A DNA stretch of 61,407 nt, the filler included, from Basidiobolus ranarum (Eukaryota), in NCBI GenBank assembly GCA_040143965.1. It is 19 parts of 19 records of this genome, joined end to end, with 100 filler letters (N's around TTAATTAATTAA, not from the genome) between each part and the next. Parts side by side here need not be neighbours in the genome. Positions count along the whole stretch, not along the records: positions 6,497 to 9,641 come from JASJQH010009572.1; 18 more parts are not named here. One strand, written 5' to 3'. Positions 1 to 61,407 of this stretch are shown one piece after another. The position numbers and the translations under genes were made by a program. Numbering within the stretch: position 1 is the first letter of the stretch; each line of letters opens with the position of its first letter. The notes under the pieces are model-generated. The model did not search any database. It was not told the DNA's origin and was given only the letters and a program-made list of their open reading frames with translations.

Positions 1-1946
1 CTGCACAGCTCAAATACATGAACCCCAGACTGTAAAAGAGGCCCTGAATGGCCCTCACACAAAATTTTGGAGATCTGCAATGGCTGATGAGTACCAGGCT
101 TTGATTGATAAGCAAACTTGGACTTTAACCAACTTACCTGATGATAGAAAATCAATATCCTGCCAATGGGTGTTTAAAGCTAAACACAACTCTGATGGAA
201 ATATAAAACAGTAGAAGCCTAGACTAGTAGCCAAAGGTTTATCCCAAGCACCAGGAATAGATTACACAGAAACTTTTGTTTCTGTAGCAATGTTTAATTC
301 AATTAGATTGATTTTAGCAATTTCAGCAAAATATCAGTTTATTATACATCAAAGGAATGTTAAAACTGCTTTTTACACTAGTGAGCTTGCTCAAGAGATC
401 TATATGGACCAGCCAGATGGATTTGTGAACCCAGAAAACCCTAAAAAAAGTTTGCAGACTCCCAATAACACTCTATGGCTTATAATAATCTCCAAGAGCT
501 GGGAATAGCAAGATAGATGCTTTTTTGGAAACACTCCAATTGAAAAAGAGCAATGCTGACTATAATGTCTACTTCAGGCCAGATAAGAAAAACCTGGTTC
601 TATTAGCCTTATATGTAAATGACCTTTTTATTGTTGAAATTAGCATTGCCTAAGCACCTATATAGTCATATATAGCTTAGTACTTAGTTATCTTATTAAT
701 TCACTAAGATATTATCAATTATTCTGAATTGGAATTTGCCTAGAATACTTTTACCAACTTAGAGGTTCTCAGATATATATGTTTTTTCAAACTAGTTCTG
801 GAAGCCCTAAACTTTGCACACATGTTCCTAGGACCTTCCTTAACACATTCTACATGTTAGTTTGTTTACATCTGAACAAAACTATAAATGTCAACTTTCT
901 ACTCAATAAAACAATAAGTGAAAACCACTAATTCCTCTAATTCTTCAAACCACTTCCAACAAGCTCCCAAATACTTTAACATTTGTAGCAAACAATGCCT
1001 TGAAGACTTTGGAGAAAATCAACTCCAGCTTATCTGCCAAATTCAAAATGACTGATCTTGGTGAGCTGATGTACCATCTTGGAATCCAAATTAAGATAGA
1101 TACAACTACCAAGGCAATAGCTCAAAACCAGTCTAGGGACATCCTAGATATTCTAAAGAAGTTAAAAATGGAGGAATGTAATCTGGTATCTATCCCAATG
1201 CAGGCAAATCTTAACATGACCAAGAATGGCTCAAATCATATGTTCTTGGATTCAAATGAAAGCCAAAAATATCCTTATCAATCTATGGTTGATAGTTTGA
1301 TGAATATCATGGTTGGAACATGGCCAGATATTATGTATTCTTTGGGAGGTATGTGCCAATATCTTCAAAATTATGGATCTGATGAAATCATAGCAGTTAA
1401 GTGGATTTTCAGATATTTGAAAGGTACTGTGGATCTGTGCTTAAAATACACATATTCTGGATCAAACTTTGATCTAATGGGATATTCAGATGCAAGTTGG
1501 GGAAGAGATATTGAAGACAGGAGATCTACAACAGGATACTTATTTCTTTGCTGCAATGGAGCTATTTCTTGGATTTTAAAGAAACAACCTAGCATAGAAC
1601 TTTCAACAACAGAAGCAGAATACATGGCTGCCTGTTAAGCAACAAAAGAAGCAATATGGTTAAGAAACTCTTAACATATTTATATTATTCCCAAGATCCA
1701 CCAACTACAATAATTCAAGATTATTAAAGTTGTATCAAATTAGCCAAAAATCCAATGTTTCATAATAAAAGTAAATATATAAATATTAAGCATCACTTCA
1801 TTAGAGAGACTATAGAGAATAGGTTTATTGACTTAACTTATTGTTCAACTGAAGACATGATTACTGATATATTAACCAAATCATTAGGGAGACAGAAATT
1901 TCAGAAATTTAGACCTTTATTAGGATTAGTTTATATGACTATTTAG
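1..1946 (+). mobile_element. Degenerate Ty1/copia pol (RT and RNase H), LTR family A
   Basis: Copia RT/RNase H motifs: RLVAKG-SQ-PGIDY-ETF, VKTAF, EIYMDQPDGF, FKMTDLG, GYSDASWG-D-EDRRSTTGY, STTEAEY, HHFIRE, DILTKSL. Multiple stops and frameshifts. Confidence 0.95.
632..981 (+). repeat. Solo copia LTR (family A) inserted into the RT of the same family
   Basis: TGTTGAAATT...TTTAACA, highly similar to the LTR at 1958-2305. Flanked by TTTAT/TTTGT (near-perfect 5-bp TSD). It interrupts the YxDD region, which is contiguous in the copy near 31360. Confidence 0.9.
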
Positions 1947-2305
1947 TAAAGGGAGAGTGTTGAAATTAACATTGCCTAAACACCTATATAGTCATATATA
2001 ACTTAGTACTTGGTTATCTTATAATTCACCATGATACTATCCATCATTCTCAATTGGAACTTACTTAGAATACTTTTACAAACTAAGAAGTTCTCAGATG
2101 TATAGATTTTCCAAACTTGTGCTAGAAGCCCCAAACTTTGCATGCATGGTCCTGGGACCTTCCTTAACACATTCTACATGTTAGTTTGCTCACATCTTGA
2201 CAAAACTATAAATATCAACTTTCTGCTCAATAAAATAATAAGTGAAAACCACCAATTCCTCTAATTCTCCAAACTACTTCCAACAGGCTCCCCAATACTT
2301 TAACA
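1947..2305 (+). repeat. Polypurine tract and 3' LTR (family A)
   Basis: AAAGGGAGAG lies directly before TGTTGAAATT (1958). The LTR ends TTTAACA at 2305. Confidence 0.9.
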
Positions 2306-2413
2306 AATAATACATACTTTTTATATAGATATAGAGATATTCTTCTTGAGAATATAGAGGCTTTAGATATAATGCTTTCTATTTCTGATACAAATATCAC
2401 AACTTGGAGAAAT

Positions 2414-2727
2414 TGTTGGAAAATTAATTTTTATTCAACATCTTAGTTAACTTAAGATATTATCTATTATTCTAAATTGGAATATACTTGAAGTATTTTA
2501 ACCAACTTAGAAGTACTCAGATATATAATTTTTTCCAACTTGTGCTAGAAGCCTCAAACTCTGTACCCACATTCCTAAGAGCTTCCTTAATACATTATAC
2601 ACACCAGTTTGATTCCATTTTGATAAAACTATAAATGGCAACTTTCAACTCAATAAATCAATAAGTGAAAACCATTAATTTTTTAATTCTCCAAACCACT
2701 TCCTACAAGCTTCCAAATACTTTAAGA
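2414..2727 (+). repeat. Degenerate family A LTR
   Basis: Aligns by eye with 632-981 (aaaactataaatg...ctcaataaa...tccaaaccacttcc...aaatacttta). Confidence 0.8.
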
Positions 2728-2935
2728 AATATTTGCTCTATTAAGAACACTAAGAATCCTGATCATGACTTAAGGATCAATTATATTGGCATAAAATATT
2801 GTTTTATATGAGAGAAAATTCAAGACAAAGAAATTAACTTTATTTATTTTAGTACTGTAAACATGCTACAAGATATACTAATAAAACCACTCAAAACTTC
2901 AAATTTTCAAAAGTTAAGAGCAGGCCTAAGCATTA

Positions 2936-3148
2936 GTGAATATAACAAAGAAGCAATGGGTTTCAAAGAAAAAGGAAGCATATAACACCACTAAAAGAGG
3001 AAATGAACACTATGTACTTATGGCAACCTCTAAATCTGGAAATGACTCTGCTGATGTATGGATTCTAGATTCTGGTGCAAGTGATCATATGTGTCACAAT
3101 AGAAACATAATGCATGACTATAAGGAAATAGAACCTCTGGACATCACG
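2936..3148 (+). mobile_element. Copia gag-pol aspartic protease remnant
   Basis: WILDSGASDHMC motif, truncated by the contig end. Confidence 0.8.
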
Positions 3149-3248
3149 NNNNNNNNNNNNNNNNNNNNNNNNNNNNNNNNNNNNNNNNNNNNTTAATTAA
3201 TTAANNNNNNNNNNNNNNNNNNNNNNNNNNNNNNNNNNNNNNNNNNNN
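3149..3248. other. Artificial contig spacer (first of 18 identical 100-bp spacers)
   Basis: N44-TTAATTAATTAA-N44 (stops in all six frames) recurs about every 3.24 kb. Contigs: 1-3148, 3249-6396, 6497-9641, 9742-12885, 12986-16128, 16229-19370, 19471-22611, 22712-25850, 25951-29088, 29189-32325, 32426-35561, 35662-38796, 38897-42030, 42131-45263, 45364-48495, 48596-51727, 51828-54955, 55056-58183, 58284-61407. Lengths never increase along the window. Confidence 0.99.
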
Positions 3249-3470
3249 CCTTCCATGGAAGGTCTTGGCGGAAATACACTATGTGTGGGATGACATGATT
3301 GGTTAGGTTTCATGGAATGTTCCAAAGAACATGATTTCCATATAAGGTAATCTGGATGAGCTGACACCAGATTGCCAAGAAGGGATGGCACAGCAGATAT
3401 GATGTCCTAATTTAATAATAGAGAAGTTCTATTTGTAGTGGATCAGTATGCCAAGATTAGAATCATGACA
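3249..3470 (-). repeat. LTR family D (probable Ty3/gypsy type), 5' part
   Basis: Begins TGTCATGATT on the minus strand. Near-identical to 21200-21422, 22348-22611 and 29360-29584. Confidence 0.75.
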
Positions 3471-6110
3471 GAAACCTTGACTTCTCAGAGTCTGGTAGTG
3501 ATATCCATCAAGTATATCTGTAATACCATCAGCTTTATAGTCAATATTTTAGTATTCAATCAATGATCCATATTTAGGTGATTTCATCAAAAAATTAAGA
3601 TGGGGAATCAATAATATGAAGCCAAACATAAACAATATTTACCTGATTCAGTGATTGCTAATTATGTGCAAACAGTTCATGACTTCAGGTTTTTCAGAGA
3701 ACTGGTGAAACAGTAAGTGTTATGAGTGGACTAATGCATGCCAATGACAAAGAGTCTGTAACAAAACCATCTTCTTCTTCTTGAACTTCTGATATACTAC
3801 CATCAGTACTGAAATAAACAAGGTCAACATCCAGCAGCATGTCCTCAAAGCTGTCTGGACTTACTGGTTTGACAAAACTTTCATTTCTACCTACATCATT
3901 CTGGCTATATAACTGTGGTAACTCCATATTATCTTGACTTTTGATAGTGCCACCAGAGCTTTGACCAATAGCATGGCCAGTGGACTCAGTGGCCCAAACT
4001 AAAGTTGTTTTTGCACAGATATTATAGTTGATATTCACCTGGTTTTGTGCAGCTGGTGGCTTTGTACAGTCACCCTGCTTGTGATTATTGTTTAAGTGAA
4101 GCCTATGGCTTTCATAGAACAAAAATTTTTGACAATAATAGCAGAGCTTCTTTAAATATTTGTGCTGTGGCATGAGAAGGTTATCGTAGAAAAAAGAACA
4201 CCTCCCGTGTTAGGGTGTTATTTTAATTATATTGTGTCAATAACATCAGCTGAATCTGAGACAGTGTCATAGATGAGTCATCAGGAGACTTACAAGATAT
4301 TCCAGATAATGGATGCAATTTTGGTTTATCATAAGCTGTCTCTAAGCAATGTCATTACACAAAATTTACCACCTGAAATTTCCAATGCCATTCAAAAAGT
4401 ATATAAATTCTAAATCAAAATTAGCTTCCAAGCAAAAGCCTGCTGACATAAAAGGAAAATAACCTCCAAGAACAGAGGACTTAATTGATGAGCAGAGCAC
4501 CATAATGATTTGTATGCAATCACAAGTAAAAACTACAAAGCTGCTATAAAGACTATGACAAGCAATAACACCACAATATTGCAATAGATGCAGTGTCAGA
4601 AGCAACTAGTCAACAGTTAGTGAGTCACTCAACAATGATACAAGACCTTCAGAATGCCAAACTTGAGCTACAGCAACATGCTACTCCCTCCATCCATTCC
4701 TATATGGAATTTCAATCAATCCCACACCATACATATGAATGTCATCATGACAATCTAGCAGAGCAGAATATGTGTTGGACCATTAAACCTACACAACATC
4801 CCAAAATTGCTTGGGCATATGAAAGTAGAAATCTTATAGGAAAACTGGCAAACCAAAAGACTCTGAATGTCCAAGTGGCCATCACTTGCTCTCATAATGA
4901 GTGGCTTAACATTTTGGAAACTGGGTGGAATCTTGCCCAAAATCACCATGATCTTAGCCAATCATGAACAACCAAAAACCAGGCATTACTCTGAAGGTTC
5001 TTGACTTATTCCATGTGGCTTATCCTGGGTTTTGCAAGCAAATGGCAATTGGACTAGTATAGGACTATTCATGAAACATCTCATAAATGCTTGCAATTAG
5101 CAACTTGGAAAAGAAAGAAAAGCAGCTTGAGAAATACTCCAGGGGCAGGAAGTCAGTAAACCCTAGGGAAAAGTAAAGGAGCCAGGAAGTTTAGGCTCTA
5201 TTGTCCTACTTATCAGATTCTTTGCACCAATGCAAAGATCTGTACTTCCAGAGTCAGATATATTGGCAAAAAGGTTAATCTCATCATGGCACCAGGTACA
5301 CCAATTGGAAGAGTGCTAAATTTGGAAGTTTATCCAACACCTGGTACCTCTCAACAAGCCAAAACATCAGCAAATAAAACTCATGGCTCTCCACCCTCTA
5401 CTGGTAGCTTTCAAAGTGTTGAAATTAGCCCTAAACTTAAAGGCAAGCATAAAGCCACATAAACACAGCAAAGCACCATCAGTAGTATCTCACTACAAAG
5501 TGATATGAATGTAGTAAAAGAGCTTGAGGAGTATTTTCAAAAGTATGAAGGGGAAAATGCAGTGCAAGTATGCAGAAAGTGGCTTCAGAAGAAGAACATT
5601 CAACTTGATGCTCAGTCTGTTGCTGACCATACCAATATGGGGGAAGAACTTAAGACAGAGTGGCACAATATCATAGGGTATCTGCCAGATAGCTGGAAGA
5701 ATGTTGATTTAGCAACATTAATAGAATGGTGGGCTTGGATGGAAATATTGATATGTAACTTGTGTTGGATATGAGCTAGACCTTGGGTATGAAGAACTCT
5801 ATAAAAATATTCAGGAGAATATATCAAAGAAACTAGGGATTTCAGAGGTGACAAATTAGCATTCAAGTGGTAATAGTGTAAAATTTGAGTTACTTTTTTT
5901 GCACATGTGTTGATCTATAGTTCTCTGAGATTGTAGCCAATCATGTGCAACTATTTTGCAAGATCTTGAAATTTTGCTCCTGAAACTGAAAAAATTGATT
6001 AAAATCAAATCTAACTTGATGGTTTTATGACAGTAGATAAATGGTCAATCCAAAATGGATTAACATTGTGATGGTATTTCTACAATACAAACCTTAAATT
6101 TCTGTTGGGG
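3471..6110. mobile_element. CACTA/EnSpm element: transposase N-terminus (minus, about 3471-4173), divergent ORF2 (plus, about 4540-5800) and terminal repeat ending at 6110
   Basis: The minus strand has a CxxC and acidic region continuing into SPKY...ADGITDILDG, homologous to the Tnp2-type core at 42270-42930. ORF2 fragments (QDLQNAKLELQQH, LEEYFQKYEG...WHNIIGYLPDSWKNVD) recur in several contigs. The end reads CCCCAACAGAAATTT on the minus strand. Confidence 0.8.
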
Positions 6111-6396
6111 AACTTCAAGGACATGCAGCTAGATGTTGACCTTGGTTATTCCAGTACTGATGGTAGTGTATTGGAAGTTGAAGAAGAAGACATTGGTTTT
6201 GTTACTGACTCTTTGTTATTGGCAAACATTAGTCCACTCATAAAACTGACTGTAAAGGAAGCAGCCTTGATTATTGAGGAGTGGAGAGTTGAATCTGATC
6301 TTAGCAACCAGGTGTTTATTGGTTTTCTGTTGCTTTTACCACAGTTGATTGGCAACTGTTGCTTGCCACAGACCTGGTACCAGTCGAAAAACCTTT
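6111..6396 (+). mobile_element. CACTA transposase N-terminal fragment of a second copy (insertion target)
   Basis: EEEDIGFVTDSL...KEAALIIEEWRVES...LPQTWYQ, homologous to 3700-3850 and 38921-39244. Confidence 0.75.
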
Positions 6397-6511
6397 NNNN
6401 NNNNNNNNNNNNNNNNNNNNNNNNNNNNNNNNNNNNNNNNTTAATTAATTAANNNNNNNNNNNNNNNNNNNNNNNNNNNNNNNNNNNNNNNNNNNNATAG
6501 CTTCAACATAC

Positions 6512-7618
6512 TCAAACAATTATCACTGGTTTACCCAAGCAAATCACTAGCTTGACTGGGATTCCGTATTCATTCACTTTTTCTTTGATTTTATCACAGT
6601 AATCTTGATCTCCACGATGAGAAAGGTTGAGGGAATCGAACAAGTCGGACGCACCTTGATCGTCGGAACATGTGTAAGAGTTGCGTAGAATTCCTTCCGA
6701 GACCAATTGATCCTGGATTAGTTTACATCTACTGTCAGACTCTTCTCGGCGGAGTATCCGATTTTCAGAGTGGGGTTCCCTTCTCAAACACACATTTACA
6801 TCTACACTGATGATACCTAGCACCTTCGCATAGGCTGCGACATCTCTGCATCTCATGCGGTCCACATCACTTCTGGAAAGTCTCCTATGGACCTCGAGTC
6901 CTAAGCACACATCAACATTCACATTTATGCCTAATACTTGGAGTCTAGCAACGATGTTTGGACACGTTTGGTTCTCGCTAGGACGGCTGTCGCGGTCACC
7001 GCTATGATCAATGTCATCGAGGTTTATCAGGGCAAAGTCGTTATCATCACCACGAGCTGGGTTTCGGCATATCACACTGCTAACTGGAATCCCGATTTTC
7101 CGGGCCAGTCGAACAAGTTTACCACACGATAGCTTGGTGTAATCCGTGCGCCTAAGTTCATCACCTCCTTTGCCATCGTCGCCGCGAGCTAACCGATGAC
7201 ACACCTCGGGGTGGACCTTAGCTTCGAACAGCCTTAGTCGCTCGACAACTCTTCTGCAATGATGCTCGTAGTCATCTCTCATTGCATCACTCGTTAGAGC
7301 ATTCATTCTCTCTTCTCTTTCGTCTATGGGACAAACTCGAATGTCTACCAAGACACCACGCTCTCGTACTAGATCCACAAGGTCATGGCATCGAAGTTCA
7401 GCAGGATCTAGAAGCTCAATACCCCCGCTGCCAGACTCGTGAGAGTCAGTACATTTCTCGGAAAGAATCTTTGCATTGTAGCGGGAGTTTAGGTGCGACA
7501 CTAGATCCTGGCAGTAGTTTATCCCGACTGGGGGAGTGTATCCTCTCTCCACCAAGTGGCCAGAAGCTAAAAGAGCGCTGGATATGATGAACAATAAATT
7601 GTTGGTAGGAAGCATCAT
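6512..7618 (-). CDS. Secreted Cys-rich repeat protein, copy 1 (368 aa, eight C-x18/19-C modules), family unknown to me
   Basis: Intronless ORF with hydrophobic signal peptide MMLPTNNLLFIISSALLASG. Start moved to the ATG at 7618 because homology with copy 2 ends just upstream. 16 Cys in 8 regularly spaced pairs. TATATATA about 75 nt upstream. Confidence 0.88.
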   Translation of the reverse strand: MMLPTNNLLFIISSALLASGHLVERGYTPPVGINYCQDLVSHLNSRYNAKILSEKCTDSHESGSGGIELLDPAELRCHDLVDLVRERGVLVDIRVCPIDEREERMNALTSDAMRDDYEHHCRRVVERLRLFEAKVHPEVCHRLARGDDGKGGDELRRTDYTKLSCGKLVRLARKIGIPVSSVICRNPARGDDNDFALINLDDIDHSGDRDSRPSENQTCPNIVARLQVLGINVNVDVCLGLEVHRRLSRSDVDRMRCRDVAAYAKVLGIISVDVNVCLRREPHSENRILRREESDSRCKLIQDQLVSEGILRNSYTCSDDQGASDLFDSLNLSHRGDQDYCDKIKEKVNEYGIPVKLVICLGKPVIIV

Positions 7619-7690
7619 GTCAACGTTCAGTCTGATGGAGAAGAGGAAATTGAGTAGAGATGACTGCTTTTCCATCAGTTCAAATTCATC

Positions 7691-7698
7691 TATATATA
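7691..7698 (-). promoter_or_regulatory. Putative TATA box of repeat protein copy 1
   Basis: TATATATA about 75 nt upstream of the ATG at 7618. Confidence 0.5.
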
Positions 7699-8479
7699 CA
7701 AGAGTCACTACTAGCAGATGTTTCTCTTCAGATCAGAATCAGCACTGAATTGTGATCCTATTGTCGTTAGCGCAGTTATCGTATTCTATTGATGCAAGTG
7801 AAAGAGATTTATGCATCGTTACGCAAGTCCTTGCTTCATAGTACTTTTCATAAGTAATTCGGGAGTATTATGACCAGAGTATTTTCGTTAAAAATTTATA
7901 ACTTAATGACTGATTATATTATTAGAGGAGCTAAGATTCTCAGCCAATATCAGTAATAGATTATGAAAGTTCTCCTAAGTATCTTCAAATTTTCGTATTG
8001 AAAACTATCCGATAAATTGAGGCATCGATATGCACCAGCTGCTGGTCGGGTCGGGATATTTGTGATTGAAATCGACAGAATCAAGTCACAATTTGAACCG
8101 GTTAATGAAGTAATCTATTATGGTTCCATGATTGATAATAAAAGTATTTTTGCTTTCCTTGCTCAATTGTAGGCTTAATCGATATCCGCTGTTGGGTTCT
8201 AGAGGGGCATGCTCATTGTAGTCGGGATAGACATTTTATGTCCTTTCCTAATAGGCAAGTAGAATAATTACAAAGTTCATTACATCAACATCAATCGCCA
8301 GTTAAATAATTTGGCGATTGAGAGCCAATATTGGTAAACAACTTTAATCTATGGCAACATTAATCATCCAGTGCAAGATTGTATTTATTTCAGTACTTCT
8401 TGGCAAAAGATAATGCAGAGTTTGATATTATGCGGACATTCAATGGTATTGTGTACAAAGATCTATAGTTTCAAAATAC

Positions 8480-9577
8480 TCAGGCCACTATCACTGGTTT
8501 ACCTAAGCAAGCTACAAGTTTAACTGGGATTCCCTTTTCGTTGAGCATCCTTTTGATTTTATCACAGTACTTTTGATCTCCACGTTCTGAAATTGAATTG
8601 GGGTCGAATGAACTCTGATCTTCTGAACATACAAAAGAGTTACGCAGAATGTCGTTGGAAATCAATTGATCCTCGATTATTTTACATCTACCGTCAGATT
8701 CATCTCGGCGGAGTATCCGATTTTCAGAGTGGGGTTCCCTTCTCAAACACACATTTACATCTACACTGATGATACCTAGCACCTTCGCATAGGCTGCGAC
8801 ATCTCTGCATCTCATGCGGTCCACATCACTTCTGGAAAGTCTCCTATGGACCTCGAGTCCTAAGCACACATCAACATTCACATTTATGCCTAATACTTGG
8901 AGTCTAGCAACGATGTTTGGACACGTTTGGTTCTCGCTAGGACGGCTGTCGCGGTCACCGCTACGATCAATGTCATCGAGGTTTATCAGGGCAAAGTCGT
9001 TATCATCACCACGAGTTGGGTTTCGGCATATCACACTGCTAACTGGAATCCCGATTTTCCGGGCCAGTCGAACAAGTTTACCACACGATAGCTTGGTATA
9101 ATCCGTGCGCCTAAGTTCATCACCTCCTTTGCCATCGTCGCCGCGAGCTAACCGATGACACACCTCGGGGTGGACCTTAGCTTCGAACAGCCTTAGTCGC
9201 TCGACAACTCTTCTGCAATGATGCTCGTAGTCATCTCTCATTGCATCACTCGTTAGAGCATTCATTCTCTCTTCTCTTTCGTCTATAGGACAAACTCGAA
9301 TGTCTACTAAGACACCACGCTCTCGTACTAGATCCACAAGGTCATGGCATCTAAGTTCAGCAGGATCTAAAAGCTCAATACCCCCGCTGCCAGACTCGTG
9401 AGAGCCAGTACATTTCTCGGAAAGAATCCTTGCATTGTAGCGGGAGTTTAGGTGCGACACTAGATCCTGGCAGTAGTTTATCCCGACTGGGGGAGTGTAT
9501 CCTCTCTCCACCAAGTGGCCAGAAGCTAAAAGAGCGCTGGATATGATGAACAATAAATTGTTGGTAAGAAGCATCAT
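8480..9577 (-). CDS. Secreted Cys-rich repeat protein, copy 2 (365 aa), tandem paralogue
   Basis: Near-identical to copy 1 over 8704-9605, diverged over the last about 70 codons, with all 16 Cys kept. AATAAA lies about 90 nt downstream on the minus strand. Confidence 0.88.
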   Translation of the reverse strand: MMLLTNNLLFIISSALLASGHLVERGYTPPVGINYCQDLVSHLNSRYNARILSEKCTGSHESGSGGIELLDPAELRCHDLVDLVRERGVLVDIRVCPIDEREERMNALTSDAMRDDYEHHCRRVVERLRLFEAKVHPEVCHRLARGDDGKGGDELRRTDYTKLSCGKLVRLARKIGIPVSSVICRNPTRGDDNDFALINLDDIDRSGDRDSRPSENQTCPNIVARLQVLGINVNVDVCLGLEVHRRLSRSDVDRMRCRDVAAYAKVLGIISVDVNVCLRREPHSENRILRRDESDGRCKIIEDQLISNDILRNSFVCSEDQSSFDPNSISERGDQKYCDKIKRMLNEKGIPVKLVACLGKPVIVA

Positions 9578-9741
9578 GTCAACGTTCAGTCTGATGGAGG
9601 AGAGGCTACTCAAGAGAAGTATGGAGTAAAGAGAAGCTGTTNNNNNNNNNNNNNNNNNNNNNNNNNNNNNNNNNNNNNNNNNNNNTTAATTAATTAANNN
9701 NNNNNNNNNNNNNNNNNNNNNNNNNNNNNNNNNNNNNNNNN

Positions 9742-11005
9742 CAGCTTGGGCGAGATGGCTACTTACATGCCTATATCCGGTTCGTTCAATGCTTACGGTG
9801 CTCGTTTTGTCGATCCGGCCTTCGGTTTTGCTCTCAGTTGGAATTACTGGTATTCCTGGGCCTTGACTGTTGCTGTGGAGCTTTCCGCTGGCGGCTTAAT
9901 CATGCAGTATTGGCTTCCAAACGTGCCCAGTTGGGTATGGAGTGCTTGCTTGCTAGTAGTCATCGTAGGAATCAATTCGATTTCAGTCAAGGGTTATGGT
10001 GAAGCTGAGTACTGGTTTGCTTTGATTAAGGTAATAACAGTTGTCATCTTCATCATTATCGGTATTTTCGTTGCTGCTGGTGTTCTTGGTAATGTCAATT
10101 ACGGTACCAGAAACTTTACCACAGGAGAGGCACCATTCGTAGGTGGAGCACTTGGTGTGCTGAATGTTTTCCTGGTAGCTGGGTTTTCTTTCATGGGAAC
10201 TGAGTTGGTAGGAGTAGCAGCTGGAGAGAGTGAGAATCCCGAGAAGAACGTACCCAAAGCAATCAAACAAGTGTTCTGGCGTATCTTACTCTTTTATATT
10301 TTCGCTATTATTATCATCAGTTTCTTAGTTCCATACAATGACCCAAGATTGCTTGGCTCTGGAAGTGTTCAAGATGTTTCTATTTCTCCTTTCACTATAG
10401 TCTTTCAACATGCTGGACTTGGACCTGCAGCGGATATCATGAATGCCATTATCTTAATTACAGTCCTTTCAGCAGGCAACTCCGCACTCTATGCTTGTAC
10501 TCGTACCCTTTGGATGATGTCTAATGCAAATATGGCTCCCAGAATATTTGGCAGAGTTAATGCTCGCGGTGTTCCTATGCCTGCTTTGATACTTACTGCT
10601 ATTGTTGGATGTCTCGCTTTCTTGACCTCTCTCTTTGGAGATGGTGTCATCTACCTGTGGCTTTTACGTGCTTCTAGTACCTCTGGCTTCCTTGCATGGG
10701 TTGGTATTGCCATTAGTCATTACCGATTCCGTCGTGCATTCATCGCTCAGGGACATACCTTGGATGAGTTACCATACAGAGCAAGCTTTTATCCTCTTGG
10801 CCCCGTAATTGCTTTGGTATTATGTACTATCGTCCTTGGTGGTCAAGGGTATACCGCATACCATGGTGATGGTGTTTTCGATTGGGGAGAGTGTATTGGT
10901 GGTTACTTGGCCATCATAATTTTCGCCGCCTTATACTTTGGTTATAAGATTGTCAAGAAGACGAAGATCCACAAATTAACTGAATGTGACTTATCTCGTT
11001 ATTAG
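9742..11005 (+). CDS. APC-family amino acid permease, LysP-like (5'-truncated)
   Basis: LGEMATYMPISGSF, WNYWYSWA, GEAEYWFALIKV, GFSFMGTELVGVAAGESENP, VFWRILLFY, SPFTIVF, ISHYRFRRAF. Many TM helices and no introns in the visible part. Confidence 0.93.
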
Positions 11006-11567
11006 ATTACACATGTATTTCATATTTAGGATCAGGTTCTTATTTTTCATATCACTACCCCCATGTTATGTATACTCTACTACATTGTAAATACATCCAC
11101 ATCTTTTGAAGCTTAAGCATATACTAAGTAAATGAGTAAATGATTTTTTATTATCGAAGAACTTTACATTTGTTAGGAAGAAGTATACAGTGCTACATAT
11201 TTATGCAATTCGATACTTTGGGAATGGGTCGAGGAGATTTCTCAAATGTTTACTCGTCTTCTCTGTTCCAGTAGAAAAATAAATTCCATAAGAATCCATG
11301 AATCTGCATCTTATGTTCGATTTTCATAGTCGCAGTCTAGTTGACCCATCCGTAACATAGCCTGGAATCCAATGCGATTAGGGCTGCGACATTTGAAATT
11401 TGAAACAATACATAGCAAATCATAGATCCGTATTTATTTCTAGAGCTGATGATATTTCGTTGAATATCAAAATGAATTGGTTTTTTTTCTTTTAATTTCC
11501 TAGAGAATTATGGAAATCAACATATACTTTAAAAGTTTCATTATTACCTTGGACGAATTCCTTGAAC

Positions 11568-12885
<1,318 letters not shown>

Positions 12886-15137
12886 NNNNNNNNNNNNNNN
12901 NNNNNNNNNNNNNNNNNNNNNNNNNNNNNTTAATTAATTAANNNNNNNNNNNNNNNNNNNNNNNNNNNNNNNNNNNNNNNNNNNNCAATGATAGATGACT
13001 ACCAAACTAGTGCTACGATAGCGAATCAAATGCAACATCAGATCATGATTACACCATCCATTCCATTTGCGAATTCAATGCAAGATATGCACAGATTTCA
13101 TGAGCCCCTCTTTCCAAAAGAAACGTGGACCAGCTTATTACGGCGCCAGCTGGAGACTGATCCATCCTCCCCAAGGATGGCGTGGCCGCCACCCATTTCT
13201 ACCATATCTTCGACGACCAAACCTGGAGAAGCTATCGTTGGGCGTAGAGTTCTAAGCACTCGCCATCGGTTGATTCTCTAGATGTCCAAGCTTAGCTCAG
13301 AAGGCTAGGATGTGATGCGATGTTCTAGGAAGGCGGTCTGCATAGCACCGGGCTTGAGTCTGCCATGCAACACAGAATGGGTCCTCTGTACGATTGCAAT
13401 AAGCGCAAGCTAATTAGTTGAATCAGATCTAGAGGTTTAATTTGCAATTTGGGACTCTAGATCAATCATCTTTGAGCACCAGGCACAATAAATTACCTGT
13501 GGTACAACTCAACAAATCACTCTGCCACGCATGGGTCGCCGCGCTCTCAGATGTTGGCGTTATCGGCTATTTGGTCAAATTTGTTCCGCTTGTCATTTAT
13601 CCATACGTGTACGTTGATTTTCGCCCCGTTTGTTCAAGTGCTGAGCTTACTGAGGACAGAGAACCAATCCATAAAGCGGAGTATCCTGTTGATGCCCTCG
13701 CCTATTGATTTGTCTATTTGGAAGTTATGCGGATCTCTGTGGATCTATTTGTGGATTCCGTGGGCTAAATTTCTGTCTCTGCCTGGTGAACTCCAAACTT
13801 TCTAAATTAAGATTAGGATGCTGGAGCCTGTGACCGATACTTTTGTTAAACAAATCAATACTTTAAACAGGCTTGCTTACCTGCATCAATCATTGGTCCA
13901 TAAACGTTTACTTTTGGCTGCTTCATTCTTCTATTTCATTGTTGGTATTCTTAACCCCTACATATTTCGAACCTTTTCAATATTTATGATTATTGTTATT
14001 AAACCACGAGCTGATAATAATGTTGCCCAAAAACTGAAGAGATGTTGAAGGGTTTCAACATGTTTTTTTGGTGATATATTATGTACTACAAATTCCCCCA
14101 GTAGAGAAAGGGGTTTAAACAGAGGTACTTTTCATTTAGAAGAATGTCACAATCGACTCGATTAAGTGCCAAAATAGCAAGAATTAAAAATATATAAAGG
14201 CAGTCAGGAGTGTCTACGAGATGCAGATACTCACATATCTTAAACTAGCACAAGGTTGTATGCGCTATAAAACATTTACGTGAGTTCTCCCGACAAAATA
14301 AAGAATCTTTGATAGTTTAAAATCCGCTTTATTTCCAAGGCAGGGTGCCTTGTGTGCCTACTTCTACGGAGACATTTCTTAAAAAGTTCTATTAATCATT
14401 GGAAATCTTCATTATTAACACTCCTTTCCCTCATTGGTATTCCTCTATAGATTATTATTGTTAGTTTTTGTGGTATATAAGAATGCTGGTAAACTGAAGT
14501 GTACATGGTCTACTTGGCCCAACCTTCAAGATGGAACAGCAGACATAATCGTCACGATTAGAAAAAGAAATATCGTTTACTTGTTCAAGTGTAAAACAAC
14601 TCTATTCAAGCCCTAATAAAGGGCCATTTGAGATATATACAAGAGTTACGCAGCTCAAATGCAAAAAAATTGAGGCTGCACACCCAGTAGGACTGAACTA
14701 GAAATTTGTGTTTGAATGAACTGCTTAATAAGGATTAAACTTCAATTTCACTGTCATTACCATATCATTAGATAAGCTCATATTAACAATATTATGTAAG
14801 TTTGTGTACTTCATGCTTTCTGTAAGCAAACTAAAACATCGCTAAAATGGAGTGAACAGATGTCACCATAACTCTCCACCTCTCTCGCTGACTTGGGCAC
14901 ATGACGTCAATGGATGTTGTCATGAGTTCGCAGATTTAAATTAGATAAATCAATTAAAGTAGAATGGTGAGAAGGTAAATTTCCCGATAAGCTAGACTGG
15001 ATTTCCAGTGTGAGTATTGCTTCGTTAACTTTCTACTTACTAGAATACCTCGTTGGTTATTTTGTAAGATCCGTCGCTCACACAATCTTTTTCCCATTTA
15101 CCTAAAAACCTAATTATTTACCTTTCTTTTTGAAACC

Positions 15138-16128
15138 ATGAAAATATTATTTCCTCATTTATTGTTCTTAATAACTCTCGTTTACGCCAACCCAGCCCGC
15201 CAGCATACTTTTGGTAGTAGCAAGGATGAATTGAAAGTAATAGAGGAAGGCCTAAAAACAAAACTTATAGCTCATGCACAATATGCCGCGGCAAGTTATT
15301 GCCCACGTGAGAAAGTGGAGACGTGGGTTTGTGGAAGTCGTTGTATCGGAAAGTTAAAGTTAACTTCATATTTCACGGCTAGAATATCTGGGATGGCCGG
15401 TTATGTCGGAGTCGACGAAGAAGAGAAGAAGATTGTAGTTTCTTTAAGAGGGTAAATTGTTTCGTCGATACACCAGAGTGATGTTTACTTTGTTCTTAAA
15501 TAACCGGAATTCTTCTTTCCTTGACAATTCCTCACATAGCTCGATGAATGTTGGTAACTGGTTTCAAAACTTGCAGTTCGCCCCCTTGAATTATGAATAT
15601 CCTAATGCAAGTTCGGACACTCGAGTTTATTTTGGATTTTATGGCGCCTACAAAAGTGTGAAAAGTTCCATTCGTGAGGGATTAGAGAAAGCTGTATCCA
15701 CCCTCAAAGATTCCTCCGAGTTCGATGTAGTGGTGACCGGGCATTCCCTGGTTAGTTGACTTATTTCATTATTTCTTGCGGGTTTAACGAGGCACTAATG
15801 CTATTATATAGGGTGGGGCGGTGGCTGTATTTACTGCGCTAGATATCAAACGAAACAACATTAAGGGAAGTTTAGCAAACCAGCGCTTAAACACTGACCG
15901 ACTATTCCTTCACACATTTGGCGAGCCCCGTGTTGGTAACGAGAATTTTTCCCAGTTAGTATCTACAGCCCTCTCTACCAGATCCGACAGTGTCATTCGA
16001 GTGACTTCTGGGAATGCTCCTGTTCCCCAGATCCCACTTGAGGTAATGAGATACCAGCACCATCCGCACGAGGTCTGGATTGATGGAGACGGATATACTA
16101 TCGATTGGGTGGACCAGGAGGGTGAATA
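15138..16128 (+). CDS. Secreted class-3 (Rhizomucor-type) lipase homologue, 3'-truncated, possibly inactive
   Basis: Signal peptide; YAAASYC, IVVSLRGS, GHSLGGA nucleophile elbow, TFGEPRVGN, YQHHPHEVW. Exons 15138-15451, 15540-15750 and 15812->16128; both introns are GT-AG and restore the motifs. Confidence 0.9.
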
Positions 16129-18970
16129 NNNNNNNNNNNNNNNNNNNNNNNNNNNNNNNNNNNNNNNNNNNNTTAATTAATTAANNNNNNNNNNNNNNNN
16201 NNNNNNNNNNNNNNNNNNNNNNNNNNNNCGATACCAGCCACTTCTCTGGCACCGCTTTTTCTACACAAGAACCCTCCTAAATCACCTATCCATCGGCCAC
16301 TCCTCAAATAGCGCTTTCAAACCACCCCATCTGTTCCTTTTCTTCAAGTAGTCTTCAAACTTGGCATCGCTTCCTTTCAAAATCGCCAACAAAACTGTAC
16401 GATCGGTTTGTTACTGGGATCCATGTTATCGCTTACGGCTTGACCAATGAACTTGATTAGTTAAAAAGAACGTAAATATACTGCACACACAATCTACACC
16501 TGTATAATAAATAAGGCTTTCTGGAAGATTATTACATGAAGTAGCTATAAATCGTCTCAATCTATCCCCCTCATATTAATCGTAGCTCTATGGTTTAATA
16601 CCAAGTATCCAATATAGGATCTCTATTGAACTCGCAATGAATACCTAGCCTAGCGATTGGCAAGTTCTTAACAAAGAAGCTCTATCAACAATTGATCTGA
16701 TTCAGCTAATTTCAAAAAAATCAGTTTTAAGAGAAACGAAGGCGAATACAGGTGTGTTGCATACAACAAATCGTACCGTATCAAGTCACCCAAACATTGA
16801 CGTCATAGGGCGGACTCTAAATCTAGCTCGTGATAGGCTAGATTAATATATTACATTTATGATCATCATGATTTTCACGAGATCTCCATCTATTTATGTG
16901 CTTCGGAATCTCCCGAGCACTTTGGAAATCAATCCAGCGCAGCATGCGCCAAAAAGAGTAGCACCTAAGCTAGCTCGCGCAGCATTACCGGTTCAACCAA
17001 ACGAAGGAAGAGGACAGCACTGAATAGCAGGGTCGGGTGTCCCGAATGGATCCCAATTAGCAAAGAAATATTGAGCAATTTCCTACTAACCTATGAATGA
17101 ACATTGGAGTAACCGAAGAACGCGACCCGTCGTTTTCCAATCATCAGATCAGATTGGATTGGATTATCAGTTGATTAAATCTCTGTGAGTGTATGCTGGA
17201 TAGGCTCTCGAGTTCTACATAATGATCGGTAAAAGCCGCACAAGGATGCTTTGAAAATATCCCTGTGTGACATCACCTTGTTGTTTCTCAAGTCGAGGAA
17301 ATTCTTCCACCTGATCTCACGTGTGTTGGGATGGCTACTATCGAATGGGAAAAGTATACGGTGATACGGACCTCGCTCTACAAACCTGACTGATAGAATG
17401 CAAGCCATCAAGCATTAGACGAATGTCAAAGCAGAAAAGGATTCTTCTGGAATGCTAGGAATCCTTATTTTCCAAGATTTACTTTCAATACCGGCTTTGG
17501 GTCACTTAATGCCCAAAGGAAACAGGAAGTTAGCGCATAAGGTCACTAGATAAAGTTTCATGTTTCCTTGATTGTGCTATGCTTGGGAAACCATATGCTT
17601 TGACTCACACATGGTGGTATCAAGCTCTGGATTACATGTCGTCTTACATGAAAATATGCATATCTCGTGGGAAATCTTGGTCTAGACATTTGACTAAAGC
17701 GGATTTTAGTTTTACTGCTCGGGTTACTCAGAAATCTTCCTACAGTACGCATATGGCGAGGAGTGATTGTTGTCTCGCAGTATTTTAGATAATGTCCATT
17801 AGGGCTCCGATTTGGGTGAAGTTGGAATGTGTTATGGCCATTAGAGGTTACTGGAATTCATCAATTAATCTTGGCCTAAATCTCGGTAGAATAGGATCAT
17901 AGAAATGTACACTTAGCTAACCCTGTAGAATAGTAGAATGAATGGGATTGATTCCCTATATCAAGAATCGGTTTCAATATCAACTCTGGGGAAACCTTGG
18001 ATGGGATTTCCATTAGGGAAAATTCATCGTAAAAAAGAGATGGTTTCACTTATAGGGTATCCTGATCACTCACCTAGCATCGGTTAACCCTCTCATGAAT
18101 GACCCCTTGGGTGCTACAATCTGATGTGGTGTTTCATGGGAAGTGGTTCTTACGATACGGTCTTCACTTACCCACCCTACCTTCTGAGAGTTGGATGGAT
18201 GTCCTACCAGTCGCAGTCATACCGACTACAGAGAGAACAGGGAATGTGAAAGAGAAATTACTTCTAAAGAATCAAAGTATCCACCAGGATCAGATCAAAG
18301 GGTTGATAACCATGTGCTGGAGGTAGCAAAGGAATTCGAATAAACTTTGTGTATCCAGTGATAAATAAACCCATAATCAATCATTGGATTAGCATTGAAT
18401 TTGGCCCATTAAGAGTTTGACCAAATTTTACCTACAGCAACGGAATTATTATTGTTTCTAATCTGACTAAAGAATATTCAATAACATTTACCATTAAGAA
18501 TATTAGTCATTCTTGTGATTATGATTTAATAGTGGATTCAGGTGAAATAAGTGCTGTTTACATATGACAGAGTCTTTATATTGGAGAGTAAAGATTACTC
18601 TAGGGAGCCCTTTAAGTGAGTCAATCAAAGCCCTGCATTCTTCCAAGTCAAGTAGATGTGGTTGTTGGGCTGATAAAAGTATAAAATAGTAATCACTTGG
18701 GGTGGTCATATTGGTTCTTGAGATTACTGTATTCTATTTGTGAAGTCAACTCCCTTCAGCAATCAGTTGACTTTACTTGGGAATATGTTCAGTGGATTAG
18801 GTCAATTCCACCACTATACACTAATGATATGAATACTCTGTGAGTTACTTGATAGCTAACTATGATCACATATGACTATAAGAAAAGCATTCATTTTGAT
18901 CTTGTAATATATTGCTAGAAAATCATTCAGATATTATTGCACAGGAGTAAAATTTGAGATTCACATCTTT

Positions 18971-19318
18971 TGTTCAAATTAGCATTGCCTAAGCACCTAT
19001 ATAGTCATATATAGCTTAGTACTTAGTTATCTTATAATTCACTAAGATATTATCAATTATTCTCAATTGGAATTTACTTGGAATATTTTTACCAACTTAG
19101 AGTTTCTCAGATATATAGAATTTTCTAACTTGTGCAAGAGGCCCTATGCTTTGCACACATGCTCCTGAGACCTTCCTTAAAACATTCTATTTGTTTATTT
19201 GCTTACTTCTTGACAGAACTATAAATGTCAACTTTCAACTCAATAAATCAATAAGTGAAAACCACCAATTCCTATAATTCTCCAAACCACTTCCAACAGT
19301 CTCCCAAATACTTTCACA
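18971..19318 (+). repeat. Solo copia LTR (family A) with perfect 5-bp TSD
   Basis: TGTTCAAATT...TTTCACA flanked by TCTTT on both sides. Confidence 0.92.
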
Positions 19319-19470
19319 TCTTTTAAACTACTCTTTAGTACTAAAATGTTGAAGTGCTTTGGGAGTTTGTNNNNNNNNNNNNNNNNNNNNNNNNNNNNNN
19401 NNNNNNNNNNNNNNTTAATTAATTAANNNNNNNNNNNNNNNNNNNNNNNNNNNNNNNNNNNNNNNNNNNN

Positions 19471-19580
19471 CACCAAAATGTATAAATGCTTAATTTCTGG
19501 TCAATAAGTAATTATCTCACAAAGCTATTCACAACTCCACTTTTCTAAAGTTCCTCCAAACAGCCCATATTTTCCCAATA
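19471..19580 (+). repeat. 3' part of LTR family C
   Basis: Matches 51630-51727 and the reverse complement of 21509-21620. Confidence 0.75.
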
Positions 19581-20527
19581 GTTGTCAGTATTACCATATG
19601 CTAATCAGATTAATAATGTATCAGCAAAATCAGTGATGGATGTAATGCAATGGGTTAAAGAGACTTCAGAGTATATTAACCTTCCAACAAAGGGCTCTTT
19701 TCAATGTGCTCACTGGTTTTCACATTGTTTGAGCACAATAACAGCAACAAAGCCCAATCCATGGACAAAGAGTAAGTACCTCTACAATTTGGACTAATTT
19801 ATGTGTGTAATAATCTGATGGTATTTCTAGGAAAGCTACAAGACAGACTTCTTGGTGAGATAGATGGAGATATGCAATATTATCATTTTAGCCATGATGT
19901 AATCTAATTAAGCACTGACACATCTACTTGTGGCGGAACATTGGTTGACTGCATATTGGGGACGTATTGGCTGAATTTGTTTTGGAAATTTGCCAAAATC
20001 CAAGAGCTTATTTTCATTGTGAATGGTAATTAAAGTCAGCTATTTACCCAGTGTCAGTGCTATTCAAAATTCCAGATGTTTAGCAATTTTTCCACCATTA
20101 GGTTGCTGGTAAAGCATATTGATGTTGTTGGGTTATGTCTGATCAGTCAAGTATGTGTATATGTAGAGACTAAACACAACAAGATTCTTGAATTTTTTGA
20201 TTCTCATTATGGCAGGAATACAAAGCGTAAAATAACTAAATAAAGGCATGCATTTTGATTTGAATTCCTACAGCAGTAAGCCCAGTAATTTGTCATTCAA
20301 AAGTTATATTTTGCAAGAATTGCCAGAAATTAACAATGCATGCCAAATATGTGGATCAATATCTTAACATGTATGAATACCATTGTAATACCATTAAGAA
20401 ACCACCATCACATCATCAAAATCCCTGGCAGAATGCAAGCCACCAATATTGTGATGGTTCTCTGATGGTTTGGCAATCTTGAAGGGTGGATCTGATCCGG
20501 ATCAAATCAATTTTATTTTTGTTAGGG
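19581..20527 (+). mobile_element. CACTA transposase C-terminus and right terminal repeat
   Basis: PYANQINNVSAK...ETKHNKIL...K* as in the other copies. Ends GGATCAAATCAATTTTATTTTTGTTAGGG. Confidence 0.8.
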
Positions 20528-21422
20528 TATGTTTGGAGAGGGAAATTTTAGAAACCATGAGTTTCTCTAGGAATGATAATCACATTGCAATGTCAAACTT
20601 TCTGGTGAAGAAATAATTGGCACCTTGACAGAAGAATATGCTGGTTACAATGTCCATAGATCTTGATCAAGTACTAAAGCTTCTTTGATCAAAAACAACT
20701 GTATACTCAACCAGTAGGGTCTTGACAACAATACACTTAGAGCAATTATCCAAAGGTGGAAGATACCTTTGCCTTAGCAGGGAAGCTTGGGAATGATGGG
20801 TTATAAGAGGGAAGCCAACCTTTGGGGGTTTCAAGGCTGGAGAACAGGGTTGGAGAGAAGTCTACAGGCAAGTGTAAGTAGTCTGATCAAACTGTTGTAA
20901 TAAGGAACTGGGCAAGGACTGGAAACCACAACTAGAGGCTAGAAGGCAGGAGAGTACTTAGGAGTTAACCACAAGACAAGACTGGACAGGGAAGATACTT
21001 GGGCAAGAATCTTTATTGATAACTGGTGTTGAACAGACCAAGGTCTGATCAAGGAATACACAGAGGGTATATAAATATTGCAGGGTGAAACATGATATAC
21101 AGAATAGGGAATATACAGTGGCAAGTCAAGTGTTGGGGTGTTGGGGATTACATTATAGAGGACTGATACAAAGGGGGATGATGTAAGGATGCTTGGGTGA
21201 CCTTCCATGGAAGGTCTTGGCAGAAATACACTATGTGTGGGATGATATGATTGGTTAGGTTTCATGAAATGTTCCAAAGAACATGACTTCCATATAAGGT
21301 AACCTTAATAAACTAACACAAGAATGCCAAGAAGGGATGGCACAGCAGATAAGATATCATAATCTAATAATAGAAGAGCTCTATTTGCAGTGGATGAGTA
21401 TGTAAAGATCAGAATCATGAAA
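20528..21422 (-). mobile_element. Full family D LTR (20896-21422) with adjacent internal leader and possible gag start
   Basis: 527-bp LTR ending TATTACA, with a TATA-like box (about 21073) and AATAAA (21012-21017). No tRNA-type PBS. The gypsy assignment is tentative because no pol is visible. Confidence 0.6.
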
Positions 21423-22347
21423 TAAACAATAAAACAACCCATGAACTCATTTAAAAAGCCATTTGGTGGAAGGATAGTATACACTGGAGTCTCCTTAACT
21501 CACTGCATTATTGGGAAAATATGTGCTGTTTGGAAGAACTTTAGAAAAGTGGAGTTGTGACTAGCTTTGTGAGATAATTGTTTATTGTCCAGAAATAAAG
21601 CATTTATACTTTTTGGTGGAAATACAGAAAACTAACACTGGGATTTTGTTCAGAACATCTGTTGGAGTAAAGTGAGCTATCTTTGGGGCAATTTGGATGA
21701 GTTTGAAATTTACAATATGGAATTGCTAATTCTCACATTATTCACATATATATATAATATGTGTTCTGATTTTCAGCCATGTGATATTTGACTAAGTACT
21801 GTGAACTAACTTATATGTGATATATGATATAGTTGGGTGTATAAAGATAGAGATAGAATGTATGATAAATACAATAAACTTCAACATGCATTACATCCAT
21901 TACTGATTTTGCTGATACATTGTTAATCTGATTAGCATATGATAATACTAACAATTTTACGTACAGCATATTTTCTCTTCAGGTATGCTCCATTAGGAAC
22001 TCCCAGAATGCATAGCAAGGACCTGTAATCTCTAAGCATTGTGAAAGATGTGGTAGGGAATATATTGATTACTGGCTTGATTCAGTTTGTCTTCTTCAAA
22101 CCTTTAATAAAATTTGTTATATCCAATCACAAAACCTTTGTACAGTTGCTGTATCTGCCTGAGATATGCCAACATGAGTTAATGCCATAAGAATCTATTA
22201 AAATATGAACAAATAACTCCCAATGTTGCTAATACTTATCAGGCAGGAATCTTTTCAAGATTCCACTTGAATATATACACATTCAATACTTCCAGTCTTT
22301 GCATTTAAATAAACAGCTAGATGAGTGGATATTGATGGAAGTCTGGG
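21423..22347 (-). mobile_element. CACTA transposase fragment interrupted by a solo LTR
   Basis: Homologous to 27600-28100 and 36440-36950 (W-F-ME-C motif region). Confidence 0.8.
21509..21886 (-). repeat. Solo LTR (family C) with perfect 5-bp TSD
   Basis: TGTTGAAGTTTATTG start on the minus strand, flanked by TGCAT on both sides. The empty site CCATTGCATTACATC is seen near 36487. Confidence 0.92.
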
Positions 22348-22611
22348 TGTGATGATTTTGATCTTGGCATACTGATCCACTGCAAATAGAACTCTTCTGT
22401 TATTAAATTATGACATCATATCTGCTGTGCCATCCCTTCCCGGCAATCTTGTGTTAGTTTATTAAGGTTACCTTATATGGAAGTCTTGTTCTTTGGAACA
22501 TTCCATGATACCTAACCAAGCATGTCATCCCACACATAGTGTATTTCTGCCAAGACCTTCCATGGAAGGTCACCTGATCATCCTTATATCATCCCTCTTT
22601 GTATTGGTCCT
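22348..22611 (+). repeat. LTR family D, 5' part, inserted in a CACTA transposase
   Basis: Starts TGTGATGATTTTG; reverse complement of 21170-21422. Confidence 0.8.
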
Positions 22612-22711
22612 NNNNNNNNNNNNNNNNNNNNNNNNNNNNNNNNNNNNNNNNNNNNTTAATTAATTAANNNNNNNNNNNNNNNNNNNNNNNNNNNNNNNNN
22701 NNNNNNNNNNN

Positions 22712-22836
22712 TGCATCCCCCATACCCCCTGCTTTCTTTTTATACTGGGAGGACTGCGTCCCCCAGACCCCCTCTTTTCATCCTTACCCTCCCTTACCCT
22801 TACCAGAACATCTATACCCTAAACCCTAACCCTTAA
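22712..22836 (+). repeat. C-rich tract with degenerate telomere-like CCCTTA/CCCTAA units
   Basis: ccttaccct cccttaccct tacc...taccctaaaccctaacccttaa near a contig end, preceded by two C-run motifs. Confidence 0.4.
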
Positions 22837-24005
22837 TATGAAAAATATCTAATTCGTTGCTTGTAATTATCAACTGCTGTATTGCACACGACGATATTAC
22901 ACACTAACGAAATTGTCTAATAAACTTGAGTTTGGCGAACACTCTTGGGATCTAGATTGTTTCTAGATTGAGATTACGGATCTTGACTCAGTCAGGTGTG
23001 CGTATTTGCTAGTTACATTCAGGATGATAGCTAATCTGAGTATAACTAGATCTAAAATCCTGCTGAGACAGATTCTTTTGCAACATCGATTGGTGTAATA
23101 GAGTACAATGCGTACTACAGCAGTTTTGGATCGTGCTAATTTATATCTAATGCAATAATTATGCTCCAAGTAATCGCATATACTAACCATAATAATGGAC
23201 TATATGCAATGTATCTTATTTACCTAATGCAACGGAAATGCATCATTCATACTGATGCTGAATTCAACTTTGATAAGGTATACTACTCAGTAAATGCAAA
23301 GCCTGCCAATAACCTTACTCCTTCGAACTGATCTCTGAACACTGCGGAGTAGTGGTATTTTTTTCATTGTAAGAAACACTCAAAAGCCCGCAATAATAAG
23401 TTTGCACTTGCTGTAGTACTACAATAAAAAAATTGAGTATATTCCTAGCGCCATGTGATCCTTATTGTAATATTCTTTGAGTAATAAATAACTATTGGCA
23501 GCATCCCCCATGCAGGATAGGTAACCGAGTGGGCAATTCGGGGTAATTCAAACTATGCTCAGACATGGCTCAACAGAACATTCTTTTGTAACTTGTTCAC
23601 AACACGGAATATCAGCCTTCTTAAACACGGCTCTCTATTCAGTTGAGCATCTGGTATTAGTACCTGTCAATGCATAGTACAAATTTACTGTATACCCAGA
23701 TGTATTAATGTCTTGTATATTCTCTGAACCAGTAACTTCTCCCTTGTACGTTATATCTAATTGGAGCTCATTGATGGCTACTATTGCTTCTTTCTGAGTG
23801 CATGATTAGATGAATATAACATTGGCCACAACTTCAGCCAAACCAGTATCTTCTTCCAATGTTTGTACATTTTTTGGATTACTAGGGTTAAGCCATGATA
23901 ATTGAATTTATATCGACATTTCTCGCATCGGTTCATTCTATAAGCATCAGAAACAGACTATAAGTACAACAGAGATCAACATGTTTCTTGATTATTCATA
24001 TTCTA

Positions 24006-24854
24006 ATGAGTTTACAAGCTGGCATAATCGAAGATGGCCTTCATGCTTCAACAGTGATCATCAGTGACCTTGGTGCGGTAGACGTAACTGGTGTTGGTAG
24101 GCAATCTGTCTCCGCTTCTGGAAAATATGGAATTAATGGAGGATTTTTTGTACCCGAGGCAAGGCCTGAGAGATTACTTTCCATTGCTTTTTCTAGAGGA
24201 GCTCCGGTCCCCCATGGAGGCCATATGAATGGAGATGAAAAAAGGCCCAAAAAAAGAGGAACCATGATCTGCTATGAAACTTCTAAGGGAGAGTTAAAAG
24301 TTGAAGTGGCGGTTCTTGTGGAATTGTCAGAATTCCAGAAATCCCTGAAAGCAAGAGATCCAAAAGCCAATATAGTGTGGGCTATAGGTGGATATAGTCT
24401 TCATTTAAGGAAGAATGGGACGGATAAGGTCTTTCTGGATTGTCTCAAAAAAGATGAGGAAACTCAAGGCATCACTGGCGTAGACTATGGAAGGTTCACT
24501 CAACGTTCCGCCATTGGGTTTAGAAATGCTGACCGTAAGGTGGTACTAGCAAGCTTTCACTGCTTATCAGTTCTTGAAGTACGAAGAATAATGAAACATG
24601 CTTACCAGTGCGATATAGCTATCATGCTTGATGGTGGTGGCTCCTCGCAGATAGCTGGCAAGAGTTCATCAGACAAAGCTGTGAAGGTCAATTATTCCAA
24701 GGTGGGTAGCTACGAACGGCCTATTTTTTCCATGGTGACTGTGGAAACCAGCGATTGGGTTGATGTAGGACGCCTTATCTCGGATAAAATTCCTATTTCT
24801 GATGATATCATACAAAAAAGAGTGCAAAAGGATAAGTGTGGTGGTAAAAAATGA
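24006..24854 (+). CDS. Phosphodiester glycosidase (NAGPA/DUF2233-like) family protein, 282 aa
   Basis: Family motifs GINGGFF, RSAIG and AIMLDGGGSSQ. Intronless, first ATG at 24006, no obvious signal peptide. Confidence 0.8.
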   Translation: MSLQAGIIEDGLHASTVIISDLGAVDVTGVGRQSVSASGKYGINGGFFVPEARPERLLSIAFSRGAPVPHGGHMNGDEKRPKKRGTMICYETSKGELKVEVAVLVELSEFQKSLKARDPKANIVWAIGGYSLHLRKNGTDKVFLDCLKKDEETQGITGVDYGRFTQRSAIGFRNADRKVVLASFHCLSVLEVRRIMKHAYQCDIAIMLDGGGSSQIAGKSSSDKAVKVNYSKVGSYERPIFSMVTVETSDWVDVGRLISDKIPISDDIIQKRVQKDKCGGKK

Positions 24855-25950
24855 AACATCTACCAACTAGCAATATTCTTAAGAAATTCAATTGAATATA
24901 ATAGCAAGGTTAACTACTACTAAACCGAATAAACCAAAAATTATCCGAGTATATTCTTTCGAGAGAGTGTACTGAGCAACATACTGTCACACAGAGACAT
25001 AATACAAATACGGAATTTATGAACCATATATCTAGATCGTGATGGTTGCAACAAATTAAGTGCTGGCTCTAAACTACTATCAAAAATCTTTCGAATCTTT
25101 ATACAATGACTTACACCCCAAGTTATAGCGTTTATAATCCGGCTTATTACTAGGAATATAACAACAAACTAGGAATACAACAAAAGCACATTGGAAGTCG
25201 TAGTATATCTAATCGAAAAATGATCCAGTTCCCACAATAAAAATTGTTATTTCATATCACACTTTAATTACCAACGTTGTCACGACATTACACATGGTAC
25301 TACGATGGAAGCAGTGGCTTACGATATAGTTTACATCAGTCATGTCCAGCTGGTTTGCAAGAAAGGTTGAAAGCAATTTACTCCATTCTAATATTGTGAG
25401 TACGAATATATGGAGTTCAGCCCATTCAATTAATGAGAAACTATTCAAAGGAGAGGTACGATGCGTTATAGCAATACTTATCCTAGCTCCGATATTAATA
25501 GTTGTATTTAGGACTGTTACATCGTCATAGACGTGAGATATTGGTTTATTGGAGAACACCGACCTAGACTGACTATGGATTTGGAGCCAATACACAAAAT
25601 GCATCTATTGATATCGAGACACAGTGCTTGACTGATTCCGTATATATAATACATGGAAATGCTATCTGATCTGAGCACTATGGTGATTGATGAGCTAACA
25701 GGTATATAGCAATCATGGAAGCTTCCCTAATCTGGATTGTGCAACCCACAGGGTGGGAATCAATCAAATGTTGCATTCGATTGGTCAACCTAATCTTTAG
25801 CAATACCAGTTAGATCTCACAAAGAATCTTTCCCTAAAAATAGTATTTACNNNNNNNNNNNNNNNNNNNNNNNNNNNNNNNNNNNNNNNNNNNNTTAATT
25901 AATTAANNNNNNNNNNNNNNNNNNNNNNNNNNNNNNNNNNNNNNNNNNNN

Positions 25951-28900
25951 CACATGCACATCTACCTAGATCATTCTGGTCACTTAACTGTGGTAACTGC
26001 ATGGTATCTTGACTTTCAGTGGTGTTACCAAACCTTTGAGATAAAGCAAAGCCAATGAACTCAGTGTGCAAAACTAAAGTCAGTTCTGTTCACTTATCAC
26101 TATTGATACTCATCCAGCTTTGTGCAGCTGGCAGCTTTGTACAATGACCATTCTTGTGACTATCCTCTCTGTGAAGCCTCAAACTTTCATAGTAAGAAAA
26201 TTTGTGCAATATACGCAAGACTTCCTTGAACATTTGTATTGCAGCATTACAAAGACATTACCAAAAAAGAACATCCGCTACATAAGAGTGGTATTTTAAG
26301 TATAACACATCAATATCATCAGCTGATTCTGAGATGGTGACACAGATGAGTCATTAGGGGATTTACAAGATATTTCTGGTAATGTATGGCTATTTTGGTT
26401 TGTCATGTGTTGTTTCTAATCTACTTCACTACACAAAGTTTGCTATCTAAATATTACAATGCCATTGAATTAGTATTCATAATTAAAGTCAAAAATGGCT
26501 TCCCAGCAAAAGCCTGCAGATAGGAAAGGAAAGGAAGAAAACCAACAAGAACAAAGGCCTTAATTGATGAGCAGTCTAGTAATCCAAAATCCACTTTGGA
26601 AGGCATCAACATGCTGGAATCTAATGCAAGCAAGAATGAAGCATTAGTCAATTTATCAGAGGTGTTCCTTTCAGGCAATAGTGCAAGTGATGAGAATACA
26701 GTCCCCAAACTACATAGCAAGTGACTAGTTGAGCAAAGTTCAACAGCAACACCATTGAGGCCATTAACTTCCACTGATAAAAACAAAATTATTTTGACCC
26801 AGATTGGATCCACCCTTCTGGATTGCAGTACCATCAGAGAGCCATCACAATATTGGTGGCTTGCATTCTGCCAGGGATTTTGATGATGTGACAGTGTTTT
26901 CTTCATGGCATTTTGATGTTATTCATACATGTTAAAATATTGCCCCTTATATTTAGCATGCATTATTTAATTTCAAGTAATTTTAGCAATATTCTATTTT
27001 TTGAATGGCAAATTATTGGGTTTACTACTATAGGAATTTGAATCAATATGCATACCTTTATTTAGATATTTTAGGCTTTGTATTCCAACCATAATGAGAG
27101 TCAAAATATACAAGAATCTTGTTGTGTTTAGTCTCTGCATATGCACATACTTCACTGATCAGATACAACTCAACAACATCAGTATGCTCTGCCAGCAAAA
27201 TAATGGTGGAAAAATTGCTAAACATCTGAAATTTAGAATAGCACTGACACTTGGCAAATAGCTGACTCATGTGAGCATTCACAAAGAGAATAAGCTCTTG
27301 GATTTGGTCTAATTTTCATACAGTATTCAGCCAAAATATCCCCAACTTGCATTCAACAAATGTCCTACCACAAGTCAATGTGTCATAGCTTGAATAGATT
27401 TCCCCATGGCTAAAACAATAATATTATATATCTTAGTCTATCCCACCAAGAAACCTGTTTTGTAGCTTTCCTACAAGTACCATCAGATTATCACACAAAC
27501 AAATTAGTGCCAATTATAGGGGTACTCACTCTGTGTCCATGCATTTGGTTTTGTTGCTGCTATTGTGCTCAAACAATGCAAAAACCCATGAGCACATCGA
27601 AAAGAACACTTTGTTCGAAGGTTAGTATACTCTGGAGTCTCCTCAACCCATTGCACTACATCTATCATTGATCTTGCTGATACATTGTTAATCAGATTAG
27701 CATACAGTAATACTGACAACTTCATACAGATCATTATTTCCCCACAGGTGCACTCCATAGGGAACTCCTAGAATGTATAGTAAGGGCCTTCAATCTCTAA
27801 GCATTGAGAAAGATGCAGTGGGAATGTATTGAATACTGGCATAGATTCAGTTGATCTTCTTTAAACCTATAATAAAGTTTCCTATATCCATTTACAAAGT
27901 CTTTGCTCAGTAGCTGTATCTGACTGAGTTCTGCAAGTGTGAGTTGATGCCATAAGAATATATTAACAATATCCACAAACAACTCCTAATGTTACCAATA
28001 CTTGTCAGGCAGAAATCTTTTCAAGATTCCATTTGAATATATACAAATGCAATACTTCCATTCTTTGTGGTTGAATAAATGCCTGGACAAATGGATATTG
28101 ATGGGAGTCCGGGTATAATATGATGATATCTTGACATTTTCAAGCATTTCCCCATATCAATTCAAACTTTTCTCATATCTCAAATGGCTCATTCATATTT
28201 AATTATCCACTATATAGCTAAGTAAGTAGTATCGGAATGTTGTTGAATGGTAAGTGCATAGTGCCTAATGGGAAGCTCTGGCTCCAGCTAATCCTCTTCA
28301 GCAATATAATTTTAGGTTTATGGCTTGTTGAAAGTTTGATGTTAGATGGACAATTTGGTGAAGTGATATCAGTGATCATATTGAAATCCATAACAGAAAT
28401 TTGAGGATTGTTATTGTGGGAAAACCATCACAATTTTAATCCATTTTCCTAACAAAAATAAAATCAATTTGATCTGGATCGGATCCACCCTTCAAAAGAG
28501 CAAAACCATCAGAGAACCTTCACAATATTGGTAGCTTGCATTCTGCCAGGTATTTTGATGGTATGATGGCAGTTTCTTGACAGTAATTTGATGGTATTCA
28601 TACATGTTAAAATATTGATCCTCAAATTGGCATGTGTTATTCAATGTCTGGCAATTTTTGCAAAAATTTAATTTCTCAGTGGCAAATTACTGGTTTGACC
28701 ACTGAAGGAATTTGAATTAATATGCATGCCTTTATTTAGATATTTTAGGCTTTGTATTCCAGGCATAATGAGAATCAAAAAATACAAGAAACTTGTTGTG
28801 TTTAGTCTCTGCATGTGCACATACTTGACTGATTAGACATAACTCAACAACATCAATATGCTTTACCAGCAAGCTAATGGTGGAAATATTGCTAAACATC

Positions 28901-29088
28901 TGAAATTTTGAATAGCACTGACACTTGGCAAAAGCTGACTCTGGTTATCATTCACAATCCCTAACAAAAATAAAATTGATTTGATCCGGATTGGATCCAC
29001 CCTCCAAAATAGCAAAACCGTCAGAGAACCATCACAATATTGTTGGCTTGCATTCTGCCAGGGATTTTGATGGTGTGACGGTGGTTTC
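25951..29088. mobile_element. Nested cluster of CACTA copies
   Basis: Transposase remnants on the minus strand (YYRFKEDQLNLCQYSIHS, MECTCG). Termini at about 26772, 28388, 28447 and 28959. Confidence 0.82.
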
Positions 29089-29188
29089 NNNNNNNNNNNN
29101 NNNNNNNNNNNNNNNNNNNNNNNNNNNNNNNNTTAATTAATTAANNNNNNNNNNNNNNNNNNNNNNNNNNNNNNNNNNNNNNNNNNNN

Positions 29189-29584
29189 TCAGACTGAGGT
29201 CTGATCAAGGAATACATGGGGCTTATATAGATATTGCAAGGTGAAACATAATATACTTAATAGGGAATATACTGTGGCAAGTTCAAGAGTTGGGGTGTTA
29301 GGGGCTACAAGGACCAATACAAAGAGGGATGATGTAAGGATGATGTAGGGATGATCAGGTGAACTTCCATGGAAGGTTGTGGTTGAAATACACTATGTTA
29401 GAGATGATATGATTGGTTAGGCTTCATGGAATATTCCAAAGAACATAACTTCCATAAAAGTTAATCTGGACAAACTAACATAAGGTTGCCAAGAAGAGAT
29501 GGCACAGCAGATATGATGTCACAATATAATAGTGGAGGAGTTCTATTTGTAGTGGATCAGTATGCCAAGATCAAAATCATGATA
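29189..29584 (-). repeat. LTR family D inserted in copia gag
   Basis: Homologous to 21030-21422, with a TATATAAG box on the minus strand near 29229. Confidence 0.8.
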
Positions 29585-30617
29585 TTTCTTTTCTTCTTAA
29601 AGTGCTATTTACCTTTTCAGGAAGGTTTCCCATAGCCTATTAAAGCATTTTCTTCATTCTTTTAGTTGGAAACTGATTTGCATAAATCTTCATCCAGAAG
29701 TCTGCCAAATACATAATCCAAGGTCAACTTGTCAGTTCTTGATTCTAGAGCCATTACTAGGCTCTGAAACTTGTGTGGTGAGCTATTCAGGACTGTAACT
29801 ATGATACCTTGATCAGTAATGAGAACTCCAATGCGTGCCATTTCATCTACTCAAATAGTGACTCCATTAATCAGTGACTTAATGTTTTCTCCTGGCTTCA
29901 TCTTTTAGTTAAAGAATTGTCTTACAAACATCTGGTTGGCAGCAGCACTTTTTTGGTTGGTGTTTTCCAAGTGTTTCATAACTTCTTGGCAGTTTTGGCT
30001 CTGAACATTGAATTAGCAATTTGTATTCAAAATTCAGACAAATTGTGTCAAATGCACTTTGTTTTTTTTAACCTAGAGTAAAACTTTGGTTTCAGTTAGT
30101 TTTGCATTATTTTCTTCTCCTACAATAGTGTCCCAAAGTCTTTGTTCTTGCAGCAGCATTTTCATTTTAAGTTTTCAAGCTTGATGATGGTTCAATCCAA
30201 TTTTTCAGAAGAGGGAAAAGTTCCATACATTTGAGAAGTAGACATTACCAACAGTGCAAGCTTGGGGCTTGTAACCTGTTAAAGTATTTGGGATTCTGTC
30301 GGAAGTGGTTTGAAGAATTAGAGGAATTGGTGGTTTTCACTTATCGATTCATTGAGTAGAAAGTTGACATTTATAGTTTTGTCAAGATGTAAACACACTA
30401 ACATGTAGAATGTGTTAAGGAAGGTCCCATGAACATGGGTCTAAAGTTTGGGGCTTCTGGCACAAGTTTGAATATATCTGAGAACTTCTAACTTGGTAAA
30501 AATATTCTCAATAAATTCCAATTGCAAATAATGAATAATATCTTAGTAAATTATAAGATAACTAAGTACTAAGCTATATATGACTATATAGGTGCTTAGG
30601 GAAAGCTAGTTTCAACA
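29585..30617 (-). mobile_element. Copia family A 5' LTR (30277-30617), decayed PBS and gag
   Basis: LTR followed by GGTTACAAGCCC and a gag (KMKMLL-EQRLWDTIVG) homologous to 38615-38796. Confidence 0.85.
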
Positions 30618-30678
30618 AAAACCACCAATTCCTCTAATTCTCCAAACCACGTCCACCAGGCACCCAAATACTTTAACA

Positions 30679-32325
30679 GAAAAGCATGCTCCTATGTAAC
30701 CTTCAACCAAAATTTTGCCTACTGAAGTGCCCAATACAATTCCAGAAGTTGTAATACCTTTTTCCTAAACCATGAGATCAAATTGGATCAGAAATAGCCC
30801 TCACACAGAATTTTGGAGATCTACAATGGCTGATGAGTACCAGGCTTTGATTGATAGTCAAACTTGGACTTTAACCAACTTACCTGATGTTTAAATATCA
30901 ATTGGCTGCCAATGGGTGTTTAAAGTTAAATCCAACTCTGATGGCAATATAGAAAGGTACAAGGCTAGAATAGTAGCCAAAGGCTCTTCCCAAATACCAG
31001 GAATAGATAATACAGAAACTTTTGCTCCTGTAGCAAAGTTTAATTCAAGTAGATTGATTTTAGCAATTTCAGCTAAGTGTCAGTTTATTATACATCAAAT
31101 GGATGTTAAGACTGCTTTCTTTAATGGTGAATTTGCTGAGGAGATCTATATGGACCAGCCAGATGGATATTTAGACCCAGAAAACCCTAAAAAAATTTGC
31201 CAACTTTTGAAAACACTGTATGGCTTAAAACAATCTCTGAGAGCTTGGAATACAAAGATAGACCCTTTTTTGGAAACACTTGTATTCCAAAAGAGTAATG
31301 CTGACTATAGTATCTACCTCAGGCCTGATAAGAAAACCCAGTTTTATTGGCCTTATATCTAGATGACCTTATAATAGCAACCAATGACTTAAAGACTTTG
31401 GAGAAAACCAAATCCAGCTCATCTGCCAAATTCAAAATGACTGCTCTTGGTGAATTGATGTACTATCTTGGAGTCCAAATTAAAATAGATGGGACTACCA
31501 AAACAATAACTTTAAACCAGTCTAAGTATATCCTAGATATACTAAAGAAGTTTAAAATGGAAGAATATAATCCAATATCAACCCCAATGAAGCCAAATCT
31601 CAACTTGACCAAAAATGGCTCAAATCAGAAGTTTTGTGATTCAAATGAAAGCCAAAAATTTCCTTATCAATCTATAGTAGGTACTTTGATGTACGTCATG
31701 GTTGGAACATGGCCAGATAGTGCATATTCTGTGGGAGCTATGTGCCAATATCTTGAAAATTATGGACCTGTTCAAATCATAGCAGTTAAGTAGATTTTCA
31801 GATATTTGAAAGATACTGTGGATCTGTGCTTAAAATACACATATTTGGGATCAGAGATATTAAAGACAGGAGATCTACAGCAGGATACTTATTTCTTTGT
31901 TCTATTGGAGCCATTTCTTGGAATACAAAGAAACAACCTACCATAGCACTTTCAACAACAGAAGCAGAATATATGGCTGCCTGTGAAGCAACAAAAGAAG
32001 CAATATGGTTAAGAAAACTCATAACAGACTTAGGTTATTATCAAAACTTACCAACTACAATATTTCAAAATAATCAAAGTTGAATCAAATTAGCTAAAAG
32101 TCCCATGTTTCATGATGGAGGCAAGCATATAGATATTGGACATCACTTCATTAGAGAGACTATAGAGCATATGTTGATTTACTTACCTTATTGTTCTACA
32201 AAGGAATGATTGCTGATATATTGACCAAACTATTAGCTAGACAGAAATTTGAGAAATTTAGACCTTTATGAGAATTGGTTTATAAAACTATTTAGTTGAG
32301 GGAGAGTGTTGAAATCAGCATTGCC
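30679..32325 (+). mobile_element. Copia family A pol (RT and RNase H), PPT and 3' LTR start
   Basis: YKARIVAKG, HQMDVKTAF, LYGLKQS, YLDDLII, STTEAEY. GAGGGAGAG precedes TGTTGAAAT at 32307. Confidence 0.95.
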
Positions 32326-32425
32326 NNNNNNNNNNNNNNNNNNNNNNNNNNNNNNNNNNNNNNNNNNNNTTAATTAATTAANNNNNNNNNNNNNNNNNNN
32401 NNNNNNNNNNNNNNNNNNNNNNNNN

Positions 32426-32700
32426 ATCAAAGTTGTATTTCTTTAGCTAAAAATCCGAAATTTCATGCTAGGAGTAAGCACATTGACATTCAACATCACT
32501 TTGTTAGGGAAGCTATTGAGAATAAGCACGTCCAACTGGAGTACTGTCCAACTGAGGACATGATTGCTGACATCCTTACCAAACCATTACCAAAACCAAA
32601 ATTTGAAGAATTAAGATTTAAGTTAGGATTAAGATATATGAATATTTAGTTGAGTGGGAGTGTTGAAGTTTATTGTCTTTATCACTCTGTTTAGATTAGT
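32426..32700 (+). mobile_element. Copia RNase H end, PPT and family C-like LTR start
   Basis: FHARSKHIDIQHHFVRE...MIADILTKPL. GAGTGGGAG precedes TGTTGAAGTTTATTG at 32661. Confidence 0.88.
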
Positions 32701-32862
32701 ATTTAAGCTAAATAAAGTCCATACCATAAGGTGCTTATCATCCTCCCTAACAGGGATATCACTAGAACCTCTACTGACGTAACAAATAGACTAGCCTATG
32801 CATACAGTAAAAATCACATTAAGTTCAGACCCACCAGCAGTCAATATTTTGGTTCATGTCCA

Positions 32863-33114
32863 TTATTTGCACATGGACAAACAGTCATTCTGACTCTTTT
32901 CATTGGATTTCATGGCTCTTTCAGGATCTTGAGTGCATCTTGCTCTACAACCAATATCTCCACAGTATCTGAAGCAAGAATTATAGGTATCCAAAGATTT
33001 ATTGGTACTTCTAAAATATTTGCTAATGCATTGGGAGACACAGCTAGAAGCGTTGGTAGAAGAACCCATCAAGCATAGAGCCAAAAGCAACACAGAAATG
33101 GGTTTTTGAATCAT
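32863..33114 (-). CDS. Small secreted Cys-rich protein (83 aa, four CxxxC motifs)
   Basis: Signal peptide MIQKPISVLLLALCLMGSSTNA; CVSQC, CFRYC, CRARC, CLSMC; TATATATA about 60 nt upstream. Confidence 0.75.
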   Translation of the reverse strand: MIQKPISVLLLALCLMGSSTNASSCVSQCISKYFRSTNKSLDTYNSCFRYCGDIGCRARCTQDPERAMKSNEKSQNDCLSMCK

Positions 33115-34109
33115 TGTAATGGTGGTACAGTAGAGAGTGAAGAGATGGACTTATTAGACTCCACTAAAGACAGATATATATACGTAGGCCCAATCCTAAA
33201 AGCTGTAGTGCCCAACATTAGTGTTACCCAGATATCTAGAAATATTGTATGATTTCAGACTAACTTCTAAAAATGATAATTGCTCATTTTAAGATTCAAT
33301 CGGAATATATAAGATATTGTATAGAAATAGATTTAAATTTGCCTTGTACCCGTACAGAAAGTCTGAATCGGAAGTCTACAGCTCCCTTGATCAAGCTGTA
33401 CTCAAGATCACTGTAATACTCATCGTACAGTAATTCAGAACTTATCTATTCTATACAATGATCCTACAAAGAGAAGATCCCTTAGAATAGATTTGGTTCT
33501 ACTATGTGTGAACAATGGTTCTTCACTGTGATTCTTAACTGATGCCACAATGAGTTAAACATGTGCAAACCTTTGAAGTTACATCAAGCTCGTAGGATTG
33601 CATGAAGGTCTGTGAGTTTGTAGTGCCTGCTACAAATCACTTATTCTAATTGAGATTTTTACTTCCATCTTCAAATAACAAACGGAAGTGAAAGAAATTT
33701 TGCCACACATTTCCAGAAGGGCGTCATTGAGTTGGGGCGAAAAGAGACCTAGTTCCTTAGTTACTACAAATCATATATGAATTCGACACATACTCAATAT
33801 CGTAGCTATTGACAACAAAGTAAAGCTGAGAGCATCAAGAGGTAAAATTTGTCAGTGATGGGGAATATACCTGCAACAACCCTCGCCACGTTTTTGAATT
33901 CACTATGGGTCAGCTTAGGTGCTTCGCTTGTAAGCATTTCCCGGATTTTAAATATATTATTTTTACAAGAGAGAAAGAGATCAACGGTAAAAAAGTATAG
34001 GGAAAGTAGAGTCATGCTGATTTCAACCGAATTGTGCTGACTTTGGATGGTACCTGTAAGGGTTATTATCGAGATTGTCAGGTTACTTTATATTACTTTT
34101 TCGTCCAGG

Positions 34110-34295
34110 ACAAAACAGAAAGTTTCTAAGGAAGAGTACGATAAGAAGCAAAAAGAGTTGGAAGGTGTTGCCAATCCTATTATGGCTAATATGTGCCAGG
34201 CTACTGGTGAGGCCCCCGGTGGTTTCCCAGGAGCTGCTCTAGGAGGATTCACTGGTAGTGACAACAGTGAACCAACTGTTGAAGAGTTAGATTAA
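34110..34295 (+). pseudogene. Orphan C-terminal fragment of cytosolic Hsp70
   Basis: SKEEYDKKQKELEGVANPIM...GGFPG...EPTVEELD*. No ATPase or substrate-binding exons are recognisable in the 1 kb upstream. Confidence 0.75.
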
Positions 34296-34738
34296 GTGTA
34301 ATTTCATTCCATATGTATTTCAGCATGTACAATATTTACAAAAGTATACCCAATTCTAATTTATACCAAGCATATCTTGGATTTCAATAATAAATATTAC
34401 GCTTCGACATAAGCAAGAAACTTTTCTTAAAATGACAGCCTATCTATATAAAATAGACTACTTTTAGAAAGAGAAATCACATTTGAATGAAAGGATAGAT
34501 TTTGGTTAACTTTGAGATGCAAATCATCTTGACTTGTTATACTATCTTACAAGTTCACATGTTCTGCAAGCTATCAAATCTACATCCTTTACATATTATA
34601 GTCGTAACTCTTGTACAATTTCGCTCTTCCACATAATACAGGAATTTGCTCAAAATCACTAATATTACCTCAAATGATCTATATGTTAGCACTTACTGAC
34701 AGACTAATCAACTAGAAGATATTTCGACAAGTCACTGC

Positions 34739-34812
34739 ATTTCATTCCAACCCTATAGAGGATTTGACCTGTATTTCATTCCAACCCTATAGAGGATTTG
34801 ACCTGTATTTCA
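34739..34812 (+). repeat. Perfect 34-bp tandem duplication
   Basis: ATTTCATTCCAACCCTATAGAGGATTTGACCTGT twice, plus ATTTCA. Confidence 0.95.
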
Positions 34813-35204
34813 ATATTATCATATTTTTATTTCAGGCAACTACTCAAATCCATTTTACCCTTTTGGATAACATTTTCGGATCATGCAAACAGGAACAATA
34901 AATTATCATATGTTTATAATTATACCCGTCATATTGAACATTGCTCAAAAACTATTCTAGCCCATCTATACTTGGCCCAAGACTTCAATCACTTTATGTG
35001 ATTTCCAATGCTGTTCATCGATGAAAGGACATTGTTGAACATGGTACATTTTTACAAGTAAATAAAACCCAAATGAAAAACTTGCTTCTTTAATAACTCA
35101 GGGAGCTCCTCTGTAACTCTTTTCCAACCGTTCTCTACCATTACCGATATTGATTATTATCTTTAATGCTATAATATTGAAAACGAGATATAATGAAAAA
35201 GTAA

Positions 35205-35276
35205 GGGCTCAACCGGGAATTGAACCCGGGACCTCCACGACCCGAACGAGGAATCATACGACTAGACCATTGAGCC
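35205..35276 (-). tRNA. tRNA-Pro: tRNA-Pro(CGG), atypical or pseudo
   Basis: GGCTCAA TGGTCTAGTCGTATGATT CCTCG TT CGG GT CGTGG AGGTC CCGGG TTCAATT CCCGG TTGAGCC C. Acceptor stem and T arm pair perfectly, and a TTTTT Pol III terminator follows. Confidence 0.85.
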
Positions 35277-35661
35277 CTGATTTGTTGATGCTGACTTTGA
35301 GCATGGTCATTATTATCTCGAGATCTGGTAAACTTTGCGGTTTTTATTCTTATACTGGAGAGTAAGAATTCTGTCTCAATATTGAAAACATACTATTTAT
35401 TCAGAAATCAATCTTTAAATAGGTTTGTATTTTAGTTGAGCTTATTTTAAAATCATCTACATCAGAAAACATCACAAATGTGGTATAAATATAACAAGTT
35501 AAAGTCACTATTTGTCGCAGTCCTGATCTCCGTTACCACCACCATTTTCACCCTTTCCAGCNNNNNNNNNNNNNNNNNNNNNNNNNNNNNNNNNNNNNNN
35601 NNNNNTTAATTAATTAANNNNNNNNNNNNNNNNNNNNNNNNNNNNNNNNNNNNNNNNNNNN

Positions 35662-38263
35662 CCTTCTGCAGCACAAAACAATCATGATATTGGTGGCTTG
35701 CTTTCTGCCAGGGATTTTGATGGTGAGATGGTGACTTCTTGATGGTATTTTGATGGTATTCTTACATAGTAAAGTATTGATCCTCATCTTTGGCATGTTT
35801 TATTTGATTTCCACCAACTTTTTAGAAAAGTAAATTTGGAATAATAAGTTACTGGGTTTACTACAGTAGGAATTGGAAGTATTATGCAAGCCTTGATTTT
35901 GATGTTTTGGGCTTTGTATTCCAGCCAAAATGAGAATCAAACACTACAATAATATTGTTGTTTTAAGTCCCTACATATGCACATATTTGATTGAGCACAC
36001 AAAACTCAACCACATAAATATTCTTTACCAGCAAACTAGTGGTGGAAAAGTTGCCCAACATCTGAAATTTTGAACAGCCCTCACACTTGGCCAAGATCTG
36101 ACTCCTGTTACTGCTCACAATGAGAATATGCTCTTAGATTTTTTTGCAAATTTCCATAAAGAATTCAGCCAAAATATCCCTAACTTGTAGTCAACAAATG
36201 TCTTGCCACAAGCACATGTGTCATTGCTTGAACAGGTTACTTCATGGCTAAGATCCTAATACTGCATTTCTCAATCTATCTCACTAAGTAGTCTTTCTTG
36301 CCGCTTCCCTAGAAATACTTTGAGATTTTCACACAAACATATTTATCCAAGTTACAGAGGAACCTACTCTGAGTCCACAGAGTGGGTTTTGTTGCTGTTA
36401 TTGTACTCAAACAATACAAAAATCCAAGAACACATTGAAAAGAGGCCTTTGATGGAAGGATAATATACTCTGGAGTCTTCTTAACCCATTGCATTACATC
36501 CATCACTGATTTTGCCAATACATTATTAATCAAATTGGCATATGGTAATATTGATGATATCACATGGAGCATCATTTAATGCAGGTGCACTCCATTGAGA
36601 ACTCCCAGAATGTACAGCAAGGAACAATATTCTCTGAAAATTGTGAAAGATGCAGCAGGGAATGTATTGAGTAACAGCATAAATTCAATCTATATTCATT
36701 AAACTTGTAATAAGGTCTTTCATATCCAAGAAAAAAATCCTGGCACAGTTGCTGTATCTCCCAAAGATTGGCCAATGTGAATTGAGGCTCTAAGAATATA
36801 TTAATAAATAGCCACAAACAAATTCCTATGTTGCAAATAATTATCATGTAGAACTCTTTATAGGATTCCACTCAAATATTTACAAATCCAATGCTGCCAG
36901 TCTTGGTATTTGAATAAATGCCCAGATGAGTGGATATTGCTGGGAGTCCTGGCAAAATATCAAGGTATCTTGATGTTTTGAAGCATCTTCCCAATGAAGA
37001 CAAACTTTTATCCTATCTCAAATGACTCATTCATATTGAATATTCCACTATATAGCTGAGTAAATAGTATTAGAATCTTATTGAATAATAAGTGCATAGT
37101 GCCTAATGGGAAGCTTGGGCTCCAGCTGATCCCCTTTAGTAGTAAAATCTTAGCCATATGGATGATCCCAAGTTTGATGTTAGACTGACTATTTGGTTAA
37201 TTGATTTCCACAAGTATGTTGAAAAGTGACTGGATTCTTGATGGTAACATCATGGATTTTCATGTAGTATTTGGATAGTAGTAATGCATGTACCTGATAG
37301 AGCAAACTCTGTATGTAAGTGTGGAATTTTTGGTATATCCCCTCAATATCATCAGCGGATTATGAGATGGTGTCACAGATTAGTTATCAGGGGATTTACA
37401 AGATACCTCTGGTAATGGATAGCAAGTTGGGTTTATCATAAGCTGTTTCCAAGCAATTTCATTACAATAAGTTTACTATCTAAAATTTTAATGCCATTAA
37501 AAAAGCATCAAGAATCTAAATCAAAATTAGTTTCTAAGCAAAAAACTGCTGGCACAAAAGGGAAAAAGCCAGCAAGAACAGAGGACTTAATTGATGAGCA
37601 GTGTGGCAATCCACTGTTTACTTTGGAAGGTGTTAACATGCCAAAAACTAACTGAAGTAATCAGCAAACATTAATGAATCTAACAGATGAGCTCCTTAGC
37701 ATCAATAGTGCAAGTGAGGAGATTGAAATCCCCCATTTACATAGTAATTCAATAGTCAAGCAGTGTTCAACCAAAACACTATTAAAGTCATGAATTTCCA
37801 AAATGGCTACTTTGCCAGCTGTTGAGCAACCCTGGCCCAAAAATATGGATCGAATTATTTCTACCAGGGAATCTCAGGCAAAACAACACATTGATTTGTA
37901 TACAATTGTAAGTATATAATACCAAGTTGCTATAAAGGCAATAACAAGCAATAACATCACAATATTGTAATGAATGCAGCATCTTGAAGCAGCCAGTCAG
38001 CAGTTAGATAATCACTCAAGGTTGATACAGGACCTTTGGAATGCTGTACTTGAGCTACATCAATATGATGCTCCCTCTATCCATTTTCATATGGGGTTTC
38101 AATCAATCCCACAATATATATATGAACATTGACATGACAATGTAGCAGAGCAGAATATGTTATGGACTGTTAAGCCAGCACAAAAACTCAATATTGTTGG
38201 GGCACATGAAAGTAGAAACCTCATAGGAAAAGAAGCAAACCAAAAGACTCTGAATGTCAGAAC
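35662..38263. mobile_element. CACTA element: transposase C-terminal half (minus) and ORF2 5' part (plus), internally deleted
   Basis: YYKFNEYRLNLCCYSIHSLLH...FWEFSMECTC matches the H-LLH...GP...W-F-MER motif of En/Spm transposases. Confidence 0.82.
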
Positions 38264-38796
38264 TGTTGAAATTAGCATCGCCTAAGCACCTATATAGTCA
38301 TATATAGCTTAGTACACAGTTATCTTATAGTTCACTAAGATATTATTAATTATTCTAAATTGGAATTTACTTAGAATATTTTTACCAACTTAGAAGTTCT
38401 CAGATATATAGATTTTTCAAACTTGTGCTAGAAGCCCCAAGCTTTTCACACATATTCCTGGGATCTTCCTTAACACATTCTACATGCTAGTTTGCTTATA
38501 TCTTGACAAAACTATAAATGTCAATTTCTACTCAATAAAACAATAAGTGAAAACCTCCAATTCCTCTAATTCTCCAAACCACTTCTAACAGGCTCCCAAG
38601 TACTTTAACAGGTTATGAGCCCCAAGCTTGCACTCTCTGTAATGTTTACTTCTCAAATTCATGGAACTTTTCCTTCTTCTGAAAAATTGGATGGAACCAA
38701 TTATCAAGTATGGAAAATTAAAATGAAAATGCTGCTGCTAGTAAAAGGACTTTGGGACACTGATGCAGGAGAAGAAAAAAATGCAAAACTATCTGA
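38264..38796 (+). mobile_element. Copia family A 5' LTR (38264-38610), PBS (38611-38622) and gag start
   Basis: TG...CA LTR directly followed by GGTTATGAGCCC. Gag motif EKLDGTNYQVWKIKMKMLL-KGLWD. Confidence 0.93.
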
Positions 38797-38896
38797 NNNN
38801 NNNNNNNNNNNNNNNNNNNNNNNNNNNNNNNNNNNNNNNNTTAATTAATTAANNNNNNNNNNNNNNNNNNNNNNNNNNNNNNNNNNNNNNNNNNNN

Positions 38897-41800
38897 AGGG
38901 TAGTTTCATTACTGAAGGAGTTAAGTCATGTAATTGCCAAGTGTTTTGCACTTGTACCAGGTGAGTGGCAAGCAACAGTTGCCAATCAACTGTGATAAAA
39001 GTGTAAGAAAAAGAACAAACACCTGGTTGCCAATCTTGGATTGAACTCTCCACTCCTCCATAATCAAAGCTGCTTCCTTTACTCTGAGTTTGATGAGTGA
39101 ACTAATCCTGGCTGAGAACAAAGAGTCAATAACCAAACCATTGTCTTCTTCATCTTCTGATATATTACCATCAGTGCTCAAATAACCAAGGACAACATCT
39201 AGCATCATGTCCTCACAGTTGTCTGGACTTACTGGTTTGATCAATGTAACATTTCTACCTACAACATTCTGGTCATATTACTGTAAGAACTTCATAGTTT
39301 TGTGACTTTCAGCTGTGTTACCAAATCCTTGTGGTGAAGCAGAGCCAGTGGACTCAGTGTGCAAAATTAAAGTTGTTTTTGTGCACTTACAACCATGATA
39401 CTTACCAGGCCTTATGCAGCTGGTAGCATTGTACAGTGAGTATGCTTATGATTAGTTTTTTCAATGAATCCTTCAGCTTTCATAGCACAAGGGTTCATGG
39501 CAATAATGGCAGGACTTCTTTAACCAATCGTGTAGTTCATTGAGACGGCTATTGTAGATAATCAAACACCTCCTACATTAGTGTGGTATTTTAGGTATAA
39601 CCCATACATATGCTCAGCTGATTCCAAGACAGTGTCACCCAAGAGTTATCAGGGGATTTACAAGATATTTCTGGTAATGTATGACAAGTTTGGCTTATTG
39701 TAAGTTGCTTCTAAGCAATTTCATTGTACTGTGCTTACCATCTGGAAATTTCAATGCCATTCAAGAAGTGTTGAAAATCTAAGTCAAAATCAGCTTCCAA
39801 ACACAAGCTTCCTGGCATGAAAGGAAAAAACCAGCAAGAACAGAGGACTGAATTGATGACAGTCTAGCAATCTATGATCCACTTTGGAAGGCATTAACAT
39901 GCCAGAATTTAGCTCAAGCAATGATAAAGCATTAATCATTTGCCAGATGTGTTCCCTTCTAGCAATAGTACAAGTGATGAGATTGTGATCATCCAATTAT
40001 GTAGTAAATCAACAGTTGAGCAAAGTTTAACACAAAATCCTTCACAACTATTAACTTCCAAGATGGCTAGAACATGTGGATAGAATTATTACAACAAGGC
40101 AATCATGGGCAGAACACCATAATTATTTGTATGCAATCCTAAGTAAAAACTAGGAAGTTGCTATATAGGCCATGACAGCAATAAGGCTGCAATATTCTAT
40201 TTAATGCAGCATTCCAAAGCAACTATTCAACAGTTAGAGGTATGCTCAACAATGATACAAGACCTTCAGAATGCTGTACTTGAGCTGCAGCAACATGCTG
40301 CTCCCTCTGTTCATTCTCATACGGGATTTCAATTAATCCCACACCATACATATGAATGTCACCATGACAGTCTAGCAGAGCAGAATATGTGTTGGAACAT
40401 TAAGCCTACACAATGATCCAAAATTGATACAAGACCTCTAGAATGGTGTACTTAAGCTACAGCAACATGCTGCTCCCTCCATCCATTCTCATACAAGATT
40501 TCAATTAATCACACATCATACTGATGAACATCACAGTGACAATCCAGCAAAGGAGAATATGGGTTGGACCATGAAGCCTACACAATGACTCAAAATTGCT
40601 TGGGCACATGAAAGTAGAGATCTCATAGGAAAATGTGCCAACAAAAAGACTCAGATTGTTAAAGCTGCTGTAACTTGCTCTGATCAAGAGTAGTTTAACA
40701 TTTTGGAAACTGTGTGGAATCTTGCCCAAAATCACCTTGATTGGAGCCAATTGCGGAAATACCAAAAACCAGATATTACTATGAAGGTTCTTGACTTATT
40801 TCATGTGGTTTGTCCTGGGCTTTTACTAGTAAATGACAATTGGGCTGGTATAGGCCTATATGTGAAACATCTTAAAAATGTACAAAATTATTGACTTGTA
40901 AAAGAAAGAAAACAACTAAAGAAGTATTCAAGCTGAAGTAAGTTAGTAAATCCAAGGGAAAAGCAAAGAAGCCTGTGAGTTTAGGCTTTACTGTCCTACT
41001 TATGAAATTCTTCAAACCATTACAAAGATCTATATTTCCCATGTCAGACATACCAGCAGATATATTGCCAAAAAGGCTTAATTTCACAATGGAATCAAGT
41101 ACACCAGTAGGTTGATTTTTAACTTTGGATGCTTATCCAACATCTGGAACCTTTCAACAAGCCAAATTGCCAGTAATAAAACTCATGGCTCTCCAACCCC
41201 AGCTGGTACCTTTCAAAGTGTTGAAATTAGCCACAAACTTAAAGGCAAGCAAAAAGCCATACAAACACACCAAAGCACCCTCAGTAGTGTCACACTACAA
41301 TGATGTATGAAAATAGTAAAAGTGCTTACTCTGATGATGAGTGGTTAAACATTTTGGAAACTGTGGAATCTTGTCCAAAATTACCTTGACTTGAGCCAAT
41401 TGTGACAAAACTAAATCCTGCTGTTATTCTGAGGGTTCTTGAACATCAATAGAAAATCAAGGATTGTTATTGTAGGAAAACCATCACAACTTAAATTCCA
41501 TTTGGGAATGACTGCTTACCCAGTGTCATAAAATCATCAAATTAGATTTGAATTTATTCAATTTTTTCAGTTTCAGGAGTTATATTTCAAGATCTTGCAA
41601 AATAGTTGCACATGATTGGCTACAATCTTGGCAAACGATAGAGCAACAAATGTGCAAAAACGTAACACAAACTTTACATATTTACTACTTGAATGCGGAT
41701 TTGTCACCTTTGAAACTCCTAGTTTCTTTGATATATTCTCCAGAGTATTTTTATAGAGTTCTTCATGCCCAAGGTTTAGCTCATACCCAACACAAGTTTG

Positions 41801-42030
41801 TGTCAATATCTCCATCAAAGCCCACCATTATATTGACGTTGCTGTATCAACATTCCTCCAGCTATCTGGCTGATACCCTGCAATACCCTAACAGAAATTT
41901 GAGGATTGTTATCGTAGGAAAACTGTCACAATTTTAATCCATTTGGGGTTGACCGTTTACTTACCGTCATAAAAATGTCAAGTTAGATTTGATTTTAATC
42001 AATTTTTTCAGTTTCAGGAGTGAAATTTCA
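38897..42030. mobile_element. CACTA copies: transposase N-terminus (minus), ORF2 (plus) and nested left ends
   Basis: Same layout as 3471-6110. Terminus CCCTAACAGAAATTTGAGG at 41886 and a decayed one near 41445. Confidence 0.8.
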
Positions 42031-42269
42031 NNNNNNNNNNNNNNNNNNNNNNNNNNNNNNNNNNNNNNNNNNNNTTAATTAATTAANNNNNNNNNNNNNN
42101 NNNNNNNNNNNNNNNNNNNNNNNNNNNNNNGGGCCAAGAATAAAAAAAGGAAAGTTAATTAACGAAAGTTGCCCCGCAACCAAACCCACTAACAATGAGA
42201 AAATTTAACGCCCACTATTTAAAAGGATTCATTCCTGTTGCCAAGATTATTTGCTGTTAGCAGTATTCT

Positions 42270-42930
42270 GAAAAATCTGAAGTCATGCACTGTTTGCACT
42301 CAGTTGGCACTCACAGAATCCGGTAAATATTGTTAATTTTGGCATATATATCATTGATTTCTTGTCTTAAAGCTTTGATGAAATCACCCAAATATAGATA
42401 ATTGTTCTGGTACCAAAGTTCCTGCCTTATAGCTGATGGTATTACCCACATACTTGCAGTATATCACTTCCACAATATGGATAGTCAAGGTTTCTTTGAG
42501 AACAGATATGATTATGTATCTGCATTGGCTTGGGCTAGTTTCTCACTAAACAATATATCGATGGAATGGCTAGCTGGCTAATATTTCTTATTAACTTATA
42601 TCTTCCTCCTTACAGATGGTATAAGATTCATAATAATTTGACACTATGAATCATATCTGGACCTATAACACCAGTGCTTATAGATAGCTTTTTAGAGCCT
42701 TTGCTTGCAGAATTTGAACAGTTATTAAATGGGGTACAGATGGGTGAATATTTTGTAAAAATAATATCACTGTATGTATTGATGACACTCTTGCTATTGG
42801 CAAACATGAAGGTGTTCATGGGCACAATGCACTATCTTGCTGCTGATTTTGTCCAATCAATGCAGCTTACTCTACTAGGCATATGTATTACTACTATTCC
42901 AACTAAACTGCATGATTTTACCACCAAGAG
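42270..42930 (+). mobile_element. CACTA Tnp2-type (Transposase_21-like) catalytic core remnant
   Basis: NLYLPP-R-YK, ISGP-TP--IDSFLEPLLAEFEQLLNGV, DD-LAIGK-EG-HGHN-LSCC-FC. Confidence 0.8.
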
Positions 42931-43500
42931 CTTGGTCATATTTCAACATGTTCACTAATAGCAATTCACCAAACAGTCAGTCTAAAAACTCCAAATTAGT
43001 AAAAATATTCACCCATGCTTTACAGGCATGTTTGTCATAATCTCAGCACATCCAATATTCCCATTCCATAGTCAACAATAAATAGGACATATTCATTTCA
43101 CTAAAACATATAGTATCTGATTCACAATTCAAAATCTTGTCTAAAAAACTTCAAAATACCATAAACACTTCATCAGGTGATGAGCTCCTGGTTAGCTACT
43201 AAAGAAATGACTACCAGTACTGTTACCAACATTTTTGCATCCACAGAGGAGTCTGATGAAGAAGACTTTTACTTTTTGAAGTTTAAGATGCATATGGTGC
43301 CACAAGACAGGGACATTTGTAGATTTTTTAGAGGGCCAAAGTGATCAACAGAATATACCCTTGCCTTGAACATAGAGCAGAGGCATGACTCCTCTGCACT
43401 TGGTCTACATCTGTTAGACTCTCATTTGATGCAAGTATACTTGGCCAAAATGTCCAAGATGCTGGGAAAGCACTTAAGTGACTATATAAGACTAAAAATC
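42930..43500 (+). mobile_element. Decayed copia family B LTR, PBS and gag start
   Basis: Homologous to 57700-58183. CA-GGTGATGAGCTC is a degenerate PBS near 43176. Confidence 0.7.
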
Positions 43501-45005
43501 TGATGAAAGTGTTTAGAGGACTTGGAAATGTTTTGAACAAGATTTTGATTTGTGAATTAGACACTTATATTTTGTTGAATTGAATATGTCCTATTTATAG
43601 TTTACTATAAAATAGAACTATTGGATGGGCTTAGATCATAACAAACATGCCTGCTAAGCTTGGGTGAAAATTTGAGGTGAATTGGAGAAGTTTTGAGATA
43701 ATAGTGAAAATTGGTAAAAGTGATCTAACTGATATTTCTATCAATTAGAGCAATAAACCCACGTTTTTGAATGACAGAATTGAGTGCTAAATAATGAGAT
43801 TATGAACAGACTAACTACTAAATAGTGAGGTGCTATTTACCTAATTTCAACATTCCCAGTCAACTAATTATTTTGTATTTCTCTTAAATCTACCATATAT
43901 CTTAATAATTCATATTGTGCCTTAGCTAAAGATTTGGTTAAGATATCAGCTATCATTTCTTCAGCAGCACAATAGACAAGTTCAATTATATATTTCTCTA
44001 TTGCACCTCTAACAAAATGATGCCTAATATCTATATGTTTTGTTCTAGCATGAAATGAAGGGTTTTTAGCCAATGAAATACAACTTTGATAACCTTCAAA
44101 CACCATAATAGCAGGTTTTTGTATATATTGTAAGTCTGTAAATAACTTCCTTAGCCACATGGCTTCTTGTGTAGTAGCAGAGGCAGCCATATACTCTACC
44201 TCTGTGGTGGCAAGTGCTACAGTTGGTTGCCTCTTACTATTCCAAGTTCTGGCTCCATTACCAAAGAGAACAGTGTACCCAGTTGTTGACCCTCTATCAT
44301 CAAGGTTTCTTCCCCAGTCTGCGTCACTGTCGCCTTCAAAATTTTGTGCATCAGGAGTGGCAGAGTATTCCAAAATTGGATCTACAGTTCCTCTCATATA
44401 CCTGAATATTTGTTTTACTGCATTTTTATGCTCAGATCCTGGATTTTTGAGATATCATCTGACAGTTCACACTGCTACAGCAATTACTGCACATGTTCCA
44501 GCCTTTTTTTGAATTAAACTACCCTCCATGGATTGATATGGGAACTCCTGAATTTGATTCGAGTCTTTTTGGGCCACATTGGACAAAATTTTGCTTAATT
44601 TCACATTGGGATCCGTGGGTGTTAATACAGGCTTGCTATTCTCCATGTTGAAGCTTTTTAGGATCTCTAGGATGTATCTAGACTGATTCAATATGATTTT
44701 CTGATTGGGTTTATCTCTCTTGATTTAGATTCCCAGGAAATAACTTAATTCACCCATATCAGTCTTCTAAAATTGGTTTAATAAGCGGCATTTTGTCTGA
44801 TTTGGTGCTTCTAGATCATTTGTGGCTATGATCAAATCATCCACATATAGTGCCAAGAGAAGAATCCTATTTCTGGTTGTTTGAGGTAAATATCGTGATC
44901 TGCTGTGCATTTTTGGAATTCCAGTGATTCCAAATACATATCTTTCTTGTTGTACCATGCCCTGGGTGCTTGCTTGAGTCCATATAGCAATTTTTGCAGT
45001 TTACA
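43501..45005 (-). mobile_element. Copia family B RT and RNase H with 3' LTR (43501-43852)
   Basis: ALYVDDLIIA, SDADWG--LDDRGSTTGY, FHARTKHIDIRHHFVR, MIADILTKSL, then a purine tract and TGTTGAAATTAGG. Confidence 0.93.
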
Positions 45006-45008
45006 ACC

Positions 45009-45263
45009 CCCTATCAGAAATTTGAGGATTGTTATTGTAGGAAAACCATCACAATTTTAATCTATTTGGTATTGACTGTTTACTTACTGTCATAAAGTTG
45101 TCACGTTAAATTTGCTTTTAATCATTTTCTTCAGTTTCAGGAGTAAAATTTTAAGATCTTGCAAAATAGTTGCAAATGATTGGCTAAAATCTCAGAGAAC
45201 TATGGATCAACACATGTGCAAAAAATGTAACTCAAATTTTACACAATTACCACTTGAATGCTA
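45009..45263 (+). mobile_element. CACTA left end inserted into copia RT
   Basis: CCCTATCAGAAATTTGAGGATTG starts exactly where the copia frame stops. Confidence 0.8.
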
Positions 45264-46565
45264 NNNNNNNNNNNNNNNNNNNNNNNNNNNNNNNNNNNNN
45301 NNNNNNNTTAATTAATTAANNNNNNNNNNNNNNNNNNNNNNNNNNNNNNNNNNNNNNNNNNNNATACAAACCATTATAATAAATATATTGTATACCATAC
45401 CCTTCGACTTGTCCACCATACCCTTCGACCGTATTATGATACAAATCAATGTACTAAATATACACTCTATACCATGGATAACTAAATACAAAGCTATATA
45501 TGACTATATAGGTGTTTAGGCAGTGCTAATTTCAACAGATTTGACTATACCATTGGCTGTTGCACTTTGATGCCAGAAAGTATAAAGACACCAATATTGA
45601 GTCCGTCCCTCTACCTGTAAATTTTCAAGCATTTCCTCTAACATCCTTTACATGCTACAAATACATACCTATTACTATTACTATCACTTCTGACCTATGT
45701 CCAGACACTCGATTCCAATTGAATAAAACACTGATGTATTTCCAGATTTTGTTAAACCGTTTCACCCTTTTATTTATCCGGCATGTTAATAATTTTAGTT
45801 ACGTGACAAACAATAGCTCTGGATTTCTTTAAGCAGTTTCAAAGACAACATTACATGTCAATGTTTCATTGAAACAACTATTAAGAAGTTACAACATAGT
45901 TTAGCGTTGCACGAAAGAATATGAATCCCGTTTTCTTTAGACATTTTCCATGTTACTTGGTTTTCAAGACAGTTATTCTACATGAAGGCTGCATGTTGTT
46001 GTTTCATCACTACAATTGATGCGAGGACTGCTGAATTGGCAATATGCTTAATCACACATCAAATGCATATTTCACTATGGAATGTTTCAATCAAACGCAA
46101 TAAACATGGCCACTACTCAAACTGCTACTCTTTTAGTACTTCAGTTGTATGATCGCTTCAAACCCAAACATTCACTATGAACACCAGTAAAATCATTGAG
46201 AAGTAACAACAAAGCCCATATTCTTTTAAATGCTTCTGATTAGTTGGATAATTTCAATTTTAGATTGTTTCAATTTGACAGTGCACCAGTTGTAGATGCA
46301 GCAGTCAGTATTTTCGACACTATATTTGTTACACCTCCAATGGGGATTTTATTCAGAAATACAAGTCAGAATTCATTTCTTGAACTCTGCACTATGATTG
46401 CTGTGCTTCATACACCAATGTATACGTAGCTGTGACACTCGGGAACTTTTCAGTGAACTCACTGCAGTGATGAAACACAAAAGCCTATAAAGGCAGCTGA
46501 TAGCAGACAGGTGAGCACATTGTCTATCAAGCCATTGATAACATCATTCAAGTAAGCCGCCTACC

Positions 46566-46916
46566 ATGAAATCCTATTTCTCCGTCCTCACTATTGCCGC
46601 TATTGTCATGAGCGTTGTATGCCACCGTGAATCTGGTGGCTCACTCTGTGTGCGCAGTGTGTTTGATGCAACCACCAGGGCAATTCAAGCTGGACGCTAC
46701 TGTAATGCGGCATCCATAAAGGCAGCAAAGGCAACAGATTATTGTGATTGCCTTAGCAAGCGAGAGGTGAATGTTAGTAGGCGCTGCTTGGACTGTACTC
46801 AAGGGGAAGCTGATTGGCAGGCTTGTGATGATGCACTGGCGTACCTTCGGGGGTTAGCTTCCACTGAATGTACATCTAGCAAGTGGTACAAATCTCCAGA
46901 GCCTCAGGCGGAATAG
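46566..46916 (+). CDS. Small secreted Cys-rich protein (116 aa, 8 Cys in the mature part)
   Basis: Signal peptide MKSYFSVLTIAAIVMSVVC, ACCATG start context and TATAAA about 80 nt upstream. CpG is retained, unlike the flanking TEs. Confidence 0.8.
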   Translation: MKSYFSVLTIAAIVMSVVCHRESGGSLCVRSVFDATTRAIQAGRYCNAASIKAAKATDYCDCLSKREVNVSRRCLDCTQGEADWQACDDALAYLRGLASTECTSSKWYKSPEPQAE

Positions 46917-47615
46917 AGGAGCCTGTCTGTGCTTTTGATGCTAGAGATCTGAATGTATTACTGTTAGAGAATTATCATCTCGTCATTGGCTAGTACAATG
47001 TTGCCTTGTATGAAATAAAGAGTTTTGACGTGCACCTCGCATAACTATTCTGAAATTACCTAATCTGTGGAGTAGCCTAGATGATAATAATAGTAATAAT
47101 AGACCAGGGCTTAAAATCATAAACTGAGTCAGGGCTAGGGTTAGGATTAGCCTTAGAAAGTATACTGGTGGATTTGCCAAAATGGTTATTGCAGTGGGTT
47201 TCTAACATGCAATAGTTAGCTCATTCTTTCCCAGCTCAATTGGTGGAATGCAATATACAAAATTCACTAGTAGCTTACTCTGTGCCCTCATTGTACTCAT
47301 AATTGTGATGTAGGTGGCTTTAAGTGGATGCCATTGCCATGAGTCTACAACAAGGTGCAGCTTCTAGCACTGCTATGCATCTGGGATTTCTTAAACCATT
47401 TCAACTTAGTTACACATCCAAATATGGCATCTTCAAGTGGTTTCAAGAGGAACACTCTAAGGCTTAGTGCATTTTCATCACAGAGCAATTCAAGCTGCAA
47501 TAAATGTCCTGATATGGAGATTCAACAGTGAGTCTTTAGGCACCATATTTGAGAGTGATGCCATTATAGAATTGGGTTACTCAAATATTGCTCTTCTTTA
47601 TTGGATCATTTAATA

Positions 47616-48495
47616 TCCTAACAAAAATTTGGGCATGGTTATTGTAAGAAAACCATCACAATTTTAATCCATTTTAGGTTAACCATTTACTTACCTTCAC
47701 AAAAATATCAAGTTGGATTTGATTTTAATCAATGTTTTCAATTTCAGGAGTGAAATTTCAAGATCTTACAAAATTGATGCACAAGATTAGCTACAATCTC
47801 AGAAAGCTATGGATCACCACATGTGCAAAAAACATAACTTAAATTTTACACATTTACCACTTGAATGCTAATTTGTCACCTTGAAATCCCTAGCTTCTTT
47901 GATCCCAAGCAGAAATTTGAGGATTGTTATTGTGGGAAAACCATCCCAATTTTAATCCATTTTGGATTGACTGTTTGCTTACCATCATAAAATTGTCAAG
48001 TTAGATTTGATTTTAATCAATTTTTTCAGTTTCATGAGTGAAACTTCAAGATCTTGCAAAATAGTGGCATATGATTGGCTACAATCTCAGAGAACTATAG
48101 ACCAACATATGTGCAAAAAACATAACTCAAATTTTACACATATATCTCTTGAACATGAGTTTGTCACCTTCAAAATTCCTAGTTTCTTTGATATATTCTC
48201 CTGAATATTTTTATAGAGTTCTTCACACCCAAGGTGTAGCTCATATCCAACACAAGTATGTATCAATATCTCCATCAAAGCCCACCATTGTATTAATGTT
48301 GCTGAATCAACATTCTTCCAGCTATCTGGCAGATACCCTGCAATATTGTGCCACTCTGTATTAAGTTCTTCCCAGATATCTGCATGGTCAACACCAGACT
48401 GAATGTCAAGTTGAATGTTCTTCTTCTGAAGCCACTTTCTGCATACTTGCACTGTGTTTTTCCCTTCATAGTTTTGAAAATACTCCTCAAGCACT
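47616..48495. mobile_element. Two stacked CACTA left ends and ORF2 3' part (minus)
   Basis: Termini at 47616 and 47904; LEEYFQNYEG...WHNIAGYLPDSWKNVD. Confidence 0.8.
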
Positions 48496-48595
48496 NNNNN
48501 NNNNNNNNNNNNNNNNNNNNNNNNNNNNNNNNNNNNNNNTTAATTAATTAANNNNNNNNNNNNNNNNNNNNNNNNNNNNNNNNNNNNNNNNNNNN

Positions 48596-49780
48596 TCATC
48601 CAATTTGGCTCAAAATGACTCAAATCAAAGTCAGGAGTTCCCTTATGAATCCATGGTTCAATGTCTACAATGGTTGGAACATGTGCAGACATTGCTGTGG
48701 CAGTGGGAACTGTCAGCCAATATCTCAGAAATCCAGGACCTGAGCACAAAACTGCAGTAAAACAAATATTCAGCTATTTGACAAGAACTGTAGATCTAGT
48801 TTGGAAATACTCTGCCACTCCTGATGCACAAAATCATGAAGGCTATAGTGTTGCAGACTGGGGACAAAACCTTGATGATGGAGGATCAACAACTGGGTAC
48901 ACTTTTCTCTATAGTAATGGGGCCATAACTTGAAATAGTAAGAAGCAACCAGCCATAGCACTCTCCACCACAGAAGCAGAGTATATTGCTACCTCTAGTG
49001 CTACACAAGAATCTATGTGCTTAAGGAAGTTATTTACAGACTTAGGATACATGCAAAAATGTGCTTTTACTGTATTTAAAGATTTACTTCTATCATTTTT
49101 CACTAATTTCTCAAATCTTCTCCAAATCATCTCAAATCTTCACCCATGCCTAACAGACATGTTTGTTATGATCTAAGCATGTCTAATTGTCCTATTTCAT
49201 AGTACACCATAAATAGGGCATAATCAATCCAATAATACCTATTTGTGTCTAATTTACAAATCCATATCTTGTCCAAAACTCTGGTAATTCCCCTTAACAC
49301 TTTTACCATAGGCATCACCTAAGTACACTTTCCTTGTTTAGATGGGTTTAAGCTGGAAAACCAATCTTTCTTGTTTGACATATGCTGAGGAGCTCCTGAA
49401 TCAAAGTACAATGTTTTGCAGTCTTATTTGGTGGGTACTGATAGTACCGACACAATTCAATGGTCCCTATCAATACTTAATTGATTTGCTTATTCCCACC
49501 ATAGCTTTTTGGCAAAGAACCTTTTTCTGCAATCTTTGATAAAATGGCCTGGTTTCTTGCAATACTTGCAGATGACTGATTTCTAATTAGGGGCTCCATT
49601 ATTGAAGCCTGTTGAACATTTCATAGTTCTAAAAAATGCCTGTTCTGCTTAATTTTGCTGAGAATTAAATAGCCTTGATTTCTCATTCAAAAGCCTTGCA
49701 CAAACCTATTCCATTGTTAATGGCTCTGAACTTGATTCTAGGGCAATGAGGAGGTTCCAAAACGTCAGGCTGGCTCCCAA
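48596..49780. mobile_element. Copia family B fragments (RT/RNase H plus, partial LTR, gag-protease minus)
   Basis: GYSVADWG...STTGY, STTEAEY. 49320-49770 is the reverse complement of a homologue of 55690-56150. Confidence 0.85.
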
Positions 49781-51360
49781 TTCTAGGAAAGCTGCAAGAC
49801 AGACTGCTTGGTGAGATATATCAAGATATGCAATATTATTGTTTTAGCCAGGAGGTTATCTACTCAAGAAATGACTCAATGACTTGTGGTAGGACATTTG
49901 TTGACTGCAAGTCAAGGTTATTTTGGCTGAAGTCTGTACATCAATTTGCCAAAATCCAATAGCCTATTCTCATTGTGGACAGCAACACAAGACAGCTATT
50001 TGCCAAGTGTCAGTGCTATTCAAAATTTCTGATATTTAATAATTTTTTCACCATAACTTTTATGGTAAAGCTATTTGCTGTTGTTGGGTAAAGTATGATC
50101 AGTCAAGAATGTGCATATGTAGAGACTGACCACAAAAATATTCTTGTACTGTTTGATTCCAATTATGGCTAAAACAAAAAGCCTAACATATTTAAATAAA
50201 GGCACACATATTGATTTGAATTCCTACATCAGTAAACCCAGTAATTTGCCATTCAAAAATTAGTTTTTTGCAAAAATTATTTGAAATTAAATAACACATT
50301 TCAAATATAAGGATCTGTATTTTACTATGCTAGAACACCATGGAAATACAATCAAAAAGCTGCAATATCACCATCATAATCCCTGGCAGAATGCAAGCCA
50401 CCAATATTGTCACAGTCCTCTGATTGTTTTGCAATCCAGAAGTGTAGATCAAATTTAGCTCCAAACTCAAATTTGAGGATTGATATTGTAGGAAAACCAT
50501 CATAAGTTTAATCCAGTTTGCTTTGACCACTTATTTACCATCATAAAATAATCAAGTTAGATTTGATTTTAATCAATTTTTCAGTTGAAGGAGTGAAATT
50601 TTAAAATCTTGCAAAATAGTAGCACATGATTAGCTTAAGTTACAGAGAACCAAGGGCTAACATGTGTGCAAAAAACATAACTCAAATTTTACACTTTTAC
50701 CACTTAAACACTAATTTGTCACCTTCAAAATTCCTAGTTTCTTTGATATATTCTCTTGAATATTCTTATAGAGTTTGTCATACCCAAGGTTTAGCTTATA
50801 TCCAACACAAGTTGGTTTTAATATCTCCATCAAAGCCCACCGCTATATTAACATTGCTGAATCAACATTCTTCCAGCTTTTTATTTGATACCCTGCAATA
50901 TTGTGCCACTCTGTATTAAGTTCTCTCCCAGTATCTGCATTGTCAACACCAGACTGAAAATCAAGTAGAATATTCTTCCTCTGAAGCCACTTTGTGCATG
51001 CTTGCACTATATTATTCCATTCATATTTTTCAAAATACTGCTCCAGCACTTCTACTTTTTTATATGTACTTGTAGTGTGATGTTACTCATGGTGCTTTAA
51101 GGTTTTTTGTGGCTTTTTGCTTGCCTTTAACTTTGAGGCTAATTCCAACACTTTGAAAAGTACCAGTTGAGGTTGCAGATCCCTGACTTTATTTGTGGTG
51201 TTTTAGCTTGTTGAAAGGTGCCAGGTGTTTGATAAACTCCCAAATTTAGCACTCTTCCAACTGGTGTACATAGTTCCATTGTAGAATTAAGCTTTCTTGC
51301 CAGTGTGTCAGACTCTGGAGATGCAGATCTTTGTGACGATGAGAAGAATTTGGTAAGAGG
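49780..51360. mobile_element. CACTA transposase C-terminus and right end joined to a left end and ORF2
   Basis: Right-end sequence runs into CCAAACTCAAATTTGAGGATTG near 50461. Confidence 0.75.
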
Positions 51361-51727
51361 TGTTGAAGTTTATTGTCTTTATCATATTTGTTATCTCTAC
51401 CTTTATAAACCTAACTGTATCATATATCACATATAAGTTAGTTAACATTTCTTAGTCAAATATCACTTAGCTGAAAATTGGAACATATACTATACATATA
51501 TGTAAATAATGTGAAAATTAGCAATTCCATATTGGAAATTTCAAACTTGTCCAAATTGCCCCAAAGATAGCTCATTTTACTCTCACAGATGTTTGAACAC
51601 AACCTCAGTGTTAGTTTTCTGTATATCTATCAAAATGTATAAATGCTTTATTTCTGGACAATAAACAAATATCTCACAAAGCTATTCACAACTCCACTTT
51701 TCTAAAGTTCCTCCAAACAGCCCATAT
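51361..51727 (+). repeat. LTR family C inserted into CACTA ORF2
   Basis: TGTTGAAGTTTATTGTC start; reverse complement of 21509-21886. Confidence 0.88.
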
Positions 51728-52379
51728 NNNNNNNNNNNNNNNNNNNNNNNNNNNNNNNNNNNNNNNNNNNNTTAATTAATTAANNNNNNNNNNNNNNNNN
51801 NNNNNNNNNNNNNNNNNNNNNNNNNNNTGCACTGTTTAAGCAGGAGATATGAGCAGAGCAGATCTTACTAATATAAGTCTTGAGAGTAGCAATGGTTTGC
51901 TATGTTGCAGTAGTGAGTAGATTTTCTAGGCAGCTAGACTTGGTTTTCTGAGTATGCTAGTAGATACTAGGCTTTGATAGAAATGAGAGGGGAAAATAGA
52001 ATTTGTTGTGACATACTGAGAAGTGCTGAAATCTAATATTTGTTCAGCCATACACTAAACCAAAAGGTTCAGTTAGCCTTACTTATACTTTTTGATGGCA
52101 AAGCAGATTAGTCAGTGCCAAGATAATATATTACTAATTTGGATGAAAGAGAATATGATCAGATAGATAGATAGATAGACAAGAGAGTCATGCATCAGTT
52201 GAAGTCTTGGCCATGGAAGCTCATTGGTTATGATTCTTGTGACTTATATTGACTTGTGTCTTGGCAGATTACTGAGTGGTCCATACTGATTGGATTTAGG
52301 CAGCCAAGTAGGTAGCCAAGATAAAATGTATTGTAAGGTGCAGCTGCTAATAACTTGTGAAAAGCTTGTTTAGTTAGTG

Positions 52380-53100
52380 TAATTCTCACTTACAAATATT
52401 TTTTTTCATCCAGGCAAAGAGTACAACCAAGCAAGATTGATTTAGCAATTGAAAGGTCCAAGTTATTTTCTCAGAGATGCCTCTGAATAGAATCACTATC
52501 TTGCAGGGCTGAGAAATAGAAATTCTGATATCATTAGCAAGCAAAGTGGGCAAGTATCCATGAGATAGCTCAAGAAAATCATTGAGAAATATGACAAAAA
52601 ACAGAGGAATTAGAACAGAACCTGGCAATGAACCATTTGGCACTAAATACAAGCAGGAAGAGAATCCAGGATGGAGGATTCTGGCTTTGTGGTCAGCAAA
52701 GAGGTTACTGACAAACATAGTGAAGGATTGGGAAGTCAACAACTGCAGCTCTCTCCACAGCAGAACTCTGTCCACTGAGCCAAAGGCCTTGCCAATATCA
52801 GAAAACTAGCAGCTTGTGGATATTACAATACATTGTCATGGTTAAGTATTATAGCCATGTCTAAAGGGAGCCTAGGAAGGAAGCCAAATAGCCTATTACA
52901 ACAGTAAGAAAGTCTTTCAATGATGGATTTTGCCAATAGAAGCTCAAACACTTTTCTGCAAATAGGTAGCAATGAAATGCACCTATAGGACTTGGGATCA
53001 CTATGTTTGCCTTTGCCCTTATAAAGAGGCAAAACATCAGCAATGGACCACTCTGGAGGAGTATTATGCTGCATGCAACACTGCTCAAACATAGGTAATA
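52380..53100 (-). mobile_element. Non-LTR (LINE) reverse transcriptase remnant
   Basis: PPEWSIADVLPLYKGKG--SDPKSYRCISLL, DIGKAFGSVDR (D--KAFD-V), NGSLPGSVLIPLFF (GVPQGS-LSP-LF), LANDI (YADD). Cut off by a decayed family A LTR near 53103. Confidence 0.85.
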
Positions 53101-53639
53101 GGTATTGAAGTTAATATTGCCTAAAAATCTATAAAGTCATGTATAGCTTGGCTTTTAGTTATCCAACATTTCACTCTCCCTATGCAAAATATGTGAATGA
53201 ATACCATTGGAAAACTGCAGTAAACACAAATATAGTGGTAAGAATACCATAAGAAAATGAGAGCAAAGAAGCCTAATAGAGTACCATTAGAAGATGGGTG
53301 AAATACCATTATTTTTCAAGCTTGTGCTAGAATCCCCAAACTTTACACACATGTTACTGGGGCTGTTTCTAACATATTCTACAGGTTAGTTTGTTTAATC
53401 TTGATAAAACTACACTTATCTCACTGGTTCAGCACTTAGGGAAGAATTCTAAATAAAAATTATAGTATGAGTTGGTGATAGTACATGAGTAAGAAACTAG
53501 CATTGATAACTACTTCATTCTTCATACCTGAGAATAGAGTATTGGCAAGGAACTATGTGCACTCACGCCAAACACCTCTCACCAAATAGTGATGTTGTAT
53601 TTTGATAATCATAATGATACTATCACTCATTTCTGGGAT

Positions 53640-54955
53640 CTTTAGCTGCTGGCTTGCAACCATGTGTCTTGAGACTCTCAAAGGTGAAGACAAGAAATTG
53701 AAGCATATCAACTCTGGCGGAGAGGCCAATTTGGTAGATCTGGGGAAGCAACTCTTACTTACATTAGAAAAAGCCGAATCAAAATTCACTGATATCATTG
53801 CACCTGGATTTAGAATGACTGAAACTTGCGCAGCATGTATCAATAACAAATACTTTCCATTTAACTACACTTGGAAGGAATTCGGTACACTAGGTCATCC
53901 TTCGAGTGAAGTGCCCTTGAGAATTGTGGATCATGACGATCAAATATTACCAGCTGGCTCTAGCGGTAATCTACAGATATCATGTCCTCAGCTTTTCAAG
54001 GGTTACTACAACAATCCTGAGGCAAGTGAAAAAGCTTTCACTAAGGATGATTGGTTCAGAACCGGGGATACGGCTAATTTCATCAATGGGGCCCTGGAAC
54101 TTGTTGGATGAACTAAAGATAGTATTATTCTCCGTGGAGTAAACTATTACAGCAACGTACTCGAAGCTGCTTTACAAAATATAGAAGGGATTGCTCCTTC
54201 ATCTGTCGCTGTTTGCCCTATCTGCCCAAAGGGCTCTCAAACCGTGCAAGTTGCCGTTTTCTATCTTTCTTCATTCTCACTATCCGATCAAGAAGCCCTT
54301 CTTGGCACTCATTCCAGTATTCAACAATGCTCTCAAGCACCTCACGTAATACTGCCACTCTCAAAAAATATCTTGACTAAAAACTCATTGGGCAAGCTAT
54401 CAAGAGGAAAGCTATGTCAACGATATGAAAAAGGGGAGTTCAAAGAATTCTTTGAGATTGTTGAACCAATCATCTCGTGACAAGTAACGGGATCCGGTGA
54501 ACCCATATATTTTGTCCATCCTGGTGTAGGTGAAGTCCTTACCTTTGTCAACTTGGCCAAGTATTTTGCGAATGAACGTTCATTCTACGCATTGAGAGCT
54601 CGAGGATTTGATGAAAATCAAGCTTACTTTGAGTCAATGGAAGAGATGGTCGATATTTATACTGCAGCCATTCGTAAAACTCAACCGGAAGGTCCCTACG
54701 TTGTAGCTGGATATTCTCACGGTGGTGTGGTAGTATATGAGATTGCTAAACGATTGGAAGCTCAGAACCAACGAGTAGCTTTTGTCGGGCTAGTAAACAT
54801 TCCGCCTCACATATACTAAATTGGACTGAAGGATCCTTGAATTTATCTTACTTCTTGGACCTTATCACTAAAGAAGAGGCCAATCTTCACACCTTGACTC
54901 GTGCAGAACAGATCAATTATGTCTGTTCAAAGGCCTCTGCTGATAGAATCCAGGA
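53640..54955 (+). pseudogene. NRPS-like A-(T)-TE gene of the quinone synthetase / aryl-pyruvate dimerising type, pseudogenised
   Basis: A-domain motifs SGGEA, PGFRMTETCA, FKGYYNNPEA, WFRTGD, G*TKD-II-RG-NY, KNSLGKLSR. TE motifs FVHPGVGEVL-FVNLAKYF-NER-FYALRARGF, GPY-VAGYSHGG, NIPPHI. In-frame stops at 54109 and 54478, and no T domain. Confidence 0.85.
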
Positions 54956-55055
54956 NNNNNNNNNNNNNNNNNNNNNNNNNNNNNNNNNNNNNNNNNNNNT
55001 TAATTAATTAANNNNNNNNNNNNNNNNNNNNNNNNNNNNNNNNNNNNNNNNNNNN

Positions 55056-57160
55056 TTGTTAAATGAGAACAAATAGCGCTAAATGCACCACCTGAAGCTA
55101 TCCTTGCCTTTCACTAGCAGCATAGGAACGCACTCTCTACACTTTGTCTACATCTTAGAGACTGTCAATTGAGGCATATAAAATCAACCAAAAACATCCA
55201 AAATTCTGGGGAAACACTTGACGGACTATTTGAGACTAAAAGTCTGGCTGATAGGTTATTTCTTAGGTAAAAATTATTCTCAATTCAGATGTGTTTATAT
55301 GATTCTATGCTTAATCCTATAAATAGGATAAAAACTATGGCAGATCAGCACTCATCCATTGGAGCACCTCTAAATGAAGATGACTTATTACTTGGAAAGC
55401 ACTCTCTACACTTTGTCTACATCTTAGAGACTGTCAATTGAGGCATGTAAAATCAGCCAGAAACATCCAAAATGCTTGGGAAACACTTGAGGGATTCTAT
55501 GAGAGTAAAAGCCAGGCTAATAGGCTATATCTGGGGCAGAATTTATTCTCAATTCAGATGAATCTTGATGATTCAATGCTTAATCATATTAATTGGATAA
55601 AACCAAAGCAAATCAGCTCTTGTCCATTGGAGCACCTCTAAATGAAGATGACTTAGCCATGACACTACTTGGGAGCCTGCAAGATGAGTTTGGGAACCTC
55701 ATAATTGCACTAGAACTAAGATAGAGCCATTAACAATAAAATATGTTGGTGCTAGGCTATTGAATGAAGAATTAAGGAGATCTAATTCTCAGCAAAAGAA
55801 TGCAGAACAGGCATTTTTTGGAGCTGTAACATATCCAACAGGCTTCAATAATGGTGCCTCTATTAGGAATTTAAACATCTGCAAGTATTGTAAGAAACCA
55901 GTCCATATTATCAAATATTGCAGAAAAAGGATTTTTGTCAAAAAGCTAAAATTGGAGCAAGCACATCAAGTAAGAAATGATAGGGATCATCTGTTTGGGT
56001 CCACCCTATCAGTAACCACCAAAGAAGACTCAGAAATGCGGTTCATTGATTCAGGAGCTTCTCAGCATGTGTCAAACAGGAAAGATTGGTTTTCTAGTTT
56101 AAAACCAATCCAAACAAGGAAAGTCAACTTAGGTGTTGACTACGCACTAGATGCAGCTGGTGAAGGCACAGTTGTACTCAATTTAGACTGAAATTCAGCT
56201 GCACCATCTGCAAAATTGGATGATGTACTCTATGTACCAAATGTAGGCAAAAATCTACTCTCAATAAGCCATGCAACAACTCAAGGACTAAATTTTGTGC
56301 TCTCTAAGGCTGGTTGTACTATCACGGATTAGAATAATACAAAATTAGCAACTGGGATCAAAACTTAAACAAGCTAGAAATCAACATGTCACCTTCTGAG
56401 CATGCAAGCTTGGCCAAAACTGGTGAAATAAGTTGTCAAATGTGGCATAGAAGATTAGGCCACATTGGGGAACAAAAACTGACCAAAATGATCTGAAACT
56501 AGCTTGTTTCAGGCAAGAAAATTGGAATTATCACTAAATTGGATCTGTGTGAAGATTGCATACATGGAAAATATCACACACAGCCATTTTCAAGCTTTGA
56601 AGAGATCAAATTGACTAAGAGTTTTGCCCTTATTCATTCTGACCTATATGGGCCCTTGAAAAGTGTCTTATTAGGTAGGAAAAGGTACTTTATGACCTTT
56701 ATTGATGACAAAAGAAGATAAACTTGGGTATTCTATCTCAAATCAAAATCTAAAGCCTTGGCTATGTTCAAGCACTACAAAGCAGTGGTGGCAAAAGAAT
56801 CAGCACAAAAAATAAAGGTACCAAGAAGTGATAATGGAGGAGAATACTGCTCAAAAGACTTTACTAGTTTTTATTCTAAACATTGAATTAAGTAGCAAAC
56901 TACTGTACCTTATACTGCACAGCAATATGGAGTTGCAGGACATGCTAATGGGACCATATTAGAGCTGGCAAGATTAATGTTACATTGTCAAAAGTTAGAT
57001 TATCATTATTGGGCTGAATCAGTTTCCACTGCAGTCTATATCAAAGATAGATGCCCAACAAGATTGCTACAAAATTCTACTCCATTTGAAGCCCTAGATA
57101 GATCAAAACCAAGTGTGGATCTTCTCAGGACCTTTGGTTGCACAGCATATTGCTTAATGA
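55056..57160 (+). mobile_element. Copia family B gag, protease and integrase remnant
   Basis: Zinc knuckle CKYCKKPVHIIKYC, FIDSGASQH, WHRRLGH, CEDC, HSDLYGP, SDNGGEY. Confidence 0.93.
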
Positions 57161-57638
57161 TGAAGCATTAGTCAGGTTACCAGATGTGTTCCTTTGCAGC
57201 AATAGGGCAAGTGAAGAGATTGTGATCCCCCAGTTATGTAGTAAATTAACAATTGAGTAAAGTTCAACCAAAACACCATCAAGACCATCAACTTCCCTAA
57301 TGGCTACTCTGCCTACTATTAAACAACCCTCTGTAGAAAATTTGACAGAATTATTATAACCAGGGAATTGCAGGCAGAACACCATAATAATATGTATGCA
57401 ATCATAAGTAAAAGCAACAAAGTGGCTATACAGGCCATGACAAGCAATAATGCTGCAATATTGCAGTTAATGCAGTGTTTGGAAGCAACTAGTTCACAGT
57501 TGGAAAGTCACTCAACAGTGATACATGACCTTTGGAATACTGTATCTAAACTACAGCAACATACTGCTCCCTCCATCCATTCTCATATGGGACTTAAGTC
57601 AAACCCACACCATACATATGAATGTCATGGTGACCATC
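57161..57638 (+). mobile_element. CACTA internal fragment (ORF2 5' region)
   Basis: MTSNNAAILQLMQCLEATSSQL...LQQH, homologous to 4540-4750. Confidence 0.75.
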
Positions 57639-58183
57639 TGTTGAAACTAGGTAAGTAGCAACTCATTATTTAGTAGTTAGTTTATTCACATTCTGATTAT
57701 TTAGCACTTAATTCTGTCATTCAAAAACCTGTATTCATAGGTTTATTTTATAGAAATATCAATTAGATAACTTTTACCCATTTTCCCTATATTCTCAAAT
57801 CTTCTCCAAATCACATCAAATTTTCAAACATGCTTAACAGGCATGTTTCCTATGATCTAAGCACATCTAATAGTCCAATTTCATAGTAATCTCAAAATAG
57901 GACATATTCAATTCAATAAAATGTAAGTGTCTATTCACAAATCCATATCTTGTACAAAACACTTCCAAATCTCCTAAAAACATTTATCAGGTTATGAACC
58001 CCAAGCTAGCTGTTAAAGGAATGTTACGATTACTATTACAAACATTTTTGCATCCACAAAGAATTTTGATGGTGAAGACCTTTACATTTGGAAGTTCAAG
58101 ATGCAAATGGTGCCAGGTGACAAGGACCTTTGTGGATTTGTTAAAGGAGAAGAAATAGCGCTAAAGGGTCTACCAGAAGCTAT
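57639..58183 (+). mobile_element. Copia family B 5' LTR (57639-57989), PBS and gag start
   Basis: TGTTGAAACTAGG...TTATCA then GGTTATGAACCC; gag FDGEDLYIWKFKMQMV. Confidence 0.88.
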
Positions 58184-58283
58184 NNNNNNNNNNNNNNNNN
58201 NNNNNNNNNNNNNNNNNNNNNNNNNNNTTAATTAATTAANNNNNNNNNNNNNNNNNNNNNNNNNNNNNNNNNNNNNNNNNNNN

Positions 58284-58418
58284 GAGAGCTAAACGAGTAG
58301 GGTTGAAGGTACGATGAAGAGTAGCGACGAATCTGAGAGCATCGTCAGTAAGGATCTCAGCCTGTGCAGGCTTGACCTTGGATAGGATAGAAATACCAGC
58401 AACAGTAGTTTTGAACAT
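58284..58418 (-). CDS. MLS1: Malate synthase A, N-terminus (truncated by the contig end)
   Basis: [25 protein letters not shown] is the conserved fungal malate synthase N-terminus; TATAAATATAAA lies upstream. Confidence 0.85.
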
Positions 58419-59681
58419 TTTAGCTTCTATTTTTTAGTTCACCATCGAAAGTTCAACGGGGAATTTATATTTATATTGCATCTTTTCCAACCTGAGATAA
58501 CAGATTCTAAAAGAGGCACGTCAAGCAGCGTCATGCTTATGAAGATTTACATTACAGGAAGTTGGTGTTGAATTGTCTCGGCAATTTCGGGTAATACAAA
58601 CATTCATATCCAGTTATTTTCGCAATTAATCTCGAGATTATCAGGGGGTTTTACAACTTATCTATGTGTTTCACGATGTCACATTAGTCATTAAATATTC
58701 CTACCTCTATTGAGCGTGTTTCGAAATCAGCTTTTTTTTGTTGATGGATTTCAGTCCGCTTTTAGAATATTCTCAGTAGTATATATAGTTGGCCGCATAA
58801 ATGATTATCACCTGAAGATTATCAGGATTGGTTTTGTTTTTCATTGTGTTTTCCTTACTTGCCATAACATTCGAATTGGGCGGCTTCACAGTGTTTACCA
58901 AAAGTTTAATTATTGGAAGCACAAACAACACCTGAAATATAGACAGAATTCCCACATCCGGCAAAACTACTCATCTATATCTGGTTTGGAGCAGGAGAAC
59001 TATTCGTCACTCTGCACTGAATCTGTTCGCCAAATCTGCTTGGTGGAATGGTTAATTTCATAAATATTTGTGGCGTCACCGAAAATATTCCGTGTCGTAG
59101 CATACCATCAACCCGAAAATTGTTAGATCCGAGGAATGGGAAGCGTAGTATTGAATTGTCCATGTTGCTCCCGTGCTCTGTTCGCCATTCTGAAAGCCAC
59201 CCGTGTTAAGAAAAGCCACCGGTAAAATCTTGGGGGTTCTTGTCAGCGAATGATAGAGAGAACTATCACCGAGATCGTGCGACAATTCCTTGGTATTGCC
59301 ATTACTGAGAATTATTAGATCGTTCTCTCACTTCATGTAGCCTTGATCTGAGGTAGCCCATTGCGTCCCATTTTGTCGCGGAGTTCATCAAAAGGACTGT
59401 CAAATGCCTGGGTAGGGTAACTTCATGTGTACCCCATGTAGGGTTAGGGTTACCTAATGTAGGACTGATGTATTCAACTCGCCATTTGCCTTCACATGAT
59501 GATGTCGTTTTGACTGTCACAATGAAGCCATTGATGTGGGCAGCAATGATATGGAGTGACTCAATTGGCCTAAAGGGTCCATCTTCTCTTTAAATCATTT
59601 TTCTTCCTTTTTTTCACTCCTCCTGTATTCACACACTCCACCTTTGCCTCCCTCTCCTCCTTCTCACCTTCTACTTTCAGA

Positions 59682-60716
59682 ATGACAACCTCGTCGACAT
59701 CAACTTATCCATTCTACCAAATCGACGTCTTCACCGACAAGGGATTCCTCGGCAACCCCCTCGCCGTCATTGTCGCATCCGCCCCTGCCCTGCCCATTCC
59801 CACCGACCAGCAGATGCAAAAAATCGCGAACTGGACAAATCTCTCCGAGACCACCTTCCTCCTCCCCCCTACCGACCCCACCAAGGCCGATTACAAAGTC
59901 AGGATCTTTACGCCGAATATCGAGCTCCCCTTTGCAGGTCACCCTACCATCGGCACCTGTCGTGCGTTTCTGGAGCATACTCAGTCGAAAAAGAAGAACG
60001 TCGTTCAGGAGTGTGAGGTGGGGCTTGTGGAACTGCAGGTTGCTGATAGTGGGTCGATTGCCTTTACTGCGCCACCGCTTCGTAAGACAGGACCGGTGGA
60101 GGAAGAGACTGTGAAGATTGTCTGTGAGGCCATGGGAATTGTGAGGGAGGATGTCTTGGATACACAGTGGTTGGTCAATGGGCCTCACTGGTTTGCGTTA
60201 TTGTTAAAGGATGCCGAGACGGTACTGAAGGCGAGCCGCATTCCCACGTTGAAATCGAAGCAGTTCGAGTTTGGAATCGTGGGGCAGTACCCTAAAGGTG
60301 CTGCAGGGCAAGACAAGGAGGATGGTAGTGCTCCATTCTTTGAGATCCGAGCCTTCCCTCATGTGGATCTGATCGACGAGGATCCCGTCTGCGGTTCTTT
60401 CAAGTAAGTACTGAGGGAATCTTGTCTCCTTTATTTTTACTTTTGGTGGCGTAAGCATTGAGACCAGTGAGCTGACTTTTATATTTATCTTTTTCTGCTC
60501 ACTTTTTGTATAACTAGTGCTGGAGTCGCTCAATGGCTTATCGGCAATGGCGTGGCACCTGCGAGCTATGTGGCATCTCAAGGGCTAGCGATGGGAAGAC
60601 GCGGTCGTATTGTTGTGCACCGCGATGACTCGGACCTGTCGTTAGACGTATCCAAGCGTTCTGTCTGGGTCGGTGGTCAGACCGTCATTTGTATCCAGGG
60701 CACTATCCAAGTCTAA
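59682..60716 (+). CDS. PhzF/PhzC-family epimerase-like protein, two exons (59682-60403, 60518-60716)
   Basis: [46 protein letters not shown]. Removing the GTAAGT...TAG intron gives [18 protein letters not shown]...SYVASQG-AMGRRGR...VWVGG. Confidence 0.92.
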
Positions 60717-61342
60717 ATCCAAAAAAGCGACCTTTCTAGTGTTTTTAACTGGTTATAAGTTAACTACGGTTAAATTTCAAAGCCAATAAAGTTAATTTAA
60801 CTGTCGTATTTTCTTACCATGTGTTAAACTGTAGTCTCGCACCCATCCCTTCACTTTACATGGGTATTGTCAGGAATAAGCATCGCCTGATTTATACGGA
60901 AGAAAAAAATGGTTCCACTTACTATCTTAGGATTAGTCATTATAAGCTGAGTCAATCTCGTGCCCTTTGTCATGCCATTATTCCATCAATTTCTTACACA
61001 AGCTTCTGAGTCCGTTCCAATAAAAATCATTGCAAAACCATCAGTTGGCAGGGCCCTCCGAGCAGAAGGGCAGAAGCCATCGTTGACATAGATACTGGAA
61101 TAAACACTCAGGTGGATACGGATATGGATGCGGATGTGGAATCCAATTCATGTGACATCATATTTTTTATGTCTCAAATCGCTGGACTGAAACCTTCGGC
61201 AGTAAAAGTAATATTACGACGGCATGTGATATTAATAAACCATTAGAGTATTCGGCTATTGACGTTTAGGTATATAAACAGACCATCGTCTGTCAGTTAC
61301 AGTTAAGCCGTTTCGTTTATATCCAACTCATCCCTCTCCATC

Positions 61343-61407
61343 ATGAACCAACCTTCACTCACTCGGGTCTCTTTCTTAGCTCCTGTAAAAGCCTACCAAG
61401 CTGAAAT
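61343..61407 (+). CDS. Probable second malate synthase paralogue, first 21 codons
   Basis: MNQPSLTRVSFLAPVKAYQAEI aligns with [22 protein letters not shown] at 58418. TATATAAA at 61271. Truncated by the window end. Confidence 0.55.
   Translation, partial: MNQPSLTRVSFLAPVKAYQAE

Follow-up and report, generated by a model that had tools for sequence, protein, structure and literature searches.

The locus analysed here raises the question of what two tandem, cysteine-rich and apparently secreted proteins of Basidiobolus ranarum are for: the original prediction left it undecided whether they are precursors of a set of disulfide-looped peptides or represent a new disulfide repeat fold. Both ORFs, designated copies A and B, are located on the minus strand of a single 3,145-bp contig (positions 6497-9641, between assembly spacers) of the window, i.e. 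the whole 61,407-nucleotide stretch of DNA that was analysed. The entire window is composed of unplaced contigs of ~3.1 kb each, separated by N spacers, and the sequence flanking 6497-9641 is therefore uninformative with regard to gene neighbourhood. Copy B (8480-9577) is an intact, single-exon ORF of 365 aa, comprising a putative signal peptide of ~19 aa (9521-9577), four paired-module domains and a short C-terminal strand. Copy A (6512-7618; putative signal peptide at 7562-7618) is also intact and single-exon, and with the ATG at 7618 as start its product has 368 aa; initiation at 7675, where another in-frame ATG lies farther upstream, would give 387 aa. Since the start at 7618 is in register with copy B and with all relatives, it is most likely the correct one, and the ATG at 7675 is probably not used. 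On reading the sequence, the stretch between the two ATGs resembles a pyrimidine tract with CAG at its end, and we infer that it represents a 5'-UTR intron acceptor. The prediction that the proteins are secreted is based on the hydrophobic N-terminal stretch of both (best 9-residue hydropathy mean 2.6), which is conserved in their relatives.

Base comparison revealed a near-identical tract shared by the two genes (minus strand; 6749-7646 in copy A, 8708-9605 in copy B). The first 870 coding bases differ at 10 positions, whereas two stretches farther 3' differ at 20 of 90 and 23 of 90 bases. The copies appear to be older duplicates that have recently been homogenized over most of their length, by gene conversion or unequal crossing-over. 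An assembly artefact was rejected in view of the 10 differing bases in the 5' part and the divergence of about a quarter of the bases in the 3' part, and is also countered by the presence of neighbouring family genes on one B. meristosporus contig. The exact sequences of copies A and B were absent from a collection of 15 billion proteins; the matching proteins carry the database label Basidiobolus ranarum.

The 16 cysteines of each protein were predicted to form eight modules, and this holds exactly in both copies, with C-x18-C spacing in six modules and C-x19-C in two. The eight modules quoted in that prediction are identical to those of copy A at every residue. When copy B was shuffled 100,000 times, the maximum was four of the eight pairs at the observed spacing, reached in 12 shuffles. 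The accompanying module consensus was of narrower validity: it is strictly matched by modules 2, 4 and 5 of each copy, but not by the other five.

The repeated unit was shown to be a pair of modules (four Cys, ~60 aa) and not the single module, with four such domains in each protein. In the family to which these proteins belong, a type A module is followed by a type B module, with a linker mostly of 17-20 aa, and the pairs are separated by spacers of 8 to more than 150 aa. The module number of complete family proteins is even in almost every case (one B. meristosporus protein has seven), and the nearest relatives of the A/B proteins have six, i.e. two fewer. The four Cys residues are invariant in 40 and in 56 aligned domains. 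In copy B (minus strand), domain 1 (modules 1-2; 9290-9472) is the conserved N-terminal domain of the A/B subfamily, domain 2 (modules 3-4; 9026-9217) is divergent, with helix-like first halves, domain 3 (modules 5-6; 8747-8923) is the canonical family domain and the source of most genome matches, and domain 4 (modules 7-8; 8507-8686) is divergent and is followed by the short hydrophobic C-terminal strand (8483-8506). The corresponding domains of copy A, on the same strand, are located at 7331-7513, 7067-7258, 6788-6964 (canonical) and 6539-6727, the last being followed by the C-terminal strand at 6515-6538.

The linkers between modules bear on the first of the two proposals, in which Kex2 would process the proteins into single disulfide-looped peptides, repellent-like or membrane-active. 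Four RR sites indeed exist in the linkers of each protein, module 6 is flanked on both sides, and Basidiobolus is rich in Kex2-processed repeat precursors, with 43 in B. meristosporus (PMC7329392). However, the sites are confined to three of the seven linkers, no linker contains KR, and the four RR observed are not above the 3.6-4.1 expected in shuffled linkers (p 0.5-0.6). RR, RK and KR also occur within modules 3, 4 and 8 of the A/B proteins. The same lack of enrichment was found in the whole family, where 24 of 205 distinct short linkers contain KR or RR, compared to the 28-30 expected. Nor are the sites kept in related proteins: the closest eight-module paralogue lacks them, the orthologues also fail to keep them, a 14-module orthologous array has one in only 1 of its 13 linkers, and in at least ten single-domain family genes (~110 aa) the linker between the two modules has none. 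The published definition of KEPs includes an ER signal peptide and at least three repeats, each between KR, KK, RK or RR (PMC7329392), while in the A/B proteins module 6 is the only one individually flanked; judged from their sequence, they are not KEPs by this definition. None of the 27 B. meristosporus family accessions that were looked up is present among the 43 KEPs of Table S2 in the same paper. The multi-peptide precursor model is therefore not supported, and we consider it very unlikely. In some subfamilies one KR follows the signal peptide or the first domain, so that trimming of family proteins between domains is possible.

Copy B matched the B. ranarum genome 105 times at E values up to 1, mostly via modules 5-6. 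With three further searches using other members, the number of contigs carrying the domain rose to at least 70, at about E 0.001; this is not a gene count, since the assembly is fragmented and may include haplotype copies. Among 99 distinct profile-matched ORF segments in the fetched loci (including truncated versions of single genes, and one or two that appear spurious), 87 contained the module and 57 started with Met and a hydrophobic stretch. Three layouts were distinguished: (i) proteins of 100-119 aa, found in both species, in which a putative signal peptide and a short strand precede two modules and a final C-terminal strand, e.g. single-domain proteins of 108 aa, (ii) arrays of 6, 8, 10, 14 or 16 modules, with copies A and B among them, and (iii) proteins in which one or two pairs of modules carry a long tail rich in Gly, Asn, Pro, Ser, His or Lys, some of these tails being Gly/Pro/His/Tyr-rich. 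The spacers are rich in the same residues as the tails of the third layout. CxxC in a Pro-rich tail was present in 8 of the 99 segments, and at least four Gly-Tyr or Tyr-Gly dipeptides in 13. Such CxxC Pro-rich and Gly-Tyr tails are also known from cross-linked wall and cuticle proteins. GPI anchoring was set aside, with an uncharged hydrophobic 15-mer end found in 1 of the 99 segments, many of which are cut by contig ends.

A profile of 40 domains was searched against 1.84 billion protein representatives. Of the 37 matches obtained, 34 were kept; P0031 (fish golgin-like), P0033 and P0037 (both unnamed repeats) lack the Cys pattern and were dropped. The source was checked for 22 of the 34, and all are B. 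ranarum or B. meristosporus. Most of the other 12, not checked by name, resemble ORFs of the B. ranarum genome. Word-based protein searches gave 3, 17 and 18 matches, from Basidiobolus in every case. Among representatives with a checked source, the family is thus restricted to this genus. Cys-rich secreted families limited to a single genus are a common feature of fungi. No prokaryotic match was found among the 1.84 billion representatives, and horizontal transfer was set aside on these grounds. A metagenome scan gave 46 pattern matches, none of which was confirmed.

The claim that the proteins match no described family was borne out. With Pfam, nothing was found at the cut-off for the two proteins (weak glutaredoxin-type matches, E about 0.08, involved module 8 only), nor for the 40 domains and 12 relatives, and no catalytic or binding domain was detected in the 14 full-length members scanned. 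A PDB sequence search produced no matches at E 5. The ESM Atlas, queried with copy B and one small member, yielded no usable match, which is evidence of neither absence nor novelty. No paper on this Basidiobolus family was found in a literature search that lay mostly outside subscription journals and covered PMC9391592 and PMC8588673 as text passages. Within the libraries and literature searched, the domain and the family appear to be undescribed.

To characterize the fold of the module, mean hydropathy was calculated for 153 modules. It was high at positions 4, 5, 8, 10, 11, 13, 15, 19 and 21 (with 4, 11 and 13 having served to select the modules), low at 2, 3, 7, 9, 14, 16 and 18, and intermediate at the Ala-rich positions 6 and 17. 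Position 12 is Gly in 136 of the 153 modules. The alternation is strict over positions 13-21 and over 6-10: the second half of the module alternates like a strand, and the first half shows the periodicity of a helix as well as that of a strand. If the module is a hairpin with its turn at Leu-Gly, covarying pairs with i+j=23 are expected, a register that was chosen beforehand. For the covariation analysis, 205 modules (effective number 85) were compared at 154 position pairs. The two top-ranking pairs, 5:18 (z 4.9; exchange of Val and a polar residue between the two sides) and 6:17 (z 2.9; compensation between small residues), both lie on register 23, whose mean z is 1.07, while those of registers 22, 24 and 25 are negative. 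Register 23 was the best in 20 of 20, 19 of 20 and 13 of 20 subsamples thinned at 80, 70 and 60% identity, respectively. A charge swap or salt bridge predicted at 7:16 failed the covariation test (z -1.3). Relatedness among modules was handled by thinning and not by a tree, so that a small number of evolutionary events may account for the 5:18 swap. A similar antiparallel trend would also arise if a helix were packed against a strand. Taken as sequence evidence, these data support a module that folds back antiparallel around the Leu-Gly turn, with one hydrophobic face (positions 4, 6, 8 and 10 plus 13, 15, 17 and 19).

The original reading of the module as a helix, a Gly turn and a strand stands in part. 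It fits the divergent modules of the A/B proteins and one low-confidence structural model; for the canonical family module, however, a beta-hairpin is at least as good a fit. The canonical pattern is partly lost in six of the eight modules of the window proteins, most of them having charged residues at positions 6 and/or 10, and most modules other than 5 and 6 read better as a helix followed by a strand. The A/B proteins are also less amphipathic than the family core, and their net charge is near neutral. Two AlphaFold models were of low confidence (pTM 0.35) and contradicted each other, helix versus hairpin: domain 3 of the window proteins was helical (pLDDT 56), and a small member had five strands, forming two hairpins and a C-terminal strand (pLDDT 54). 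With the latter low-confidence model, Foldseek found no match at E 0.001, and the best hit of a fold search had Z 4.6 among 48,161 chains, neither outcome being informative.

The helical features bear on a second interpretation, according to which the proteins are soluble binding or effector domains, folded and protease-resistant, that act in the amphibian gut, in litter or on insects by binding to lipids, membranes, glycans or microbial surfaces, with the arrays providing avidity and the tails acting as tethers. Secreted families that are large, diverging and confined to one genus are typical of effectors, a helix-type stripe at 4, 8 and 11 persists in the divergent modules, and one of the low-confidence models is helical. 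The end of the module (hydrophobic-Cys-Leu-Gly) and its amphipathic character also recall saposin-like proteins. Those proteins, however, have a helical SapB domain with six Cys, whereas the Basidiobolus domain has four, evenly spaced, and the second half of its module is strand-like. Neither SapB nor a lectin or other Pfam family was matched at the cut-off by the window proteins, the 40 domains or the relatives. Moreover, the residues of the polar face are conserved in type and not hypervariable, and a matrix role accounts better for the long tails of structural type. The binding or effector interpretation, including the setting it assumes, is in our opinion doubtful. Still less probable, and in our view very unlikely, is a role as disulfide-rich protease inhibitors or storage proteins that shield spores during gut passage. 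Gut passage is part of the life cycle, and tandem small disulfide repeat domains are a common inhibitor design, but no inhibitor family was matched in Pfam and no conserved or hypervariable reactive-site loop is apparent.

We favour, with moderate confidence, the view that the A/B proteins, with four domains each, belong to a family of secreted structural proteins specific to Basidiobolus; that this family forms a surface-assembling coat or adhesive on spores and hyphae is an evenly balanced proposal. Under this structural reading, the two Cys of each module would staple that module by an intramodular disulfide. After secretion, the domains would pack through their hydrophobic faces and strand edges, both on each other and on hydrophobic interfaces, and could build a coat or adhesive matrix on aerial hyphae, on spores or at the sticky tip of capilliconidia. 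Monomers would be supplied by the small members and multivalent cross-linkers by arrays such as A and B, while the members with tails would contribute Gly/Pro/His/Tyr-rich and Cys-bearing spacers to the matrix. The A/B proteins would stay largely whole, with one or two cuts between domains being possible. Basidiobolus is described as producing forcibly discharged conidia as well as capilliconidia with adhesive tips (PMC10964425).

Three known systems resemble the proposed one. The chaplins of Streptomyces (PF03777) are secreted and hydrophobic, with short one-domain and long two-domain forms (PMC4929970), they have two Cys able to form an intramolecular disulfide (PMC5618249), and their mode of action is similar to that proposed here. 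The Basidiobolus family differs in its four Cys per domain, its arrays with as many as eight domains and its diverse low-complexity tails, and in being fungal. ChpA-C (PF03777) was not matched in Pfam by the proteins, domains or relatives, nor in a search of the genome, whose controls also missed the cut-off. Fungal hydrophobins (PF01185, PF06766) are likewise small, secreted, Cys-stapled, amphipathic and encoded by multigene families. Their hallmark is a conserved eight-Cys pattern with four disulfides (bioRxiv 2022.08.19.504535), in contrast to the four evenly spaced Cys of the Basidiobolus domains, which have no adjacent Cys pairs and no eight-Cys pattern; the window proteins (365-368 aa) are also larger than the small hydrophobins. 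Neither PF01185 nor PF06766 was matched by the 2 window proteins, 40 domains or 12 relatives, and two Pfam hydrophobin searches of the B. ranarum genome, run without a working positive control, found nothing. The Rep1 repellents of Ustilago maydis, and KEPs in general, combine a signal peptide with amphipathic repeats, as the Basidiobolus family putatively does, and the repellents form amphipathic amyloid fibrils on aerial hyphae, a role parallel to the one suggested here (PMC3133707). The Basidiobolus repeats, unlike those of Rep1 and KEPs, are putatively Cys-stapled, are paired and are not each flanked by dibasic sites. A bolder and rather unlikely extension is that Basidiobolus invented a surface assembly system independently of hydrophobins, chaplins and repellents, in which a stapled hairpin domain would convert from a soluble helix to a beta-sheet film, polymerize at interfaces and recruit dozens of low-complexity tails into a composite, possibly the glue between capilliconidia and insects.

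The coating and gluing of aerial spores in fungi outside Dikarya is poorly known. A survey with 20 hydrophobin-positive proteomes found candidates in one of six Zoopagomycota and one of five Mucoromycota, and its main text does not mention Basidiobolus (bioRxiv 2022.08.19.504535). The present family supplies named, small and easily expressed candidates for a spore coat or glue, and would provide a new protein surfactant or adhesive scaffold if the assembly takes place as proposed. Basidiobolus is a gut symbiont of amphibians and reptiles and also an opportunistic pathogen. Being genus-restricted and multi-copy, the family is a candidate diagnostic marker.

Finally, the analysis corrects several database records. 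Four B. meristosporus members bear the UniRef name "Hydrophobin", whereas their NCBI name is hypothetical protein; with four Cys per domain and no Pfam hydrophobin match, this label was rejected as misleading. The public model KAK9679095.1 has the residues of copy B at positions 4, 50 and 58, and those of copy A at 188, 205, 292 and onward, and is a chimera of genes A and B.

The two tandem ORFs, copy A (6512-7618, -) and copy B (8480-9577, -), are spanned by a single public gene model, KAK9679095.1 (K7432_016416; 6512-9577), which fuses the 5' part of copy B with copy A's 3' part. This B-to-A joining could be explained by three in-register GT..AG junctions. Since the ORFs of both copies are intact, the join is probably an annotation artefact.

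Another C-terminal end, with 77% identity to residues 335-364 of copy B, was found at the edge of a contig of the same genome (G000:C9548:1-90). The tandem cluster probably includes additional copies.

Elsewhere in the family, the one-domain members on contigs C515 (locus L063), C7885 (L065) and C2240 (L066) carry one additional Cys in module B, and their tails, of up to 600 aa, are rich in His/Lys/Gly or consist of Gly-Gly-Tyr repeats. These members are candidate metal- or tyrosine-cross-linked matrix proteins. In the subfamilies represented by C1454 (L023), C10442 (L036) and C2414 (L025), the mature protein has nine Cys, and the odd residue could form inter-chain bonds.

The contig carrying copies A and B is not the one with the amino-acid permease gene (9755-11005, +; PF00324, E 3e-122), which runs open to its contig edge and is unrelated to the finding on the two copies. 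The ORF at 59574-60404 (+) lies on a higher-GC contig and has a beginning that resembles, by its motif, a PhzF-family phenazine-biosynthesis epimerase; it is possibly a bacterial-type gene. Fragments at 922-1635, 30895-31790 and 43867-44454 resemble Ty1/copia reverse transcriptase and RNase H. One contig has two short stretches that resemble each other and are inverted relative to one another (3694-4173, -; 6123-6396, +); they probably represent a degenerate repeat.
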